Position numbers and translations under genes: made by a program
Assembly (NCBI GenBank): GCA_034185265.1
Contig: JAXFZD010000008.1
Location: 25-64,024, forward strand
Source of the DNA: Bacilli bacterium
GTDB lineage: Bacteria > Bacillota_I > Bacilli_A > RFN20 > CAG-826
Length of the DNA: 64,000 bases
Reading direction: 5' to 3'
In this document: in pieces, positions 1 through 64,000 of the stretch
Position numbering within the stretch: the first letter of the stretch is position 1
How the letters are laid out: every line of letters begins with the position of its first letter
Notes under the pieces: model-generated
Databases searched by the model: none
Seen by the model: only the letters and a program-made list of their open reading frames with translations
Told to the model about the DNA's origin: nothing

Positions 1-30
1 TTCGCCCGGTTTTTAACATAAGTTAATGAT

Positions 31-1515
31 TTATTTCTCGTCTCTCATTGTAGGGAAGAGAATTACTTCTCTAATTGATGAAACATTGCAGAATAACATA
101 CAAACTCTATCGATTCCAACTCCGATTCCGCCAGCTGGGGGCATACCATATCTCATTGCATCCATGAATGAGTCATCAATGTCGTTAGCTTCGTCATCTC
201 CCCTATTTTTAGCTTCTGCTTGAGCTTTAAATCTTTCTAATTGATCAAATGGATTATTTAATTCAGAGTAAGCATTTCCGAATTCAAATCCGCCCATAAA
301 GAACTCGAATCTTTCAACAAAGCGGGGATCTGCGGACTTTTTGGTTAAAGGAGATAATTCAATTGGATATGTATGAATGAAAGTTGGTTGAATTAATTTC
401 TTCTCAACAAATTCGTCAAAGAAGGCTTGAATGATATATCCAACAGAGTTCCAAGATTTTTCTAATTGGACATGGTGTTCTTTGGCTAAATTGACAGCTT
501 CTTCAAAGCTCATCTCTTTTGTAAAATCAATTCCAGTCTCTTTTTCGATAGCTTCGCACATAGACATAGAAGCAAATGGTTTAGAGAAATCAATTTTCAT
601 ATCCCCCCAAGTAACTTCATAGCTTCCATTAATCTTTAAAGCAAGCTCTTTGAATAATCCTTCGGTCCAATCCTTCATGGAATTTAAATCTCCATAAGCT
701 TGGTAAAGTTCAATACTTGTAAATTCAGGATTGTGGCGAGTATCCATTCCTTCATTTCTAAAGATACGTCCAATTTCATAGACTCTATCAATTCCACCAA
801 TCATTGCTTTCTTTAAGTTAAGTTCTGTAGCAATTCTTAAGTAGAAATCTTTATCTAAAGTATTGTGATGAGTAATAAATGGTCTAGCAGCGGCTCCTCC
901 AGCGATTGGAGAAAGAACAGGAGTTTCAATCTCAATAAACCCTAAAGAATCACAGTAATCTCTAATAACTTTGACTATTTTTGCTCTTTTAATAGCAATT
1001 TCTCTAGATTCTTCATTGATTATTAAATCAACATATCTATGACGATATCTATCTTCTGTATCGGTTAATCCGTGGAATTTTTCTGGAAGAGGTTTTAAAC
1101 ATTTAGAAATATGTGTGAACTTTGTAACTCTAATTGTTAATTCTCCTGTACGAGATTTCATTAAAGTTCCTTCAAGTCCAACTACATCACCCGTATCAGC
1201 AAGTTTAAAGATAGCGTAGTTCTCTTCTCCAACTACGTTTTGGCCTAACCAAGCTTGAATAGAAGCATATTCATCTTTTATGTTAACAAAAGCAGCTTTA
1301 CCCATGGATCTAATAGCCATAAGTCTTCCAGCTACTTTAACTTCTATTGCTTTTTCTGCTAATTCTTCAGCGCTTAAATCTCCAAAATCCTTGCGAATCT
1401 CGGCTATTTGATGCGTAAAATCAAAACGTTTGCCAAATGGATCAACTCCGAGTTCAGCATATTTTGCTAGTTTATCAAATCTAGCTCTTTCCTGGTCATT
1501 CATCTTTTCTTCCAT
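31..1515 (-). CDS. lysS: Lysine--tRNA ligase (class II)
   Basis: OB-fold N-terminus (VKVAGRLMAIR), motif 2 FRNEGMDTRHNPEFT, motif 3 GMPPAGGIGVGIDR; SD GGAGG upstream. Confidence 0.98.
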   Translation of the reverse strand: MEEKMNDQERARFDKLAKYAELGVDPFGKRFDFTHQIAEIRKDFGDLSAEELAEKAIEVKVAGRLMAIRSMGKAAFVNIKDEYASIQAWLGQNVVGEENYAIFKLADTGDVVGLEGTLMKSRTGELTIRVTKFTHISKCLKPLPEKFHGLTDTEDRYRHRYVDLIINEESREIAIKRAKIVKVIRDYCDSLGFIEIETPVLSPIAGGAAARPFITHHNTLDKDFYLRIATELNLKKAMIGGIDRVYEIGRIFRNEGMDTRHNPEFTSIELYQAYGDLNSMKDWTEGLFKELALKINGSYEVTWGDMKIDFSKPFASMSMCEAIEKETGIDFTKEMSFEEAVNLAKEHHVQLEKSWNSVGYIIQAFFDEFVEKKLIQPTFIHTYPIELSPLTKKSADPRFVERFEFFMGGFEFGNAYSELNNPFDQLERFKAQAEAKNRGDDEANDIDDSFMDAMRYGMPPAGGIGVGIDRVCMLFCNVSSIREVILFPTMRDEK

Positions 1516-1586
1516 ACTTAAATCCCTCCGGGAAAGGAGATTTTACTTTAATAACAAGTAAAATTCCATATAACAGTTTTAAATTT

Positions 1587-2828
1587 TTAATAATCTAATT
1601 CAGTAATTTTCTTCCAAGAAGAAACAATCTCATGAACTTTCGCTTTAATTTCTTCTTTATCAACATCTTTATCAGCTAAAGTCTTATAGATTAATTTAGC
1701 AATTTCAATTGCGTTTTCTTTTGTACAGCCTCTAGAAGTAACAGCGGCAAATCCAATTCTTACTCCGGAAGTATACATTGGTTTTTGAGTATCACCATGA
1801 ATCATATTTTTATTAGTGCTTATACCAACTTCTTCTAAACGTAATTGAGCTTCTTTACCTGTAATATTAAATGATTTCATTACGTTAAGAAGGAATAAAT
1901 GATTTTCTGTTGAAGAAACTACGCAGCCTAATTTAGCTAATTCATCATTAGCAGCTTTTGTATTTTCTAATACTTTTCTAATGTATTCCTTAAATTCAGG
2001 TTTTAAATCTTCAGCAAAGCAAACTGCTTTAGCAGCAATTACATGTTCTAAAGGTCCGCCTTGAGAATAAGGGAAAACAGCTGAATTTATTTTCTTTCCT
2101 AATTCTTCATTGTTAGAAAGAATAAGTCCTCCTCTAGGTCCTCTTAATGTTTTATGAGTTGTAGAAGTAACTATATCTGCATAGTCAACCGGGTTCATTG
2201 TAAGCCCTGCTGCAACTATACCTGCAATATGAGCCATATCGACCATAAAATAGCATTTCACGGGGGACGTACCATTATATTCGTCAATAATCTCTCTTAT
2301 TTTTTTGAAATTAATTTCAAATGGATAAGCGCTATAACCCGCTAAAAGAAGGTTTGGTTTGGCTCTATAAATTTCTTTTTTAATTATTTCATAATCTAAT
2401 TTTGCATCACTTCCTAAAGGATAAAATTCAAAGTCATAATAGTCACTTGAGAAGGAAACAGGTGACCCGTGTGTTAAATGTCCACCGTCATCAAGGATTA
2501 AAGAAAGAACTTTATCTCCTTTTTTAAGTAAGGAATGATAGGCAGCAAAATTAGCTTGAGAACCTGAATGAGGTTGAACATTAGCATACTTAGCATTGAA
2601 AAGTTTCTTTGCTCTTTCAATTGCTAAATTTTCAACTAAATCAATATTTTCACAGCCCCCATAATAGCGTTTTCCTGGAAATCCTTCAGCGTATTTTGCG
2701 GTCATAATTGACCCTTGAGCTTCCATGACTGATCTAGAAGGGTAGTTTTCAGACGCAATTAACTCAATACCATTATTTTGTCTAATTTCCTCAAGTTCAA
2801 TAATTCTTTCAACTTCTTTGTCAAACAT
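1587..2828 (-). CDS. glyA: Serine hydroxymethyltransferase
   Basis: LIASENY, YAEGFPGKRYYGGC, PLP lysine motif TTTHKTLRGPRGG. Start moved to ATG 2828 (SD GGAGG 6 nt upstream) from the ORF-track 2876. Confidence 0.97.
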   Translation of the reverse strand: MFDKEVERIIELEEIRQNNGIELIASENYPSRSVMEAQGSIMTAKYAEGFPGKRYYGGCENIDLVENLAIERAKKLFNAKYANVQPHSGSQANFAAYHSLLKKGDKVLSLILDDGGHLTHGSPVSFSSDYYDFEFYPLGSDAKLDYEIIKKEIYRAKPNLLLAGYSAYPFEINFKKIREIIDEYNGTSPVKCYFMVDMAHIAGIVAAGLTMNPVDYADIVTSTTHKTLRGPRGGLILSNNEELGKKINSAVFPYSQGGPLEHVIAAKAVCFAEDLKPEFKEYIRKVLENTKAANDELAKLGCVVSSTENHLFLLNVMKSFNITGKEAQLRLEEVGISTNKNMIHGDTQKPMYTSGVRIGFAAVTSRGCTKENAIEIAKLIYKTLADKDVDKEEIKAKVHEIVSSWKKITELDY

Positions 2829-4503
2829 GATGTTTAGCCTCCTCAAATTTTTCTTGAATAATAGCTTTGCTATCAAATATAGCTTCAGCTAATAATAAGT
2901 TAATTGGAATTATTAATAATGGAATTAACCTTGAATTTTGGTTGAATCCATAAGGATATTTGCCATTAAACCAAATATAATAACCAATCAAAGAGAATGT
3001 AAATGCGATGATGAATAAAGCAAATATGCCCTTTTCATAAGGAATTTTCTTAGTAACTGTTCTAAAGAAATAGATTAGAGATGCAACAATAGCAACTAGG
3101 ATTCCTATCGCATAAATATATTCAACTGCCATTAATAGGCCGGTTATAAATCCGCCATAGAAAGTGGAAATATTTTGATAATTCCATTCATCAAAGAATA
3201 ATGTTTTGATAAATCCAGTCCAAACGTTGAAGTCAATATCTCCATAATTATTAACATAAGCTCCGGCAGCTTCAGTACTTCTAACTCTCATATTAAATGG
3301 GCTAAAGAATAAATCTCCATTAGGGAAAGAAGCAAATCTTTGGAACCAGTTATAATAATCTGGATCGATATACATACTATATTTCTTTCTAGCAGCTAAA
3401 GTTTTTGCTACGTCATAATTAAACACAATCGGTACGTTATAGAGGATCTTATACCAAACAGGTAAAGCAAAGCATAACGGCACCGCAATTATGAATAAAA
3501 CAAAGAACTTAAGCACAAATTTATCGAATTTTTCTTTCCCGGCTCTATATTCTTCATATCCTCTAGCGATAACTAAAACTCCAATTGGAATAGAGATAAT
3601 TCCGGCGGCAAATTTGGTCATTGTAGCTAAACCTAAGAATAAAGCTGTAAGGCAAATTGCATGCCATTTCCCGCTCTTTTTGAATTTTAGAGCATAATAA
3701 ATAGAAATTAGAGAAAATAAAACAACTAAGCCATCTTGATTACCAAAGAAATGTATGTACCACATTTGAGGAATAAAAATTGTTATTCCTAAAGCAGTAG
3801 CTAGTAATCCTTTTCTTAGCCCCATTGCTTTAAACACTTTATAAATAAAGAATAAAGATAAGATTCCAATAAAACATAAATAAATACGACACATATCGTA
3901 TTGTTGATATTGAGTTATTGAATAATTAGGAAAATTTTTAACGTTTGTCGCAGAGGTTGGAGCATGTTCAGAACCAAAATGAACAAATATTCCATTTATT
4001 GCCATTCCTAAAGCCATCAAAACATGATAAACCTTGAAGTTATAGAATTGATTCGTTGTTGTAGCGTCAGGAATTTCTTTATTGTTATAAATTTGATAAA
4101 TAATAGTCCAATGAGACCCTGAAGAATAAACACTCGCATCATGGTGATGATTGCCATAGTTTAAGGAATTGGCAAATCCATAAGAAAGTAGGCAAAATGA
4201 TGCACCAAGAAGCAAAATAACAATTACTTTCTTAGAATTTAATCGATGGAAAATCCCTTCAAAAATCAAATAAAGCCCGCAAATCACGGATAAAATAATT
4301 ATTATTGCGTAAAATCCATATAAACAACCTAGATTTCTAAATCCGTAATATGTATAGGTTCCATTCTTTAAACAGAAGATGCAATATAAAGCTAAGATAA
4401 GCAAAAAGATTACTGGGAAAAAGATAATTCTTATCCACTTCTTGCTATAAAGAAAAGCAATTATGTCATCAAATTTAGTTATAAAGTTCTCAATCTTTGC
4501 CAT
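2821..4503 (-). CDS. Multi-pass membrane glycosyltransferase, GT-C fold (ArnT/PMT, GT39/GT83-like)
   Basis: About 12 hydrophobic segments, large first external loop with His/Asp cluster, LGLATMTK and R(L/Y)xxP-type motifs typical of GT-C enzymes; family assignment is by pattern only. Confidence 0.6.
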   Translation of the reverse strand: MAKIENFITKFDDIIAFLYSKKWIRIIFFPVIFLLILALYCIFCLKNGTYTYYGFRNLGCLYGFYAIIIILSVICGLYLIFEGIFHRLNSKKVIVILLLGASFCLLSYGFANSLNYGNHHHDASVYSSGSHWTIIYQIYNNKEIPDATTTNQFYNFKVYHVLMALGMAINGIFVHFGSEHAPTSATNVKNFPNYSITQYQQYDMCRIYLCFIGILSLFFIYKVFKAMGLRKGLLATALGITIFIPQMWYIHFFGNQDGLVVLFSLISIYYALKFKKSGKWHAICLTALFLGLATMTKFAAGIISIPIGVLVIARGYEEYRAGKEKFDKFVLKFFVLFIIAVPLCFALPVWYKILYNVPIVFNYDVAKTLAARKKYSMYIDPDYYNWFQRFASFPNGDLFFSPFNMRVRSTEAAGAYVNNYGDIDFNVWTGFIKTLFFDEWNYQNISTFYGGFITGLLMAVEYIYAIGILVAIVASLIYFFRTVTKKIPYEKGIFALFIIAFTFSLIGYYIWFNGKYPYGFNQNSRLIPLLIIPINLLLAEAIFDSKAIIQEKFEEAKHHV

Positions 4504-4515
4504 CTGATGCTTTCC

Positions 4516-6465
4516 TTATTCAATCTTAGATCCTGTATAAAGTTGATAATATTTTCCTTTTTGTTCAAGAAGTTGTTGATGATTACCTCTTTCAATAATT
4601 CTTCCATCTTCAAGAACCATAATTACATCAGAATTTGTAATTGTAGATAATCTATGAGCGATTACGAAAACTGTTCTTCCTTTCATAATTGCGTCCATTC
4701 CTTGTTGAACTAGCTTTTCGGTTCTAGAGTCAATTGAGGAAGTAGCTTCATCTAAAATAAGAACTGGAGGATTAGCGCAAGCTGCTCTAGCAATAGAAAT
4801 AAGTTGTCTTTGACCTTGAGATAATCCGGCTCCTGCTCCTTCTAAAACAGTGTCATATCCGTTAGGTAACATCATAATAAAGTTATGAGCATTAGCTAAT
4901 TTTGCTGCTTCTATGATGTCTTCATCAGTGGCGTTTACATTACCGTATCTAATATTTTCTCTAACTGTATCAGTAAATAAGTTGGTCTCTTGCAAAACCA
5001 TTCCCATAGCTCTTCTTAGATCAGATTTAACAATCTTATTTATGTTAATATCATCAAATCTAACTTTACCATCTTCTATATCATAAAAGCGATTAAGTAA
5101 GTTTGTAATTGTAGTTTTTCCCGCTCCAGTAGGGCCAACAAAAGCAACTTTTTGACCAGGTTCAGCGTACATTGTTATGTCATGAAGTACGGTTTTTCCT
5201 TTGACATATGCGAAATCTACATTATAGAAATTAATCTTTCCTTTAAGCCAAGTATAAGTAACTCTTCCATCCTTATGAGGATGCTTCCAAGCCCACTTAT
5301 TAGTCTTTTCGTTAACTTCAATGATTTCTCCATTTTCGCCTTCCTTTGCGTTAACAAGTCTTACATATCCTTCATCGGCTTCAACAGGAACATCCATAAG
5401 TTCATAAATTCTTTGAGCTCCAGCCATAGCCATAATGAACATGTTAATATTCATAGATAACTGACCGATAGGCATAACAAATTGCTTGCCTAAAAGAACA
5501 AAGGAAACAATGTCTCCAACTAAAATTCCTGGGAATTTATTAGCGTAGAGAATTCCCCCAGTTACAGCTAAAACAACAAACATCAAGTTGCCTAAATTGT
5601 TTGTAACTGGACCCATAATATTGGAGAATTGACCTGCTTTTGTAGCGTATTTGCACAATTCTTCGTTTAATTCATCAAATCCTTCCTCAGCTTCTCTTTC
5701 ATGATTGAAGACTTTAATTACCTTTTGACCTGAGATCATTTCTTCAATATATCCGTTAGTTTTTCCTAAAGCTCTTTGTTGTCCGATAAAGAAATATGAA
5801 GATTTCTTAGATAAAGAAAGAACGGTGAAAACAATTAAAAAGAAGAATATTGCTACAACAATGATTAAGATTCTTGAAGAAGAAATGCACATCATTGTGA
5901 AAGCAAAAATCATTGTGATGATGGATTGTACACACATTGGTAAAACCCTAGAAATCATCTCTCTTAATGTATCGATATCGTTTGTGTAAACAGACATGAT
6001 ATCGCCGTGAGTTCTTCTGTCAAAATAGGAAATAGGAAGTTTTTCCATGTGAGCGAAGAGCTGATCTCTAATCTTCTTTTGGGTTCCTTGACCAATTTGA
6101 GAAGTTAAAATTTGATATAAGAAAGCACTTATAACTCCAAGAAGATAAACACTCATCATGAGTAAAATAGCGACTTCTAAAGTCATAGGAGCGACTAATT
6201 TGCCATAATAATAAATACCTGTTTGAGTATTGATTGCTCCTGGAAGATTTGGTGCAATAAATCCATTAATTAAGATAGAACCTACAAAATAAGAACCAAC
6301 TGCTCCAGCAGCAGAACTCATTAAAATACAAAGAATGACGCAAACAAAATGAATAGGATATCCCTTAATCATTGTTTTAAGAATGCGACCGAAAATCTTT
6401 AAAACTTCCTTTCCGGAGAGCTTACGGGCATTTACGTTTGGTCTAATCTTTCCTCTAGGCGGCAT
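4516..6465 (-). CDS. ABC exporter subunit (TMD+NBD fusion), consensus-site half of a heterodimer
   Basis: Walker A GPTGAGKT, Walker B LILDEATS, H-loop IAHRL, signature LSQGQRQ. Start set at ATG 6465 behind SD GGAGGTG. Confidence 0.93.
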   Translation of the reverse strand: MPPRGKIRPNVNARKLSGKEVLKIFGRILKTMIKGYPIHFVCVILCILMSSAAGAVGSYFVGSILINGFIAPNLPGAINTQTGIYYYGKLVAPMTLEVAILLMMSVYLLGVISAFLYQILTSQIGQGTQKKIRDQLFAHMEKLPISYFDRRTHGDIMSVYTNDIDTLREMISRVLPMCVQSIITMIFAFTMMCISSSRILIIVVAIFFFLIVFTVLSLSKKSSYFFIGQQRALGKTNGYIEEMISGQKVIKVFNHEREAEEGFDELNEELCKYATKAGQFSNIMGPVTNNLGNLMFVVLAVTGGILYANKFPGILVGDIVSFVLLGKQFVMPIGQLSMNINMFIMAMAGAQRIYELMDVPVEADEGYVRLVNAKEGENGEIIEVNEKTNKWAWKHPHKDGRVTYTWLKGKINFYNVDFAYVKGKTVLHDITMYAEPGQKVAFVGPTGAGKTTITNLLNRFYDIEDGKVRFDDININKIVKSDLRRAMGMVLQETNLFTDTVRENIRYGNVNATDEDIIEAAKLANAHNFIMMLPNGYDTVLEGAGAGLSQGQRQLISIARAACANPPVLILDEATSSIDSRTEKLVQQGMDAIMKGRTVFVIAHRLSTITNSDVIMVLEDGRIIERGNHQQLLEQKGKYYQLYTGSKIE

Positions 6466-8290
6466 CGAAATCACCTCCTCCGAGTTGAGTTTCATAAAGT
6501 TCTTTATAGAAAGCACTGCTCTTTAATAATTCTTCATGTTTACCTTGAGCAGTAACTTTTCCATCTTCAAGAACAATGATAATATCGCTATCTTTAATAG
6601 ATAAAATTCTTTGGGAAACAATTAATTTAGTTACGTTAGGGATTTCGTATTTAAATGAATGACGAATAATTGAATCTGTATGAGTGTCTACAGCAGAAGT
6701 AGAGTCGTCCAAAATCAATATCTTAGGATTTTTTAATAAAGCTCTGGCAATACATAATCTTTGCTTTTGTCCGCCAGAAACATTAGATCCTCCTTCTTCA
6801 ATTGGATGATCATATTTTAGAGGGAATTTTTCAATAAATTCGTCAGCACAGGCAAGTTTTGCCGCTTTTTTTATTTCTTCTTCAGTAGCATTTTCATTTC
6901 CCCAAAGAAGATTACTCCTGATAGTTCCAGTAAAAAGAACATTCTTTTGTAAGACTACAGAAACCGCATCACGAAGAGCAACTAAGTCGTAATCTCTTAC
7001 ATCAACGCCAGCAACTTTGACGCTTCCACTATTAACATCATATAAACGAGCAATCAAATTAATAAATGAACTCTTACTAGAACCGGTAGCTCCTATTATT
7101 CCGACTGTACTTCCAGTTGGAATATGAACTGAAATGTGAGATAGAACATCCTTAGAAGCTTGTTCAGAATATTTAAAGGAGACATCTTCAAAATCAATGT
7201 CGCCATTTTTGATTTCTTTAATAGCATTTTCTTTAGAAACAATTGTTGGAACTTCAATAAATACTTCACTAATTCTTTCAGCGGAGTTACGCGAAATAAT
7301 GATCAGAACAAAGACCATAGAAATCATCATTAAGGAAATGAGGATTTGAGAAACATAGGCAAACATCGAAGCAAGTTCTCCTGTAGAGAAGCCGTTTACT
7401 AGGCTATTTCCTGAAGCAATAACTAACTTGGATCCAAAATAAGCAAAAACTAATAAACATGTATATGATGAAAGCTGCATAGCAGGCGAGTTCAAAGCTA
7501 AAATTCTTTCTGCTCTTAAGAAAGTTCTATAGATGAAATAAGAAACTTTACCAAATTTCTCTGTTTCAAAGTCTTCTCTAGTATAAGATTTAACAACTCT
7601 AATACCTTTTAAGTTTTCTTGAACGGAAGAGTTCAAATCGTCATAGGCTTTAAATACTTTAACGAATGTTGGGTGAACAATTAAAGCAACACCAAATAAA
7701 ATGATAATCAGGAAAATTAACACTGGAATAAAGACCATTGAGAGCTGCCAAGAAGCAATCGCAGACATAATAAGAGCGAAAATCATCATTAACGGTGCTC
7801 TAACAACAGTTCTTAAGATCATCTGTAATGAGCCTTGAAGGTTAGAAACATCAGTTGTCATTCTGGTAATTAGAGAACCAGTTGAGAATTTATCAATATT
7901 TGCGAAGGAGAATTCTTGGACTTTATAGTAAAGAGCTTTTCTTACATTCCTACCAAATCTACTAGAAGCGATAGATGAGAAAAAACCAGCTATAATACCG
8001 CACGTACAACTCACAATAGCAAGAGAAATCATTATTCCGCCAAACATCCAAATTCTATCCATATTGATTGGCATTCCATTAGGAACATCAAATGAATCAG
8101 TTAACCACTGGAACAAATAAGGAATAAGAATTTCACATACAACTTCAAGAGCAACTAAAAGCCATGTGAAAAAAATCGGACGTTTACAACCATGGAGGTG
8201 AACTTTCAAAGTTTTCAAAACATGAACTTTATCACCTTGAGAAGCGTCAGAATTTAGTTCTTGAGTTTCTGAAATTTTCTCTTTGCTCAT
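6455..8290 (-). CDS. ABC exporter subunit (TMD+NBD fusion), degenerate-site half of a heterodimer (TM287/EfrA-like)
   Basis: Walker A GATGSSKS, Walker B LILDDSTS (catalytic E->D), Q in place of switch His (VSQR), signature VSGGQKQ; overlaps partner gene. Confidence 0.93.
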   Translation of the reverse strand: MSKEKISETQELNSDASQGDKVHVLKTLKVHLHGCKRPIFFTWLLVALEVVCEILIPYLFQWLTDSFDVPNGMPINMDRIWMFGGIMISLAIVSCTCGIIAGFFSSIASSRFGRNVRKALYYKVQEFSFANIDKFSTGSLITRMTTDVSNLQGSLQMILRTVVRAPLMMIFALIMSAIASWQLSMVFIPVLIFLIIILFGVALIVHPTFVKVFKAYDDLNSSVQENLKGIRVVKSYTREDFETEKFGKVSYFIYRTFLRAERILALNSPAMQLSSYTCLLVFAYFGSKLVIASGNSLVNGFSTGELASMFAYVSQILISLMMISMVFVLIIISRNSAERISEVFIEVPTIVSKENAIKEIKNGDIDFEDVSFKYSEQASKDVLSHISVHIPTGSTVGIIGATGSSKSSFINLIARLYDVNSGSVKVAGVDVRDYDLVALRDAVSVVLQKNVLFTGTIRSNLLWGNENATEEEIKKAAKLACADEFIEKFPLKYDHPIEEGGSNVSGGQKQRLCIARALLKNPKILILDDSTSAVDTHTDSIIRHSFKYEIPNVTKLIVSQRILSIKDSDIIIVLEDGKVTAQGKHEELLKSSAFYKELYETQLGGGDFDAA

Positions 8291-8336
8291 AAATTAACTT
8301 AAATAGTTTATAACTATTTTTGAAAATTTAAATAAT

Positions 8337-9302
8337 TTATTCAAGCTCTGAAAGAATATTTTCTAAATCGCTAAGCGATTTCATCTGCTGAGAAATCCTT
8401 AATCTATAACTTTTATAGCCTGGGAATGATGAAATAAAGTGAGGCAAAATAGATCTTAATTCCCTTATTGCAACGTGCTCACCTTTTTCTTCAATAAGCA
8501 TATTTGCATACTCTTTTGCATATGAAATTTGAGTTTTTAAGTCGGGATTTGCAAGGATTTCGGTTCCGTTTGACTCAAAATATGTATTTATTTGCTTAAT
8601 TAAAAATGGATGACCAATTCCACCTCGAGCAATCATAATTGCATCCGAATGAGTAATCTCTTTTGCTCTAATTGCATCTTCCAAAGAAAAAATATCTCCT
8701 GAGACAATTAAAGGTATATTAAGTTTTTCTCTTAATCCTCTAATTGTTTCATAATTTGCTTTCCCTGAATAACCTTGTTCTTTGGTTCTACAATGAATAG
8801 AAAGCAAAGAAACACCAATAGACTCTAGCATTAAAGCACATTCTTCGACATTAATTGAATTAGCATCCCATCCTAAACGAATCTTTGCACTAACTGGCTT
8901 AGAAGAAGTAGCAATAATAGCTTTCATGTAGTTTTTAAGTTTGTCAAGGTCTTTAAGCCAAGCCGATCCTGCGCCTGTTTTCACTACTTTATGTACAGGA
9001 CAGCCTAGATTTACATCAAGAATATCGTATTCACATGTCTTCTCTAAAATCTTGATAGCTTCGCAACTTTTTCCTATATCGGAACCAAAAATCTGTAAAG
9101 CTATTGGTCTTTCTTCTTTAGATATATTGGTATATTCAAAAGTTCTTTTATTACCGTAATCTATCCCACAATCGGAAATCATTTCAGTAAAAGTCAGCCC
9201 AACGCCAAATTTCTTCATAAACTTTCTATATGAAGAAGATGTGACCCCAGCCATAGGCCCCAATACACAATATCCTTGTATCTCTAAATCTTTAACTTTC
9301 AT
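8337..9302 (-). CDS. dusB: tRNA-dihydrouridine synthase (DusB family)
   Basis: GPMAGVT, DVNLGCPV, SAKIRLGW, IHCRT, SGDI, MIARG motifs; usual position between ftsH and lysS. Confidence 0.93.
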   Translation of the reverse strand: MKVKDLEIQGYCVLGPMAGVTSSSYRKFMKKFGVGLTFTEMISDCGIDYGNKRTFEYTNISKEERPIALQIFGSDIGKSCEAIKILEKTCEYDILDVNLGCPVHKVVKTGAGSAWLKDLDKLKNYMKAIIATSSKPVSAKIRLGWDANSINVEECALMLESIGVSLLSIHCRTKEQGYSGKANYETIRGLREKLNIPLIVSGDIFSLEDAIRAKEITHSDAIMIARGGIGHPFLIKQINTYFESNGTEILANPDLKTQISYAKEYANMLIEEKGEHVAIRELRSILPHFISSFPGYKSYRLRISQQMKSLSDLENILSELE

Positions 9303-9306
9303 AGAT

Positions 9307-9332
9307 TAAAAACGCTGCAAATAAGCAGCGTT
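9307..9332 (-). terminator. Intrinsic terminator after ftsH
   Basis: AACGCTGC-6 nt loop-GCAGCGTT stem followed by a U run on the minus strand. Confidence 0.7.
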
Positions 9333-9336
9333 AATT

Positions 9337-11472
9337 TTATTCTTTTTCTTCGTTTTCGACTACCTGTGTCGCTTCTTTTTCAGTTTCTACCTCTTTTTTA
9401 GGAACTCTAGTCCTCTTTGGCTTTTCTTCCTTTTTAACCTCATCAGGATTTGGTGGAACATAACCATTTGGTAGTTGACCGTGTTCACATAAATAAGCAA
9501 TTTCTTCAGCAGTAATTGTTTCTTTATCTAATAAGGTATGAGCAATAAGAATTACTTGATCCTTATATTTAGTTAATACTTCTAAAGCTTTCTTATGTGC
9601 GTCATCAATAATTTGTCTAACTTCTTTATCGATTTCATAAGCGATTTGAGTAGAGAAGTTCTTTTGAGTAGATGCATAGTCTCTTCCTAAGAAAACTGAA
9701 CCTGTATCTCTTTCATATTGAATTGGGCCTAAATTAGACATACCCCATTCAGTAACCATCATTCTAGCAATATGAGTTGCTTGTTCAATATCGTTACTTG
9801 CACCAGTAGAAACATCACCAAAGAAGATTTCTTCAGAAGTTCTTCCACCTAAATAACCGGTGATTCTAGCGATTAATTCATTCTTAGTTAACAAGAATCT
9901 ATCATCTTCTGGAGTCATCAAGACATGACCGCCAGTATTACCACGAGGAATAATGGTAATCTTTTGAACTTTTTCAGAATATGGAAGATTGATACCAATA
10001 ACAGCATGTCCAGCTTCGTGGAAGGCAACTTGCTTTCTTTCTTTTTCAGACATTCCTCTATTAGTTTTAGCTGGTCCAGCGATTCTTCTATCGATAGCTT
10101 CATCGATGTCAGCCATATCAATTTCTTCTTTATTTCTTCTAACTGCAAGAATAGCAGCTTCGTTTAAAATGTTATCAATATCCGCACCGGAAAAACCTAC
10201 AGTTCTGCTCGCTAACGCTGCAAAATCCACGTCTTTTGATATTTTTTTGCCGCGAGCGTGTACTTTGAAGATAGCTTCTCTACCTGCTTTATCTGGTAAA
10301 GAAACTGTAATTGTTCTATCAAATCTTCCTGCTCTTCTTAAAGCTGGATCGAGAACATCATCTCTATTAGTTGCAGCAATAACTAAGATACCTGTATTTG
10401 GATCAAAACCATCCATTTCAACTAAGAGTTGGTTAAGGGTTTGTTCTCTTTCATCGTTTCCTCCGCCAAGTCCAGCACCTCTTTGTCTACCGACAGCATC
10501 AATTTCATCAATGAAGATTAAACATGGAGCGGTTTCTTTAGCTTTCTTAAATAGGTCTCTAACCCTTCCTGCACCAACACCAACGTACATTTCAACAAAA
10601 TCCGAACCTGAAATTGAATAGAAAGGAACGCCAGCTTCTCCAGCAACTGCCTTAGCAAGTAAGGTTTTACCTGTACCAGGATTACCAATTAAAAGAACGC
10701 CTTTTGGTAATCTAGCACCATATTTAGAATATTTCTTAGGATCTTTTAAGTATTCAACAAGTTCGACCATTTCTGCTTTTTCTGCATCACATCCAGCAAC
10801 ATCAGAGAATCTAACTTTAGAATGATCGACTCTTTTTGCAGTAGATTTATTGAAGTTAAATACGGAATTAGCTCCGCCGCCGCCTCCAACAGATCTAGAT
10901 AATCTAAAGAAGAAGAATGCGAAGATAAGTACGGTTACACCTACGCTAATAAGTGTTGGTCCCCAGGTCTCCCAGAATCCAACTTGAAAAGCATTACCTA
11001 CTGTGTAATAGCCTTTTGAATCAGGAACTTGCTTAATTAATGAATCAAATATAGAAGAATAGGAAAGGTGAACTAATTGTTTCATTGTTCCATCACCTAA
11101 AGTGACTGTAACAACATAAGATTCTTCCCATTTATGGTTTTCAACTGTAAAAGCATAAGCATGAGCTGCACCATTTCTATCTAGATAAACGCCGCTTACG
11201 GAAGTCATTTTATAAGCTTGAGCAACAGAGAAAGATTGAACTCGTTTCTCAGCTTCATCATAAGGAGTAATTTTATATTCGTATTCATTAGTTGAAGTAT
11301 TTAAAACTACTTTATATCCAATATTGTCATCGATTTTCCCTGCAGCCCACGCTTCAGTATTGTTACGGAACTGAGATAAAATGAGCCAAACAATAAGAGA
11401 AACGAAAACACCTATTGCTAGGTAAGGTAGAATATAAGATAACACGCTTCTGCGTGGTTGTTTATTGTCCAT
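9337..11472 (-). CDS. ftsH: ATP-dependent zinc metalloprotease FtsH
   Basis: Two TM segments, Walker [36 protein letters not shown] zinc motif, GASNDIE. Confidence 0.98.
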
Positions 11473-11532
11473 GAAATGACCTCCTAAATGGTTAGTCGAT
11501 AAAATTTACTATAAATTTTAAAAAGTTCAATA

Positions 11533-12780
11533 TTATTCTCCAACATTTATGTGGAGTTTTAAGACAGATGTGTGATATTCGCTAAATGATTTTCTAAATC
11601 TAGGAACGTAGATAATCTTGCCATTTTTATTAACAAATACTGGCCACATATATCTTAAACTGACTGGCATACCCCAGGTTGAGAATAAGGTTCTAACTGG
11701 TTCTAGATAGCCATGAGGAGAATATAAATCTGAAGGAAGAGCTGTTCTAATTGTAATTGGATAATCTTCTTTCTTTATTCCTCTATCTTCAGCTCCCATC
11801 GAGAAATCTAAATCAAATTCATCAGTGTGAAGTTCTCCTTCGCTTTCTAAAACATAGGTATAAGGAAGGTGTTCAAAATTGCTTCCTACGGTAACTAAAT
11901 CGTATTCTTTAATTAAGTAGGTATCTCCAGCTAACTTAAATGCATCGTTAACCTTATCAGAAAGTAAGAATTTTCTAATTTGTTCAATTTTTGCTGCGCT
12001 TAGCTTAACTTTTGGATCAGTTCTTAAGATAAAGTGGAGAATTGTTGCGCTAAAATCATCTTTAGAAAGAGCAATTAAAGTACGAACATCAAGTTCTTCT
12101 CCAGCGAGAATTTCTTCTCTAACATCTTCTATAAGTTCTAGAGAGTCATGTCTAGTTTGCTTCATTTCCTCGATTAAGTTTTCTCTATCAACTTCTGAGA
12201 GTTTTTTAATGACTTCATAGTGAACAGAAGATTTAAGATGAGCGATTTCTTCATCAGTTACTACTTTTGAGAAAGGAACACTATTCTCAATGTCATATTC
12301 CTCTAAATCTTCAGGAGTAAACTTTAATAAAGGCCTAACAACAACCATTCCAAATTTTGTTGAAACGGCTGAGAGAGAATATTTTGCACTGCTATGTCCA
12401 TTTTGTTTACTGTCTAAGATTGTTTCGATTAAATCATCTTGAGTATGAGCTAAAAACAGCGCAGAAGCGTCATATTTTTCATAAATTTTCTTAAAGAAAG
12501 AATATCTAACGTTTCTTGCCCATCCACGATAATCACTTTCTTTACCTAAAGTATCGCAAGAATTTGTGTCGCAATATTCAAAGACTAAATCGTGTTCTTC
12601 ACAGTACTTTTTAAGATTATTAACAACGTGTTCTTCTTCATCAAAAATCTTGTAATCAATGTAAATAATTACTGGCTTTACACCTTCTTTTTGAAGCATG
12701 TCAACCAAAGCCATAGAAGGGCTACCGTATGTACAAGCTGCTAAATAAACAGAATCTTTATCAAATTTGTAATCTAACAT
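11533..12780 (-). CDS. tilS: TilS (tRNA-Ile lysidine synthetase) homologue with degenerate PP-loop
   Basis: ARNVRYSFF, LFLAHTQDDLIET, VVRPLL and TilS C-terminal motifs; syntenic yabO-tilS-ftsH. PP-loop SGGxDS reads TYGSPS. Confidence 0.8.
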   Translation of the reverse strand: MLDYKFDKDSVYLAACTYGSPSMALVDMLQKEGVKPVIIYIDYKIFDEEEHVVNNLKKYCEEHDLVFEYCDTNSCDTLGKESDYRGWARNVRYSFFKKIYEKYDASALFLAHTQDDLIETILDSKQNGHSSAKYSLSAVSTKFGMVVVRPLLKFTPEDLEEYDIENSVPFSKVVTDEEIAHLKSSVHYEVIKKLSEVDRENLIEEMKQTRHDSLELIEDVREEILAGEELDVRTLIALSKDDFSATILHFILRTDPKVKLSAAKIEQIRKFLLSDKVNDAFKLAGDTYLIKEYDLVTVGSNFEHLPYTYVLESEGELHTDEFDLDFSMGAEDRGIKKEDYPITIRTALPSDLYSPHGYLEPVRTLFSTWGMPVSLRYMWPVFVNKNGKIIYVPRFRKSFSEYHTSVLKLHINVGE

Positions 12781-13043
12781 TGTTCATCCTCCACAATTTT
12801 GTCTTCAAGAATTTCGAACATAGCTTTAGAGTCTGCTTTTGATGCAAATTCTCTAACCTCTAAAACTTTAACTTTTATCCGATGTCTTCCTAATATTAGA
12901 AAGAGTTCATCCAGAGGTTTTATTTCAGTAGATGGCTTTGCAACTTTTGAATTTACAAAGATATCTCCATCATCACATAACTTCTTAGCAATTTCTCTTC
13001 TTTTTACAATTCGGGAAATTTTTAAGAACTTATCTAACCTCAT
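12774..13043 (-). CDS. yabO: S4-domain RNA-binding protein YabO/RqcP (Hsp15-like)
   Basis: MRLDKFLKISRIVKRR...AK...G...VN...AKPS signature; downstream of mfd as in Bacillus. Confidence 0.92.
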   Translation of the reverse strand: MRLDKFLKISRIVKRREIAKKLCDDGDIFVNSKVAKPSTEIKPLDELFLILGRHRIKVKVLEVREFASKADSKAMFEILEDKIVEDEQC

Positions 13044-13084
13044 TTGAATAATTTTAACACATTATAAAATAATGTATTACAAAT

Positions 13085-16000
13085 CTAATTATTTTCTTTA
13101 TTTTTTTCGTATGTTCTATGAACGCATTCCATTATTTTCTCTAGTGAATAAATGTAATTTTCATCCTTTTTAACAGTAATTCTTAAAATTCTGTCAACGA
13201 AGCTAACCTTAATTATTCCTAAGAATGGGACCAGTTCATTAAATAGTTCACTTCCGATCCCGTTGATAGAAGAAAATTCCTTGCTTAAGAACAAATCAAC
13301 AGAGTATTGATTATCCTCAATTGTGTTAAATTCTGCAAAATTGAGCAAAATATCGATTTTTTTCTTCTCAAAAAGTAGTTTGACTTCTTGAGGAACTCGA
13401 CCATAAATATCTCTGATTTTCTTCTCAAATTTATCTAGCTCAGCCTGATTCTTACATTCATCAAGCTCTTGATATAAAGATAATTTGTCACTCTTTGATG
13501 CATATTCTTGAGGAAAATAAGCATTAATATTGAGCATTTTTGTTGGCTTAGGTTCATCAATAACTTCTTTTTTAGTCTTTTCTCTAACAGCCTCGTTAAG
13601 AAGTTTTAAATAAAGTTCTAACCCGATAGAATCGATAAAACCAGCTTGTTCAGGACCGAGCATATCTCCTGCTCCACGAATCATTAAATCTCTTTGAGCA
13701 ATCTTATATCCGCTGCCTAATTCTGTAAATTCTTGTATAGCGGTTAATCTTTTCTTAGCGTCCTCGTTAAGCTCTTTCTTTTCTTTATATGTAAGGTAAG
13801 CATATCCAATTCTAGATCCTCTTCCTACTCTACCTTTAATTTGATATAGCTGAGAAAGTCCGAATCTGTCGGCATCTTCAACAATAATCATATTTGCATT
13901 AGGTATATCTATTCCGTTTTCAATAATCGAAGTACATACAAGAACATCTATATCTCCGTTATAGAATTTCTCCATAACATCTTCGATTTCATCTTTATCC
14001 ATTTGCCCATGAGCTACACCAATTTGAGCATTAGGAATCCTTGCTGCTAATTTTGAAGCAATTGCATAAATAGTTTCAACTCTATTATAAACATAGAAAA
14101 CTTGACCACTTCTTGCTAATTCACGCTGAATAAGTTCATCTATTACATCTTGATTAAAAGGAATTACGTAGGTTTGAATTGGCATTCTAGTTGAAGGTGG
14201 AGTATTGATTGTAGAAAAATCTCTTACTCCGACTAATGACATTTGAAGAGTTCTAGGAATAGGAGTTGCAGACAAAGTTAAAACATCAATACTCTTTTTA
14301 AGCTCTTTAATCTTTTCTTTTTGTTCGACCCCAAATCTTTGTTCTTCATCTACTATTAATAAACCTAGGTCTTTAAATTCAATTTCTTTAGATAAAAGTC
14401 TGTGGGTTCCAATTATGAAATCTATTTGACCCTGTTTAATTAATTCGATGTTCTTTTTTTGAACTGATGCAGGAACAAGTCTAGAAAATAAAGCTATCCT
14501 AATTCCAAAAGAAGAAAATCTAGATAAAGCAACTTCATAATGCTGTCTAGCAAGAAGAGTTGTTGGAGCCATTAAGGCTACTTGTTTATTTGCACTTATT
14601 GCTTTAAACGCAGCTCTAAAAGCAACCTCAGTTTTTCCAAATCCAACATCACCACAAAGAAGTCTGTCCATTGGTTCTTCTTTTTCCATATCAGCTTTAA
14701 TTTCATTGATAGATTTTTCTTGGTCTGGACTTAGTTCATATTGGAATTCTTTTTCAAATTGAATTGAAAGTTCATCATCTTCAGGGAAAGCAAAACCTTT
14801 TCCTTTTGCTCTTTCTCCATAAAGAGCCAAAAGTCTATCAGCTAATTCGTTAATCCTTTTCCTAATCTTCTCTTTCTTTTCGTTCCAATCACCTTTAAAT
14901 AATCTGCTTAACTTAGGCTTAACCCCTTCTCTTCCAGCATACTTTCTAACAAGCCTAAATTGTTCTAAAGGAACATATAAATATTCGTTCCCTGCGTAGG
15001 CAATTTGAAGAAAATCACGGCAATTCCCCTCTATTTCAATGGTTTTTATATCAACATACTCTCCAATTCCGTTATACTCATGAACTACAAAATCACCTGG
15101 CTGGAGCTCTTCATAAGACTTTAAAATTGTTGCTTCTTTGAATCTTGAAGTAAATCTAGATGAGCTTCTTCTTTTACCAAAAAGTTCATTAGAAGAAATA
15201 TAAGCTATCTTTAAAGAAGGTATTTCAAATCCTTCTGAAAGATATTTAGATGTTATTCCTACTTTGCCTTCTGGTAGATTAAATTCATCTACTTCTTCAA
15301 AAGATATTTTTTCATTGTTTAACAACTCTTCAATTGATCTTCTTTGCTGCGATTCATTTAAACTAATCACAACTTTATCATTCATATTTATATAGGAAGA
15401 AATTGTAGGGAGAATTGAATTAAGATTTCTTGTAACGTTTGCAATTTGATGGACTTGAAAAATGAAATCTGCTTTTTCTGAATAGAATTCAGTCCCATAA
15501 AGAACGTTTTTCTTTAAAGGAAGAGCTTCAGTTAAATCCATATAATAGCGGATGCTCTTTATTATTTTTCCTTCTAATTCTAAGCTATGGAAAAATTCTC
15601 TTGCTTCAAACAGCAATAAATCTATAGATTTTTCAAATGAACTTTTGTTTGCAATATAAATCAATTCACTATCAAAATAAGAAAGAACGGAATTAGATTC
15701 ATTAAGGCCAAACACGTAATATTTGTAGAGCTGTTCTTTATAATTGTGTTTCTCATAATCATCGATTACTTCTTCACAAATATTATTTAATCTCTTCTTT
15801 TGCTCTTCACTAAATAAAGATAATTCTTTTTCTTTTTCAGCTCGAATTCTTTCAACAAAGGATGAAAGCTTTTCATCAGAAAGAAAAATATCAGAAGCAG
15901 GTAAAATTTCTACTTCTTTTAGAACTTCTTTAGATTCTTGAGTAGACAAATTAAATACACGTATCGATTCAATTTCGTCATCGAAGAACTCAATTCTAAT

Positions 16001-16558
16001 TGGATCAAGAGAAGAAACACTATAAATATCTAAAATGTCACCTCTAGAAGCAAATTGAAGAGAATGTTCTACTTTGTGAGCTCCTCTATATCCTAGATCC
16101 ACTAACTTTGACTTTAATTTTCCTAAATCAAAATGTTCCCCGACCTTTAATTTAAGAATATTGTTTTGGAAATCTTTTTTTGAAGGAAGAAAACGTAAAA
16201 TTGCAGAAGGATGAGTTATTAAAATTTTCTTTCGTGGCTTTAAAAGTTGCCCAAGAGCATAAAGTCTTTGACCCATAAGCTCATTACTTGAAGTATAAGT
16301 ATCGCTTCTTAGTAATTCATCATTGGGGAAAAAGACTAAATCTTCTTCATCTAAGAAGTTTAAAAGAAACTCATATTGTTTCTGAGCTAAATACTGATTT
16401 GAACAAATTAACGTAAGATTTGCCGGGTTTTTCTTAAAAAATGCTGCAAAAAGTAGTCCAATTCCAAGCTTTTCATCTATAACAAAAGAGCCCTTCTTGC
16501 TTTGAAGGGGGGAGGTATCAATTTTAGTAAGTAACGTTTCTAAAATATCTTGTCCCAG
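13085..16558 (-). CDS. mfd: Transcription-repair coupling factor Mfd (probable CTG start, 1157 aa)
   Basis: RGDILDIY, CarD-like RID ([12 protein letters not shown]), [29 protein letters not shown] motif. The frame stays open 94 codons upstream of ORF-track ATG 16276 and encodes the Mfd N-terminal FFPNDELL motif; SD AAGGAG lies 8 nt before CTG 16558. Confidence 0.93.
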
Positions 16559-16560
16559 TG

Positions 16561-17130
16561 TTATTTCTCCTTTCCATTGTAGTGATTCATTGAATAAACA
16601 AAGTCATGAAGCAAAGCATCTTTAACAGCAAGTGCACCTTTTTGAATTCCTAAATTAGTTAATTCTAAATGTTCCCCTGCTGGCTTAGAAAGAACGTAAT
16701 CAATTCCTGAATGAGAAGGTTCTCCTATACCAATTCTCACTCTTTTGAATTTATCTGTGCCTAAGTGAGAGATGATACTTTTTATTCCATTGTGTCCGCC
16801 ACTAGACCCATCTAAACGAAGCCTAATTTCACCTTCATTAATAGCCATATCGTCATAAACTACTATTAAATCATCAATATCGATTCCAAAATAATCCATG
16901 AAGGGTCTAATAAATTCACCTGAATTATTCATAAAAGTATTTGGTTTAGCCAAAAAGACTTTTTCATTTAATTCAGGAATGAATCTATATCCGAAATCCC
17001 CATTGAATTTAGTGTTATCTAGGTCAATATTTAAAATATCGCTCAACTTATCTATGACCATAAAGCCCATATTGTGCCGAGTATCTTTATATTGAGATCC
17101 AATATTTCCTAGCCCAACAATAAGTTTCAT
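16561..17130 (-). CDS. pth: Peptidyl-tRNA hydrolase
   Basis: LIVGLGNIG..Y..TRHNMGF, KPNTFMNNSG, YDD, GGHNGIKS, RVRIGIG. Confidence 0.98.
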   Translation of the reverse strand: MKLIVGLGNIGSQYKDTRHNMGFMVIDKLSDILNIDLDNTKFNGDFGYRFIPELNEKVFLAKPNTFMNNSGEFIRPFMDYFGIDIDDLIVVYDDMAINEGEIRLRLDGSSGGHNGIKSIISHLGTDKFKRVRIGIGEPSHSGIDYVLSKPAGEHLELTNLGIQKGALAVKDALLHDFVYSMNHYNGKEK

Positions 17131-17687
17131 TTTTCTTCTTCGTTTGGTTCAACTTCAACTACTTTATCTAAACGTCTAATGACGTTAACAATCTTCTCGA
17201 TTCCTTTTTCATCGTGAACGATTAAAGGATTATCTTTAATGTCGGCAAGTCCTCTTGCAGATGCTCCAAATTCATCATCTTTTGCCATTAATCTAAGAGA
17301 ATTAGAGATTAAAAATCTGTTAATTGGATCTAATTTTTTAAATTCAAAGCTTCCTTGAAGCTGATAATATCTTAGATGATAAAGATCTAAAACATTCGCG
17401 TTTATCATATCTTTTCTACTTTCTGCAGAAGGGAAAGACATTCCACAAGAAAAGACAATAACATGTTTTTCCTTCATATCGTCCCAATAGAATAAAAAGT
17501 CATTTAGCCCTTGGATTTGAGATCCTTTAACCCAACCTCCGTAGACGACAACGTCATATTCATCTAACTTTTTCTTAAATTTAAATTTTTTACGTGGAAA
17601 AACATCTCCACCAACCTTTTCAGCAATTTCTTCGGCATATTTTTTTGTGGAGCCTACATGTGATTCATAAATAACTACTGTTTTCAT
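17127..17687 (-). CDS. Flavodoxin-domain protein (HemG/Flavodoxin_5-like)
   Basis: VIYESHVGSTKKYAEEIA phosphate-binding loop, YDVVVYGGW; ATGA overlap with pth. Start set at ATG 17687. Confidence 0.75.
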   Translation of the reverse strand: MKTVVIYESHVGSTKKYAEEIAEKVGGDVFPRKKFKFKKKLDEYDVVVYGGWVKGSQIQGLNDFLFYWDDMKEKHVIVFSCGMSFPSAESRKDMINANVLDLYHLRYYQLQGSFEFKKLDPINRFLISNSLRLMAKDDEFGASARGLADIKDNPLIVHDEKGIEKIVNVIRRLDKVVEVEPNEEEK

Positions 17688-17768
17688 GTGCCACATTTTA
17701 ACACAATTTAATATTAAAATTAAATTAACTTGTTTCTTTTAGACTTGTTGTATCTTATAATTCGAAGC

Positions 17769-18746
17769 ATGAAAATTAAGTCTTTATTTATTGATATTTG
17801 TAAAGGCGCATCACTCGGATTAGGTGCCCTACCTGGCGTTTCTGCCGGAACAGTTGGAATTGTCGTTAATGTCTACGATAAACTTATCGATAACATTAAC
17901 AATCTAAAAAAAGATTTCTTAAAATCATTCCTTACTCTTTTACCTATTGGTTTAGCCTGGGTAGCAGCAACATTGATTTTAATGTATCTTGAAGGAAAAG
18001 CTTGGGCTTATATTCCTTTCATAATTGTCTGTGTCTGTGCAGGTTTCACTATTGGTGGTTTGCCTGTTATTTTCTCGCAACTTAAAGGAATGACTTGGAA
18101 AAAAGCGGACACGGCTAAGCTGCTTACGGGATTTGCTATAGCCGCTGGAATTGGCGTTGTTTCTGTTTTAGCCTACGTTTACCGTTGGTTTGATTTAACC
18201 ATGGCTTTCAATAATCCAAAAGATAATTGGTATATTTACATCGTTGTTCTTTTTGTCGGATTCTTCCTTGCTGTAGCTTGCTTAGTTCCGGGTATTTCTG
18301 GTGCAATGATTCTGTTTATTTTCGGCATTTATAATCCATTAATTGGGCTTTTCTCTGGACCTAATTCAATGTTCAAAAACCACGATAGGGTTGGTTCTGG
18401 ATTACTACTGCTATTCATAATAATTATCGGAATTATTATAGGTTTCCTCGCTGTTTCTAAAGCTATGAAAACTTTATTAGTAAAACATAAAACATCAACT
18501 TATGTTGTTGTTCTTGGATTTGTTCTAGGATCTATCGTTTCAATGTTTGTTAATAATCAAACTTGGGGTCTTTATTGTCCTGAATATGATGTCCCTCCTT
18601 ATGTCTCCGCACCAGTATTTAAACCTGTTGCGAGAGCTACATGGCAATATGTTGTTGGTGGAATAGGTCTTGTTGTAGCAGCTGTTGTGACATTCGTTAT
18701 TATTAGAAAATTCCTCAATAAAAAAGAAGAAAGTCCGCAAAACTAA
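17769..18746 (+). CDS. DUF368-family membrane protein
   Basis: Duplicated motif LPGVSAGTV / VPGISGAMILFIFGIY, multi-TM. Start set at ATG 17769. Confidence 0.8.
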   Translation: MKIKSLFIDICKGASLGLGALPGVSAGTVGIVVNVYDKLIDNINNLKKDFLKSFLTLLPIGLAWVAATLILMYLEGKAWAYIPFIIVCVCAGFTIGGLPVIFSQLKGMTWKKADTAKLLTGFAIAAGIGVVSVLAYVYRWFDLTMAFNNPKDNWYIYIVVLFVGFFLAVACLVPGISGAMILFIFGIYNPLIGLFSGPNSMFKNHDRVGSGLLLLFIIIIGIIIGFLAVSKAMKTLLVKHKTSTYVVVLGFVLGSIVSMFVNNQTWGLYCPEYDVPPYVSAPVFKPVARATWQYVVGGIGLVVAAVVTFVIIRKFLNKKEESPQN

Positions 18747-18881
18747 GCTCTTTTTAAAGAATTCGTTCTTTTTTCTTTCCAAAAATTATTAATTAGCTTT
18801 TATAAAAGATTTTTACCCAATTAGAAACAAGAAAATGAATTTTCTTATACATAATTGAATTATTTTTACTATAATCATTAC

Positions 18882-20258
18882 ATGAGTTTCGAATGCCATC
18901 ATTTAGACAAGTGGGTCTTCGCTAATTTAGACTTATGTGAAGAGCAATTAGAACTAGGCAAACATAAAGCCTTAGTTCTTATTTCTGGTGCTTCTAGCTC
19001 TGGAAAATCTTTTGCTGCCCAATATCTAGCTGAAATATTAAAAAATTCTCAACATAAGTTAATTACTATCTCTCTTGATATGTATAACTTTGGTCTTTCA
19101 GGGATTATTCCAAACAAAGTTAACAAAAATTATTTTGATGGAAAGCTTCCTAAGATGGAAGAAATTAGAAACATAATAAAAGACATTATTTACGATATTC
19201 CATTCGAAAAGAAATACGATAGAACCAGCTTAAATAAAATCAAAAAAGCTCTTAATCAATATATGTCTGGCTCGGATTTAACAAAATTCATAAAGGGATT
19301 ATCTGAAGAATGGGCAAAATTAAACTTCGATGAACCAAGCGTTTACGATTTAGAAGAAGCTGCAAAAGACATTCATTTACTATTTGAAAATAAAACAATT
19401 AAAGAAAAGAAATATTCCAAAATCGTCTCAGAAAGAATTGATTCCAAACATAGAATTGATGGAAGCGACTGCGATATTATTGTTGTTGAAGGTATTTATT
19501 CTCTTACAAATGAATTCCTTAATCTTCTCGAGGATCTTAATCCAATTAAGAACTTTATTGATGGAAATCCTAAATCATTGTTCTTAAGAAGAATACTTAG
19601 GGATAAAGTTTCTACCTCTGCCCCATCAACCTTTACAATCAAAAATTACTTTAAATTCATTATTCCTTCATATGAAGAAACCATTCTTCCCGCAAGAAAC
19701 CATGCAGATATTATATTAAATAATGAAATGACCTTCTTAGAGCTTCGTGAAGGACCTCTTTACAGTATTAGAGATACATTTGAAGTCACCAATAATGAAG
19801 GTCTTAAATATTTAAAAGAGCATTCTCATATTATTTATGAACATTACGAAAAAGACTCTTATTTTGGAGTTTTGAACGAAATAAGTCGCGGAGATAACAT
19901 TCTTAGATTTAGAGAAATCTCCAAAGATAAAGGTTTAACTTACGAACCATTCTCTTTAATCCATAAAGGAATTAATAAATTAAGAAAAGACGGAAGAATC
20001 ATTCGTGCAGTCAACGTTCTTCTAGATGAAAAAGAAGTTAAAGAGGTTTGGCAAACTGAAGATTCTTGCTTATTAGATTTCTCTAGGGCAGGGTTTATTA
20101 TCAAAAAAATCGAGAAAAAAGTTAAAACTAGAATCATCTACAAGAACCAAAGTTTTACTTTGTTTGAAGTAGAAGGAAAGAAAGCCTATATTGAAATCCA
20201 TAATCCTTGTGAAGAAAAAATTCTCGTTGAGATAAAAAAACTTTTAACAAGTGAATAA
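18882..20258 (+). CDS. Uridine kinase/PRK-family P-loop kinase fused to a C-terminal CYTH-like domain
   Basis: GASSSGKS Walker A, SLDMY, FDEP, IIVVEGIYSL, RRILRD, ADII (Udk fold); then EKDSYF, LRFRE, KxRxxY, FTLFEVEG..AYIEI (CYTH-like). Confidence 0.7.
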   Translation: MSFECHHLDKWVFANLDLCEEQLELGKHKALVLISGASSSGKSFAAQYLAEILKNSQHKLITISLDMYNFGLSGIIPNKVNKNYFDGKLPKMEEIRNIIKDIIYDIPFEKKYDRTSLNKIKKALNQYMSGSDLTKFIKGLSEEWAKLNFDEPSVYDLEEAAKDIHLLFENKTIKEKKYSKIVSERIDSKHRIDGSDCDIIVVEGIYSLTNEFLNLLEDLNPIKNFIDGNPKSLFLRRILRDKVSTSAPSTFTIKNYFKFIIPSYEETILPARNHADIILNNEMTFLELREGPLYSIRDTFEVTNNEGLKYLKEHSHIIYEHYEKDSYFGVLNEISRGDNILRFREISKDKGLTYEPFSLIHKGINKLRKDGRIIRAVNVLLDEKEVKEVWQTEDSCLLDFSRAGFIIKKIEKKVKTRIIYKNQSFTLFEVEGKKAYIEIHNPCEEKILVEIKKLLTSE

Positions 20259-20306
20259 AAACTATTGAAAAATTTTAGTGCTATTTTATCATTCGCATAC
20301 AACGAT

Positions 20307-20906
20307 ATGCCAAGGACAGCCGCACAAAACAAAGAAATTAAAGATAAAAGACGCAATGAAATTCTAGAATCAGCCCTTAAATGCTTTGCATTAATTGGAT
20401 ATAAAAATTTAAGAATAGATTCGATTGCTAAAGATGCAAATTGCTCTCATGGTCTTTTCTATCACTATTTTGCTGACAAACAAGCTATATTTAAGGGTCT
20501 ATTTTCCTCTATCATTCAAGAGGCTTCTTGCTTACCTCCAGTAGACGAAATCGACGTACAGGGTGGCCTCGATTCGTTAAAACTGCTTTTAAATTACTTT
20601 AAAAAATTAGAGAAATCTCCTTTAAGAAATATCTATATTGTGAAAATCGTTTTCGATATGAATTATATAGAGAATTTGCCTCCTCAAATGGCCTCTTGGG
20701 CAAGACAATTTGATTTATTTAAAATTCTACAAGATAAGATTTCTCTTGGACAGAAAGAAGGCCACATAATCAACGGAGATCCAAAAGAAATAGCACAATG
20801 TTTCTTTTTCCTAATAGATAAAATCTTCTCTAACAAAATTAAAGGCTCCCCAGTAAACATTTCAGAAGAAGTTCTTCTTGAACTTTTCTTAAAACACTCT
20901 ATCTAG
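20307..20906 (+). CDS. TetR/AcrR family transcriptional regulator
   Basis: MPRTAAQN...ILESALKCF...GY....IDSIAKDANCSHGLFYHYFADK HTH. Start set at ATG 20307. Confidence 0.9.
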   Translation: MPRTAAQNKEIKDKRRNEILESALKCFALIGYKNLRIDSIAKDANCSHGLFYHYFADKQAIFKGLFSSIIQEASCLPPVDEIDVQGGLDSLKLLLNYFKKLEKSPLRNIYIVKIVFDMNYIENLPPQMASWARQFDLFKILQDKISLGQKEGHIINGDPKEIAQCFFFLIDKIFSNKIKGSPVNISEEVLLELFLKHSI

Positions 20907-20914
20907 TTTTAATC

Positions 20915-20975
20915 AGTAATTTTTTCCTTTTAGAAACCCTAGAAAGCGTTTTCTATAGAAAAAGATTACTTTTTT
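20915..20975 (+). terminator. Long imperfect hairpin plus U run between tetR and ppdK
   Basis: AGTAATTTTTTC...GAAAAAGATTACT inverted repeat followed by TTTTT; contains perfect palindrome TTTTCTATAGAAAA at 20949-20962. Confidence 0.5.
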
Positions 20976-21049
20976 CTATAAAAAGACCCCTTCATTGTGA
21001 TAATATTTTTTCGCTAGGGTAAATGACCCAATTTTCAATGGAGGAAAAT

Positions 21050-23686
21050 ATGGCAAAACAATATGTTTATAACTTCAAGGATGCCTATGGATTAGGAAAA
21101 GAACTCCTTGGAGGAAAAGGTGCTGGCCTTGCTGAAATGACTCATATCGGAGTTCCAATTCCAGAAGGTTTTACCATTTCAACTGAAGCTTGTACTCTCT
21201 ACTATGAAAGTAACAAGGTTCTACCAGATTTCTTAAAAGAAGAAATATTCAAAGCTCTCGAAAGAGTTGAAAAAGAAACAGGAAAAACATTCGGTGGCGA
21301 AAAGAGACCTTTATTAGTTTCTGTCCGTTCTGGTGCTAGAGTTTCTATGCCAGGTATGATGGATACCATTCTTAATTTAGGTTTAAACGATGTTACTTGT
21401 GCCGCAATGATTAGAGAAACAGGAAATGAAAGATTTGCATGGGATTCCTATCGTCGTTTCATCTTAATGTTTACAAACATTGCAAAAGGTCATCCACGTA
21501 CCGAAATGGATAAGATGTTAGATGACATCAAAGAAGCAAAAGGATACAAATCCGATACAGAAGTTACTGCTCCTGAATTAAAAGAATTAGTTGCCAAGTA
21601 TAAAGCATACTACAAAGCAACATTCGGTGAAGAATTCCCAGAAGATCCAAAAGTCCAATTAATCGAAGCTGTTACCGCAGTCTTCCGTAGCTGGGACAAC
21701 CCAAGAGCAAACGTCTATCGTATGCAATATTCCATCCCATATTCTTGGGGAACTGCTGTTAACGTTCAATCTATGGCCTTCGGAAATAAAGGCGAAACAT
21801 CAGGAACTGGTGTTGCCTTCTCAAGAAACGCTGCCACTGGTGAAAAAGCAATCTCTGCTGAATATTTACCAAATGCTCAAGGTGAAGACGTTGTTGCAGG
21901 TATCCGTACTCCTTTACACATCGATGAATTAAAGAGAAGAATGCCAGAAGTTTATGCTCAATTCGTCGAAACAATTAAAAAAATGGAACTCCACTATCGC
22001 GATATGCAAGATATGGAATTCACAGTTGAAGAAGGAAAACTCTACTTCTTACAAACCCGTTCTGGAAAGAGAACACCAGCCGCTGCATTAAAGATGGCTT
22101 GTGACATGGTCGATGAAGGATTAATCACAACTGATGAAGCTGTTTGCAGAATTGACCCAGTTTCATTCGACAAATTACTCTTACCAAACTTTGATAAAGA
22201 TGATTTAGCTGCTGCTAAGGGTAGAAAATTAGCAACAGGTAACCCAGCTGGCCCAGGTGCCGGAACTGGTAAACTCGCATTTACTGCTGAAGAAGCTGAA
22301 GCAAGACATAATGCTGGTGAAAAAGTTGTTCTCGTTAGAGCAGAAACTTCCCCAGAAGATTTAATTGGTATGATCGCTTCCGAAGCTATCCTCACCAACA
22401 GAGGCGGTATGACTTCCCACGCTGCTGTCGTTGCTAGAGGTATGGGTAAATGCTGTGTCACAGGTTGTGCCGCTGCTCAAATTAATGAAGAAGAAAGAAC
22501 AGTTACAATCAACGGAAAAGTCTACGGACCAAATGATGTATTCTCTATCGATGGTTCCACCGGTGACGTCTATTTAGGCGACATCAAAAAAGTTGCTCCA
22601 GATCTATCTTCTGGTGACTTCGGTAGATTAATGGCTTGGGTTGACGCTGCTAGAACATTAAAAGTTAGAGCAAACGCTGATACTCCAAGAGATGCTCACC
22701 AAGCAAAACTCTTTGGTGCTCAAGGTATTGGTCTCTGCCGTACAGAACACATGTTCTTCGATAAAGATAAAATCTTCTCCTTCAGAAAAATGATTCTTGC
22801 TGAAACAAAAGAAGAAAGAGTTGCCGCTCTTGCTGAAATCGAACCATTACAACAAAAAGACTTCGAAGGATTATTCGAAGAAATGGGTGAATTAAATGTA
22901 AACGTTCGTTTATTAGATCCACCTCTACATGAATTCTTACCACAAGAAGAAGATAAGATTGCTGAATTAGCTGAAGCTACCGGACACTCTGTCGAATTCA
23001 TCCACAAGAGAATTGAAGACTTACATGAATTTAACCCAATGATGGGTCACAGAGGTTGCCGTTTAGCTGTTTCTTTCCCAGAAATCGCCGAAATGCAAAC
23101 CAAGGCTATCGTTAAAGCTGCTATCGCCGTTTCTAAGAGAAAGAACGTACATATCGAACCAGAAATCATGATTCCTCTCGTCTTAGACGTTAGAGAATTA
23201 AAGTTCGTTAAAGCTATCGTTACCAAAACTGCTGATGCAGTCATCAAAGAAGCTGGCGTTAACATGAAGTATCACGTTGGTACTATGATTGAAATCCCAC
23301 GTGCTGCTTTACTCTCTGATGAAATTGCTCAAGAAGCTGAATTCTTCTCATTTGGTACAAACGACTTAACACAAATGACCTTCGGATTCTCCAGAGATGA
23401 CGCAACCAAATTCTTACCAGATTACTATGCCACAAAGATCCTTGAAGAAGATCCATTCAAGACCTTAGATCAAAAGGGTGTTGGAAAACTCGTCAAGATG
23501 TCTGTCAAAGCTGGACGTGAAACAAGACCAGATCTCCACGTTGGTGTTTGCGGTGAAACTGGTGGTGAACCAAATTCCATCGAATTCTATCACAATGCTG
23601 GATTAGATTATGTCTCTTGTTCTCCATTTAGAGTTCCAGTTGCTAGATTAGCTGCTGCTCAAGCTGCAATCAAAGCAAAAAAGTAA
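21050..23686 (+). CDS. ppdK: Pyruvate, phosphate dikinase
   Basis: LLGGKGAGLAEM, LLVSVRSGARVSMPGMMDT, phospho-His GGMTSHAAVVARG, GIGLCRTEHMF, FSFGTNDLTQ; SD GGAGG before ATG 21050. Confidence 0.98.
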   Translation: MAKQYVYNFKDAYGLGKELLGGKGAGLAEMTHIGVPIPEGFTISTEACTLYYESNKVLPDFLKEEIFKALERVEKETGKTFGGEKRPLLVSVRSGARVSMPGMMDTILNLGLNDVTCAAMIRETGNERFAWDSYRRFILMFTNIAKGHPRTEMDKMLDDIKEAKGYKSDTEVTAPELKELVAKYKAYYKATFGEEFPEDPKVQLIEAVTAVFRSWDNPRANVYRMQYSIPYSWGTAVNVQSMAFGNKGETSGTGVAFSRNAATGEKAISAEYLPNAQGEDVVAGIRTPLHIDELKRRMPEVYAQFVETIKKMELHYRDMQDMEFTVEEGKLYFLQTRSGKRTPAAALKMACDMVDEGLITTDEAVCRIDPVSFDKLLLPNFDKDDLAAAKGRKLATGNPAGPGAGTGKLAFTAEEAEARHNAGEKVVLVRAETSPEDLIGMIASEAILTNRGGMTSHAAVVARGMGKCCVTGCAAAQINEEERTVTINGKVYGPNDVFSIDGSTGDVYLGDIKKVAPDLSSGDFGRLMAWVDAARTLKVRANADTPRDAHQAKLFGAQGIGLCRTEHMFFDKDKIFSFRKMILAETKEERVAALAEIEPLQQKDFEGLFEEMGELNVNVRLLDPPLHEFLPQEEDKIAELAEATGHSVEFIHKRIEDLHEFNPMMGHRGCRLAVSFPEIAEMQTKAIVKAAIAVSKRKNVHIEPEIMIPLVLDVRELKFVKAIVTKTADAVIKEAGVNMKYHVGTMIEIPRAALLSDEIAQEAEFFSFGTNDLTQMTFGFSRDDATKFLPDYYATKILEEDPFKTLDQKGVGKLVKMSVKAGRETRPDLHVGVCGETGGEPNSIEFYHNAGLDYVSCSPFRVPVARLAAAQAAIKAKK

Positions 23687-23697
23687 TTCAATAAAGT

Positions 23698-23730
23698 AAA
23701 ACCATCTTCATTTCTGAGGATGGTTTTTTT
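23698..23730. terminator. Probable bidirectional terminator between convergent ppdK and glmU
   Basis: AAAACCATC-TTCA / TGAG-GATGGTTTT stem with A and U flanks. Confidence 0.75.
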
Positions 23731-23779
23731 ATGCACATTTTTGTCATTATCTCCGCAAAATCCACGCGGAATTTTAAAT

Positions 23780-25159
23780 TTAATTAGATTTTTCTTTTAA
23801 AACCTTAGCGTATCCAGGTTTATTTTCTTGTCTACTTCTAGCGATTGCAAACTCTTCTTTTTCTACATCTTTATTTATTGTAGATCCAGCAGCAATAAAG
23901 CTATCTTCTCCTATCTTAACTGGGGAAATAATAGTTGTTCCACTGCCAATGAATGCTTTATCTTTGATATCCGAATGATGTTTATTTGTTCCATCAAAGT
24001 TAGCAATAATAGTTCCGCAGCCAATATTAACTTCTTTTCCAATTGTTGCATCACCTAAATAGGAAAGATGAGCACATTTACTTCCTTCTCCAACTTCAAC
24101 GTTCTTAAGTTCGTTGAAATTGCCTAAAGAAACACTATCATTGATAACTACATTATTTCTGCAACGTAAATATGGTCCTAAAACAGCATTATTTTTAACG
24201 ACTGTATCTGTTAAATGAGAAAATTGAATCTCATTATTATCTCCAATTTCACAATTAGTAATATAGGTGCCTGGACCAATAATATTATTTTCTCCAATTT
24301 TAGTAGTTCCATAAATATATGTATTAGGTTTAATTATCGTATCTGGGCCTATTTCGACATCAGGAGAAATAAAAGTAGATTCACTATCCTCAATACTTAC
24401 GCCTGAGAGCATATATTCCTTATTAATTCTTTCTTGTAACTTCTTTGCAGCAATGGAAAGTTGATATCTATCATTGACGCCCATTGTTTCATCAAAATCT
24501 CTAACAACGAAAGAGTCTACTTTTAAGCCATCTTTTACAAAAATACCGAGGACGTCAGTTAAATAATACTCACCTTGAGCATTATTTGGTTTTATTTCTT
24601 TAAGGTATTTAAATAGTAATTTATTGTTAAAAATATAAACGCCTGCATTAATCTCTTTAATAGCTTGTTCTTCTTCTGTGGCGTCTTTTTGCTCAACTAT
24701 TTTGATAATTCTTCCGTTTTCTTTAACAATCCTTCCGTATCCTCTAGGATTTGAAAGAATAGAAGTCATTACGGTTAAATCATTTTGATTTGCTTCATGA
24801 GAATTAAACATAGCTTGGAGAGATTTTGTAGTTAATAATGGGGTGTCCCCACAGCAAACAATTGTTTCTCCTTCGCAATCTTCTAATAAAGCAGAAGTCA
24901 TCATAACAGCATGGCCAGTACCTTTTTGTTCTTTTTGCCAGACTACTTCAGACTCATCTTTAACAAGTTCAATAGTAGTTTCTCCGCCAAAGCCAACAAC
25001 TGTTATAAGTTTAGAAAACCCAATTGGTCTTAAACAGTCTAAAACCCAATTAACGAGAGGTTTATTTAAAATAGGAAATGAAACTTTAGAACAATTCTCT
25101 TTTTTTGATTTCATTCTTGTGCCTTTTCCGGCAGCTAAAACAATTGCATATTTTTCCAT
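23780..25159 (-). CDS. glmU: Bifunctional UDP-GlcNAc pyrophosphorylase / GlcN-1-P acetyltransferase
   Basis: LAAGKGTRMKS, QKGTGHAV, GYGRIV, NNAQGEYYLTD, hexapeptide repeats, HLSYLGDA. Confidence 0.96.
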   Translation of the reverse strand: MEKYAIVLAAGKGTRMKSKKENCSKVSFPILNKPLVNWVLDCLRPIGFSKLITVVGFGGETTIELVKDESEVVWQKEQKGTGHAVMMTSALLEDCEGETIVCCGDTPLLTTKSLQAMFNSHEANQNDLTVMTSILSNPRGYGRIVKENGRIIKIVEQKDATEEEQAIKEINAGVYIFNNKLLFKYLKEIKPNNAQGEYYLTDVLGIFVKDGLKVDSFVVRDFDETMGVNDRYQLSIAAKKLQERINKEYMLSGVSIEDSESTFISPDVEIGPDTIIKPNTYIYGTTKIGENNIIGPGTYITNCEIGDNNEIQFSHLTDTVVKNNAVLGPYLRCRNNVVINDSVSLGNFNELKNVEVGEGSKCAHLSYLGDATIGKEVNIGCGTIIANFDGTNKHHSDIKDKAFIGSGTTIISPVKIGEDSFIAAGSTINKDVEKEEFAIARSRQENKPGYAKVLKEKSN

Positions 25160-25162
25160 AAG

Positions 25163-26008
25163 TTAAGCAATAACACGAGTCAATCTGACATCGTATCCCT
25201 TTCTTACATATTTTTTATAGGCTTCTTTAACTTTCTTTGCGTCTTTACTTAAAGCAAATAAACTTGAACCAGATCCAGACATTAAAGAAACATCAAATCC
25301 ATCTTCTCTTAGCTTAGAATAAATCTCTCCAATATCAGGTAATAAAGAAATAGAAGTCCCCATTAAATCATTTCCGAAACCTTTTTTAACTAATAATAAA
25401 TCGTCTTTTTTAAGTCCTTCTAGAACTAATTCAGTATTAATGTCTAAACGTGGGAAATTGTCACATTTTTTAAATACATCTACAGTCGATAAACCTTTTT
25501 GTGGTTTAACAATTAGACAAAAATAAGGGAATTTTACGAGGATTTCAGTCATTTTTTCTCCAATTCCTTCAACTAAACAAGGTTTGTTTTTAATAAAAAA
25601 AGGAACGTCAGCCCCTAAAGTTTTTGCTAGTTCAATAAGCTCTTCTTCTTTTATTTTAAGATTTAAAATTTTGTTTAAACTTGTAAGGATAGCGGCTGCG
25701 TTTGAAGAACCTCCGCCAAGACCTGCCATCATAGGAATTTCTTTATGGATCTGAATTAAGAAATTCTCTGTAAACTTATATTTTTCTCTTAATAAATCTA
25801 AGGCTTTTTTACAAATGTTGTTTTTGGAATTTAAACGAATATCATCACACACGATATAGGTATCTTGGTTTGGTCCTAATTTAGTAATATCGATAATATC
25901 ATGTAATTCTAAAGGAAGCATGACCATTTCTAAATCATGGTAACCATCTTCTCTTTTTCCTAGAACTTTTAAGGAAATGTTTATTTTTGCGTACGACTTA
26001 ACAATCAT
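25163..26008 (-). CDS. ispE: 4-(cytidine 5'-diphospho)-2-C-methyl-D-erythritol kinase
   Basis: AKINISL...KREDGYHDL, KEIPMMAGLGGGSSNAA, LGADVPFF, MSGSGS. Confidence 0.95.
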   Translation of the reverse strand: MIVKSYAKINISLKVLGKREDGYHDLEMVMLPLELHDIIDITKLGPNQDTYIVCDDIRLNSKNNICKKALDLLREKYKFTENFLIQIHKEIPMMAGLGGGSSNAAAILTSLNKILNLKIKEEELIELAKTLGADVPFFIKNKPCLVEGIGEKMTEILVKFPYFCLIVKPQKGLSTVDVFKKCDNFPRLDINTELVLEGLKKDDLLLVKKGFGNDLMGTSISLLPDIGEIYSKLREDGFDVSLMSGSGSSLFALSKDAKKVKEAYKKYVRKGYDVRLTRVIA

Positions 26009-26042
26009 AGAACCCAATTATTCTACCCTTTTCAATCAATTA

Positions 26043-26852
26043 TTAAATATTTTTATGAATTAATTCATAAATATTTCTAAACATCTCGGCACTCACTTGT
26101 TCCGGTCGAATGTTTTTATCAATTTCCAGCTCTTTAAATATCTTTTCCACAAGCGATGAATCGACCACTTTTTTTAGATTGTTGGCTAATGTTTTTCTCC
26201 TCTCAAGGAATAACTTGCAAACTAAAGAATAGATTCCAATGCATTTATCTCTATCTACGCCATCATTAAACGTAATAGAAAATACACTTGAATCGACATT
26301 AGGAATTGGAGCAAAACAGTTTCTACTAACATTGAATTCTTTATTTATATTTCCTACTAAAGAAATCAGAATATTTAATGGTCCATAATCTTTTGAATTA
26401 GGTTTAGCTAGCAATCTATTTAAGACTTCTTTTTGGACCATAAAAATAGCGAATTTGCATGCACGTCCCCTCTGAATTACCTTTTCGATAATTAAAGAAG
26501 TTATATAATAAGGAAGGTTTCCAATGATTATTTGATAAGGAGAATAATCATAATCAGCCGCATTTCCATACTCAATTTTTAAATTAGGGTAGGAGGAGAA
26601 GTCTTCTTTAACTTTAAGAAGCATAGACTCATCAATGTCTATTGAAGTTACTTCGTTTTCTAAATCTTTTAAGAAGTATGTTAAAGAACCTGCTCCACAA
26701 CCTATTTCCAGGACTTTATCTTTAGCGTTATTAGGAAGTAATTTAACAATATTTCTACAAATATTAGGATCCACAAGAAAATTTTGGCCAATTTCTTTCT
26801 TAGCCATCAATTTATATTGTGAAATAACTTTAAAGTAACTTAGTTCATCCAT
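26043..26852 (-). CDS. rsmA: 16S rRNA dimethyladenosine transferase
   Basis: GQNFL, VLEIGCGAG, IGNLPYYIT, MVQKEV, F.PIPNVDS. Confidence 0.96.
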   Translation of the reverse strand: MDELSYFKVISQYKLMAKKEIGQNFLVDPNICRNIVKLLPNNAKDKVLEIGCGAGSLTYFLKDLENEVTSIDIDESMLLKVKEDFSSYPNLKIEYGNAADYDYSPYQIIIGNLPYYITSLIIEKVIQRGRACKFAIFMVQKEVLNRLLAKPNSKDYGPLNILISLVGNINKEFNVSRNCFAPIPNVDSSVFSITFNDGVDRDKCIGIYSLVCKLFLERRKTLANNLKKVVDSSLVEKIFKELEIDKNIRPEQVSAEMFRNIYELIHKNI

Positions 26853-27378
26853 GAATTAGTTCCTGAATATCTTTTCTACTTATTCCTAAATAATTTAATC
26901 TTTTCAAAAAGGTTTTTCCATTACAAAAACCTAGACGCAACTCATTTGAAATCTTTTCTCTTAACTCTTCGCTATTAGCTTTGCCTATTAAGCCTAGTTC
27001 ATAAAGGTCACTTGTTGTTAAATTTCCCGGTAAAACTTGGCTAAAATCTTTTAAATTGCTTAATGCGGCAAGAATTTCTTCTTTAGTAGATTCAGCCACC
27101 CCTACTTTATTCTTTTTAATAGAAACTTCTTTTCTGACAAACGCATGTTTGACTAAAGGAGCATAGTCTGCAATTGTGTTTCTTATTTTAGTTCCAGGGA
27201 AATCAGGATCAGTTAAAACTACAACTGTTTTCTTCTCTGAAACATTCTTAATAAGTTCAAGTGTTTCATGTGAAATTGCAGAACCATTGGTCTTGATTAT
27301 CTCGACATCTAAAAAAGATTTGATGAATGCTTCATCAGTCTTTCCTTCAACTACCAAAACGAGATTATTTAAATTCAT
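26845..27378 (-). CDS. rnmV: Ribonuclease M5
   Basis: TOPRIM VVEGKTD, LTDPDFPG..IR, GV, C-terminal NGKTFLKRL; tatD-rnmV-ksgA synteny. Confidence 0.93.
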   Translation of the reverse strand: MNLNNLVLVVEGKTDEAFIKSFLDVEIIKTNGSAISHETLELIKNVSEKKTVVVLTDPDFPGTKIRNTIADYAPLVKHAFVRKEVSIKKNKVGVAESTKEEILAALSNLKDFSQVLPGNLTTSDLYELGLIGKANSEELREKISNELRLGFCNGKTFLKRLNYLGISRKDIQELIHG

Positions 27379-27382
27379 ATTT

Positions 27383-28159
27383 TTATTTCACGTGGAACAA
27401 ATTTATAAAATTTTCTTCTATTTTGTCCGATAAATATTCGACTTCAACTTCTTTTAAGGCAGCCATTTGTTCAACAATAAATTTAATATTAGATGGATCA
27501 TTAGGCTTTCCTCTAAAAGGAACTGGAGATAAATATGGAGAGTCTGTTTCAGTTAAAATTCTATCGATAGAACATTCCTTCACGCATTCTTTTGGCTCTA
27601 CTGCATTTTTATATGTAATAGGTCCATCAAATCCAAAATAATAGCCGAGATTTGCAAATAATTTTAGCATTTCCTTTGATCCTGAATAACAATGGAGTAC
27701 TCCGCCATTTCTACAAGGATGACTTTTTAGAATCTCATAAGTGTCTGCAGCAGCATCTCTAGCATGAATTGAAATTGGTAAATTAAAACGGTTTGCAAAC
27801 TCAATTTGCTTAATAAACCACTGTTTTTGTATATCTCTAAAAGCTTGGTCTTTATACCAATGATAATCTAATCCTATCTCTCCAATAGCAATTACTTTTT
27901 TGTTTTCCAATAAAGGGATTAGTTTTTCAATCTCTGATATATCCAAGCCTTCAATATTTTCCGGATGAAAGCCAATGGACGCGTAAACTCCGTCATATTT
28001 ATTAGCAATCTCTATTGCTTTCAAAGATGAAGCAAGATCATAACCTACGATATTTATATACCGTACCCCGTTATTTTTTGCTTTTAAAATATATTCTTCT
28101 ACTTTATCTAGAAAGAAATCATCGTTTAAATGACAATGTGAATCGACTAAATTATTCAT
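27383..28159 (-). CDS. tatD: TatD family deoxyribonuclease
   Basis: DSHCHL, GFHP, GEIGLDY, IHARDA, VLHCYSG, TETDSPYL. Confidence 0.95.
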   Translation of the reverse strand: MNNLVDSHCHLNDDFFLDKVEEYILKAKNNGVRYINIVGYDLASSLKAIEIANKYDGVYASIGFHPENIEGLDISEIEKLIPLLENKKVIAIGEIGLDYHWYKDQAFRDIQKQWFIKQIEFANRFNLPISIHARDAAADTYEILKSHPCRNGGVLHCYSGSKEMLKLFANLGYYFGFDGPITYKNAVEPKECVKECSIDRILTETDSPYLSPVPFRGKPNDPSNIKFIVEQMAALKEVEVEYLSDKIEENFINLFHVK

Positions 28160-29478
28160 TTTCCAACACAGAATCTTGAAAAGATTTCATCAGTTAAATC
28201 TAAGGTAGGATCTTCCCCAAGAAGTTCTCTACTACAGTTATAAGCACTTAAAAGAATTGAAGCGATAATGTCTGAAGTTATTTCTTCTTCAACAGCGCTA
28301 ATTGCTTCTTCCATTAAAGCAGAAATTCTTCTTAACAATCCAAGCTGTCTAGCATTATTAAAGGATGGTTTAGAGAATGCACTATCACTTATTTTTATAA
28401 CCTTAATAATTTCTTTTGTCAGTGCATTTATATCATTATTAATAGCAGAAATATAAATTCCTTCATCTTTTTTAGAAACTAAATCCGATTTATTGTAGAC
28501 AATAATTCTCCTCTTACCTTCTGTTTTAGAAAGAATTTCTTTATTCTTGTCATTATCTTTATCTCTAGGGTCAATAACTAAAATAATTAAATCGGATTCA
28601 TTGATACTTTTTTCACTTCGTTGAACGCCAATTTCTTCTATTTCATCTTTAGTTTCTCTAATTCCCGCTGTATCTAATATATGAAGTGGAATACCTGCTA
28701 AATTTATATCTCCTTCAACAATATCTCTAGTTGTCCCAGGGATTGAAGAAACAATAGCTTTATCTTCTTTTAATAGAGCATTTAGCAAAGAAGATTTACC
28801 AACATTAGGTTCCCCTACAATAGCTATTTTTATACCTTCTTTAACTAGTTTCCCTTCCTCCCCTTGAGATATTAATTCATCTATACTTTCCTTAATATCT
28901 TTGCAATCTACCGCTACTTTCTCAAAATTTACTTCTCTAATATCCTCATATTCAGGGAAATCTATATTAGTTTCTAGTAAAGCTAATAGATAAGAAATCT
29001 TTTCTTTAATAGGGATAAATAATGAAGAAGTTTCTCCTTTTAAAGATAGTAGGGATAAGTTTTTAGCTTCAATAGTAGTTGCGTTAATTAAATCATTTAC
29101 AGCTTCAGCTTCTATCAGGTCCATTTTTCCATTTAAATAGGCTCTAGAAGTGAATTCTCCTCTAGTAGCATATCTAACACCTTTACTAAGATATAATTGA
29201 ATAATTTGGTCGACTATAATCATTGATCCGTGACAGCAAATTTCAACTACATCCTCCCCTGTATTTGAATTTGGATGGGGATAAACAAGTAAAACAACCT
29301 GGTCAATTACTTCGCTTCCGTTTTTAATTTCTCCAAAGAAAATCTCCCTATTTGAAGTATTACAAATATCTTTAGAAAATATAGAAGATGTAATAGTAAA
29401 AATATTATCGCCACTAGTTCTAATTAGAGCCAAGGCAGACTTTAATGGAGGTGTTGCTAAAGCAATAATAGGTTCCAT
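28156..29478 (-). CDS. mnmE: tRNA modification GTPase MnmE (TrmE)
   Basis: IIALATP, TGEDVVEI.CHG, GEFTSRAYLNGKMDL, GEPNVGKSSL, GTTRD, DTAGIR, NKSD, C-terminal FCVGK. Confidence 0.97.
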   Translation of the reverse strand: MEPIIALATPPLKSALALIRTSGDNIFTITSSIFSKDICNTSNREIFFGEIKNGSEVIDQVVLLVYPHPNSNTGEDVVEICCHGSMIIVDQIIQLYLSKGVRYATRGEFTSRAYLNGKMDLIEAEAVNDLINATTIEAKNLSLLSLKGETSSLFIPIKEKISYLLALLETNIDFPEYEDIREVNFEKVAVDCKDIKESIDELISQGEEGKLVKEGIKIAIVGEPNVGKSSLLNALLKEDKAIVSSIPGTTRDIVEGDINLAGIPLHILDTAGIRETKDEIEEIGVQRSEKSINESDLIILVIDPRDKDNDKNKEILSKTEGKRRIIVYNKSDLVSKKDEGIYISAINNDINALTKEIIKVIKISDSAFSKPSFNNARQLGLLRRISALMEEAISAVEEEITSDIIASILLSAYNCSRELLGEDPTLDLTDEIFSRFCVGK

Positions 29479-29562
29479 GAAATCATTATACAATAAACTA
29501 TTTAACTTTGTTAAAAATAAGGTTTTCAGTAATAGGAATTATTTAATGAAATAGGTGAAAAT

Positions 29563-29592
29563 AAAAAAATTAGCGCAGATTTGCACTAATTT
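29563..29592 (-). terminator. Intrinsic terminator after the rpmH-rnpA-yidC-jag operon
   Basis: AAATTAGTGCA / TGCGCTAATTT stem followed by a U run on the minus strand. Confidence 0.7.
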
Positions 29593-29610
29593 CTTTATTA
29601 ATTCATATAA

Positions 29611-30213
29611 TTAACCGACGTATTTAATGGTTACTGCTCTATCTGGTCCAACACCTTTCGATTCGGTTTTAATGTTATCCCAGGAAGATAAGACGTTATG
29701 AACAACTCTTCTTTCATCGGTTGTCATTGGATCTAATTGAGCATCGACATGAGTTCTTAATACTTGGTTGGCAGTTTTCTTAGCTAAACGAGCAATTCTA
29801 GAATATCTGTCTTGCTTATATCCACCAATATCAACAAGGATGTGGAATCTTCTCTTAAACTTGTTAGAGACAGCTAATTTAGTTAATTCAGATAAAGCTT
29901 GTAATGTTCTTCCACTCTTTCCAATTAAGATAGGATTAACTTCACTAGAAATAGTGATTTTAATTAAGCCATTGTCTTGAATTTCGTGTTCGACATCGGC
30001 CTCAACGCCTAGTGATTCAAGGACATTTTCTAAATAGTGCCCTGCAAATTCAGCAGCATCTTCAATTTCGAAGACAACGATTGTAGCGACTTTTTTGAAT
30101 AAAGATTTCTTTTCTTCCTTAACTTCGTAAACGAGTTTTTCTGCATCGATTGAAAGTTCTTCTGCAGCCATTTTAACAGCTTCTTCAACTGTTTTTCCTG
30201 TATATTCTTTCAT
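29611..30213 (-). CDS. jag: RNA-binding protein Jag/EloR (KhpB)
   Basis: YTGKTVEEA Jag-N, KH LIGKSGRTL, R3H RRVVH; follows yidC. Confidence 0.93.
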   Translation of the reverse strand: MKEYTGKTVEEAVKMAAEELSIDAEKLVYEVKEEKKSLFKKVATIVVFEIEDAAEFAGHYLENVLESLGVEADVEHEIQDNGLIKITISSEVNPILIGKSGRTLQALSELTKLAVSNKFKRRFHILVDIGGYKQDRYSRIARLAKKTANQVLRTHVDAQLDPMTTDERRVVHNVLSSWDNIKTESKGVGPDRAVTIKYVG

Positions 30214-30215
30214 TT

Positions 30216-32018
30216 TTATTTCCTCTTTTTATTTCTTCTTTTAGCAATGATTAATTGGGTTACTAATGTTTGAGTTATAGAGATAAGACCACCGATTAAC
30301 CAGTAGATTCCCATAGCAGATGGTAACATGAAGCCCATGACAATTGTGAAACCAATCATGATGATTGATACCCATTTCATTGTCTTTCCTTGAGAATTTT
30401 GAGCTGGATTCTTTGATAATTGAGGTACTTTCTTTTGTTGCGCTTTAGTAATCAATCTTGGGAGAATCATAGCGAAGATTTGTGTAGCAGCCATTAAAAT
30501 AAACAAGATTAAAGCTGTCCACCAACCATGCTCATTTCCAACCCAGTTTCCATTTGTATTAAATAAGATTTCTCTAATTGTATCAGATAATCTCATGTTA
30601 AGGAATGAGCCTGTAGATAAGGCTGCACTACCTTGTAAACCTGACCAGACGCAGATGAAGATCGGGAACTGAATAACCATCATTAAGATTTGACCTAATG
30701 GATTAATCTTATTCCTCTTATAAAGAGCCATTTGCTCTTGAGACATTCTCTGCTTTTCGGCCTGATTTGTATTGGAATTTGGATATTTCGCCTGGATTTT
30801 AGCGAGTTCTGGAGCCAAAGCTTGCATTTTTTGTTGATCCATTGTTTGCTTGAAAGTTAGTAAAATTAACAATCCTCTAACAATTAAAGTAACAAATACT
30901 AATGCCCAAATCTGGCCTAAACCACTTAATCCTGGGTCCATTGTTGAAGCAAACATATCTACCATCCAAGAGACAGGATAGACAAGTAAACCTTCTAGAG
31001 GTCCCTTACTATAGGCATAACCTAAGTCTTTCTTGGTAATATGAACTTCCCAGTCGCTAGCTAAGCCGTAATGTCCGAAATAGCCGTCAATTGTAGCAAT
31101 ACAAGACCTATTTGCTAAACTCTTTCCATTAACTGTGCTTCTATATTGAACAAAATAGTCACTATCATTATAAGTTGCGCCGTCGTGTTCAACATGAATT
31201 GCTTCAAGTTCGGTAGTAGAAATTGTTTTTACTCCACTACCAACATCATATTTAATAGTTCCATTTAATAATAAACTGTTAAATTGCTCATAGAATCTAA
31301 AATAATAGTTTTGATACCCGCTAAATTTAACGTAACCGTATTCCTTTAATAAAGAGAATCCGTTTTTTATTTGTTTGACGCCAGTTCCACCAATAGTATC
31401 GCTATCTAGATAAGGATTAATATATAAGATATTTCCTTGTGGATTTGTGTTATATGTTGGTTCATTTTCTATTGTTGGATCGTAAACAACAACGTTATTA
31501 GCAGCGTAATTAGTTAAAGTGTCTGTCCACTTAATGTCAGCAACAGAGGTATATGGTGTACCTGGGTTTGCTGCCATATATAAAGCTGACCTTAAAACAA
31601 AGTCATCGATTGCAGCAAAATATTTTACAGATGGAACTCTGTAACCATTTTTATAACATGCTGCGACAATGTTGTTAACTAAAGTAGCTTTTTTAGCTTT
31701 GTAGGTATAAACAGGATACCCACCATCATTATCAGCTACGGAATAAGGAATATATTTATAAATGCTTGTGTTACCTTTTAAAGCATATCCTGCGAGCCCT
31801 TCTGCTTCTTGTTCAGCAATAAATTCAGGATTTTGCGCTGCATAATCATTATATTCTGTCTCGGTACAGTAGATTGTAACACCTTGCTCATAAGGATAGG
31901 TCATCCTTGCAAAGTCTATATCTGAACAGAAGTTTTGTGTACAGCTGCTTAAAAGTAAGGCGGCACCTAAGCCAATTCCTAATCCGAAAATAAGTTTCTT
32001 AGAGTGTTTTATTTTCAA
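30216..32018 (-). CDS. yidC: Membrane protein insertase YidC/Oxa1 with lipobox and long extracytoplasmic domain
   Basis: Lipobox LLLSSC; C-terminal core (VTLIVRGLL, PELAKIQAKY, QEQMALYKRNKINP, QFPIF, YWLIG); between rnpA and jag. Confidence 0.93.
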   Translation of the reverse strand: MKIKHSKKLIFGLGIGLGAALLLSSCTQNFCSDIDFARMTYPYEQGVTIYCTETEYNDYAAQNPEFIAEQEAEGLAGYALKGNTSIYKYIPYSVADNDGGYPVYTYKAKKATLVNNIVAACYKNGYRVPSVKYFAAIDDFVLRSALYMAANPGTPYTSVADIKWTDTLTNYAANNVVVYDPTIENEPTYNTNPQGNILYINPYLDSDTIGGTGVKQIKNGFSLLKEYGYVKFSGYQNYYFRFYEQFNSLLLNGTIKYDVGSGVKTISTTELEAIHVEHDGATYNDSDYFVQYRSTVNGKSLANRSCIATIDGYFGHYGLASDWEVHITKKDLGYAYSKGPLEGLLVYPVSWMVDMFASTMDPGLSGLGQIWALVFVTLIVRGLLILLTFKQTMDQQKMQALAPELAKIQAKYPNSNTNQAEKQRMSQEQMALYKRNKINPLGQILMMVIQFPIFICVWSGLQGSAALSTGSFLNMRLSDTIREILFNTNGNWVGNEHGWWTALILFILMAATQIFAMILPRLITKAQQKKVPQLSKNPAQNSQGKTMKWVSIIMIGFTIVMGFMLPSAMGIYWLIGGLISITQTLVTQLIIAKRRNKKRK

Positions 32019-32350
32019 TTTAGTTCTTCCTTAATTTTATTTAATAATTCGTTAAGTTCTGTCTCATTTTTAGAAAATAATGTTGTATCGTAACTTGGTT
32101 TTACAACAATAATTAGGTCAATACCTAGCGAATAGTCATTTCTTTTTGCAATCATCGCTCTAATTTGTCTTTTAATTTTTACTCGCTGCACGGCCTTTCC
32201 ATTTTTCTTTCCTACAGCCACGCCAATTCGAGTATATCCATTTGTATTGGATCTATAGAATACTGCTAGAATAGATGATTTAAATTTCTTTCCAGTTGAA
32301 ATAATCTCGTTAAATTCTTCGTGTTTTTTAACTCGATTAACGACTTTCAT
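32015..32350 (-). CDS. rnpA: Ribonuclease P protein component
   Basis: RVKKHEEF, RIGVAVGKK..KAVQRVKIKRQIR (RNR-like motif). Confidence 0.92.
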   Translation of the reverse strand: MKVVNRVKKHEEFNEIISTGKKFKSSILAVFYRSNTNGYTRIGVAVGKKNGKAVQRVKIKRQIRAMIAKRNDYSLGIDLIIVVKPSYDTTLFSKNETELNELLNKIKEELN

Positions 32351-32354
32351 TTGA

Positions 32355-32489
32355 TTAAGCAGCTAATTTGGCTCTTCCTTTAGCTCTTCTTCTGGCTAAG
32401 ACTTTACGTCCTCCAGGTGTTGCCATTCTGGCACGGAAACCAGCCATGTTGCTGTGTTTTCTTTTTGATGGTTGATAAGTTTTTTTCAT
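32355..32489 (-). CDS. rpmH: 50S ribosomal protein L34
   Basis: [39 protein letters not shown]; start ATG 32489. Confidence 0.98.
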
Positions 32490-32526
32490 ATCGGTCAATT
32501 CTCTCTTTCTGCAAAAATGCTGTGAT

Positions 32527-32555
32527 ATTATAAATATCAACCGTCATTAAATCAA
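32527..32555 (-). promoter_or_regulatory. Sigma-A-type promoter of the rpmH operon
   Basis: TTGATT-17 nt-TATAAT on the minus strand. Confidence 0.65.
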
Positions 32556-32869
32556 TTACATTCGTTCAAATCTATCTTTTTAAAAGATAAACAATAATAA
32601 TGGTTCCTTGTTAAAAATGGAAAAATCGTCAAATCGGAGAGCATGAAAAATATAAATGTTTTCTAATAGATGAAATAAAACATAACAAATGTAGCAACTA
32701 ATAGTTGTTAAAAAATGTAAAATCCTGCGAATTATCAACTTTTTGTTCAATAACTATTTTAAACTTTAAATAGTAAAATTTACGAATGTTTTGACCTTTT
32801 TGGTTATTCTTTACTGTTATCTAATTTACTATTGGCACTATTCACTGTTAATAAACTTTTAAATTGGTA

Positions 32870-33083
32870 TGTGGAAAAAACCATCTAATATTTCAAGTAT
32901 TTACATTTTCCTTCGATTAACACTATCATTTTAAATAAACAATCTATGTGGAGAACTATGTGGATTATTAACTAATAAAATATTTATAATTTAACTATTC
33001 ACAGCCTAAAATTGTTGCTATTGTGGAAAACTTCAGAAATTTAAACAAAAAATAGGTCAAAAAATAATCTAAATTGTGAATAA
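32870..33083. other. oriC part 1: DnaA-box cluster upstream of dnaA
   Basis: TGTGGAAAA (32870, 33022), TGTGGAGAA (32947), TGTGGATTA (32959), CTATTCACA (32995), TGTGAATAA (33075), all near matches to TTATCCACA; gene strand bias switches here. Confidence 0.85.
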
Positions 33084-33140
33084 ATAAAAATCTTTTTTCT
33101 TTTTGTTTTATTTTAATAAATAAAATAGGATAATAAGCCC

Positions 33141-34514
33141 ATGGAAATTAAGACTATCTCAGAAATAACAAGAATTTGGGGCCGCACTTTAGAAGAAATT
33201 AAATCTTCTTTAAATGATGAACTCTCTTTTGGCACATTTTTTGCTGATTCTTACGCTGATTCTTTATCAGGTAGCACATTTATTGTTTATGTTAATTCAT
33301 CTTTGACAAAGAATTTAATCAATAATAAATATAAAGATATAGTAGAAAACGCCTTAAGAAAGGTTACCCAAACCAATTTTGATGTTAAATTTATATGTGA
33401 TGAAGACCTTGAAGACGAAATTGCTTCTAATAAAGATGAAGTCGTAAACACCGATCCAGTTTTCTTCAAAGATGCTCGATTAAATCCTAACTTTACCTTT
33501 GAAAACTTTGTCGTAGGTCCCTCAAATAAATTTGCCTATCAAGGTGCATTAATGTGTGCTAGAACACCAGGACAAATATATTCACCTTTATTAATTTATT
33601 CCCATTCAGGCTTAGGAAAAACTCACTTACTCAACGCTATGGGCAATGCAATGATATCTTTAAACCCAAAAATGAAGGTTTTATACATCTCTGGTGATGA
33701 TTTTGTTGAAGAATTTGTCCGTTTAGTAACAACTCATATGGATCAATCCCTAGTTTCTTTCTTTAAAACTAGCGTAGATTGCTTACTTATTGACGATATT
33801 CAATTCCTTACTGGAAGAGAACAAACAATGGAGAATTTCTTCAATGTATTCGAAACTTTATTTAAACAAGGTAAGCAAATTGTAATCACTTCAGACCAAC
33901 CTCCAGAGAGATTAAATGCACTAGATGAAAGACTTAGAACTAGATTCTCTTCAGGACTAGTTTTAGAGATTAAACAGCCAGATATTTCTACTTCTGAAGA
34001 AATCCTTAAGACAAAAATAGAAGCTAATAATTTATCAGTTTCTACTTTTGATCCAGAAGTAATTTCTTACTTAGCATCGAAGTTTTCTAGCAATGTAAGA
34101 GAATTAGAAGGAGCTTTAAATAGACTTATCTTCTATTCAATCACAATGAAAGAATCTTCATACATCACCTTAGAATTAGCTAAAGAATCTTTAGAAGGAT
34201 TAATTGTTTCTAAAGAATCAGTTAAAACAATAAACGAAGATAAAATTATCTCGATTGTAGCTGATTATTACAACCTAACTCCATCTCAACTAAAAGGTAA
34301 AATTAGAACTAGTCAGATCGCTCTAGCTAGACACATTGCAATGTATCTAATTTATTCTTTAATGAATGTTTCAACTATAAAAATAGGTAAAATATTCGGA
34401 GGAAAAGATCATTCTTCAGTTCTCTCAGCTATTAAAAAGATAGAAAAAGGAATTAAAGAAGATCCAGCTATGAAAGAAGTGATTGATGAATTAACCACAC
34501 TCATCAAAAAATAA
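33141..34514 (+). CDS. dnaA: Chromosomal replication initiator DnaA
   Basis: NPNFTFENFVVGPSN, GLGKTHLL, LLIDDIQFL, NVRELEGAL, ARHIAMYL, FGGKDHSSV. Confidence 0.98.
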   Translation: MEIKTISEITRIWGRTLEEIKSSLNDELSFGTFFADSYADSLSGSTFIVYVNSSLTKNLINNKYKDIVENALRKVTQTNFDVKFICDEDLEDEIASNKDEVVNTDPVFFKDARLNPNFTFENFVVGPSNKFAYQGALMCARTPGQIYSPLLIYSHSGLGKTHLLNAMGNAMISLNPKMKVLYISGDDFVEEFVRLVTTHMDQSLVSFFKTSVDCLLIDDIQFLTGREQTMENFFNVFETLFKQGKQIVITSDQPPERLNALDERLRTRFSSGLVLEIKQPDISTSEEILKTKIEANNLSVSTFDPEVISYLASKFSSNVRELEGALNRLIFYSITMKESSYITLELAKESLEGLIVSKESVKTINEDKIISIVADYYNLTPSQLKGKIRTSQIALARHIAMYLIYSLMNVSTIKIGKIFGGKDHSSVLSAIKKIEKGIKEDPAMKEVIDELTTLIKK

Positions 34515-34610
34515 CCACAATTTATCCACAACTAAAAATTCCTAAATAATTACGAACATATCTACTAAATTAGGAATTTATACAACAATCTACATGACTT
34601 ATTATTATTA
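34511..34610. other. oriC part 2: dnaA-dnaN intergenic DnaA box and probable unwinding element
   Basis: Perfect TTATCCACA at 34522-34530, ATAACCACA at 34511, inverted repeat AATTCCTAA/TTAGGAATT, (TTA)x4 run at 34599-34610 resembling DnaA-trios. Confidence 0.7.
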
Positions 34611-34643
34611 ATATTTTCTAAAAAATTTAAGGAGTATCTATAT

Positions 34644-35765
34644 ATGAGATTAACGATTAAAAAAGAAGCTATCTTAAAAGCTCTTCAAATTACTTCTAGA
34701 GCTATTGATGCTAAATCAGTAAATCCAGCTTTAGCTACAACTAAATTAGAATTAAATGAAAAAGGATTAGAAGTAACTGGATCTAACGGATATATAGTTA
34801 TCAAAGACACAGTTCCTTATAAAGAAGATAATCTAGATTTAATTAGAAATTCTAACATTGGTGAAATCTTAATTGATGGAAGATTATTCTTTGAAGCTAT
34901 AAGAAGAATGGAAGGGGAAGAGATTTCTTTAGAAGTAGTAGATGAAATATTCTGTGTAGTTAAAGATGAAAGATCTAATTTCCGTTTGCCTTGTTTAAAT
35001 GCTGCAGAATATCCTGATTTAAATCTTGAACCAAGCGATTTAGTTTTTTCTATTGGATGTAAAGAATTAACAAATTTAGTTGAATCCACAGCTTATGCTG
35101 CATCTAATAAGGATTCTAGACCTGTTCTTACCTGTGTTAATCTAGATGCAGAAAACGGAATTTTAACTGCTACAGCAACTGACTCCGCTAGATTAGCTAA
35201 AAAGAGTATCGAAATAGAGGAAAACGTTACATTTAAGAAAAATATTCCTGCAAAAACTTTATTAGATATCGTCCATTTATTTGAAAATGAAAAAGAAGTT
35301 AAAGTTTCTTTAACTACTAATAAAGCTCTTTTCTTCTTTGGAAATATCGTCTATTCAACTAGATTAATTACTGATGATTATCCAGTAACAAGATCGATTA
35401 TTCCTTCAGTTTTTAACTATTTCCTAGAAGTTAACGCTAACGAATTATTAGCTTGTTTAGATAGAGCTTCTGTTTTAGCTTTAGAAAGAGATAATCCAAC
35501 TAAACTTATTATGGATGAAGATAATGTAGAATTATTCGCACATAATGATGCAAATTCTGTAGTAAATGAGAACATTCAAACCTTCTCTTATAAAGGCGGA
35601 AGACTTGAAATTTCCTTCAATCCAAATTTTGTCATTGATGCCCTTAAAAATTTAAAGGCAGAAGATGTCGTAATTTGCTTCCAATCTGAGATGAAGCCAT
35701 TTGTTGTCAAGAATCCTAAAGAATCGTCTACAATCTATCTTATAACCCCAATGAGGACACGTTAA
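34644..35765 (+). CDS. dnaN: DNA polymerase III beta sliding clamp
   Basis: SRPVLTCVN, ATATDSARLA, RLITDDYP, ISFNPNFVIDAL, LITPMR. Confidence 0.96.
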   Translation: MRLTIKKEAILKALQITSRAIDAKSVNPALATTKLELNEKGLEVTGSNGYIVIKDTVPYKEDNLDLIRNSNIGEILIDGRLFFEAIRRMEGEEISLEVVDEIFCVVKDERSNFRLPCLNAAEYPDLNLEPSDLVFSIGCKELTNLVESTAYAASNKDSRPVLTCVNLDAENGILTATATDSARLAKKSIEIEENVTFKKNIPAKTLLDIVHLFENEKEVKVSLTTNKALFFFGNIVYSTRLITDDYPVTRSIIPSVFNYFLEVNANELLACLDRASVLALERDNPTKLIMDEDNVELFAHNDANSVVNENIQTFSYKGGRLEISFNPNFVIDALKNLKAEDVVICFQSEMKPFVVKNPKESSTIYLITPMRTR

Positions 35766-35786
35766 AAATTAACGGTAAATTATTTT

Positions 35787-35817
35787 AAAAAGTGGTAAAA
35801 AATAATTACCACTTTTT
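35787..35817 (+). terminator. Intrinsic terminator after dnaN
   Basis: AAAAAGTGGTAA / TTACCACTTTTT perfect stem. Confidence 0.75.
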
Positions 35818-35864
35818 TACTACTTAGTAGTAAAATATATCCAGCGATTTAAACAAGATTTTTT

Positions 35865-36089
35865 ATGAATGGCAAAATTAAGGAAGAAATTATTCAAATT
35901 AGACCTCCATACATTACGTTAGGCCAATTTCTTAAATTTGTTTCCATAATCGATGAAGGTTATGAAGCAAAGAATTATTTAGCTACTCATAGAGTATTGA
36001 TTAATGGCGAAGAAGATTCTCGTAGAGGAAGAAAAATCTATGCTTCTGATATTGTAGAAGTTCAGGGTCGTAAATTTATAATCGAATGA
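35865..36089 (+). CDS. yaaA: S4-domain RNA-binding protein YaaA
   Basis: YITLGQFLK...G.EAK..L....V.INGE...RRGRKI; between dnaN and recF. Confidence 0.92.
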   Translation: MNGKIKEEIIQIRPPYITLGQFLKFVSIIDEGYEAKNYLATHRVLINGEEDSRRGRKIYASDIVEVQGRKFIIE

Positions 36090-37165
36090 AAGTAAATCGC
36101 ATAGTTCTTAAAGATTTTAGAGGTTATTCAAGTCTTGATGTCTCTTTTTCTCCTAAAGTTAATTTTATTTATGGAGATAACGGGCAGGGGAAAACGAACC
36201 TTATTGAGGCAATTTATTATCTAAATTTGGCAAGGTCTTATAGATGCAAGGAGAACACTAATTTAATTAAAGAAGGTGCTTCTATAGCTAAAATCGAGGC
36301 CTTTGTTGAATCAAAGGAAATAGAAAAGAAAATTGATATCGAGATTGATGAAGCTTCTAGAAAAATCTTTGTAAATGAGAATCAGGTAAGAAAACTTAGT
36401 GAATTTTCTTCTTATCTAAACATCATTCTTTTTGTTCCTAATGATGTGAATCTATTCTATTCTTCTCCCTCAACTAGAAGAGATTTTCTAGATATGTCTT
36501 TAGGGAAAAGTAATCCTAGATATATTCGTATTCTTAGTGAATATAAAGAATATTTAAAGCAAAGGAATTTGTTATTAAAAGAAGAAAATTTAGACTTATC
36601 CTTACTTGACGTCTATGATGAAAATCTTATCTCTTTAGGAAAGCAGATTGATGAGCATAGAATTGCATATATTGAGAAAATCAACGGGGTTTTACCGGAA
36701 ATTTGTCAAAAATTACGCAAAGATAACTCATCTATGTTTATTGAATATAAGCCTTTATTCTTAGACAAAAGTCATGATGAATTAAAGCTTAAATTCATTA
36801 ATTCTAGAGAGTACGATTTACTTCATAAACAAACAAGTTTAGGGGTTCAAAAAGAAGATTTTAAAATGATCTTCAATGGAAAAGATATCTCGATATTTGG
36901 TTCTCAAGGTGAAAACCGCTTGGCTGCGTTAACTTTAAAACTTACTCCATATTTCTTAATTGAAGATGAAGAAGAAAAACCAATTGTAATTCTTGATGAT
37001 ATAAGTTCTGAACTTGATAAGAATCATCAAGAGAATTTATTTAAGTTATTTAGTGAATTAAGCCAAGTATTTATAACAAGTGTGCATAAAGAAGAATGCC
37101 CACAAGCTTTATATTTAAAAGTTTGTTCTCATAAATTAGTTTCGGAGGAAAAGACGAATGAGTGA
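36086..37165 (+). CDS. recF: DNA replication and repair protein RecF
   Basis: GDNGQGKTN, RRDFLD, GSQGENR, ILDDISSELD. Confidence 0.95.
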   Translation: MKVNRIVLKDFRGYSSLDVSFSPKVNFIYGDNGQGKTNLIEAIYYLNLARSYRCKENTNLIKEGASIAKIEAFVESKEIEKKIDIEIDEASRKIFVNENQVRKLSEFSSYLNIILFVPNDVNLFYSSPSTRRDFLDMSLGKSNPRYIRILSEYKEYLKQRNLLLKEENLDLSLLDVYDENLISLGKQIDEHRIAYIEKINGVLPEICQKLRKDNSSMFIEYKPLFLDKSHDELKLKFINSREYDLLHKQTSLGVQKEDFKMIFNGKDISIFGSQGENRLAALTLKLTPYFLIEDEEEKPIVILDDISSELDKNHQENLFKLFSELSQVFITSVHKEECPQALYLKVCSHKLVSEEKTNE

Positions 37166-39197
37166 TGAAAATGAAAAAAAGGATCTAGGCTCTGATTTAG
37201 ATAAATTTTCATTTCAAAAAGAAGATGTATCTAATGAAAAAGAACTAGAAAGAGCAAAAGAAGACTATGGCGCTAAAGACTTACAAGTTCTTGAAGGTCT
37301 TGAAGCTGTTAGAAAAAGACCAGGTATGTATATTGCAACTACTGCAGAACCTGGTTTACATCATTTAGTATGGGAAATTGTTGATAACTCTATCGACGAA
37401 GCTTTAGCTGGCTATTGCAAAAATATCGAAGTAATAATCAATAAAGGTGACTCTATTACAGTTAAAGATGATGGTAGAGGTGTTCCTGTTGATATTGTTG
37501 AAAAGTCAGGAAAATCTGGTGTAGAAACTGTATTTACTATTCTTCATGCTGGCGGAAAATTCGGCGGTGATGGCGGATATAAAGTTGCTGGTGGTCTCCA
37601 CGGTGTTGGTGCATCAGTAGTTAATGCTCTTTCCTCTTGGATGGAAGTTAATGTAAAACGTGACGGTGGAGAATATCACATTCGTTTTGAAAACGGCGGA
37701 CATCCTGTCACCAAATTAGAAAGATTAGGTGATTCTTCTGAAAGAGGAACAACTGTTACTTTCCAACCAGATCCAACTATTTTTACCGAAACTACAATTT
37801 TCAAATTCGAAACAATTAGAAATCACTTACGTCAAATGGCTTTCCTTAATGGAGGAATTTCTATCACTTTAATTGACGATAGAGGAGAGGCTCCAGTTAA
37901 AGAAACATTCCTTTATAACGGAGGTATTAGAGAATACGTTACATATATCGATTCGAACAAAATCTCTGTAAATCCCCAACCAATTTACTGTCAAGGTGCT
38001 GAATTAGTCACTCTTCCTGACGGAGAAACTACTCAAAGAATTTATGGGGAAATCGCTCTTCAATGGACAGATTCCTATGATTCAAATGGAGTTTATTCTT
38101 TCTGTAATAACATCTCTACTAAAGAAGGCGGAACTCACGTTGAAGGATTAAATCTTGCGCTTAATAGAATAATTAATGACTACGCAAGAAAATTCAAATT
38201 ACTAAAAGAAGATGAAAAGAACTTCACTACAGATGACTGTAAAGAAGGTTTAACTTGTGTTATTTCTGTTAAACACCCAGATCCTCAATATGAAGGACAA
38301 ACTAAAACTAAATTAGGAAACTCTGAAGTTAGAAAAATTGTCTCTTCTATTGTTGGAGAAGGACTTTCCCAATGGTTATTAGAAAATCCAGATGAAGCTA
38401 AAAATATCATCGAAAAGATTAGATTGGCATCTAAAGCTAGAGACGCAGCTAGAATTGCTAGAGAAAAAATTAGAAAATCCAGCTTAGAAATAACGACTTT
38501 ACCAGGTAAATTAGCTGATTGTTCTTCTAAAGATCCTGAAGTTTGTGAATTATTCATTGTTGAGGGTAATTCCGCAGGTGGAAGTGCAAAAGCTGGTAGG
38601 GATAGAGAAACTCAAGCAATCTTACCTTTAAGAGGAAAGATTCTTAACGTTGAAAAAGCTAGGGAAGATAGAGTTTGGGCTAATGCTGAAATTGGAAACA
38701 TGATTACAGCTATTGGAGCTGGAGTTAGAGAAAATTTCGATGTTACCAAGATTAGATATCACAAAATTATCATCATGACCGATGCTGATGTTGATGGCGA
38801 TCACATTAGAATCTTACTTTTAACATTCTTCTATAGATTTATGAGACCTTTATTAGATGGAGGATATGTTTATATCGCGCAACCTCCTCTATATAAGATT
38901 GATTATAAAGGAAGCCCATATTACGCATATAACGATGCTCAACTTGAAGTTTTAAAGAAAGAACTTAACCTCAAACCCGGCTATCCGTTCCAAAGATATA
39001 AAGGATTAGGTGAAATGGACTTCAGTCAACTTTGGGAAACAACTATGGATCCTAAAGCAAGAAAAATGATCAGAATTACCGTTGAAGATGCTTCTGAAGC
39101 AGAAAAAGCTTTCACTGATTTAATGGGTGATTTAGTTGAGCCAAGAAGAAAATACATCGCTGAAAATGCGAAATTTGTTAAGAATTTAGATATTTAA
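37158..39197 (+). CDS. gyrB: DNA gyrase subunit B
   Basis: GLEAVRKRPGMYI, EIVDNSIDEA, GLHGVGASVVNALS, EGNSAGG, PLRGKILNV, MTDADVDG, QRYKGLGEM. Confidence 0.98.
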   Translation: MSDENEKKDLGSDLDKFSFQKEDVSNEKELERAKEDYGAKDLQVLEGLEAVRKRPGMYIATTAEPGLHHLVWEIVDNSIDEALAGYCKNIEVIINKGDSITVKDDGRGVPVDIVEKSGKSGVETVFTILHAGGKFGGDGGYKVAGGLHGVGASVVNALSSWMEVNVKRDGGEYHIRFENGGHPVTKLERLGDSSERGTTVTFQPDPTIFTETTIFKFETIRNHLRQMAFLNGGISITLIDDRGEAPVKETFLYNGGIREYVTYIDSNKISVNPQPIYCQGAELVTLPDGETTQRIYGEIALQWTDSYDSNGVYSFCNNISTKEGGTHVEGLNLALNRIINDYARKFKLLKEDEKNFTTDDCKEGLTCVISVKHPDPQYEGQTKTKLGNSEVRKIVSSIVGEGLSQWLLENPDEAKNIIEKIRLASKARDAARIAREKIRKSSLEITTLPGKLADCSSKDPEVCELFIVEGNSAGGSAKAGRDRETQAILPLRGKILNVEKAREDRVWANAEIGNMITAIGAGVRENFDVTKIRYHKIIIMTDADVDGDHIRILLLTFFYRFMRPLLDGGYVYIAQPPLYKIDYKGSPYYAYNDAQLEVLKKELNLKPGYPFQRYKGLGEMDFSQLWETTMDPKARKMIRITVEDASEAEKAFTDLMGDLVEPRRKYIAENAKFVKNLDI

Positions 39198-39212
39198 TAG
39201 GAGGAAAAGACA

Positions 39213-41897
39213 ATGATTGATGAAAAATTAGATGAAATAGTCGAAGAAGAAGATCAAGAGCAAGAAGAAAAACCTTCTATTAAAGCAAATCACGAAGGAC
39301 TTCAAAGTGCTGACTCAATGTTTGGCGAAGAAGCTGCAAGAAGTGGCATTATTCCTGGACTTATTGATAGAGAAATTACAAACGAAGTACGTACAGCATT
39401 CCTTGATTATTCAATGTCTGTAATTGTTTCTAGAGCTATCCCTGATGTTAGAGATGGCTTTAAACCAGTTCAAAGAAGAATTATCTATGGAATGAATGAA
39501 GCTGGCATGCAGCCAAATAAGCCATATAAGAAATGTGCTCGTATTGTTGGTGACGTCATGGGTAAATATCACCCTCACGGTGATAGTGCTTTATATGGAA
39601 CTTTAGCTAGATTAGCTCAAGATTTCTCTCTTAGATATCCTTTAGTTGATGGACACGGAAACTTCGGTAGTATCGATGGTGATGAACCAGCAGCTATGCG
39701 TTATACTGAAGCTAGAATGAATAAATTATCTCTAGAATTAGTTAGAGATATCGATTGCGATACCGTTCCATTTATGGGTAACTATGATGGAACTGAAATC
39801 GAACCAGAAGTTTTACCTTGTAGATTCCCCAACCTTTTAATCAATGGTTCCCAAGGAATTGCTGTTGGCATGGCAACAAATATGGCTCCTCATAATATGG
39901 GTGAAGTCATCGATGCTGTCGTTGCTTTAGCTAAAAATCCTGAATTAACTCCATTAGAAATCATGCAAAATTACTTATTTGGCCCTGATTTCCCTGGAGG
40001 AGGCATCATTTTAGGTAGAAAAGGTATCCTAGATGCTTATACAACTGGTCAAGGATCTATAATTGTTAGAGCAAAATACCATATTGAAGAACTTAAAAAC
40101 GGAAAATCTCAAATCGTAGTTACCGAAATTCCTTATCAAGTTAATAAAGCCACACTTTGTGAAAACATTGGAAGTTTAGTTAGAGATAAGATAATTAGTG
40201 GCATTACAGATGTTAGAGATGAAACAAATAAAGACGGAATTAGAGTAGTTATTGAATTAACTAAAGATGTTATTCCTGAAGTTATTGCAAATAATTTACT
40301 CAAGCATACACAACTTCAAACTTCTTTTGGAATCATTAATTTATGTCTAGAAGAAGGTGCCCCAAAGATTTTACCAATCAACGAAATCTTAAAAGATTAC
40401 GTTGAATTCCAAGTCAGAGTTTTAACTAGAAGAACAAAGTTCTTATTAAATAAGGATTTAAAGAGACTTCACCTTGCCGAAGGCTTACTTTTAGCTCACG
40501 ATAACATTGATGAAGTTATCCATATTATTAGAGATTCCGCAAATGATGAAGAATCTACTTTAAGATTAAATGAAAGATTTGGTTTAGATGCTGATCAATG
40601 CGGTGCAATCTTAGCTATGACCTTACGTAGACTTCAAGGCATGGAACAAGATAAACTTAACGCAGAAAAAGCAGAACTTAATGTAAATATTGCTGAATAC
40701 AATAGATTATTATCTTCTAGAGATAACATCGTTGATTTACTCATTAAAGAAATTACAGCAATTAAAGAGAAATTTGCTGATAAGCGTAGAACTGAAATCT
40801 CTGATGGAGAAGCAGTTATTGATAATGAAGATTTAATTCCACAAAAGAATATCATCATTACTTTAACAAAGAATGGTTATATCAAGAGATTAGATGATGA
40901 TACATTCTCTACTCAACATAGAGGTGGTAGAGGAATTACCGGCATGAAGACAACTAACGGTGACATTGTTAAATTAATAATGCACTGTAAGACTCATACA
41001 GATATCTTATTCTTTACTTCTTTAGGTAAAGTTTATAGATTAAGAGGTTATCAAATTCCTGATTCTTCTAGAATTGGTAAAGGAATTCCTGCAATTAACC
41101 TACTTAAATTAGCAAAAGAAGAGAAAGTAGTTTCCTTAATTGCTTGCGATGATTATCCAGAAGACAATTACCTCTTCTTTGTTACAAAATTAGGTGTTGT
41201 TAAGAGAGTTTCTTTAAATCAATTTGAATCTATTCACTCTAACGGAAAGATTGCTGTTGGCTTAAAAGAAGGTGACGATTTATTAGATGTAAAGCGCACA
41301 AATGGTAAAGCCATCATTGGAATTGCTTCAAATGAAGGTAAATTATGTTCCTTCTATGAAGAAGAAGTTAGAGCTATGGGTAGAACTGCAGCTGGTGTAG
41401 GTGGAATTGATCTACCTGAGGGAGGATATGTTGTTGGAGTTTGCTCTTCTTTAGAGGGAGACAAGATTCTTACATTATCTACTAAAGGATTTGGAAAGAT
41501 TTCCTACGCAACAGATACTCAAACTGAAGACGGAAGAAGTTATGACGGTTATAGATTAACTAGACGTAATGCAAAAGGTGTCATTACAATGAATTTAACC
41601 GAGAAAAACGGTAAACTCATTGCTGTAAAGACAGTTAACGGAGATGAAGATCTTCTCTGCATTACTACTGGTGGTGTTGTCATTAGAACTCCACTTTCTG
41701 AAATTAGGGTTGTTGGAAGAAATGCTGTAGGAGTTAAAGTTATTAACTTAGAAGGACCTTCTAGAGTTGCTTCAGTCGCTATTGTTCCTCACCAAAGTAA
41801 AGAAGAAATAGAAGCCGAAGAAGCCGAATTAGAAGCCGAAGAAGCAGCAGAAGAAGTTACTTCTGAAGAACCAATAAATCCAAACGAAATTGAATAA
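39213..41897 (+). CDS. gyrA: DNA gyrase subunit A
   Basis: DGFKPVQRR, KYHPHGDS, catalytic AAMRYTE, GyrA-box QHRGGRG, beta-pinwheel repeats, acidic tail. Confidence 0.98.
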   Translation: MIDEKLDEIVEEEDQEQEEKPSIKANHEGLQSADSMFGEEAARSGIIPGLIDREITNEVRTAFLDYSMSVIVSRAIPDVRDGFKPVQRRIIYGMNEAGMQPNKPYKKCARIVGDVMGKYHPHGDSALYGTLARLAQDFSLRYPLVDGHGNFGSIDGDEPAAMRYTEARMNKLSLELVRDIDCDTVPFMGNYDGTEIEPEVLPCRFPNLLINGSQGIAVGMATNMAPHNMGEVIDAVVALAKNPELTPLEIMQNYLFGPDFPGGGIILGRKGILDAYTTGQGSIIVRAKYHIEELKNGKSQIVVTEIPYQVNKATLCENIGSLVRDKIISGITDVRDETNKDGIRVVIELTKDVIPEVIANNLLKHTQLQTSFGIINLCLEEGAPKILPINEILKDYVEFQVRVLTRRTKFLLNKDLKRLHLAEGLLLAHDNIDEVIHIIRDSANDEESTLRLNERFGLDADQCGAILAMTLRRLQGMEQDKLNAEKAELNVNIAEYNRLLSSRDNIVDLLIKEITAIKEKFADKRRTEISDGEAVIDNEDLIPQKNIIITLTKNGYIKRLDDDTFSTQHRGGRGITGMKTTNGDIVKLIMHCKTHTDILFFTSLGKVYRLRGYQIPDSSRIGKGIPAINLLKLAKEEKVVSLIACDDYPEDNYLFFVTKLGVVKRVSLNQFESIHSNGKIAVGLKEGDDLLDVKRTNGKAIIGIASNEGKLCSFYEEEVRAMGRTAAGVGGIDLPEGGYVVGVCSSLEGDKILTLSTKGFGKISYATDTQTEDGRSYDGYRLTRRNAKGVITMNLTEKNGKLIAVKTVNGDEDLLCITTGGVVIRTPLSEIRVVGRNAVGVKVINLEGPSRVASVAIVPHQSKEEIEAEEAELEAEEAAEEVTSEEPINPNEIE

Positions 41898-41932
41898 AAC
41901 CCTGCAAATCTCGGTTAAAAAAGGAGAAAAAT

Positions 41933-43210
41933 ATGTTAGATATTAAACTTATTTTAGAAAAGCCAGAGTATGTAAAAGAAGCTTTAGCTAAAAAAATGTG
42001 GGATTTCGATCCTAAACCTATTATTGATTTATATGCTAAAAGAGGCGAACTCTTAAAATTAGTTGAAAGCAATAAAGCTGAACAAAATAAACTATCCGCA
42101 TCTTTTGGACAAGTCAAAAAAGAAGGTGGAGATGTTGAAACAATTAGACTTAAAGTTAGAGAACTTGCTGCTGCTAATGCTGAAAATGAAAAAGAATTAG
42201 CAAATATTGAAGCCGAACTTAAAGCTTTAATTGAAGTTCTTCCAAATATGCCTGACCCAGATTTAGCAAGTGGTGAAAAAGAAAATAATGAACCTATATT
42301 TAGAAATAAAGAGATTCCTCACTTTGATTTCGAACCAAAGAATCACGTAGATTTATGCGAATCTCTAGGGTTAGTTGATTACAAAAGAGCAGCTAAGATT
42401 TCTGGAACAGGTACATGGATCTACACTAATTTAGGTGCAAGATTAGAATGGGCTTTAATTAATTATTTCATCCAATGCCATCTTGAAGATGGATTTGAAA
42501 TGATTTTACCTCCACATTTGCTTAACTATGAATCTGGCTACACAGCTGGACAATTCCCAAAATTTAAAGAAGATGTCTTCTGGCTTGAAGGAACTGAACC
42601 AAGAAAATTCATTCTTCCAACTGCTGAAACAGCTTTAGTTAACTTACATAGAAACGAAATTCTTTCTGAAAAAGATCTTCCAAAGAAGTATTTTGCTTAT
42701 ACTCCATGTTATAGAAAAGAAGCTGGAAGTTATAGAACAGAAGAAAGAGGAATGATCAGAGGCTATCAATTCAACAAAGTTGAAATGGTTGAATATACAA
42801 CTGAAGAAGGTTCTGACGCAGCTTTTGAAGAATTAGTAAGAAAAGCACAAAAATTAGTTGAAGGATTAGGGCTTTGCTATCAAGTAGATAAATTAGCTGC
42901 TGGAGATTGCTCTCATTCAATGGCAAGAACCTATGACATAGAAGTTTATATTCCTTCCATGGGAATCTTCAAAGAATGTTCCTCAGTCTCTAATGCTAGA
43001 GATTATCAAGCAAGAAGAGGAATGGTTAGATATAAAGATGCTAACGGAAAAACAAAATATTGCCATACGTTAAATGGATCTGGTCTTGCTACTTCTAGAC
43101 TTATCCCAGCAATTGTTGAACAATATCAGCAAGCTGATGGCTCTGTAGTTGTCCCTGAAGTCCTTAGACCATTCATGGGCGGAATTGAAGTTTTAAAGCC
43201 TGTAAAATAA
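41933..43210 (+). CDS. serS: Serine--tRNA ligase
   Basis: N-terminal coiled coil, LPTAET, CYRKEAGS, RGYQFNKVE, TLNGSGLATSR. Confidence 0.98.
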   Translation: MLDIKLILEKPEYVKEALAKKMWDFDPKPIIDLYAKRGELLKLVESNKAEQNKLSASFGQVKKEGGDVETIRLKVRELAAANAENEKELANIEAELKALIEVLPNMPDPDLASGEKENNEPIFRNKEIPHFDFEPKNHVDLCESLGLVDYKRAAKISGTGTWIYTNLGARLEWALINYFIQCHLEDGFEMILPPHLLNYESGYTAGQFPKFKEDVFWLEGTEPRKFILPTAETALVNLHRNEILSEKDLPKKYFAYTPCYRKEAGSYRTEERGMIRGYQFNKVEMVEYTTEEGSDAAFEELVRKAQKLVEGLGLCYQVDKLAAGDCSHSMARTYDIEVYIPSMGIFKECSSVSNARDYQARRGMVRYKDANGKTKYCHTLNGSGLATSRLIPAIVEQYQQADGSVVVPEVLRPFMGGIEVLKPVK

Positions 43211-43252
43211 AAAAGAGGCGACCCGTACATTAAAATTTAGCTCCGGTGAAGG

Positions 43253-44290
43253 TTATTCATCGGAGTTTTTATAATCAATAATTATGTTATTATTCTCTAG
43301 TTTTACTGTTGCCAAGGCACCATTTTTCATAGGGAGCGATGGTGGATTATGGCCTAAGTCTATATCCATTAGAATAGGAACATTAAATTCTGAAAGCATG
43401 TCTAATGTGGCGGAAAAGAAGTCAACACCCATACAAGTATCCCCAAAATGGAAAGGCCTACCGATTAAAAAACCTTTTACGTATTTAAACCAATTAGATT
43501 CTTTAAGCTGGAATAAAGCTCTTCTAAAACTTAATGGAGATAAATCGCATGCTTCTAAATACCAAATAAATCCATCTTCTTTATATTTTTCAGCAAAATC
43601 TTCAACTTTATCAAATTTAGTTCCACATATATTTACTAAACAATCTAAACATCCACCAATAATTCTTCCTGAAAAAGGTGAATTATAGTTATACGGAATT
43701 ATCTTTTTAATCGACCTATAAGCGGTTTTTGCTAGCGGGGAAATAGTTTTGTTAGGATCAACAGGTTTATTAAAGTCTGTTTTTTTCCATTTTGGATAAC
43801 CTTCAAAATGATTTTCCCCATGCAACATTTTTAATGAATCAAGTTGATTTACTCTAAACTGTTTCTCGAAAAACCCTGGGAAATTCGGACCGTAAATTGT
43901 TTCTATGTCGCATAAAGTTGTGAGAGTAAATGTTAAATTAGTGTTATCAGAGAAACCCATAAACCATTTTGGAGGGAGATTTTTGATTTCCTCAAAATCA
44001 ATATAAGGGAGGATGTCGCACATTAATTCTCCGCCACCAACAGAAATAATAACCTTTGAGTCACTTTTATATGCTTTGATGAATTCTTGGGCTCTTTCTT
44101 TGGGGGAAGCAGAAGAAGCAACGCCCTCAGCTTTAAAAACATTTTCTCCTTCTTCAATTAAATAGCCTTCTTTTTTCATACGTTTAACAGAAGCTAAATA
44201 ACGAGTTTTGTATGGCTCTGTTGTAACTCCAAAAGAAGGAGCAATTGTAGAAATTTTGTCATTTAATTTGAGATTTGCGGGTTTTTTCAT
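43253..44290 (-). CDS. Peptidase S66 (LD-carboxypeptidase / MccF-like)
   Basis: GFSDNT (Ser), GGCLD, YLE (Glu), DLGH (His) catalytic triad pattern. Start set at ATG 44290. Confidence 0.88.
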   Translation of the reverse strand: MKKPANLKLNDKISTIAPSFGVTTEPYKTRYLASVKRMKKEGYLIEEGENVFKAEGVASSASPKERAQEFIKAYKSDSKVIISVGGGELMCDILPYIDFEEIKNLPPKWFMGFSDNTNLTFTLTTLCDIETIYGPNFPGFFEKQFRVNQLDSLKMLHGENHFEGYPKWKKTDFNKPVDPNKTISPLAKTAYRSIKKIIPYNYNSPFSGRIIGGCLDCLVNICGTKFDKVEDFAEKYKEDGFIWYLEACDLSPLSFRRALFQLKESNWFKYVKGFLIGRPFHFGDTCMGVDFFSATLDMLSEFNVPILMDIDLGHNPPSLPMKNGALATVKLENNNIIIDYKNSDE

Positions 44291-44370
44291 GTATTTAGCA
44301 CTTAGTTTTTGTTTCTTTACAAATAATAGCACATATTTAATTAACTATTTCAAAATTTTTTCTATATAAT

Positions 44371-44459
44371 AGACGAGCCATCGCAAGGAGGACTTTGTGA
44401 ACCAGGTCAGGAGGGGAACCTAGCAGCCTTAAGCAAAAGAATCTTGTGCGGTGGTCTTA
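44371..44459 (+). ncRNA. ffs: Signal recognition particle RNA (small, 4.5S-type)
   Basis: Helix-8 signature GAACCAGGTCAGG-AGG-GGAA-CCT-AGCAGCC; 5' and 3' ends base pair; TATAAT immediately upstream; adjacent to tadA as in Bacillota. Ends are approximate. Confidence 0.9.
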
Positions 44460-44465
44460 TTGTTT

Positions 44466-44915
44466 ATGTTTACTGAAGAAGAAATAAAGTTTTTCCTTGA
44501 TGAAGCTTTTAAAGAAGCGCGGATTTCGTATTCAAAAGATGAAGTTCCTGTTGGAGCTGTAGTTGTTAAAGATAAGAAAATCGTAGGCAGGGGACATAAT
44601 TTGAGAGAAGAAAAGAAAGAAATACATTCTCATGCTGAAATCGAAGCAATTATCGATGCAGAGAAGAAATTAAATACTTGGAAATTGGATGACTGCACGC
44701 TTTTCGTAACTTTGGAACCGTGTTTTATGTGCACTGGAGCCATTAGTCAAAGTAACATAAAGTCAGTTTATTTTGCCTGTTTAGATGAACAAGAAGGCTG
44801 TATTTTATCTAAAAACATTAATTCAAACAAAAATTTACCATTTTTAGCTTATTATTGTCCTCAAAAAGAGGCTTCGGAAATACTAAAAAAATTCTTCCAA
44901 AATAAAAGAAAATAA
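44466..44915 (+). CDS. tadA: tRNA adenosine(34) deaminase
   Basis: EVPVGAVVV, HAEIEAI, TLEPCFMC zinc motif. Confidence 0.93.
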   Translation: MFTEEEIKFFLDEAFKEARISYSKDEVPVGAVVVKDKKIVGRGHNLREEKKEIHSHAEIEAIIDAEKKLNTWKLDDCTLFVTLEPCFMCTGAISQSNIKSVYFACLDEQEGCILSKNINSNKNLPFLAYYCPQKEASEILKKFFQNKRK

Positions 44916-45013
44916 CATTTATACGCTGTTTAAACTTTGTATTAAAAAAAATTAAAAATAAAGACTATGAATAGTCTTTTCTTGTGATATACTACTTTAA
45001 CCGAGGATTAGAG

Positions 45014-47980
45014 ATGGGCGCGGGCAAGGCAATTTTAGAGCTTAAAAATATATCGAAAGAATATGTTGTCGATAAAAAGCCTTTTTCTGCGGTCAAAAAC
45101 GTTAATTTATCATTTCCAACTAGCGGATTTATAGCAATTTTAGGTCATTCAGGCAGTGGAAAAACAACTCTTTTAAATATTATTGGTGGCCTTGATATTT
45201 ACTCTTCTGGAGATCTTCTAATTAATGGAATCTCAACTAAGAAATATAAAAGCAGCGATTGGGATGCCTATAGAAACAAATACGTTGGTTTCATTTTTCA
45301 ATCCTACAATTTAATTCCTCACTTTTCAGTTAAAGCAAATGTAGGTTTACCTTTAAAACTCGCAGGAGTTAAAGGAAAAATAATTCGTCAAAGAGTAAAA
45401 GAGGTTTTAGAAAAAGTTGGTTTAAAAGATCTAGCAAATAAGAAACCAAATCAACTTTCAGGTGGACAAGCTCAAAGGGTAGCAATTGCTAGAGCATTAA
45501 TAAACAATCCATCAATTATTTTGGCTGACGAACCTACAGGAGCCCTTGATTCAAATACTACAGTTCAAGTTATAGATATTCTTAAAGAAATTAGCAAAGA
45601 CTGCTGCGTAATTATGGTTACACATAATGAAGAACTTGCTAATAAGTATGCAAATAGAATTATCCATATGAAAGATGGAGAAGTTACAGCGGATAATGCA
45701 AATAAATTAGAAGAAATTCCTGAGAAAGAAATCAAAAAGAAGAAGAGGACGTCTATGTCTATTGGTGCCTCTTTAGTTTCTTCTGTTCAAAATTTAAGAA
45801 CAAAGAAAGGAAGAACAATTATTACCGCCATAGCCTGTTCTTTTGGAATTATTGGTGTCGCTTTGGTCCTTGCTATAACTAATGGATTTTCTAATTATGT
45901 TGGAGGGGTGGAAGAATCCATTGCTTCTTCAGTTCCTATTTCTATTTCTCCAATCTCTAAGTCCTGGAAGAGCATTGATCAAAACCATTACGCAATATTT
46001 CCAAGTGACAATGTGCTTCATGTTTATGAGTCTGATTATACTATTTCAAATATCCATCAAAATGAATTCAGCCACGAATTCATTGAATATTTGAAAGATA
46101 TCGATAATCCAAATAACAAAATTCATAAAGACGTTATGTCCGTTATGTTTAATAGGAATGGATTAGATTTCCACTTTTTAACTAAAGCGGGAATTAATGA
46201 CGAATTATCAAAAGACAACGATTTGATTACAGTCAATCAATATGCTTCTGCTGGTTCTTTAGGAGCATCAATTTCTAATTTGACACATTTACCAACCACA
46301 ATTATTCATGAAATACTGGCTGATGAATCAAATATTTCTACAATGTATGACGTAATTTATGGTAATTATCCTAAAGACAAAAGCGAAATGGTTTTAGTTG
46401 TAGATCAATATAATAGAATTGATTTCTCAACGATGAAAAAAGCTGGTTTTTACAAAAGCAGCGAAACCAGTACGCAATCTTCATCAGGCTTAACATTCAA
46501 TTTCTCTGATATTGTTTACGATGGAGATGGAGATACTCAATATAAAACTTACAAAGTTTATAGAAATTCTGACTTCTTCAATATTGCAGGAAAAACAAAG
46601 CGTCAAGCAACATTCGGAGCTTATGAATCAATTAAATTGGATGGTAATATAGCGGGTCTTGCACAACTTTTAAGTGGCAAAGGCTCTATAGATCCTGAGA
46701 GTTTAAATGACCTTAAGTTTGTTTCTAATGATAGTGAAGTCAAAACAAAGACGATTTCATATTATGAAAGACCAGAAAGTGATAAAGATGTCTTTAATGA
46801 TGACTCAAAATATCATCCACTAGAAGTAAAAATAGTTGGAGTTTTAAGACCAAATAAGAAATCAATTTTAAATTTAATGCCTACTTCATTAGCTTATACA
46901 AAAGAACTTAAAGAGTATCTTGCAGATGATTATATGCAGCCAGGAATTGGTTATGATTTAGCAAGAATTCAAGAAAATAATTGGTTTTTACCAAGATATT
47001 TAGAAAAACCAGGAGATTATGGAGCCCAAGCTTTACCTGGAAATTATGCAACTTTGGATGCTTTAGCAATGCTAAATAGCTCATTAGAAACTTTAAAATA
47101 CTCTATTAAAACCGGCCAACTTAATAAGGATAATTTCTCTATTTCTAATTTCACCAGTTTAATGAATGGAGCAATTGTTTATAAATCTGCTCATGGAGGA
47201 GCTTTAACTAATGGAGTTGGTGGCTATTTAGGTTGGGGTTCTCTTTTAGGAGCTGAGTTTAAAACTATTAAGAGCTATAAGAACATGAATGAACTCTTAA
47301 TTGATATTTATTCAAATATTAATTCACCATATTTCTGGAATTGTGAAAACGATTCCGGTCATGTTTCCATTGTTGATTATTTAGCTGCAGTTAATTCTTA
47401 TTCTTTAATTAGTTCAATTTTAATCTTCCCTAAAACACTCCAAAATAAATCAGCCATCGTTAATTATATTGAAGAGTGGAATAACAAATTAACTGATTCA
47501 ACAAAGAGAATCACTTACGACGATTTCATGGGAACTGTAACAGATTCTCTAGGAATCTTAATTAATGTTTTAAGTATTATTCTTCTAGTTTTTGCTTCTA
47601 TTTCTTTAATTGTTTCATCTGTAATGATGGCCATTATCACATATGTTTCAGTCATAGAAAGAACTCAAGAAATTGGCGTTTTAAGAGCTTGCGGAGCTAG
47701 AAAGCTCGATGTAGGAAGATTATTTGAGGTTGAAGCTGTTTTAATTGGGCTAATTGCGGGAGCGATAGGAATTGTCGCCACAATAATAATTTGCATACCA
47801 ATTTGTAAGATAATTGATGGGATGTTCCCAGGAAACGGATTAGAAAACATTGCTCGATTAACTTGGTATCACGGTTTAATTCTTCTAGGTATTTCAGGAG
47901 GATTATGCTTCCTTTCAGCCTTAATTCCAGCAAGATTAGCGGCGAAAAAGAATCCAGTAGATTGTTTAAGGAGCGAATAG
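45014..47980 (+). CDS. MacB/FtsX-type ABC transporter, fused ATPase and permease with large extracellular domain
   Basis: GHSGSGKTT, LSGGQAQR, ILADEPTG, VTH; C-terminal ERTQEIGVLRACGA FtsX permease motif. Confidence 0.9.
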   Translation: MGAGKAILELKNISKEYVVDKKPFSAVKNVNLSFPTSGFIAILGHSGSGKTTLLNIIGGLDIYSSGDLLINGISTKKYKSSDWDAYRNKYVGFIFQSYNLIPHFSVKANVGLPLKLAGVKGKIIRQRVKEVLEKVGLKDLANKKPNQLSGGQAQRVAIARALINNPSIILADEPTGALDSNTTVQVIDILKEISKDCCVIMVTHNEELANKYANRIIHMKDGEVTADNANKLEEIPEKEIKKKKRTSMSIGASLVSSVQNLRTKKGRTIITAIACSFGIIGVALVLAITNGFSNYVGGVEESIASSVPISISPISKSWKSIDQNHYAIFPSDNVLHVYESDYTISNIHQNEFSHEFIEYLKDIDNPNNKIHKDVMSVMFNRNGLDFHFLTKAGINDELSKDNDLITVNQYASAGSLGASISNLTHLPTTIIHEILADESNISTMYDVIYGNYPKDKSEMVLVVDQYNRIDFSTMKKAGFYKSSETSTQSSSGLTFNFSDIVYDGDGDTQYKTYKVYRNSDFFNIAGKTKRQATFGAYESIKLDGNIAGLAQLLSGKGSIDPESLNDLKFVSNDSEVKTKTISYYERPESDKDVFNDDSKYHPLEVKIVGVLRPNKKSILNLMPTSLAYTKELKEYLADDYMQPGIGYDLARIQENNWFLPRYLEKPGDYGAQALPGNYATLDALAMLNSSLETLKYSIKTGQLNKDNFSISNFTSLMNGAIVYKSAHGGALTNGVGGYLGWGSLLGAEFKTIKSYKNMNELLIDIYSNINSPYFWNCENDSGHVSIVDYLAAVNSYSLISSILIFPKTLQNKSAIVNYIEEWNNKLTDSTKRITYDDFMGTVTDSLGILINVLSIILLVFASISLIVSSVMMAIITYVSVIERTQEIGVLRACGARKLDVGRLFEVEAVLIGLIAGAIGIVATIIICIPICKIIDGMFPGNGLENIARLTWYHGLILLGISGGLCFLSALIPARLAAKKNPVDCLRSE

Positions 47981-47981
47981 T

Positions 47982-50471
47982 ATGTCTTCATTCAGAAAGA
48001 AAAGTTCAAAACTAGACGAGCAGATTAAGAATGCTATTCTTTATAATCCTTCTCCAGAAGAAGGTCTAACTTCACAACAAGTTGAAGCAAGAACGAAAGA
48101 AGGTTTACTTAATAAATCTAAGAAAGTTGTTACTAAATCTTATACTCAAATCTTTTTAACCAACGTCTTCAATCCATTAAATATTATTTTATTTGGTGTT
48201 TTTGCTTTAATGCTTACAGCAAAACTAGATATTATGTCCTATTTCTTTATGGGAATTTTAACTATAAATATGTTCATTGGAATCGCACAAGATATTCATG
48301 CAAGAAGATTAGTTTTAAAACTTAAGGTATTAAGTGATCCAAAAGCTGAAGTAATTAGAGATGGGAAATTAAAAACAATTGATGCTGGCTTAGTCGTTTT
48401 CGAAGACATCATGTTATTGCACACCGGAGACCAAATCTGTGCAGATTCCGTCTTAATTGAAGGAAATTGCTCTGTTGATGAGTCAATGTTAACTGGTGAA
48501 TCAGATTCAATTTCTAAGGTTCCAGGAGATACTTTATATTCAGGGACTTTTGTTACAAAGGGCAATGTTAAGGTTAAAGTAGTTAAAGTCAGCTCAGCTA
48601 ATTACTCTGAAATTATTCGAAGCAAAGCCGGAGAATTCTATACTCCAAAATCAGAAATTAAACACACAATTAATATCATTACTTTAATTTGTGGTTTCAC
48701 CGCTTTACTTTATGGATTACTTGCTGGCATCTCATTTATTGTAAAAGGCGAATTTACCGAACCAGCTTACGTTTCTTTCGTTAAATCTACTTCTGGTGCG
48801 ATGGTTGCCATGATTCCAGCTGGCATGTTCTTACTTACTTCTTGTGCATTAGCGGTTGGAGTTATTCAACTTTCTAGAAAGAGAATGCTTGTTCAACAAC
48901 TTTATTGTATTGAGATGCTTGCTAGGGTTGATGTTCTTTGTCTAGATAAAACAGGAACATTAACCGATGGAACGATGGATGTGAGCGAAGTTTCTTACTT
49001 TAATAAAGCTAAGGAAGAAGACATTATTTCAATCGTTTCTAACATTCTTCATTTTACAGGAGACTCTAATGCAACAGCTGCGGCTCTAAGGAAAAAATTT
49101 GGTGAAAATAGTGAAAAACAAGTGAACGGGGTCCTTCCTTTTGATTCTGAGTCTAAATTTTCTGCTATTTCTACTACTGATAATATTACTTATTGTTTAG
49201 GCGCTTATGGCTTTGTTCCTGCGGATAATGACGAAGATGCAGAAGTTGCAATTAATAATTTCTCGGCTAGAGGATTACGTTGCATTGTTGTAAGTGAAAA
49301 TAAAGGGGTTATCGAAGAAGGAAAGATAAAGAAAAAAGGATGTATACTAGCTGTTATAGGTTTATCTGATCATATTAAAGATGATGCTAAGGATACAATT
49401 GCTTGGTTTAAATCTAATGATGTTGCTATAAGAGTTATTTCTGGTGACGCTCCTCAAACTGTTTCTTATATCGCAAAGGAAGCAGGAGTAGAAAATGCAG
49501 AAAACTATATTTCTTTACAAGGTATGAGCTTAGAAGAAGTTGCTCTTATTGCTGGAAGTTACACTGTGTTTGGAAGAGTTTCTCCTGAACAAAAAGCAGT
49601 ATTAATCTCTACTTTCAAAAAGATGGGACATACAGTCGCAATGACTGGAGATGGTGTAAACGACGTTTTAGCTTTAAAAGTTGCTGACTGCTCTATCGCT
49701 ATGGCTTCAGGATCTGACGCAGCTAAAGCAGTCGCCCACCTAGTTACTTTAGATAATTCTTTCTCATCTTTACCTGACGTAGTTGCTCAAGGAAGAAGAG
49801 TTATTAATAATCTTTCTAGAACTTGTTCATTATTCTTAACTAAGACAATTTTTGCGATGACACTTTCTTTAATATTCCTTATTTCAGTCTGGTGTGGAGG
49901 AAGAGCATATCCATTTAAAACAACATCTTTATTTGTTTGGGAAACTATATCAATTGGTATTGCAGCGTTCTTCTTAGCGCTTCAGCCATCTAATGAAAGA
50001 TTATCTACTTCATTTGCTAGAAAAACATTCGGAAGAGCAATTCCAGCCGGGATTTGCCAGGTTATTGGAGCTTTAGTACCATTTATATTCGCTATTTATG
50101 CACCTGAAATACTAGCTTTGAACGTTAGAAATGCTAATTTAGTTTGGGAAGTTGCAACTACTGTTTCAGTAATTATTTTCTCAGAATTATCTTTTGTAAT
50201 TTTATTAAGGGTATGTTGGCCATTAGATAAATATAGAACAATTGTTTTCTTTATTTGTCTTATTCTAGGATTTGGTTGCTTCTTATTAGATTACTATAAA
50301 AAGAAACCCTTAGATTTAATTTGGACTAATCTCAATATTTGGTCTGTTTTAGTTATTTTAATTGTTATGGTTGTTATGTCATTAGTCTATCTTGGATTAG
50401 ATAAAACATATAGATACATAAGTGATTCTATTTTTAAGGAGAATGTAAAAGATGAAGCTAAGAATAAATAA
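47982..50471 (+). CDS. P-type ATPase (CtpE-like), TM4 motif PEG changed to PAG
   Basis: LTGES, DKTGT phosphorylation site, ISGD, GDGVND; TM4 reads MIPAGM. Confidence 0.9.
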   Translation: MSSFRKKSSKLDEQIKNAILYNPSPEEGLTSQQVEARTKEGLLNKSKKVVTKSYTQIFLTNVFNPLNIILFGVFALMLTAKLDIMSYFFMGILTINMFIGIAQDIHARRLVLKLKVLSDPKAEVIRDGKLKTIDAGLVVFEDIMLLHTGDQICADSVLIEGNCSVDESMLTGESDSISKVPGDTLYSGTFVTKGNVKVKVVKVSSANYSEIIRSKAGEFYTPKSEIKHTINIITLICGFTALLYGLLAGISFIVKGEFTEPAYVSFVKSTSGAMVAMIPAGMFLLTSCALAVGVIQLSRKRMLVQQLYCIEMLARVDVLCLDKTGTLTDGTMDVSEVSYFNKAKEEDIISIVSNILHFTGDSNATAAALRKKFGENSEKQVNGVLPFDSESKFSAISTTDNITYCLGAYGFVPADNDEDAEVAINNFSARGLRCIVVSENKGVIEEGKIKKKGCILAVIGLSDHIKDDAKDTIAWFKSNDVAIRVISGDAPQTVSYIAKEAGVENAENYISLQGMSLEEVALIAGSYTVFGRVSPEQKAVLISTFKKMGHTVAMTGDGVNDVLALKVADCSIAMASGSDAAKAVAHLVTLDNSFSSLPDVVAQGRRVINNLSRTCSLFLTKTIFAMTLSLIFLISVWCGGRAYPFKTTSLFVWETISIGIAAFFLALQPSNERLSTSFARKTFGRAIPAGICQVIGALVPFIFAIYAPEILALNVRNANLVWEVATTVSVIIFSELSFVILLRVCWPLDKYRTIVFFICLILGFGCFLLDYYKKKPLDLIWTNLNIWSVLVILIVMVVMSLVYLGLDKTYRYISDSIFKENVKDEAKNK

Positions 50472-51363
50472 TGAAGTTACAAAAGCTTTAGAAGAACATA
50501 GGGCTGTTGTTGCTTTAGAATCAACAATTATTTCTCATGGAATGCCTTATCCAAAAAATGTGGAGACTGCTTTAGGAGTAGAAAAAGTAATTAGAGATCA
50601 AGGTGTAATTCCTGCAACTATAGGAATTATTGATGGAGAAATTGTTGTTGGCATGACTCCTGAAGAAATAGATGAATTTGGAAAAAGAAAAGGTATAGCA
50701 AAGGTTTCTAAAAGAGATTTACCAATAGTTGTTGCTAATAAAAGTTGGGGGGCAACTACGGTTTCAGGGACAATGATTGTTGCGGAAATGGCTGGAATTA
50801 AATTTTTCGTAACAGGGGGAATTGGCGGAGTTCATGTTGGAGCAGAGACTACTTTTGATATTTCTAGAGATTTAAAAGAACTTGGATGCAGAAATGTAGT
50901 AGTTATTTGTTCTGGAGCAAAAGCAATTCTAGATATTCCCAAGACTTTAGAATATTTAGAAACAGAAGGTGTTACGGTTCTTTCTAATAACAATCCTTCA
51001 TTTGCTAATTTCTATAGTGTATCTACTAATGGAGCAGTCGACTACATGTTTAAAACTCCTAAAGAAGCCGCAGAAATAGTTAAAGCTAAAGATGAATTAG
51101 GATTAGATGGAGGAATATTAGTTTCTAATCCAATCCCTGAAGAATATGCGCTGCCACATGAATACATTGATAAATTTGTTAAACAAGCTCTAGAAGATGC
51201 TGAAAAAGCAGGAGTTAGAGGAAAAGATTCAACCCCATTTCTATTAAAGAGAATTGTTGAGCTAACAGGTGGAGAAAGTTTAGAAGCCAACATTGCTTTA
51301 GTTAAGAATAACGCTTTATTAGGGGCACAAATAGCAAAAGAGTTTTATAAGGAGGAAAAATAA
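50452..51363 (+). CDS. psuG: Pseudouridine-5'-phosphate glycosidase
   Basis: VVALESTIISHGMPYP, KVSKRD, ATTVSGTM, TGGIGGVH, DISRDL, GKDSTPFLL. Confidence 0.95.
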   Translation: MKLRINNEVTKALEEHRAVVALESTIISHGMPYPKNVETALGVEKVIRDQGVIPATIGIIDGEIVVGMTPEEIDEFGKRKGIAKVSKRDLPIVVANKSWGATTVSGTMIVAEMAGIKFFVTGGIGGVHVGAETTFDISRDLKELGCRNVVVICSGAKAILDIPKTLEYLETEGVTVLSNNNPSFANFYSVSTNGAVDYMFKTPKEAAEIVKAKDELGLDGGILVSNPIPEEYALPHEYIDKFVKQALEDAEKAGVRGKDSTPFLLKRIVELTGGESLEANIALVKNNALLGAQIAKEFYKEEK

Positions 51364-51365
51364 GG

Positions 51366-51929
51366 ATGATTACAGAGGCAAAATTTAAATATGCGTTAAA
51401 AGATTTAATGCACAACAATGAATTAGAAGATATTAATGTAACTTTGCTTTGTAAAAAGTGCGGATGCCACCGTCAGACATTCTATTATCATTATCAAGAT
51501 ATCTACGATCTAATTGCTTCAATCTTATTAAATGAAGATTTAACTACATTTTCAAATCAAACTGATTTAAGAAAAGCTTTAAATACGTTCTTAGCTTATG
51601 TAGAGGACAATTTAGAGTTTTTAGAGAAATCTTATAACAGTGCTGCTAGAGATTTAGTTGATGATTTTATTTATGAAACAGTTTACAAAAAGATTTTAAA
51701 AATAATTGCAGATAACGATAAAGCAGTAATGAAAAAACCTCAAATTCGAACAGTTTGCCGGAGATTTGCAAAGATTTTGTCAAATGAATACTGCGCATGC
51801 TTTAAAGAAAATTACCATGTTTATGACAAATTCCATAAGCGTATGCTTAAGTTTAACGATTGCTTAATTAAGATTATTCTCCCTTCTTTGATAGAAACAT
51901 CAAAGAAAGAAGATTTCTCAATTCTATAA
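51366..51929 (+). CDS. TetR-like transcriptional regulator (DhaS-type)
   Basis: INVTLLCKKCGCHRQTFYYHYQDIYDL HTH. Confidence 0.85.
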   Translation: MITEAKFKYALKDLMHNNELEDINVTLLCKKCGCHRQTFYYHYQDIYDLIASILLNEDLTTFSNQTDLRKALNTFLAYVEDNLEFLEKSYNSAARDLVDDFIYETVYKKILKIIADNDKAVMKKPQIRTVCRRFAKILSNEYCACFKENYHVYDKFHKRMLKFNDCLIKIILPSLIETSKKEDFSIL

Positions 51930-51958
51930 AAAAGTATGTTTTTTATTTCTTGATAACG

Positions 51959-52039
51959 TATAATAACGGGGCTTTAAATAGAGGCCTCGAGTAACAGTAC
52001 ACGTGTGATGGCTGTTACAAAAGTTATCACAAATGGAGG
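51959..52039 (+). promoter_or_regulatory. Candidate structured 5' leader (hairpin plus H-type pseudoknot or alternative stems)
   Basis: TATAAT at 51959; hairpin 51968-51988; stem GTAACAG/CTGTTAC (51991-97 / 52012-18); loop TGTGAT (52004-09) complementary to ATCACA (52026-31); SD GGAGG at 52035. Confidence 0.45.
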
Positions 52040-52046
52040 TTCTCTT

Positions 52047-53303
52047 ATGATTAAAAAGAACGATTTCGCGACATTTATTGTCTATATAGGAATGCTTGTT
52101 ATCGCTTTAGCGGTTGCATTTTTTGGTATAAGGCCAGTAATTGAACATACAGCAAACTCTTTACCAGTTCACTATGTTGTTTTAGTAATTCTTGGATTAT
52201 TAACTGGAATTATCATAAACTCGTTACTTATTGAATTTGGTCATCTTTTAGGTGCTAAAGCTGGTAAATATAAAGTTTATAGATTTAACATCTTAGGTTT
52301 TACTTTTGAAGACGATAAAAAATCTGAAACAAAGAAAAGAAACATTAAATTTTCTGGTCCAGAAGGATTAACTGGAGATACAAAAGTTCTTCCTTTAGAT
52401 AGAGAAAAATCTACTTTAAGTGCTTATATCTTATTTCCATTCTTAGCAATCATAATTGAATTCATCATTTTTGTTGTGTTTATTGTTAATGCTCAAAATG
52501 CTGTTGGAGCATCTTCTGGATATAAAGGAGATCTAGCTCAAGGTTGGATCATTATATTTGGTGAAGCTCATTTAGCAGTTACCGGAATGATTGTTTTCTA
52601 CGATATTTTCCCTGCAAGACTTGAATCTATTACTGATGGATTCCTTCTTTCTATCTTAACTAAACCTATAAATAAGGTTGCTTATAACGATTTATTAGTT
52701 AGAGAAGAAGCTCTTTATTATAAAGAAACTCCAAAACCTCTTCCTATTTATAAAGATCTCTCTGATTTAACCTATTTATTAAATAATGCTGTTGCTTATG
52801 AATATATGCAAACTAAGCATTATGAAGACGCAATTAAAGTCTTTGATTTAGCAATAAATTGTGAAAGAGGACTAGTTAAAATTAAGAAAACCGAAGCTTT
52901 ATGTAATAAATTTGTTGCTCTTGCTCTTTTATTAAAAGAAAAAGAATTTAAGACAATTTATGAAAACTTCGATGATGCTACTAAAGGATATATTTCTAAT
53001 TTAAATTCTTTAGCCGCTCTAAAATCCTATTTATTAATATCAGGATTAATTGAAAGTAGCGAGAATGAAGCAGAATATGCCTTAGGAAAAGCTGGGAGAC
53101 TTCTTAAACAATTAGAAAAAGAAGAACAGCCTCTACATGTCGACTTAATTAATCAATGTGTTGATTTAGTTAAAAGAAATCATCCTTCCTGGGAAATTGC
53201 ACTTGATTTTGTTATGAAAGAAGATGAAAAAGAAGAGGAAGAGGTTGAAGAAGTCGAAGAAGTTTTAGAAGAAGTTGAAGAAGACGAAAAAAACGATAAA
53301 TAA
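52047..53303 (+). CDS. Membrane protein, degenerate M50 (site-2) peptidase-like N-terminus, TPR-like helical C-terminus and acidic tail
   Basis: IEFGH in place of HExGH, FPARLESITDG resembling NxxPxxxxDG; SD GGAGG before ATG 52047. Confidence 0.55.
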   Translation: MIKKNDFATFIVYIGMLVIALAVAFFGIRPVIEHTANSLPVHYVVLVILGLLTGIIINSLLIEFGHLLGAKAGKYKVYRFNILGFTFEDDKKSETKKRNIKFSGPEGLTGDTKVLPLDREKSTLSAYILFPFLAIIIEFIIFVVFIVNAQNAVGASSGYKGDLAQGWIIIFGEAHLAVTGMIVFYDIFPARLESITDGFLLSILTKPINKVAYNDLLVREEALYYKETPKPLPIYKDLSDLTYLLNNAVAYEYMQTKHYEDAIKVFDLAINCERGLVKIKKTEALCNKFVALALLLKEKEFKTIYENFDDATKGYISNLNSLAALKSYLLISGLIESSENEAEYALGKAGRLLKQLEKEEQPLHVDLINQCVDLVKRNHPSWEIALDFVMKEDEKEEEEVEEVEEVLEEVEEDEKNDK

Positions 53304-53323
53304 ACCTTAAAAACACACATAAT

Positions 53324-53350
53324 GGGTTTGGCTTAGGTCAGCCCTTTTTT
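53324..53350 (+). terminator. Intrinsic terminator
   Basis: GGGTTTGGC-TTAG-GTCAGCCC followed by TTTTTT. Confidence 0.7.
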
Positions 53351-53400
53351 ATTGTGCTTTTTTGTATATAAGGTATTATTTTATTAACGAGCTAGAAAAT

Positions 53401-54258
53401 ATGAATAAAGCTGTTATTGTAAGCGATTCAACCATAGATCTTACTAAAGAAGATTACGAGAAAAATAATATTCGTATCGTTCCTTTAATTGTTCGTTTAG
53501 GTGAAAAACAATTTAAAGATGGAGTAGATATCTCGGCTTTAGATATTTTTAATCATTTTAAAGAAACTAAGGAACTTCCAGCTACAGCTGCAGTTAGTTC
53601 AGAGGAACTTTACGAAGTTTTTAAAGAAGAGATAGATAAAGGAAATGATGTTGTTTTTGTAGGCATTGGATCTAATTTATCTAGCACTCTTCAAGCAGCT
53701 AATATAGCTAAAATGGAACTCCCCGAGGAAAGAGTATTTATCGTGGATTCTTTAAATTTATCTAGTGCATCAGGGATTTTAGCTCTTAAAGGGGCAAAAT
53801 TAGCAATAAAAGGCAACTCAGCTAGTTATATTGCAAATAAATTAAATAAAATGGCTCCAAAACTATCTGCCCAATTTGGTGTAGAAAGTTTAGACTTCCT
53901 TCATAAAGGTGGAAGATGTTCAGGTACAGCAAGAGTTATTGGAAAATTATTCCATGTTCATCCAATAGCAAAAATTAAGGATCAAAAACTCATGCTTTAT
54001 AAGATGCCTAGAGGAAAGATTGAAGCCTATTTGGATACTCTAATTGATATTGTTAAAGAGGATAAAGGCAATATTGATGAAGATTATGTAATGATTACAT
54101 GTACTGAGGATATGGATAAAAAGTATATTGATTACGTTAAACAAGGCTTAAAAGATATTGTTAAAGAATCGTGTATTCATGTAACTCCAGTAGGTAGTGT
54201 AATTTCCAGTCATTGCGGGCCAGGAACTCTAGGAATTTTATATTTAAAAAACAATTAG
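53401..54258 (+). CDS. degV: DegV family fatty-acid-binding protein
   Basis: VSDSTIDL, ATAAVS, IGSNLSST, DSLNLS, L.KGGR, ISSHCGPGTLG. Confidence 0.92.
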   Translation: MNKAVIVSDSTIDLTKEDYEKNNIRIVPLIVRLGEKQFKDGVDISALDIFNHFKETKELPATAAVSSEELYEVFKEEIDKGNDVVFVGIGSNLSSTLQAANIAKMELPEERVFIVDSLNLSSASGILALKGAKLAIKGNSASYIANKLNKMAPKLSAQFGVESLDFLHKGGRCSGTARVIGKLFHVHPIAKIKDQKLMLYKMPRGKIEAYLDTLIDIVKEDKGNIDEDYVMITCTEDMDKKYIDYVKQGLKDIVKESCIHVTPVGSVISSHCGPGTLGILYLKNN

Positions 54259-54344
54259 TAGATTACCACTAAAGATTTGAGTCTCTAAAAGAGAAACTAG
54301 GAATAGTGGTTTTTCTTTTACTTAGTAAAAAATATAATTTTTAC

Positions 54345-54425
54345 TTGCACTTTATTTATAAAGAATGGATAATTTGAACGCTCTCTGTGAAACATAGAGG
54401 TTTTACGGCGAAAGGAGACATTGCA
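54345..54425 (+). promoter_or_regulatory. rpmE promoter and structured leader
   Basis: TTGCAC-17 nt-GATAAT; hairpin CTCTGTG-AAA-CATAGAG (54383-54399) ahead of SD AAGGAG. Confidence 0.6.
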
Positions 54426-54641
54426 ATGAAAGAAGGTATTCATCCAAAATATCATACCTGTAAAGTAGTTTGCACAACCTGCGGAGCAACATTTGAAACT
54501 GGATCTACATTAAAAGAGATTAAAGTCGATACTTGCTCAAATTGCCACCCATTCTACACTGGCAAACAAAGATTTGTACAAGCTGACGGACGTATTGATA
54601 AGTTCAATAAGAAACTTGCAAAAGCAAATCAAGGCAAGTAA
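54426..54641 (+). CDS. rpmE: 50S ribosomal protein L31 (zinc-binding type)
   Basis: MKEGIHPKY, four Cys ligands, [15 protein letters not shown]. Confidence 0.97.
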
Positions 54642-54886
54642 TTACGATTGATAAAATTTCCGCTAGACAAAAATGGCGGTTTTTTTACGCCTTTTTTAGA
54701 ACAATAGAAAATTCGTATTTTTTACTAATTAATGATGCCAAATTGAGAAAAAATGCTTGTAATTTCAAATGATTAAAAAGAGTCACCCTTTTTATGTAAA
54801 TTTGAGTGTAAAGAATAAATAAATTAGAAATTTATTATTAGATCATAAATTACTATAATAATGAGGATCCAAATGGAGAGAAAAAA

Positions 54887-56488
54887 ATGAGTAAGAAATT
54901 TTATATCACGACACCTATTTACTATCCTAGCGCAGCGCCACACTTAGGACATTGTTACTGCACAACCATGGCAGATATTTTAGCTAGAAATAAAAGAATG
55001 AGAGGTTTTGATACCTATTTTCTTACAGGATTAGATGAACATGGTGAAAAAATCGAAAAAAATGCAAAAGCCAAAGGAGTTACTCCTCAACAATTTGTTG
55101 ATGAAGTAGCTGTTACTTTTACAGATTTATGGAAAGCCATGCAAATTTCTAATGATGATTTTATTCGTACAACTCAAGAAAGACATTATCTAAAAGTCCA
55201 AAAGATTTTCTCTCAATTATTAGAACAAGGAGATATTTATCTTTCTTCTTATAATGGATGGTATTGCGTTCATGAGGAAACCTACTATACAGAAACTCAA
55301 TTAGATGAGAATCACTGTTGTCCTGAATGTCATAGACCAGTAGAAAAGAAAGACGAAGAAGCTTATTTCTTTAAAGCTGGTAAATATTCAGATTTCCTTT
55401 TAGATTTATATGATAAAAATCCTAAATTTATTTATCCAGTTTCCAAAAAGAATGAAATGGTAAATAACTTCATTAAACCAGGGTTGCAAGATTTATGTGT
55501 TTCTAGAACTTCTTTTGACTGGGGAATTCAAGTCGTTGAAGATCCAAAACACGTTATCTACGTTTGGCTAGATGCTCTTACTAACTATATTACAGCCTTA
55601 GGTTATATGGATTCTGATTGTTATTTATTTGATAAATTCTGGAGAGATGAAGAATGTGAAATTGTTCATCTTATCGGAGCTGACATTACTAGATTCCATA
55701 CAATTTATTGGCCAGAATTCCTTCACTGCTTAGGATTAAGAGAGCCTAATAGAGTATTTGTCCACGGTCTTCTTATGATGAAAGATGGAAAAATGTCTAA
55801 ATCTAGAGGAAATACAATTTCTGCATATCCATTAATTGATCAATATGGAGTAGATTCAGTGAGATATTATTTAGCCTCTGAAATTCCTTTTGGAAGTGAT
55901 GGCGTATTCACTCCAGAAGACTTCATCCATAGAATAAATTTAGATTTATCTAATAATTTAGGGAACCTTGTTAATAGGACAATTTCTATGATTTTCAAAT
56001 ATTTTAACGGAGTTTTACCGGGATTTAATGATAAATTAGATGAATCTGATAAAGAATTAGTTAATTTAAGAAGAGGTACTATCTCAAAATATGAATATCT
56101 TTTTGATGACTTAAAAGTTACTGAAGCTGTAGCTGAAGTAATGAACTTATGTTCAGCAGCAAATAAATATATTGAGAATAAGGCTCCTTGGACTTTATTT
56201 AAAGAAGGAAGAATTGAGGAACTATCGAATGTTATGACTAACCTTGCTAATTCAATTTTTGTAGCTGGAATGCTACTTTCTCCAATCTTAGTCAATAAAT
56301 CAAAAGATATTTTCAAGTCATTAGGATTAGATGAAAAAGTTAACTATGAACTAATTAAAGATGAAGAATATTTAAGAGAAAAGAACGTTATTAAACTTGA
56401 TGCTCTTTTCCCAAGACTAGATGAAAATAAAGAAAAAGAGTTTATCGCTAACATTATGAATACTCCTAAAGAAAAGGCAGCAGCTTAA
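54887..56488 (+). CDS. metG: Methionine--tRNA ligase (short form, no C-terminal tRNA-binding domain)
   Basis: YITTPIYYP, HLGH, GLDEHGEKI, YVWLDAL, KMSKS. Confidence 0.97.
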   Translation: MSKKFYITTPIYYPSAAPHLGHCYCTTMADILARNKRMRGFDTYFLTGLDEHGEKIEKNAKAKGVTPQQFVDEVAVTFTDLWKAMQISNDDFIRTTQERHYLKVQKIFSQLLEQGDIYLSSYNGWYCVHEETYYTETQLDENHCCPECHRPVEKKDEEAYFFKAGKYSDFLLDLYDKNPKFIYPVSKKNEMVNNFIKPGLQDLCVSRTSFDWGIQVVEDPKHVIYVWLDALTNYITALGYMDSDCYLFDKFWRDEECEIVHLIGADITRFHTIYWPEFLHCLGLREPNRVFVHGLLMMKDGKMSKSRGNTISAYPLIDQYGVDSVRYYLASEIPFGSDGVFTPEDFIHRINLDLSNNLGNLVNRTISMIFKYFNGVLPGFNDKLDESDKELVNLRRGTISKYEYLFDDLKVTEAVAEVMNLCSAANKYIENKAPWTLFKEGRIEELSNVMTNLANSIFVAGMLLSPILVNKSKDIFKSLGLDEKVNYELIKDEEYLREKNVIKLDALFPRLDENKEKEFIANIMNTPKEKAAA

Positions 56489-57837
56489 TGGAAAAACTCT
56501 CAATAAAAGAAAAAATATCAGGGATTTGCGTAGATTTAACCTATAAAGGACTAGGTTTAGTTAAATATAAAAATTTTAATATTTTAGTTTCTGGCTTATT
56601 TAAAGACGAAGAAGGTGAGTTTGAAATTCAATATAAAAGAGCTGATTTTTATTATGCCAAGATTCTTAAATTAACAAAGATTTCGCCAGACAGAATTCAG
56701 CCTAAATGCAAGGTATGTAGCGCGTGTGGAGGTTGTTCTTTTCAACAACTTTCTTATGATGCTCAACTTAAGTTTAAAAGAGTTCTAGTTGAAAGTCAGA
56801 TGAGAAAAGTCGGGAAGATAGATTTTCCTGTTGATGAATGCGAAGGAATGGAAGATCCATATTTCTACCGCAATAAAATTCAGATGCCTTTTGGCAAAGA
56901 TAATAGGGGAAATATCTACTCTGGTTTCTATAAAGAAGGAACACATATCATAGTTCCGATCGATAAATGCTATATTGAAGATGAAAGAGCAACTGAAATA
57001 ATGAATACAATTAAAAAGCTCATGAAGTCTTTTAAAATTGAACCATATAATGAAGATAGTAGAAGGGGAATTATAAGACATGTATTAATAAAAACTTCTC
57101 ATTTTAAAGATGAAATCATGGTCGTCTTAGTTACTAATATTGATGTCTTTCCTTCAAGAAAAAACTTCGTGAAAGAATTAGTTAAACTTCATCCAAATAT
57201 TGTTACAGTAGTTCAAAATATCAATTCTAGACACACTAATGTAATCCTAGGAAATAAGGAATATGTCCTTTATGGAAAAGGTTATATTGAAGATTATTTA
57301 TGCGGGTTGAAGTTTAAAATTTCGGCAAGGTCATTTTATCAAACAAATCCTGTAATGACTGAAAAACTCTACAAAACCGCCATAGAATTTGCAAAATTGA
57401 CTGGAAATGAAGTAGTTTTTGATGCTTTTAGTGGTATTGGAACTATAGGATTAATTGCTTCTAAGCATGCTAAAAAAATTATCTCAGTAGAGATTGTTAA
57501 GGATGCTGTAAGAGATGGCATTAAAAACGCGAAAGATAATAATATAAATAACGTTGAGTTTTATTGTGATGATGCAACCAGCTTTGTTTTAAAATCAACT
57601 CAAAAATACGATGTGCTAGTAATGGACCCACCAAGAAAAGGTTCAGATGAAAAGTTTCTTAATGCTGTATTAAAAGCTAAGCCCAAAAGAATTGTGTATG
57701 TTTCTTGCAATCCTTCAACATTGGCTAGAGATTTAAAATATCTGCTTAAGGATTATGAAATAGAAAAAATAAAGCCTTTTGATATGTTCCCTTTTACTCT
57801 ACACGTTGAAACTATAGTAGGACTATATCGAAAATAA
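56488..57837 (+). CDS. rlmD: 23S rRNA (uracil-C5)-methyltransferase RlmD/RumA
   Basis: TRAM N-terminus, C..C..CGGC Fe-S motif, YRNK, FYQTN, DPPRKG, YVSCNPSTLARD, DMFPFTLHVET. Confidence 0.96.
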   Translation: MEKLSIKEKISGICVDLTYKGLGLVKYKNFNILVSGLFKDEEGEFEIQYKRADFYYAKILKLTKISPDRIQPKCKVCSACGGCSFQQLSYDAQLKFKRVLVESQMRKVGKIDFPVDECEGMEDPYFYRNKIQMPFGKDNRGNIYSGFYKEGTHIIVPIDKCYIEDERATEIMNTIKKLMKSFKIEPYNEDSRRGIIRHVLIKTSHFKDEIMVVLVTNIDVFPSRKNFVKELVKLHPNIVTVVQNINSRHTNVILGNKEYVLYGKGYIEDYLCGLKFKISARSFYQTNPVMTEKLYKTAIEFAKLTGNEVVFDAFSGIGTIGLIASKHAKKIISVEIVKDAVRDGIKNAKDNNINNVEFYCDDATSFVLKSTQKYDVLVMDPPRKGSDEKFLNAVLKAKPKRIVYVSCNPSTLARDLKYLLKDYEIEKIKPFDMFPFTLHVETIVGLYRK

Positions 57838-57856
57838 AAGATAATGTTTAATATAA

Positions 57857-57892
57857 TAGACATTAACTTAACTTTCTTGTATACTATAGGCA
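57857..57892 (+). promoter_or_regulatory. Promoter of the XRE-DUF3791 operon, probably leaderless
   Basis: TAGACA-17 nt-TATACT-6 nt-ATG; no SD. Confidence 0.65.
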
Positions 57893-58341
57893 TGGAAAGC
57901 AAATTTGAAATTGGCCAAAAACTTAAAAACAAAAGATTACAACTTAATTTAAGAATGGATGATGTCGCTAAAGAAGTTGGAATCACTAGATCCACATTGT
58001 GGGCTATCGAAAATGGAAATGGTAATTACACCATTGATATCCTTCTTAGATTAGTAAGCTTTTTAAACATGTCTATTGATATCGCTACTCAAACACCAGG
58101 AACTAGAAAAAGAGCCACTAGAACAAATAGTGCTTTGGACAAAAAGGTGAATAGATTCATAGTTATGTGCGTTGAACAATATGCATCTAGCGTTAATCGG
58201 AGTAGTGGAACCCTATATAACGAACTTAAGAAAGCTGGCGTTATTGATGAATTAATAGATGATTATGAAGATATGCATGGTATGTCTACATATTCAATAA
58301 ATGAGTACATTAGTAGAAGATTGTTAGGAGGTACAGCATGA
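57892..58341 (+). CDS. XRE-family HTH fused to DUF3791 domain
   Basis: LKNKRLQLNLRMDDVAKEVGITRSTLWAIENG HTH; C-terminal FIVMCVEQYA...LYNEL...GVIDELIDDYEDMHG matches the DUF3791 pattern. Confidence 0.75.
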   Translation: MESKFEIGQKLKNKRLQLNLRMDDVAKEVGITRSTLWAIENGNGNYTIDILLRLVSFLNMSIDIATQTPGTRKRATRTNSALDKKVNRFIVMCVEQYASSVNRSSGTLYNELKKAGVIDELIDDYEDMHGMSTYSINEYISRRLLGGTA

Positions 58342-58820
58342 TTTTATATCACGGTTCAGATGTCGAAGTTAAAATTCCAAAAATTATTAAATCTGAAAAA
58401 GGAAGAGATTTTGGTTGTGCCTTTTATCTAACCCCTATTAAAGAGCAGGCCGAAAGGATGGCTAAAAGAAAACAAAGGATGAACAAAAGCGGCTCCGCTA
58501 TTGTTAGTGTTTTTGAATTTAATGAAAAAGAAATTAGCGGTTTAAAATACAAATTGTTTAAGAACCCAGATTTAGAATGGCTAGATATGATTATTGAATG
58601 TAGAACAAATCCTTCTTTTGAGCATGGCTACGATATAGTAGAGGGAAAAATAGCGGATGATTCCGTCGGTGAAACAATACTTTTTGTTATTGATGGAGTT
58701 ATCAAAAAAGAAGACGCCATTGAAAGATTAAAATTCCAAAAGATTAATTCTCAAGTCGCTTTTTGTAGCAATGTTTCTTTAAAACTAATTAAGTTCAAAA
58801 ATAGTTACGAGGTCAAATAA
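58338..58820 (+). CDS. DUF3990-family protein (putative ADP-ribosyltransferase fold)
   Basis: MILYHGS...DFGCAFYLT..KEQAERMA, EWLDMI..CR, YDIVEGKIADD, QVAFCS pattern; ATGA overlap with upstream gene. Confidence 0.8.
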   Translation: MILYHGSDVEVKIPKIIKSEKGRDFGCAFYLTPIKEQAERMAKRKQRMNKSGSAIVSVFEFNEKEISGLKYKLFKNPDLEWLDMIIECRTNPSFEHGYDIVEGKIADDSVGETILFVIDGVIKKEDAIERLKFQKINSQVAFCSNVSLKLIKFKNSYEVK

Positions 58821-59539
58821 TGGAACATGTCTTATCCAAAACAATCCTTATATCTCAAACCATTGAACTTATTGCAAAGAGATATAAGCTAAGCATTGAA
58901 GATGCAAGAAATAGATTTTATCAATCAGATGTTATTGGAATGCTGGATGATGATGAAACCGGCCTTTATGGTGAATCAGCACTATATCTTTTATCACTAT
59001 ATGAGAATTATTTTAAAAATAAATGCATTGAAACCAAGAGACTTTTGCTCAGAAAGCTAAGAATTGAAGATGCTGAACCGATGTTTATTAATTGGGCAAG
59101 CGATCCCGAAGTAACTAAATATTCAACTTGGAATCCTCACGAGAATATAGAAGTCACTAAAACTATTATTAACCATTGGCTTGAAGATGAAAAAGATCCA
59201 AAAACAATAAGATTCATTATCACCTTAAAAGAAAGCGATGAACCAATTGGTTCTATTGATGTTGTTAGATATATCGATGATAGTCCCGAGATTGGATATT
59301 GCTTATCAAGAAAATATTGGAATAAAGGTTTAATGACCGAAGCTTGTAAAGCATTTAGTAAATATCTTTTTGATAAAGGTTTTAAAAAAGTATTAATTAA
59401 GGCAGCGGTGGAAAATATCGGTAGCAATCGAGTGATTGAAAAATGTGGTTTCAAATTCACTCATCAGGAGCACCTTGAACATCAATCATCTTTTAAACCA
59501 AATCCAGTAACACTGAATTGCTACGAATTGGTTAAATAA
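58820..59539 (+). CDS. DUF3791-like helical domain fused to a RimJ/RimL-type GNAT acetyltransferase
   Basis: N-terminal IA..Y.LS...A...FY.S.....L.D.ETGLY.ES; then IETKRLLLR, EIGYCL...YWNKGLMTEA, ENIGSNRVIEKCGF. Confidence 0.72.
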   Translation: MEHVLSKTILISQTIELIAKRYKLSIEDARNRFYQSDVIGMLDDDETGLYGESALYLLSLYENYFKNKCIETKRLLLRKLRIEDAEPMFINWASDPEVTKYSTWNPHENIEVTKTIINHWLEDEKDPKTIRFIITLKESDEPIGSIDVVRYIDDSPEIGYCLSRKYWNKGLMTEACKAFSKYLFDKGFKKVLIKAAVENIGSNRVIEKCGFKFTHQEHLEHQSSFKPNPVTLNCYELVK

Positions 59540-59566
59540 CGATATGCCCCTATCGTAGTGACGAGA

Positions 59567-59614
59567 CACGTCGAGACAATAGTTGAATTGTCCTTAAAGG
59601 ATAAAAAAGCGTAA
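59567..59614 (+). repeat. Second copy of the rlmD 3' end (att-like site): HVETIVELSLKDKKA*
   Basis: CAC GTC GAG ACA ATA GTT GAA TTG...TAA versus rlmD CAC GTT GAA ACT ATA GTA GGA CTA...TAA. Confidence 0.8.
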
Positions 59615-59649
59615 TTTTTCATAAAAACACGTCATTTTTGGCACTTTGT

Positions 59650-59676
59650 AAACTGAGCGAGTCTCAGTTTTTCTTT
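59650..59676 (+). terminator. Intrinsic terminator
   Basis: AAACTGAG-CGAGT-CTCAGTTT followed by TTCTTT. Confidence 0.75.
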
Positions 59677-59786
59677 TAGCTAAATAAAATAGGTCTTTAA
59701 ACATAATTTAATGTTGTTGTAGTAAACATGTCTAACAATCTTAATAAACCATACGTAATTGGAAACATGTTTTAAAGAATATTTGT

Positions 59787-59859
59787 TTGGTGCGACATGT
59801 GTAAAAACTCGCTCCGAAATTGGTGCGACATGTGTAAAAACTCGCTCCGAAATTGGTGC
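59787..59859 (+). repeat. Perfect 33-bp tandem repeat (2 copies plus 7 bp)
   Basis: TTGGTGCGACATGTGTAAAAACTCGCTCCGAAA at 59787 and 59820, partial at 59853; directly upstream of TTGTTA-17 nt-TATAAT (59868-59896). Confidence 0.95.
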
Positions 59860-59918
59860 AAAAATGTTTGTTATTCCTCTTATTGCTGAGTATAATAATC
59901 CTAGCGGAGGACAAATTT

Positions 59919-61259
59919 ATGGAAAAAATCTACTTTAGAAGAAAAATAGATGCTTTACTAAAAGAATGGTTCGACAATAAAGATCATTCTCCAGCGGTCA
60001 TATATGGCATAAGGCAGTGTGGAAAAAGTGAAAGTATTAAGCACTTTGGTAAAAACAACTATAAATATGTTAATCACGTTGATTTTTGGAAAACTCCTAA
60101 TGCAACTGCTGCGTTTGACAAATCTTTAGAGGTTGATGAAATAATTAAATCCCTTTCTGTTTTGTTTCCTTCTTTTAAATTTGTTCCGCATGAAACCGTA
60201 TTGATTTTAGACGAGATACAAGATTGCCCTAACGCTAGACTTGCGCTCAAATTCTTTAAAGAAGATGGAAGATTTGATGTAATGGCAAGTGGCTCATATA
60301 TTGGATTAAACATAGACACTAGCGGAGTGGCCAAACCTAGTGGTTCGGAAGATTTATTAGAAATGAAAACAATGGATTTTGAGGAATTTCTGTGGGCTCT
60401 CGGCTATGACGATAATCGCATAACTACAGTTTTAAATTACTTTGCAGAAAAGAAAGAAATTCCTGAAGCAATTCATACACAAATGAAGCAATTGTTTAAT
60501 GAGTATATATGTGTCGGTGGTTATCCAGAAGCGGTTCTAAAATTCGTTCAAACACATAGTTTTTATGAGGCTTTTAAAAAAGTTAGAAGTTTAGTAATTG
60601 ACATCAAAGGAGACCCATCAAAAAGAAGAAATAAAGAAGATAAACCGCTATATACAATTACTGAAGTAGCAAGAATTCAAAAAGCATTTGATTTAATCGC
60701 GTCTTTTATAGTTGATGACAATCATAGATTCGTAACCTCGAAAATAAGTGGTAATAGTTATCAAAGAGATGATGCGGTTAGCTACTTATTAAATTCATCA
60801 GTGGCATTTAAAGCTAATAATGTTCAAGTTCCATCTTTGCCTCTTGGTGTTAGAAAAATAGAAGCGGATTACAAGCTATTTTACGCTGATATTGGAATTA
60901 TGATAAACACCTTAGGCTATGATGTCATTCAAGGCGTTTTAGAGAACAAACTTGGAATGAACAAAGGCTATTTGTATGAAGCCATTGTTGCCGACTCACT
61001 ATACAAAGCCAATATTCCTTTATTCTATTTTGGAAAAGAAAGCGGCTTAGAAGTGGATTTGGTTATTTCATATAAAAGCGAAGCAACACTGATTGAAGCT
61101 AAAGCCACAACTGGTAATGTAAAATCAAGCAAAACAATCATGAAAAATCCAGATCATTATGGCAAAACAAAACTAATTAAAATTGGAGATTATAATGTCT
61201 CTCAAGAAGGAGATATCATTACTATTCCTCATTATCTATCTTTCGCATTAGGAAAGTAA
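59919..61259 (+). CDS. AAA_14 ATPase with DUF4143 / PD-(D/E)XK-like C-terminus
   Basis: Walker A GIRQCGKS, Walker B ILDEIQ, ASGS, YICVGGYP, C-terminal EVDL...LIEAK; SD GGAGG before ATG 59919. Confidence 0.85.
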   Translation: MEKIYFRRKIDALLKEWFDNKDHSPAVIYGIRQCGKSESIKHFGKNNYKYVNHVDFWKTPNATAAFDKSLEVDEIIKSLSVLFPSFKFVPHETVLILDEIQDCPNARLALKFFKEDGRFDVMASGSYIGLNIDTSGVAKPSGSEDLLEMKTMDFEEFLWALGYDDNRITTVLNYFAEKKEIPEAIHTQMKQLFNEYICVGGYPEAVLKFVQTHSFYEAFKKVRSLVIDIKGDPSKRRNKEDKPLYTITEVARIQKAFDLIASFIVDDNHRFVTSKISGNSYQRDDAVSYLLNSSVAFKANNVQVPSLPLGVRKIEADYKLFYADIGIMINTLGYDVIQGVLENKLGMNKGYLYEAIVADSLYKANIPLFYFGKESGLEVDLVISYKSEATLIEAKATTGNVKSSKTIMKNPDHYGKTKLIKIGDYNVSQEGDIITIPHYLSFALGK

Positions 61260-61330
61260 AAAAAGCCAGCGTTTTACCGCCAACTTTGTTGTTACATCAT
61301 CACCACTCTATAGTGAAGATCTTCAGGTTT

Positions 61331-61378
61331 GTAGACTAAAAAGTAAACTAGAAAATAGACTAAACAGTAGACAAAAAA
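61331..61378 (+). repeat. Four degenerate 12-bp tandem repeats
   Basis: GTAGACTAAAAA / GTAAACTAGAAA / ATAGACTAAACA / GTAGACAAAAAA. Confidence 0.7.
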
Positions 61379-61398
61379 GCCTAAACATTTTGTAACGA

Positions 61399-61500
61399 TA
61401 TAATTGACAAAAGCCTCAGCACTGACAAAAATGTCGATTTTACCTTTTAAACCTTTTAATAGCGTGTGTATAATAGACTTGACAAAAACCTCAGTACTGA
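61399..61500 (+). repeat. Two copies of TATAAT...TTGACAAAARCCTCAGYACTGA (operator-like palindrome)
   Basis: 22-bp copies at 61404-61425 and 61479-61500 (20/22 identical), each just after TATAAT; TCAGTACTGA is a perfect palindrome. Confidence 0.75.
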
Positions 61501-61519
61501 GAGAAACGGCAGGTCTATC

Positions 61520-62848
61520 ATGTTTAAAAGAGATAAATATTTAAATCAATTAATTCGTAGTAGAAATAATCACCAGGTCAAAGTAATTACAGGAATGCGT
61601 CGCGCTGGAAAATCGTATTTGATTAACGAAATCTTTTTCGATTGGTTGGTAGAGAACGGTGTTGATGTCACACATATTATTAAGTTTTCATTTGATTCTG
61701 AAATAGATATTCGAAAACTTGATTCATACTTGCCAACCGAATCAACAATTGTGCGAGTCGTTGAAGGTCAAAATATAATCAACAATCGAAAATTCATGCT
61801 TTTTATTGACGACAAAACTAAAGATGAAGGTAACTATATTTTATTATTGGATGAAATTCAAAATTTAGATGATTTCGTTAGAGTACTAAATGGTTATCTT
61901 TATTTGAATAGATTTGATATTTATGTTACAGGAAGTAATTCCCGCTTTTTATCTAGCCAGGTTGATACAGAATTCAGTGGTAGAGGTAACAGAATCCATT
62001 TATTGCCACTTTCTTTTTCAGAATATTTAACGGGCATCGATCTCTATAAGCGAGATGCCTTAGATGAATACATTCGTTATGGAGGGATTCCTCTTGTGGA
62101 ACTTCAATCCAACGATGAGGAAAAGGCTAAAATGGCAATCAGTATTTATAAAGAAACTTATTTAAAGGATATAAAGGACCGCCACCCTCAAGTTGAAGAG
62201 AATAATCTTCACACAACACTTGGAGTAATTGCTTCTATGATTTCAGCACCAATTAATCCAACAAAAATAGAAAACACTTTTAATAGTGCCTTTAACATCA
62301 AACTATCCAACAATGTGATAGGCAATTATATCAACTGGTTCGAAGAAGCATATTTGTTAAATAAAGCTTTGCGATATAACGTTAAAGGAAGGCACTATAT
62401 TGGTTCTCCATATAAGGTATACTTTGAAGATATTGGTATCAGGAATGCCATATTGAATTTTAGAGAAGTAGATGAAACGGATTTAATTGAGAATATTGTT
62501 TATAATGAACTTAGATATCGTGGTTTCAATGTTGATGTCGGTATTGTAACAATTAAAAAGAAAACGGATCGAAAAGATAAAAATGGTAATTGGATATATT
62601 CAGATGTGGACACCGAATGTGACTTTGTTGCTAATAAGGGAGATAAAACATACTACGTTCAAGTTGCTTTAACGATAGACACTCTAGAAAAGAAAGATCA
62701 AGAATATGAATCGCTTAGAAATATTCCAGATTCTTTTAAAAAAGTAATTATTGTAAAAAATGAAGGACTTCACTATCGAACTAGTGAGGGCTTCTTGAGA
62801 TTAAGTCTATTAGATTTTTTGACAAACATTGATTCATTAGATTGGTAA
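61520..62848 (+). CDS. AAA_14 ATPase with DUF4143 C-terminus (second paralogue)
   Basis: Walker A GMRRAGKS, Walker B LLDEIQ, VTGSNS, YIRYGGIP, ENIVYNEL..RG, ECDFV...YYVQVA, RNIPDSFKK. Confidence 0.85.
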   Translation: MFKRDKYLNQLIRSRNNHQVKVITGMRRAGKSYLINEIFFDWLVENGVDVTHIIKFSFDSEIDIRKLDSYLPTESTIVRVVEGQNIINNRKFMLFIDDKTKDEGNYILLLDEIQNLDDFVRVLNGYLYLNRFDIYVTGSNSRFLSSQVDTEFSGRGNRIHLLPLSFSEYLTGIDLYKRDALDEYIRYGGIPLVELQSNDEEKAKMAISIYKETYLKDIKDRHPQVEENNLHTTLGVIASMISAPINPTKIENTFNSAFNIKLSNNVIGNYINWFEEAYLLNKALRYNVKGRHYIGSPYKVYFEDIGIRNAILNFREVDETDLIENIVYNELRYRGFNVDVGIVTIKKKTDRKDKNGNWIYSDVDTECDFVANKGDKTYYVQVALTIDTLEKKDQEYESLRNIPDSFKKVIIVKNEGLHYRTSEGFLRLSLLDFLTNIDSLDW

Positions 62849-62962
62849 TGGATATGTTTCCAATTACTTAAAAAGGTTTGTCATACTTTGTTTCGGGTAA
62901 TGAAAAAGACATATCATTTGTTGTTTTCACGAATAAAAGGCTATACATTTCTAATTTCGGTA

Positions 62963-63004
62963 CATGTCGAGACTGTGGTGTGTCTACGACTTAAAGAGCG
63001 ATAG
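62963..63004 (+). repeat. Third copy of the rlmD 3' end (att-like site): HVETVVCLRLKER*
   Basis: CAT GTC GAG ACT GTG GTG TGT CTA...TAG; a DMFPIT-coding left-arm mimic lies at 62851-62868. Confidence 0.8.
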
Positions 63005-63089
63005 GTCCTATCACTTATATCTAATATAATAAATCATAATATTCAAGCAGTATAGGTGACTCAATCGGGAAGCCCTTATTGTATATATA

Positions 63090-63998
63090 TCAGTGTTTAC
63101 TGACTCCTTCAAATCCTTGGAAGGTAACAAAGCTATCATTGATCTTTTTCACAACGTTATCAAAGTTATTGAGATTGAATTTTAGCGTAGCTTGAACATT
63201 GAAATTAGTGTTGAATCTGATAATAGGGTCTAGTGTATTGTAGTCACAATCAATTCTCACTAGATTAGACGTATTTAGATCAAAATAGAATGTCGTTGTG
63301 TAGCGGTAGTTACCTTTGGTCAAACTGCTCCAGAAACCATCTTTTGGTTGATTCTTCATTGATACGGGTAATTCCACTGGTACACCTTTGCTAGTTTCTT
63401 CAATGATGAGATATTTCTCACTCAATTTGTGGGTATGGGCGATTGGGTCAGAGAATTGGCCCCATTCATCGGAATTGTAGGTGAGACCACCAAAGGTGAG
63501 AGATGTTCTAATCATATTATAGTTCATCATTACCATGATATCGTTGCATGCCATATATGTTTCTTGTTTAAGAGACATCTTCTCATAAGCAGGATCGCCT
63601 ATAGATGGGTATAGAAGTGGAATTGAGTCACTATAATAACTATCATAATTGATATTAGAACCACCGTATTCTAGCCTCCCGTCGTGAAAGCCATATTCAA
63701 CTTTATCATATAGACTAGCGGATTCTGCTTTTCGATTGGTTAATAGTAGTTCATCTTTGTCATTGGAGGCACTTAGATAGAAGAACTCGTTGTATCCATC
63801 TTTAGATAGTTCTCTATAATTAGCGTATTGCCCCTCAATAGTGGTGTTAAAAAACCCACTTGTAAATTTATAGTTAAAATCTAATGGTGAGATATTAAGT
63901 TTACTAACTAAAGTTTGATATTCATCCTCACTGAGTTGTGCATTTGTTAGTTCTTGACTAGTTCCATCATTAAGTGTGACAGTTGCTTCATCAACATA
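63090..63998 (-). CDS. Hypothetical protein, 5'-truncated by the window edge (more than 300 aa)
   Basis: The ORF-track 162-aa ORF stays open in frame for 140 more codons to the window end (YVDEATVTLNDGTSQEL...AYEKMSLKQ); rich in Tyr, Asn, Ser and Thr, no recognised motif. Confidence 0.75.
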   Translation of the reverse strand, partial: YVDEATVTLNDGTSQELTNAQLSEDEYQTLVSKLNISPLDFNYKFTSGFFNTTIEGQYANYRELSKDGYNEFFYLSASNDKDELLLTNRKAESASLYDKVEYGFHDGRLEYGGSNINYDSYYSDSIPLLYPSIGDPAYEKMSLKQETYMACNDIMVMMNYNMIRTSLTFGGLTYNSDEWGQFSDPIAHTHKLSEKYLIIEETSKGVPVELPVSMKNQPKDGFWSSLTKGNYRYTTTFYFDLNTSNLVRIDCDYNTLDPIIRFNTNFNVQATLKFNLNNFDNVVKKINDSFVTFQGFEGVSKH

Positions 63999-64000
63999 GA

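Follow-up and report, generated by a model that had tools for sequence, protein, structure and literature searches.

Likely switch of AUA decoding to tRNA-Ile(UAU) in uncultured Bacilli that retain a TilS orthologue under purifying selection

Decoding of AUA by a tRNA-Ile with an unmodified-type UAU anticodon has been counted as a rare exception in bacteria, with nine species listed in 2013 (PMC3575796), and a 2026 paper still speaks of 'rare cases'. Recognition of the UAU anticodon was tied by Taniguchi et al. 2013 (PMC3575796) to a single site in IleRS, represented by R865 in Mycoplasma mobile, W905R in E. coli and W890 in S. aureus. In B. subtilis, a tilS deletion is rescued by a G34U suppressor of tRNA-Ile1 (Fabret 2011; Kohrer 2014, PMC3919564), and in the same organism transcription of ftsH is activated by the TilS-HprT complex (Lin et al. 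2014; review in PMC8152036).

Here we compare with these systems a tilS gene found in a 64,000-nucleotide stretch of DNA (the window) from an uncultured Bacilli bacterium. We consider it likely that AUA decoding in this lineage was rewired as in M. mobile, and that a TilS orthologue left without its substrate has been kept for a second role.

The tilS locus and its PP-loop

The gene order at the locus is mfd - S4-domain gene - tilS - ftsH, encoded as follows:

9337..11472, minus strand: ftsH, 60 nt downstream of tilS
11533..12780, minus strand: tilS orthologue, an ORF of 415 aa; type I TilS with an N-terminal PP-loop domain and two C-terminal domains
12774..13043, minus strand: S4-domain RNA-binding protein gene (PF01479), whose stop overlaps the tilS start by 7 nt
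13085..16276, minus strand: mfd, the upstream anchor of the conserved locus

The gene is a true tilS orthologue. Its product begins with MLDYKFDKDSVYLAACTYGSPSMALVDML, and the N-terminal domain qualified it for the TilS_N / PP-loop ATP pyrophosphatase fold, with 92.4 bits against PF01171 and a narrow pass against TIGR02432 (TilS_N; 93.8 bits for a cut-off of 93.6). A profile built from 120 homologues matched G. kaustophilus TilS (3A2K) over residues 8-404 with E=2e-28, while the best Foldseek matches of the AF2 model (pLDDT 85.8) were 3A2K, 1NI5 and 2E21, all of them TilS structures. The three-domain type I architecture, including the CTD2 PxxxRxxxP helix, was present, as was the orthologous position (mfd - S4 - tilS - [hprT] - ftsH). 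hprT itself, which adjoins tilS in the outgroup genome G028 and in B. subtilis separates tilS from ftsH, is missing from the window locus.

Motifs were located within the gene as listed below; TilS proteins are called CAU-type or UAU-type after the tRNA that reads AUA in their genomes.

11641..11667, minus strand: PVSLRYMWP, helix 2 of the CTD2 helix-turn-helix, the PxxxRxxxP acceptor-stem-binding motif, kept
12220..12264, minus strand: site of the TilS signature D-x-S-N...R-N-x-I-R, here VVTDEEIAHLKSSVH, with 5 of 5 signature residues replaced
12325..12336, minus strand: RPLL motif, kept
12433..12450, minus strand: AHTQDD (AHxxDD), with H112, D115 and D116 invariant; aligned with H133/N136/D137 of A. 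aeolicus TilS
12502..12516, minus strand: RNVRY (RxxRY), with R92 and Y93 invariant in CAU- and UAU-type proteins alike
12715..12732, minus strand: PP-loop, translated as TYGSPS in place of SGGxDS (Ser to Thr, Gly to Tyr, Asp to Pro); it lies inside 12700-12780, the interval singled out in the preliminary description

The roles of the A. aeolicus residues, which we assume rather than cite, were combined with the profile alignment. A full-length, syntenic tilS that keeps RxxRY, AHxxDD and RPLL, as the preliminary description had it, was borne out on every point, and its observation that TYGSPS replaces SGGxDS is real. Four Logan contigs from separate runs (SRR11487856, DRR507848, SRR11487846 and SRR11928593) differ at 9-13 of 1248 nt, and the motif codons ACATACGGTAGCCCTTCT are identical in all four. 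That TYGSPS is unique among 120 homologues might by itself suggest a pseudogene or a sequencing or assembly artefact, but these four further assemblies are independent, the 415-codon frame is intact, and synonymous changes make up 8/9 to 12/13 of the within-species differences, leaving only one or two non-synonymous changes among the 9-13 (binomial probability 1e-4 to 1e-5, if 75% of random changes are assumed to be non-synonymous). Sequence error or a pseudogene is thereby ruled out, and we give such readings practically no credence.

The two striking substitutions in the loop have different histories. The PP-loop Asp is present in at least 90% of the 120 homologues; the nearest relatives read TYGADS and TFGPDS, and among these 120 closest homologues the window protein alone carries Pro at this position. 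The change of Asp to Pro is specific to the window species. In contrast, S[YF]GPDS was found in 17/17 CAU-type members of the family, other families of the order reading SGGxDS. Since it coexists there with tRNA-Ile2(CAU) and an otherwise canonical TilS, the replacement of Gly by Tyr or Phe is probably an older, family-wide variant that is compatible with lysidine synthesis and not inactivating, although activity is inferred from this co-occurrence and not from an assay. The equation of Gly loss with a dead enzyme could be discarded: the S[YF]GPDS loop is universal in family members that have tRNA-Ile2(CAU), the IleRS Trp and 45-47 of 47 invariant residues (the columns with at least 95% conservation across 23 CAU-type TilS proteins of the order). 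The contacts listed for the ThiI structure include one from the PP-loop Asp to the phosphates and none from the first Gly (PMC4041423). The 'destroyed PP-loop' proposed earlier therefore stands for the species-specific Asp loss but not for the first Gly as its cause, which follows a family norm that includes lysidine-dependent genera. The suggested look at relatives gave the same division, with Tyr or Phe at the Gly position throughout the family and Pro at the Asp position in none other of the 120.

tRNA-Ile and IleRS in the family

AUA is used at 16.4 per 1000 codons in the long ORFs of the genome, and the AUA use previously seen in the window was confirmed with three codons in tilS and 24 in mfd. 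Aragorn located a tRNA-Ile with a TAT anticodon, tRNA-Ile(UAU), on contig C38 of the window genome (G000:C38:3590-3666); the single CAU tRNA that it reported there is the initiator. The IleRS identity features A73, C4-G69, U12-A23, C29-G41 and A37/A38, which we take to be the relevant ones, could be read off its sequence. The anticodon comparison proposed in the preliminary description thus gave a UAU gene and, in a genome that is 87.6% complete, no tRNA-Ile2(CAU), the substrate of TilS; the case for its absence rests on relatives.

Pattern scans for tRNAs, together with aragorn, covered 41 and 121 genomes. tRNA-Ile(UAU) was found in the window genome and, in the first sample, in 18 of 25 congeners. 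tRNA-Ile2(CAU) was not found in any of the 29 sampled genomes of genus g1, a 100%-complete one included; the 100%-complete congener G009 has 45 tRNAs, of which just two, initiator and elongator Met, carry CAU. In CAU genera and outgroups the tRNA cluster reads Ala-Met(e)-Ile2(CAU)-Ser(UGA), whereas in genera g1, g40, g24 and g43 it reads Ile(UAU)-Ser(UGA), without Ile2(CAU). tRNA-Ile(UAU) occupies the ancestral tRNA-Ile2(CAU) slot beside tRNA-Ser(UGA) and has the same acceptor stem, GGNCCAU. The patterns missed tRNA-Ile2 in genera g23, g25 and g30, where the CAU type was assigned only from the IleRS Trp and a canonical TilS.

The IleRS of the window genome reads CDRCR (C11:32102-32116), with Arg at the site of the Trp that contacts base 34; the basic residue taken as a mark of UAU-type decoding is thus in place. 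The same site is Trp (CxRC-W) in 17/17 genomes that do not belong to the UAU clade (tRNA-Ile2(CAU) was confirmed in 14 of these), and Arg, or His in one case (CxRC-R), in 13/13 genomes of the UAU clade, including the window genome. The split between residue and anticodon was perfect, with Trp in the 14 CAU genomes and Arg or His in the 13 UAU-clade genomes. The switch to UAU arose at least twice in the family.

Could the protein still be a lysidine synthetase, with its tRNA-Ile2(CAU) hidden in the 12% of the genome that the assembly lacks and its odd PP-loop tolerated? The incomplete assembly and the apparently functional S[YF]GPDS enzymes of sister genera leave some room for this, but we regard it as highly improbable, given 0/29 g1 genomes with Ile2(CAU), a UAU gene in the slot beside tRNA-Ser(UGA), the lost IleRS Trp, 18 of 47 invariant residues lost with the Asp among them, and a clade that tolerates tilS deletions. 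A second tilS was also sought. Scanning the genome with PF01171 turned up a single other genuine match, which has an intact SGGKDS loop and matches TtcA best, so that a second active tilS, the first option of the preliminary description, is rejected on this paralogue search. Its second option, in which the lineage moved to tRNA-Ile(UAU) and retained TilS in a different capacity, is supported by the tRNA slot, the lack of Ile2(CAU) in congeners and the IleRS change from Trp to Arg.

The rewiring probably consisted of a mutation in place of the tRNA-Ile2 gene, converting its anticodon from CAU to UAU, and a replacement by Arg of the IleRS Trp that stacks on base 34, which enables charging of the UAU anticodon. 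The two changes together render lysidine unneeded and leave TilS without a substrate.

Selection on the retained protein and its possible roles

CAU-type TilS retain 44-47 of the 47 invariant positions and UAU-type TilS 28-39. The window protein retains 29 and has lost 18, and so fails to conserve the catalytic and substrate-side residues. Lost are the PP-loop Asp, which contacts the phosphates of ATP and Mg2+, the Arg that follows strand 2, the D-x-S-N...R-N-x-I-R signature (D173V, N176D, R183K, N184S and R187H) and the acceptor-reading CTD2 helix, in whose helix 1 the CAU-type residues R364, I367, D368 and K370 are gone. The TilS of the window species is most likely unable to make lysidine or to adenylate efficiently, an inference for which no biochemical data exist in any member.

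Nevertheless, the retained gene is not decaying. For close pairs within the genus, tilS dN/dS was 0.026-0.035, compared with 0.006-0.043 for mfd and ftsH, and purifying selection on it is as strong as on those two genes. The 'possible pseudoenzyme' of the preliminary description is therefore half the story, correct in the loss of TilS residues but silent on this constraint. In at least three UAU lineages (genomes G134, G064, G135 and G124) a clean deletion has removed tilS from between the S4 gene and an ftsH that remains intact and in place, and these repeated deletions indicate that the retained role is non-essential. Taken together, the 18/47 lost positions, the deletions and a dN/dS of about 0.03 where the gene is kept point to a former lysidine synthetase with another role.

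Strong purifying selection probably holds TilS for a second, non-essential role, which we infer would draw on the conserved fold together with the RxxRY/HxxDD/RPLL core and the RNA-backbone-binding PxxxRxxxP helix (the role of this motif is described in PMC11947777). Our best guess is non-catalytic binding of a tRNA, probably tRNA-Ile(UAU), although this is inference only and the partner has not been shown. No covariation was evident between the odd tRNA-Ile(UAU) acceptor stem of G004, G011 and G021 and CTD2 helix 1. One caveat is that H112, D115, D116 and R149 are kept by all congeners and the PP-loop Asp by most, which, judged from the alignment, looks like a nucleotide site still in use; the genus-level protein could therefore remain an enzyme, with the window species as an outlier.

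A rival reading is an enzyme with a new function: a TilS-derived, ATP-dependent tRNA modifier whose target would be U34 of tRNA-Ile(UAU) or some other nucleotide, modified for example by adenylation of the C2 carbonyl, as in the sulfurtransferases MnmA and TtuA, followed by addition of an amine, which would block U-G wobble and misreading of AUG. Residues G19, D21 (at least 90%), S22, R92, Y93, H112, D115, D116, E119, R149 and P150 show little or no variation across the UAU clade, residues F46, D52, M206, S367, E401, H403 and L407 are newly fixed in it, and both the low dN/dS and the kept tRNA-binding helix would suit an enzyme. M. mobile requires a special ribosome against AUG misreading (PMC3575796), so that some solution to this problem is needed in the UAU clade too. 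However, selection still maintains the gene in several lineages that lack the PP-loop Asp, the window species among them, positions D173, N176 and N184 of the former substrate-side signature vary freely and have not been re-fixed, tilS is deleted in at least three UAU lineages, and U34 of M. mobile tRNA-Ile(UAU) is unmodified (PMC3575796). We consider such an enzyme unlikely but worth keeping in view; that an unknown modification of U34 (or another base) makes UAU read AUA and not AUG, with the S[YF]GPDS loop as a first step towards it, is a similarly doubtful proposal. The altered chemistry put forward as a third option in the preliminary description is not excluded.

A role in DNA binding or regulation at the neighbouring ftsH gene, modelled on the B. 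subtilis TilS-HprT complex, has in its favour that precedent (PMC8152036), the 60 nt between tilS and ftsH and the conservation of their adjacency through the family. It is weakened by the lack of an HprT match in the window genome; HprT is also absent from G016 and not adjacent in G009. Moreover, ftsH stays intact and in place once tilS is deleted, and a regulator would leave the conservation of the nucleotide site and of the tRNA-binding helix unexplained. We hold this role to be improbable, and prefer the non-catalytic tRNA-binding role.

Significance and comparison with known systems

Among uncultured Bacilli of rumen and gut, several species-rich genera use UAU decoding as a rule, and each switch was accompanied by the same IleRS change of Trp to Arg or His as in the experiments on M. 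mobile and E. coli. This convergence is a clean natural replication both of the IleRS result and of an earlier prediction that Firmicutes lacking TilS function would be found. The clade also offers an evolutionary series, from canonical TilS through a working TilS with an odd loop and a substrate-less TilS under selection to deletion of tilS, and the substrate-less stage allows functions of TilS beyond lysidine synthesis to be asked about. Proteins of the UAU clade are annotated as 'tRNA lysidine(34) synthetase TilS' (PGAP); the label is functionally misleading, and genome-based predictions of lysidine in these genera are therefore probably wrong.

Compared with type I TilS (G. kaustophilus 3A2K; E. 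coli TilS/MesJ 1NI5), the window protein shares the orthologous locus, the three-domain fold and the RxxRY, HxxDD, RPLL and CTD2 PxxxRxxxP motifs, but differs in its TYGSPS loop, in the loss of 18/47 invariant residues including the D-x-S-N...R-N-x-I-R signature, and in a genome where no tRNA-Ile2(CAU) substrate was found. The B. subtilis TilS-HprT system resembles it in that tilS adjoins ftsH and that TilS, in B. subtilis, has a second, non-tRNA function; in the window lineage, however, the locus and apparently the whole genome lack hprT, and there is no evidence of DNA binding by the protein. The B. subtilis suppressor likewise involves a Firmicute with Arg at the IleRS wobble-contact site in which a UAU anticodon makes TilS dispensable. 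That suppressor is a laboratory one derived from tRNA-Ile1(GAU), whereas the replacement in the window clade is natural and ancient and arose from tRNA-Ile2(CAU), the IleRS change from Trp to Arg having been fixed afterwards or alongside. Lactobacillus plantarum and L. casei presumably keep tRNA-Ile2(CAU) and a canonical TilS as well; in the window lineage no CAU tRNA of this kind was found and TilS is degenerate. What they share with it is a Bacilli genome that carries both a tRNA-Ile(UAU) gene and a homologue of tilS (PMC3575796).

The closest parallel is M. mobile, in which a genome-encoded UAU-anticodon tRNA-Ile likewise replaces tRNA-Ile2(CAU) (PMC3575796), the bacterial-type IleRS has Arg for the base-34-stacking Trp (C-x-R-C-R) and AUA codons are frequent. 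A tilS homologue is absent from M. mobile and from the eight further species listed (PMC3575796); this hallmark of M. mobile-type decoding is not met in the window genome, though tilS is deleted in some clade members. In contrast to M. mobile, the window lineage belongs to a clade of uncultured rumen and gut Bacilli with the standard genetic code; the switch has at least two origins in its family, and the lineage keeps a full-length TilS orthologue under selection.

The tilS gene and its PP-loop

Gene order at the locus is conserved, running mfd, S4-domain gene, tilS, ftsH, and the start of tilS overlaps the stop of the S4-domain gene by 7 nt.

11533..12780, minus strand: tilS orthologue, a 415-aa ORF with N-terminus MLDYKFDKDSVYLAACTYGSPSMALVDML
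12715-12732, minus strand: PP-loop TYGSPS, coding position in tilS

The protein matched PF01171 (92 bits) and barely passed the TilS N-terminal model TIGR02432 (93.8 bits, cut-off 93.6), and the best structural matches of its confident AF2 model (pLDDT 85.8, pTM 0.77) were TilS structures. The RxxRY, AHxxDD and RPLL elements noted in the preliminary description were all located, as RNVRY, AHTQDD and RPLL. The gene hprT, which adjoins tilS in the outgroup G028 and in B. subtilis has tilS and ftsH on either side, is absent from the tilS-ftsH locus in the window's family (window spacer 11473-11532), and a TIGR01203 (HprT) search of the window genome and of G016 gave no match. A 41-aa Phd-type antitoxin (P0121) was grouped in the 90% cluster of the 415-aa TilS (P0001), which looks like a clustering artefact.

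Sequence error, which would have undone the preliminary description's case, was ruled out: the motif codons are unchanged in four contigs built from other public runs, whose tilS copies differ at 9-13 of the 1248 nt. The description of the loop as destroyed holds only in part. The PP-loop reads SGGxDS in the outgroup families and S[YF]GPDS in every sampled family TilS whose genome retains tRNA-Ile2(CAU). Because these proteins coexist with that tRNA and keep 45-47 of the 47 invariant positions (columns at least 95% conserved in TilS of CAU-type genomes, which depend on tRNA-Ile2(CAU)), the old, family-wide change of Gly to Tyr or Phe may be inferred, without activity data, to be compatible with lysidine synthesis. 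The part of the claim that stands is Asp to Pro, found in the window protein alone among its 120 closest homologues. At least 90% of these retain the Asp, and the commonest motif is TYGPDS (58). In the nearest relatives, at 60-62% identity, the loop reads TYGADS or TFGPDS. In the ThiI-ATP structure the phosphate contacts listed are the first Ser, second Gly, x, Asp and last Ser, and the first Gly is not among them (PMC4041423); by this analogy, the contacts would fit both tolerance of the Gly change and damage from Asp to Pro. Throughout a family of uncultured Bacilli, TilS proteins that appear functional carry the non-canonical S[YF]GPDS loop (loci L087-L103). An AYGPDS variant was seen in human-gut bins labelled Lachnospiraceae or Roseburia hominis, labels that are probably wrong.

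The switch in AUA decoding

Every genome analysed was a MAG; that of the window is 1.17 Mb with 32.5% G+C, 87.6% complete, and uses AUA at 16.4 per 1000 codons. Close homologues are encoded in records of uncultured MAGs, of rumen and human-gut origin, labelled "Bacilli / Bacillales / Mollicutes / Erysipelotrichaceae". A second active tilS, one option raised at the outset, was rejected, since a PF01171 scan of the window genome returned only the window tilS and a 276-aa protein whose SGGKDS loop is intact and whose best family match is TtcA.

The alternative raised with it, a switch to tRNA-Ile(UAU), was borne out. With aragorn, the window genome has tRNA-Ile of the GAU type and the UAU type (contig C38:3590-3666), and its only CAU tRNA, which has a C1-A72 mismatch, is the initiator. 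Sampling 29 genomes of the window's genus (g1) turned up no Ile2-type CAU tRNA. The 100%-complete congener G009 (10 contigs; 45 tRNAs covering all amino acids) has just two tRNAs with CAU, the initiator and the elongator Met, and GAU and UAU as its Ile tRNAs. The cluster Ala(UGC), elongator Met, tRNA-Ile2(CAU), Ser(UGA) is present, without any UAU tRNA, in six further families of the order and in at least seven further genera of the family. In g1, tRNA-Ile(UAU) lies directly upstream of tRNA-Ser(UGA) in 18 of 25 genomes of a first sample and 5/5 of a second that overlaps it. UAU tRNAs were also verified in the genera g40, g24 and g43, and in a g43 genome (G067) the order is still the ancestral one: Met(e), Ile(UAU), Ser(UGA). 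The acceptor stem GGACCAU/GGUCCAU is common to the UAU tRNAs and the family's tRNA-Ile2(CAU). Our conclusion is that a C34-to-T change turned the CAU gene into the UAU gene.

Several irregularities were noted among these tRNAs. In the window genome tRNA-Ile(UAU) and tRNA-Ser(UGA) lie about 1 kb apart (C38:3590-4746), versus 3-10 nt in relatives, and something has been inserted. In three congeners (L065-L067; G004:C2, G011:C13, G021:C2) tRNA-Ile(UAU) has a wholly different acceptor stem, CCUCCCU/AGGGAGG (C1-G72), and retains C4-G69, C5-G68 and A73. The g1 initiator (C11:44233-44309 in the window genome; also G009) has the anticodon loop CCCAUAA, where C33 replaces the near-universal U33, and a stem with only two G-C pairs plus A29-U41; the outgroup initiator has CUCAUAA and three G-C pairs.

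In M. mobile IleRS, Arg865, which takes the place of the Trp stacking on base 34, confers UAU specificity, which E. coli IleRS W905R acquires (Taniguchi et al., PMC3575796). The window genome encodes a bacterial-type IleRS (C-terminal ...PLCDRCRNYV...). The residue after the second Cys was compared in a sample given as 29 genomes, with groups given as 17 and 13: it is Trp in 17/17 outside the UAU clade, the lineages in which tRNA-Ile(UAU) replaces tRNA-Ile2(CAU), and Arg (12) or His (1) within it. tRNA-Ile2(CAU) was confirmed in 14 of the 17; three (g23, g25, g30) were called CAU type from the Trp alone. AUA decoding has thus been rewired through tRNA-Ile(UAU) and IleRS-Arg, leaving TilS without its substrate. 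As g1 and g40 form one IleRS clade (support 100/99), and g24 and g43 fall in a separate, well-supported one (100/100) with a genus that has Trp, the switch occurred at least twice in the family, judged from this single-protein tree.

Constraint on TilS without its substrate

TilS of the UAU clade keeps 28-39 of the 47 invariant positions, the window protein 29. Its losses (S17, D21, N42, R46, N83, F84, Q124, R127, G135, K156, D173, N176, R183, N184, R187, I367, D368 and K370) fall in four clusters: the PP-loop, the residue after strand 2 (R46 to F), the D-x-S-N...R-N-x-I-R signature and helix 1 of C-terminal domain 2. Retained throughout are R92, Y93, H112, D115, D116, E119, R149, P150 and the helix-2 PxxxRxxxP; R92, H112 and D116 align with R113, H133 and D137 of A. 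aeolicus TilS, which we take to be catalytic-site residues. Newly conserved, clade-specific residues are F46, D52, M206, S367, E401, H403 and L407. Helix 1 of that domain is described as reading the acceptor stem (PMC11947777).

The protein is under strong purifying selection. Between close species pairs in g1 its dN/dS is 0.026-0.035 (dS about 0.5), in the range of the flanking mfd (0.006-0.033) and ftsH (0.030-0.043); within the window's species, 1-2 of the 9-13 differences are non-synonymous (dN/dS 0.02-0.045; ftsH about 0.12). It can also be lost: tilS is dispensable in the UAU clade, because the S4 gene directly precedes ftsH in G134 (g1), G064 and G135 (g40) and G124 (g24). No TilS was found in three g24 genomes and one g43 genome, and it is present in all sampled CAU-type genomes but one, which is 85% complete. 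Beside the deletion in G134, the S4-domain gene has an in-frame TGA (L183, C23:45271-45525).

In the absence of biochemical data, we infer that adenylation by the window species' protein is improbable, the PP-loop Asp being missing. Since lineages without this Asp are still constrained, the role selected across the clade is more likely non-catalytic, and may be binding of tRNA or another partner, with the RNA-backbone-binding helix and the conserved core as the parts involved. As a rival, a novel enzymatic activity on tRNA-Ile(UAU) stays in play, as the nucleotide-site residues are invariant in most congeners, the same Asp-less lineages being the reason to prefer a non-catalytic role. A regulatory role linked to ftsH has a precedent in B. 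subtilis (PMC8152036) but loses weight because HprT is absent.

Comparison with known systems

In the literature searched, we found neither a case of a tilS homologue kept after loss of tRNA-Ile2(CAU) nor a report on the window's clade. The window's lineage matches three defining features of M. mobile-type AUA decoding and differs from that type in one respect, that tilS is retained. Descent, fold and locus make the window protein an orthologue of TilS, but three features that define the enzyme family (motif, conserved residues and substrate) are lacking, and we therefore do not class it as a lysidine synthetase.

Follow-up and report, generated by a model that had tools for sequence, protein, structure and literature searches.

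In staphylococci, SCC and pseudo-SCC composite islands occupy the 3' end of rlmH (orfX) and include tandem SCC-like defence cassettes mobilised by CcrAB or CcrC (PMC11470126, PMC13739063). The rumA/rlmD gene is targeted by ICEs, IMEs, and prophages that each rely on one large serine integrase and have been described in streptococci, C. difficile (CTn5), and an Erysipelothrix phage (PMC4701971, PMC5704250, PMC12785378). CIMEs of the ICESt1/ICESt3 family are non-autonomous elements that retain att sites and accumulate in stacks as one integration follows another (PMC5704250).

In the present study, we analysed a 64-kb stretch of DNA (the window) in which rlmD is followed by a series of small gene cassettes. 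On our best reading, SCC/pseudo-SCC islands and CIME accretion are the closest known analogues of this locus. As in SCC, the target is the 3'-terminal codons of a gene for an rRNA methyltransferase, which is left intact, and repeated att sequences separate the elements of a tandem array. Many elements have no recombinase and would be moved in trans by the large serine recombinases (LSRs) of a neighbour; defence genes abound in the cargo, and the newest element adjoins the target gene in the array model proposed below. However, integration by CcrAB or CcrC at rlmH defines SCC, whereas the target here is rlmD, in another host lineage. The cassettes are also far smaller (0.25–3.4 kb) and often carry a single gene, arrays reach nine sites, and a conserved module of 112 nt makes up one arm family. 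The crossover would moreover fall at the catalytic Glu codons, so that every cassette has to bring along a working enzyme end.

Anatomy of the array at the rlmD 3' end

The core CAYGTNGARACNRTNGT was found at 57802, 59567, and 62963, always on the forward strand (Table 1). These three copies compare with 0.01 expected in the window, and 0 of 100 shuffles reached three. The whole 1.17-Mb assembly contained just these three cores (0 in the reversed control); their occurrence is non-random. The recurrence of CAYGTYGARAC at the two downstream positions, reported in an initial annotation of this DNA, was borne out, as was the claim that each copy begins an open tail with an in-frame stop (HVETIVGLYRK at site 1, HVETIVELSLKDKKA at site 2, and HVETVVCLRLKER at site 3); the underlying observation is confirmed. 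Each core copy is a junction of a tandem array inserted within the last codons of rlmD, and CAYGTNGARAC marks the junction both within rlmD and at every cassette border, the pattern of insertion at a fixed site. The entry site is flanked by metG and rlmD. A homology breakpoint at 57802 indicates that the final 12 codons of rlmD are contributed by cassette 1, and GAYATGTTYCC(N10) precedes the core in rlmD of every relative. GATATG does follow the preceding stop codon by 1 nt at 59541 and by 2 nt at 62851, as previously annotated; however, its spacing is not that of rlmD, with 26 nt to the core at site 2 and 112 nt at site 3 versus 21 nt in rlmD. The site-3 copy is the beginning of a conserved 112-nt unit. 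Cassette 3 begins at 62963 and continues off the contig, which stops 385 nt beyond the window end; therefore, the far end of the array is unassembled.

Table 1. Features of the rlmD-associated array (window coordinates; every listed tail is followed by a stop codon)
Feature	Position	Strand	Basis or remark
rlmD (23S rRNA m5U methyltransferase, 449 aa)	56488–57837	+	Pfam tRNA_U5-meth_tr, 8.5e-26; S. pneumoniae SP_1029 structures, 1e-92
Host-side attachment half-site (B arm) GATATGTTCCCTTTTACTCTA, encodes DMFPFTL	57781–57801	+	Conserved in relatives
Cassette 1	57802–59566	+	Core and tail, three genes, right arm; boundaries at cores
Cassette 1 core and tail HVETIVGLYRK	57802–57837	+	Reading frame
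HTH-DUF3791 gene	57892–58341	+	Pfam HTH_3+DUF3791; part of PADLOC PDC-M13A/B/C match
DUF3990 gene	58338–58820	+	Pfam; part of PADLOC PDC-M13A/B/C match
DUF3791-GNAT gene	58820–59539	+	Pfam DUF3791+GNAT; part of PADLOC PDC-M13A/B/C match
Cassette 1 right arm (site-2 type) GATATGCCCCTATCGTAGTGACGAGA	59541–59566	+	Same arm type in G274, G125, G007
Cassette 2a left arm: core and tail HVETIVELSLKDKKA (59567–59614), terminator-like hairpin (59650–59670)	59567–59670	+	
Cassette 2a cargo, AAA_14+DUF4143 ATPase, 446 aa	59919–61259	+	Pfam; PADLOC PDC-S01, 2.6e-104
Decayed 2a/2b junction	61262–61333	-	Hairpin 61262–61287 and LSR-gene remnant
LSR relic: last 13 codons and stop, YKPEDLHYRVVMM	61292–61333	-	blastx
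Cassette 2b cargo, second AAA_14+DUF4143 ATPase, 442 aa	61520–62848	+	Pfam; PADLOC PDC-S01, 2.7e-92
112-nt right arm (unit)	62851–62962	+	B-like start GATATGTTTCCAATTAC, three direct repeats AAAAGGC-N5-CAT, end CTAATTTCGGTA
Cassette 3 left arm: core and tail HVETVVCLRLKER (62963–63004) and ~55 nt	62963–63060	+	
Cassette 3 cargo, predicted lipoprotein gene, 340 aa	63090–64000, past window to ~64112	-	ORF, N-terminal LIGC lipobox-like signal

No Resolvase or Recombinase domain was detected between 57.8 and 64 kb of the window; the cargo domains were HTH_3+DUF3791, DUF3990, DUF3791+GNAT, and two copies of AAA_14+DUF4143. Apart from the 13-codon LSR relic, Pfam agrees with the annotation that the modules encode no recombinase, and matches to the PADLOC defence candidates PDC-M13 and PDC-S01 fit the defence-type cargo that it described.

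Cassette 1 is 88.3% identical over 1,776 nt to a cassette in a genome of another family (G125, contig C88); the rlmD genes of these two genomes, in contrast, can hardly be aligned. The homology runs from the first base of core 1 into core 2, and the flanks are unrelated. These limits uphold two proposals of the initial annotation, namely, that the units are discrete and bounded by cores and that the first cassette supplies the RlmD C-terminus. They also support the view that the replacement tail is a property of the cassette and not of the host. In the right arm of cassette 1, the GATATG-YYCC motif is 5 bp farther from the core than in rlmD (-26 vs -21), and the offset of the zinc-ribbon motif between attP and attB of large serine integrases is also 5 bp (PMC3783163). 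The offset of this site-2 arm is apparently the attP/attB geometry of serine integrases. The attP-like outward shift was evident at the left half of site 2, and not at the right halves or the 112-nt arm; when read by eye, the symmetry of the cassette-borne tail at site 1 was attB-like, not attP-like.

The second block (59567–62962) had been annotated as a coherent 3.4-kb module, similar to the 1.8-kb module before it. The smaller module is coherent and bounded by cores; however, the larger one comprises two PDC-S01 ATPase cassettes (2a and 2b) that were fused when the junction between them was lost, leaving neither core nor arm. The tail type ending in LKDKK and the hairpin after it also occur at the left ends of LSR-bearing elements. 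In the relic at the 2a/2b junction, 9 of 13 residues are identical to those at the very C-terminal end of rlmD-linked LSRs and the stop position matches (blastx E=0.003, in a small library), and homology to other ATPase2 cassettes begins at 61331–61333. The relic shows the probable descent, by deletion, of at least one junction from an LSR-bearing element. Cassette 2b has 95.6% nucleotide identity with a cassette in G334 (contig C124) and with a metagenome contig.

The 112-nt arm was found at 83–90% identity in approximately 20 of 401 genomes of the order, covering at least 12 genera and 2 families, whereas RlmD identity is just 60–65% even within the window's genus. It occurs in 'Bacilli/Mollicutes' MAGs from the gut and rumen and was found nowhere else. 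Its edges are sharp, the left lying directly after varied cargo stop codons and the right at the core. Across 25 distinct junctions, the arm is near-invariant, and the 15 nt past it vary almost exclusively at third codon positions and read H[VI]ET[VI]. The left arm of cassette 3 has 80–87% identity to cassette left ends in six other genomes, in which this arm often serves as the working end of rlmD. The predicted lipoprotein of cassette 3 had no match in Pfam, PADLOC, or NCBIfam.

Arrays and recombinases in related genomes

Core counts of 2–8 were common across the 401 genomes (control 0–1), and the largest array had up to nine cores in 22.6 kb (G082). Gene order in related MAGs is reshuffled, with breakpoints at cores. 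Cassettes and arms recur in other genera with other neighbours and at other array positions: identical cargo-plus-arm was met with seven different right-hand neighbours, and the left-arm types GLYRK and VACLRLKER head unrelated cargo. These comparisons show what appears to be the horizontal spread of cassettes and arms. A near-identical strain pair with cassette gain or loss was not found; the sole candidate pair was the same sequence.

LSR elements were present at the same core in G224, G188, G274, G334, G288, G285, G308 (window's genus), and G096, in accordance with the earlier expectation of an rlmD-targeting recombinase in the lineage. Where present, the LSR gene is convergent with rlmD and approximately 40–80 nt from the core. 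Among the best 18 homologues of the G274 LSR, 8 were within 1.5 kb of a core. In G274, approximately 9.4 kb separates the LSR-proximal core from a site-2-type arm, and the left and right arms of this stretch match those of cassette 1. The alignments show, on our reading, the anatomy of the array, its exact breakpoints, LSR elements at the same core, and one LSR element whose arms are those of cassette 1.

In the window genome (87.6% complete), a single LSR pair was found, on contig C9, which is 32–39% identical to rlmD-linked LSRs and is directly abutted by a short arm of the 112-nt-arm family. The sole tyrosine integrase found in this genome is on the same contig, and a tyrosine integrase accompanies rlmD-linked LSR elements. 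In relatives, LSR pairs (proteins of approximately 430 aa and approximately 527 aa) occur, but not at the arrays. Small serine recombinases of approximately 200 aa occur in most arm-carrying genomes, never adjoining the arrays, and none were found in the window genome.

Proposed mobilisation in trans and alternative explanations

We consider it likely, with a probability of approximately 0.7, that the locus is a tandem array of non-autonomous cassettes, which serine recombinases that target rlmD move in trans. This interpretation, which the initial annotation had offered, appears supported at the sequence level. The DMFPxTx/HVET codons at the rlmD end would be the chromosomal attachment site for large-serine-type recombinases in a lineage assigned to uncultured gut and rumen Bacilli, previously classed as Mollicutes. 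The left end of a cassette consists of the core and its own last RlmD codons, among them those for the HVET catalytic Glu and for the last hydrophobic strand, with a putative terminator and/or promoter often next after the tail, and the right arm opens with GAYATG-YYCC directly past the final stop codon. A circular cassette may recombine with the rlmD-proximal site, with the crossover on or next to the invariant GT in CAYGT. Since entry would occur at this site, the newest cassette would donate the working C-terminus and older ones would be pushed downstream. LSR-bearing elements that use the rlmD core site may supply the recombinase, some cassettes may derive from such elements through loss of the LSR gene, and junction decay would fuse neighbours, such as 2a and 2b. 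Some junctions have decayed, and a portion of the array may therefore no longer be mobile. Insertion into an attL-like site is not canonical unidirectional LSR behaviour. The crossover position, the movement of cassettes in trans, their present activity, and the enzyme that would act on the 112-nt arm are inferred.

Several of these features may also be expected of inert relics, that is, immobile CIME-like scars left after full-size LSR elements (ICEs, IMEs, or prophages) had integrated one after another at rlmD and had then lost the recombinase and most genes. An LSR remnant sits between the two ATPase genes, lost or deleted junctions are seen in this array and also in L174 and L099, the window assembly has no clearly cognate LSR, and CIMEs are documented to arise by decay and subsequent accretion (PMC5704250). 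However, small cassettes have 88–96% nucleotide identity across families and genera, with different neighbours and core-exact breakpoints, and the long arms are conserved although host genes diverge. Cargo stop codons are 0–6 nt from the arm in many unrelated cassettes, and a cargo-less arm pair of approximately 255 nt exists (L177). We regard inert relics as unlikely.

It is similarly improbable that the 112-nt-arm cassettes are moved by another enzyme within an array that is still site-specific. Candidates would be a small serine recombinase acting on a res-like multi-site arm, a tyrosine recombinase acting on arm-type repeats, or a host enzyme, as for IMEX at dif. A minimal 50-bp LSR attP does not explain why the arm is so long, why it has three direct repeats, or why its B-like start is so distant, and these features, together with an inverted GATATG/CATATC pair, far exceed the needs of such a site. 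No recombinase was found near the arm in any of the approximately 55 contexts examined, and the small serine recombinases of arm-carrying genomes and the tyrosine integrase that travels with rlmD-linked LSR elements are consistent with such an enzyme. However, the arm ends at the core used by LSR elements and alternates with LSR-element arms within arrays, the small recombinases are neither next to arrays nor present in the window genome, and it is the LSR pair on C9 that a short arm of this family abuts.

Local duplication or gene conversion of tails, with blocks swapped by homologous recombination through short rlmD-like stretches, may account for long B-like copies at some junctions (a tail duplication of approximately 45 nt in G297 and full DMFP...HVET copies in L177 and L094), but is highly improbable: the tails are unequal in length and carry different wobble bases and are, therefore, not recent local duplicates, a single breakpoint position holds across genera, the arms are unrelated to rlmD except for short motifs, and LSR elements sit at the identical position.

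Relationship to rlmD-targeting elements, CIMEs, and integrons

The array shares its target gene with the rumA/rlmD ICEs, IMEs, and prophages. However, the window cassettes have no LSR of their own and are devoid of integrase, relaxase, and phage genes. The att site of streptococcal ICEs is inside the integrase gene and integration changes the RumA C-terminus and reading frame, whereas the rlmD array restores the frame and the HVET motif. The cassettes resemble CIMEs and pseudo-SCC elements in having attachment sites at both ends and no recombination or transfer genes, and the evidence for an origin through recombinase gene loss is a further likeness to CIMEs. CIMEs of the ICESt1/ICESt3 family belong to tyrosine-recombinase ICEs and are few per locus. 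In contrast, the cassettes here are many and compact, with standardised long arms and unrelated cargo.

The integron analogy of the initial annotation was partly retained. As in integrons, small cassettes, each with its own recombination site, are arrayed at a fixed entry point, many are co-oriented with rlmD, and their order is reshuffled between genomes. However, there is no IntI-type tyrosine integrase beside the entry site, which is inside a housekeeping gene, and the cassettes appear to have their own (predicted) promoters. Attempts to fold the 112-nt unit as an attC-like structure were no better than shuffles (z = -0.25 and -0.10 on the two strands), with no covariation.

The array would be a variation on known rlmD-targeting and SCC/CIME-type elements in uncultured gut and rumen Bacilli. 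We tentatively speculate, with doubt outweighing confidence, that these bacteria own a dedicated gene-capture platform with a fixed rlmD entry site, serine-recombinase logic, and a trans-acting enzyme. If so, interchangeable, mostly defence-type cargo would always enter at the catalytic end of rlmD, the 112-nt unit and the approximately 100-nt tail-encoding left arm with its promoter or terminator would be the equivalent of attC, and the recombinase acting in trans would be the LSR of visiting elements or a host enzyme. Such a platform would represent a second, independent invention of the integron principle.

Cores and cassettes at the rlmD end

The degenerate core CAYGTNGARACNRTNGT, situated in the last codons of rlmD, occurred at three sites in the window, all on the plus strand, against an expectation of 0.01. 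These were the only copies in the 1.17-Mb, 44-contig assembly, and a control with the reversed pattern yielded none. The reading frames from sites 1, 2, and 3 give the tails HVETIVGLYRK, HVETIVELSLKDKKA, and HVETVVCLRLKER, each closed by a stop codon. A single nucleotide separates GATATG from the preceding stop codon at 59541, and two nucleotides do so at 62851. A domain search of the window genes did not identify a recombinase domain between the three cores. PADLOC assigned the DUF3791/DUF3990/GNAT trio to the defence candidate PDC-M13 and both ATPases to PDC-S01 (2.6e-104 and 2.7e-92). The initial annotation had described recurrent HVET cores, GATATG 1-2 nt after stop codons, recombinase-free modules, and defence-type cargo; all four were confirmed, and the motif is not a background feature of the genome.

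Coordinates and content of the rlmD array in the window
Feature	Position	Strand	Remarks
rlmD	56488-57837		ends in FDMFPFTLHVETIVGLYRK, then stop
Core, site 1	57802	+	
Core, site 2	59567	+	
Core, site 3	62963	+	
Cassette 1	57802-59566		
Right arm of cassette 1 (site-2-type arm)	59541-59566		
Block 2 (cassettes 2a and 2b)	59567-62962		
Inverted rlmD-like motif copies	59725-59771	-	AACATGTTTCCAATTAC and GACATGTTTAC
Perfect 33-nt tandem duplication	59789-59854		GGTGCGACATGTGTAAAAACTCGCTCCGAAATT, two copies
Hairpin	61262-61287		just before the start of ATPase2-cassette homology
LSR relic	61292-61333	-	encodes YKPEDLHYRVVMM, then stop
22-nt repeat	~61404-61425 and 61479-61500		20/22 matching
112-nt right arm (unit)	62851-62962		
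Start of cassette 3	62963-63060		
Cargo of cassette 3		-	lipoprotein-like gene; runs off the contig
Genes between the sites			HTH_3+DUF3791, DUF3990, DUF3791+GNAT; two AAA_14+DUF4143 ATPases

Similar arrays are present in relatives. Counts of 2-8 cores per genome were frequent among 401 genomes of the order (control, 0-1), and in one genome (G082) the 22.6 kb after rlmD contain nine cores. In the window's genus, many assemblies end within a few hundred bases past the rlmD core, as expected of a strain-variable spot. A comparison of L178 with L187 as two strains that differ at a junction was discarded because their sequences are identical. The cargo in relatives includes, by eye from translations, two C5-methyltransferase-like proteins as well as SbcCD-like and macro-domain-like proteins, and further DUF4143 ATPases were confirmed by phmmer. 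The ORFs of longer elements bounded by the unit, the 112-nt right arm of site 3, gave no phmmer match to LSR (large serine recombinase) or tyrosine integrase queries.

Cassette borders and standard arms

Cassette 1 has a homologue in another family of the same order (G125:C88), with 88.3% identity over 1,776 nt (window 57802-59577). The identity starts at the first base of the core, the sequences upstream being unrelated, and continues on the right through the 26-nt arm GATATGCCCCTATCGTAGTGACGAGA before stopping inside the next core. In G125, the homologue does not adjoin rlmD but comes after the arm of another cassette in an array. Since the homology edges lie at cores and the homologue does not adjoin rlmD, the tail HVETIVGLYRK is the cassette's own. 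As the first cassette, cassette 1 supplies the RlmD end, which is what the initial annotation had proposed. RlmD proteins share only 60-65% identity within the window's genus; therefore, a nucleotide match of 88.3% across families indicates that cassette 1 moved horizontally. The cassettes are discrete units with cores as their borders: across relatives (G125 and the contexts of the unit), borders and changes of neighbour fall at cores, as had been anticipated.

The unit recurs at 83-90% identity in approximately 20 of the 401 sampled genomes, which represent at least 12 genera and two families, and was further found in 17 species genomes and 18 metagenome contigs. The named genome records are all 'Bacilli', 'Bacillales', or 'Mollicutes' MAGs from the rumen, horse gut, or human gut; one of the metagenome contigs has a marine title. 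When 20 copies were aligned, the unit began precisely at GAYATG, 0-6 nt past the stop codons of at least six unrelated upstream genes, and ended in CGGTA, immediately followed by CAYGT. We compared 25 distinct junctions whose identification did not rely on the core pattern. Over its final 28 nt, the unit is near-invariant, and the 15 nt that follow encode H[VI]ET[VI] in approximately 20 of the 25, with changes concentrated at third codon positions. The unit also contains three direct repeats (AAAAGGC-N5-CAT) and an inverted GATATG/CATATC pair.

The start of the unit (GATATGTTTCCAATTAC) resembles the rlmD host arm. We considered the inner 93 nt as a MITE-like insertion in varied rlmD-like arms and rejected this view, since the start is far less variable than genuine rlmD arms and co-evolves with the rest of the unit. 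An attC-like hairpin or structured RNA was also rejected because the unit folded no better than shuffled sequence on either strand and showed no covariation or Rfam match.

On the left side, the tail HVETV[AV]CLRLKER and approximately 55 nt downstream are retained at 80-87% identity in other genomes. In several of these, the tail is the working rlmD end; a DUF4143 ATPase gene and then the 112-nt arm come after it, giving a recurring minimal structure of rlmD, tail, ATPase, unit, and next tail. Because the same tail and 55 nt head cassettes elsewhere, the sequence from site 3 onwards is the start of a third cassette, consistent with the third module that had been described as leaving the window. 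The site-3 tail is not a displaced native rlmD end, since this left end is conserved across genera. Left arms, similar to right arms, are standard parts. Seven different neighbours lie to the right of one combination of cargo and unit, and the GLYRK and VACLRLKER left arms both stand before unrelated cargo. A metagenome contig (L177) contains a cargo-less arm pair of approximately 255 nt (-143 to +112 relative to its unit), which consists of a left arm, with VACLRIK as its tail, and the 112-nt right arm directly after it; a full copy of the host DMFP...HVET site precedes it.

Block 2 is more complex. Copies of the cassette carrying its second ATPase gene, ATPase2 (G334:C124, 95.6%; G319, 76%), align with the window only from 61331-61333 on. 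The peptide encoded just before this point and the very C-terminus of the LSR clade linked to rlmD (...FRPEFLHYKVVMM, then stop) are identical at 9 of 13 positions, and the stop of the peptide is placed as in these LSRs (E=0.003, small library). A decayed core at 61296-61310 was considered, but aligned weakly; the stretch is better read as an LSR C-terminal relic on the opposite strand. The left ends of LSR elements are ordered tail, hairpin, and LSR on the minus strand. The order in block 2 is the same, which indicates that an LSR gene was formerly present and has been deleted. The 2a/2b junction lost its core and arm in the same deletion, and block 2 is two fused cassettes with a recombinase relic. 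Thus, the modules of the initial annotation are bounded by cores, whereas its 3.4-kb module is not a single cassette. The present mobilisable unit in block 2, if any, would be the whole block.

Similar junction deletions were found in two other loci, both inactivating the junction. The metagenome contig L174 lacks 65 nt, from the final 22 nt of the unit through the core and tail; in L099 (G334:C124, 4785 nt) the unit is cut at approximately position 100. L099 contains the ATPase2 cassette, the truncated unit, two further ORFs, and no intact core; its two ends are identical over approximately 140 nt, which indicates a circular path or a tandem repeat.

Several small features were noted within block 2. 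The 33-nt duplication lies upstream of the first ATPase gene (ATPase1), and the similar 22-nt repeat upstream of ATPase2. The inverted motif copies, reading NMFPIT...DMFTT, are placed between the site-2 hairpin and ATPase1 and are possibly a relic of an inverted arm. Promoter and terminator scans of the cassettes showed no enrichment over shuffles and are suggestive only.

Recombinases at rlmD and elsewhere in the genome

The window's array contains no recombinase, and none was found in approximately 55 contexts of the 112-nt arm or, for 15 relatives, in the 18 kb that follow rlmD. LSR-bearing elements were located exactly at the rlmD core in eight relatives (G224, G188, G274, G334, G288, G285, G096, and G308), the last of which belongs to the window's genus. 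LSRs seated at rlmD are thus present in the lineage, as the proposal requires. In G224, a 592-aa LSR ends 190 nt before the distal core, and in G188 the LSR element is followed by a recombinase-less cassette. Among the best 18 homologues of the G274 LSR, 8 are at most 1.5 kb from a core, usually convergent with rlmD.

The G274 element extends for approximately 9.4 kb between its LSR-proximal core and a site-2-type arm. Its left arm (CATGTGGAAACTATAGTAGGACTATATCG...) and right arm (GATATATCCCTATTGTAGTGACGACA, up to the junction) match those of cassette 1. GATATG-YYCC is located 26 nt before the core in the site-2-type arm versus 21 nt in rlmD. Serine integrases distinguish attP from attB half-sites by the outer recognition motif, which lies 5 bp further out in attP (PMC3783163). 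By analogy, the site-2-type arm would fit attP geometry through its 5-bp shift; the same pattern was not seen on the right halves of the sites.

The rlmD-integrated elements of G334:C51, G288:C15, and G285:C33 share a fixed left end consisting of the tail, an LSR (minus), a 255-309-aa ORF (minus), and a tyrosine integrase (plus), and thus carry two recombinase types each. A second type of tandem LSR pair (approximately 430-440 and 525-527 aa) is present away from rlmD arrays in G263:C1, G342:C26, and G282:C3.

The only serine recombinases in the window's assembly are a tandem pair of 566 and 550 aa on another contig, C9, adjoining a tyrosine integrase and a DUF4143 ATPase. G334, G288, and G285 have this integrase-plus-LSR layout in their rlmD-integrated elements, and the tyrosine integrases of these elements match that of C9 (up to 1.5e-153). 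Short arms belonging to the unit family (GATGTCTCCAATTGTC...CCGTA, up to the junction) lie on both sides of the C9 ATPase gene. Beside the LSR pair, the arm runs into a decayed tail (CAC GAA TTT GCT CTC...). Therefore, C9 contains a second portion, now decayed, of an array of this kind. The surrounding island (L008, 6-19 kb of C9) encodes a Schlafen/AlbA_2 ATPase, a Bro-N/KilAC antirepressor, the tyrosine integrase, the LSR pair, and the arm-flanked ATPase, its short, unit-like arms having decayed cores. Its central combination of tyrosine integrase and LSR pair recurs in G246:C1; in G264, G334, and G274, the pair occurs by itself.

The C9 LSRs are in-genome candidates for action in trans. However, they cannot be called cognate because they share only 32-39% identity with the LSRs at rlmD. 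Searches of viral contigs with both arms for an autonomous carrier phage gave no match, and no additional arm copies or far end of the array were found in the window's genome.

The catalytic tail and related systems

The nearest solved structures to RlmD are those of S. pneumoniae SP_1029, which ends in ...DLFPQTHHVETV; a deposited variant differs exactly at the Glu of HVET (HVQT). We take this Glu to be the catalytic base of m5U methyltransferases (RumA Glu424, TrmA Glu358), and the crossover would therefore sit at the codons of the catalytic residue. Only cassettes bringing H-V-E-T and the last strand would keep RlmD active, which would explain why the cores vary only at wobble positions.

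rumA/rlmD is a documented target of single serine integrases in streptococcal ICEs/IMEs, CTn5, and an Erysipelothrix prophage (PMC4701971, PMC5704250, PMC12785378), and CIMEs are non-autonomous att-flanked elements stacked by accretion (PMC5704250). SCC targets the end of rlmH and forms composite islands with internal att sites; some elements lack ccr, and tandem defence cassettes have been shown to be mobilised by Ccr recombinases (PMC11470126, PMC13739063). SCC is the closest working analogue of the rlmD array. In contrast to SCC, CIMEs, and rumA elements, the array has another host, small and numerous cassettes, and a target gene other than that of SCC; its arm modules are standardised and long, and its junction lies at catalytic codons. 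The analogy with an integron holds for the cassette array, but not for other integron features, such as attC-like folding of the unit. The literature searches yielded no account of these arrays.

We assign a probability of roughly 0.7 to a mechanism in which a serine recombinase acts in trans on an array of cassettes, and consider the initial interpretation to be essentially right with the corrections given here. If true, it would show how an abundant lineage of the gut and rumen, uncultured and with small genomes, keeps a stock of candidate defence genes and exchanges them. It would also carry the principle of SCC, in which cassettes lacking a recombinase occupy the end of a gene for an rRNA methyltransferase, over to a new gene, new hosts, and far smaller units. 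With the crossover at the catalytic glutamate codons, every cassette would need a working enzyme end, tying the mobile element to host fitness. New cargo genes can be mined with the arms as a simple sequence tag; together with the rlmD-specific LSR clade, the arms may also provide integration tools for these bacteria, which are hard to engineer.
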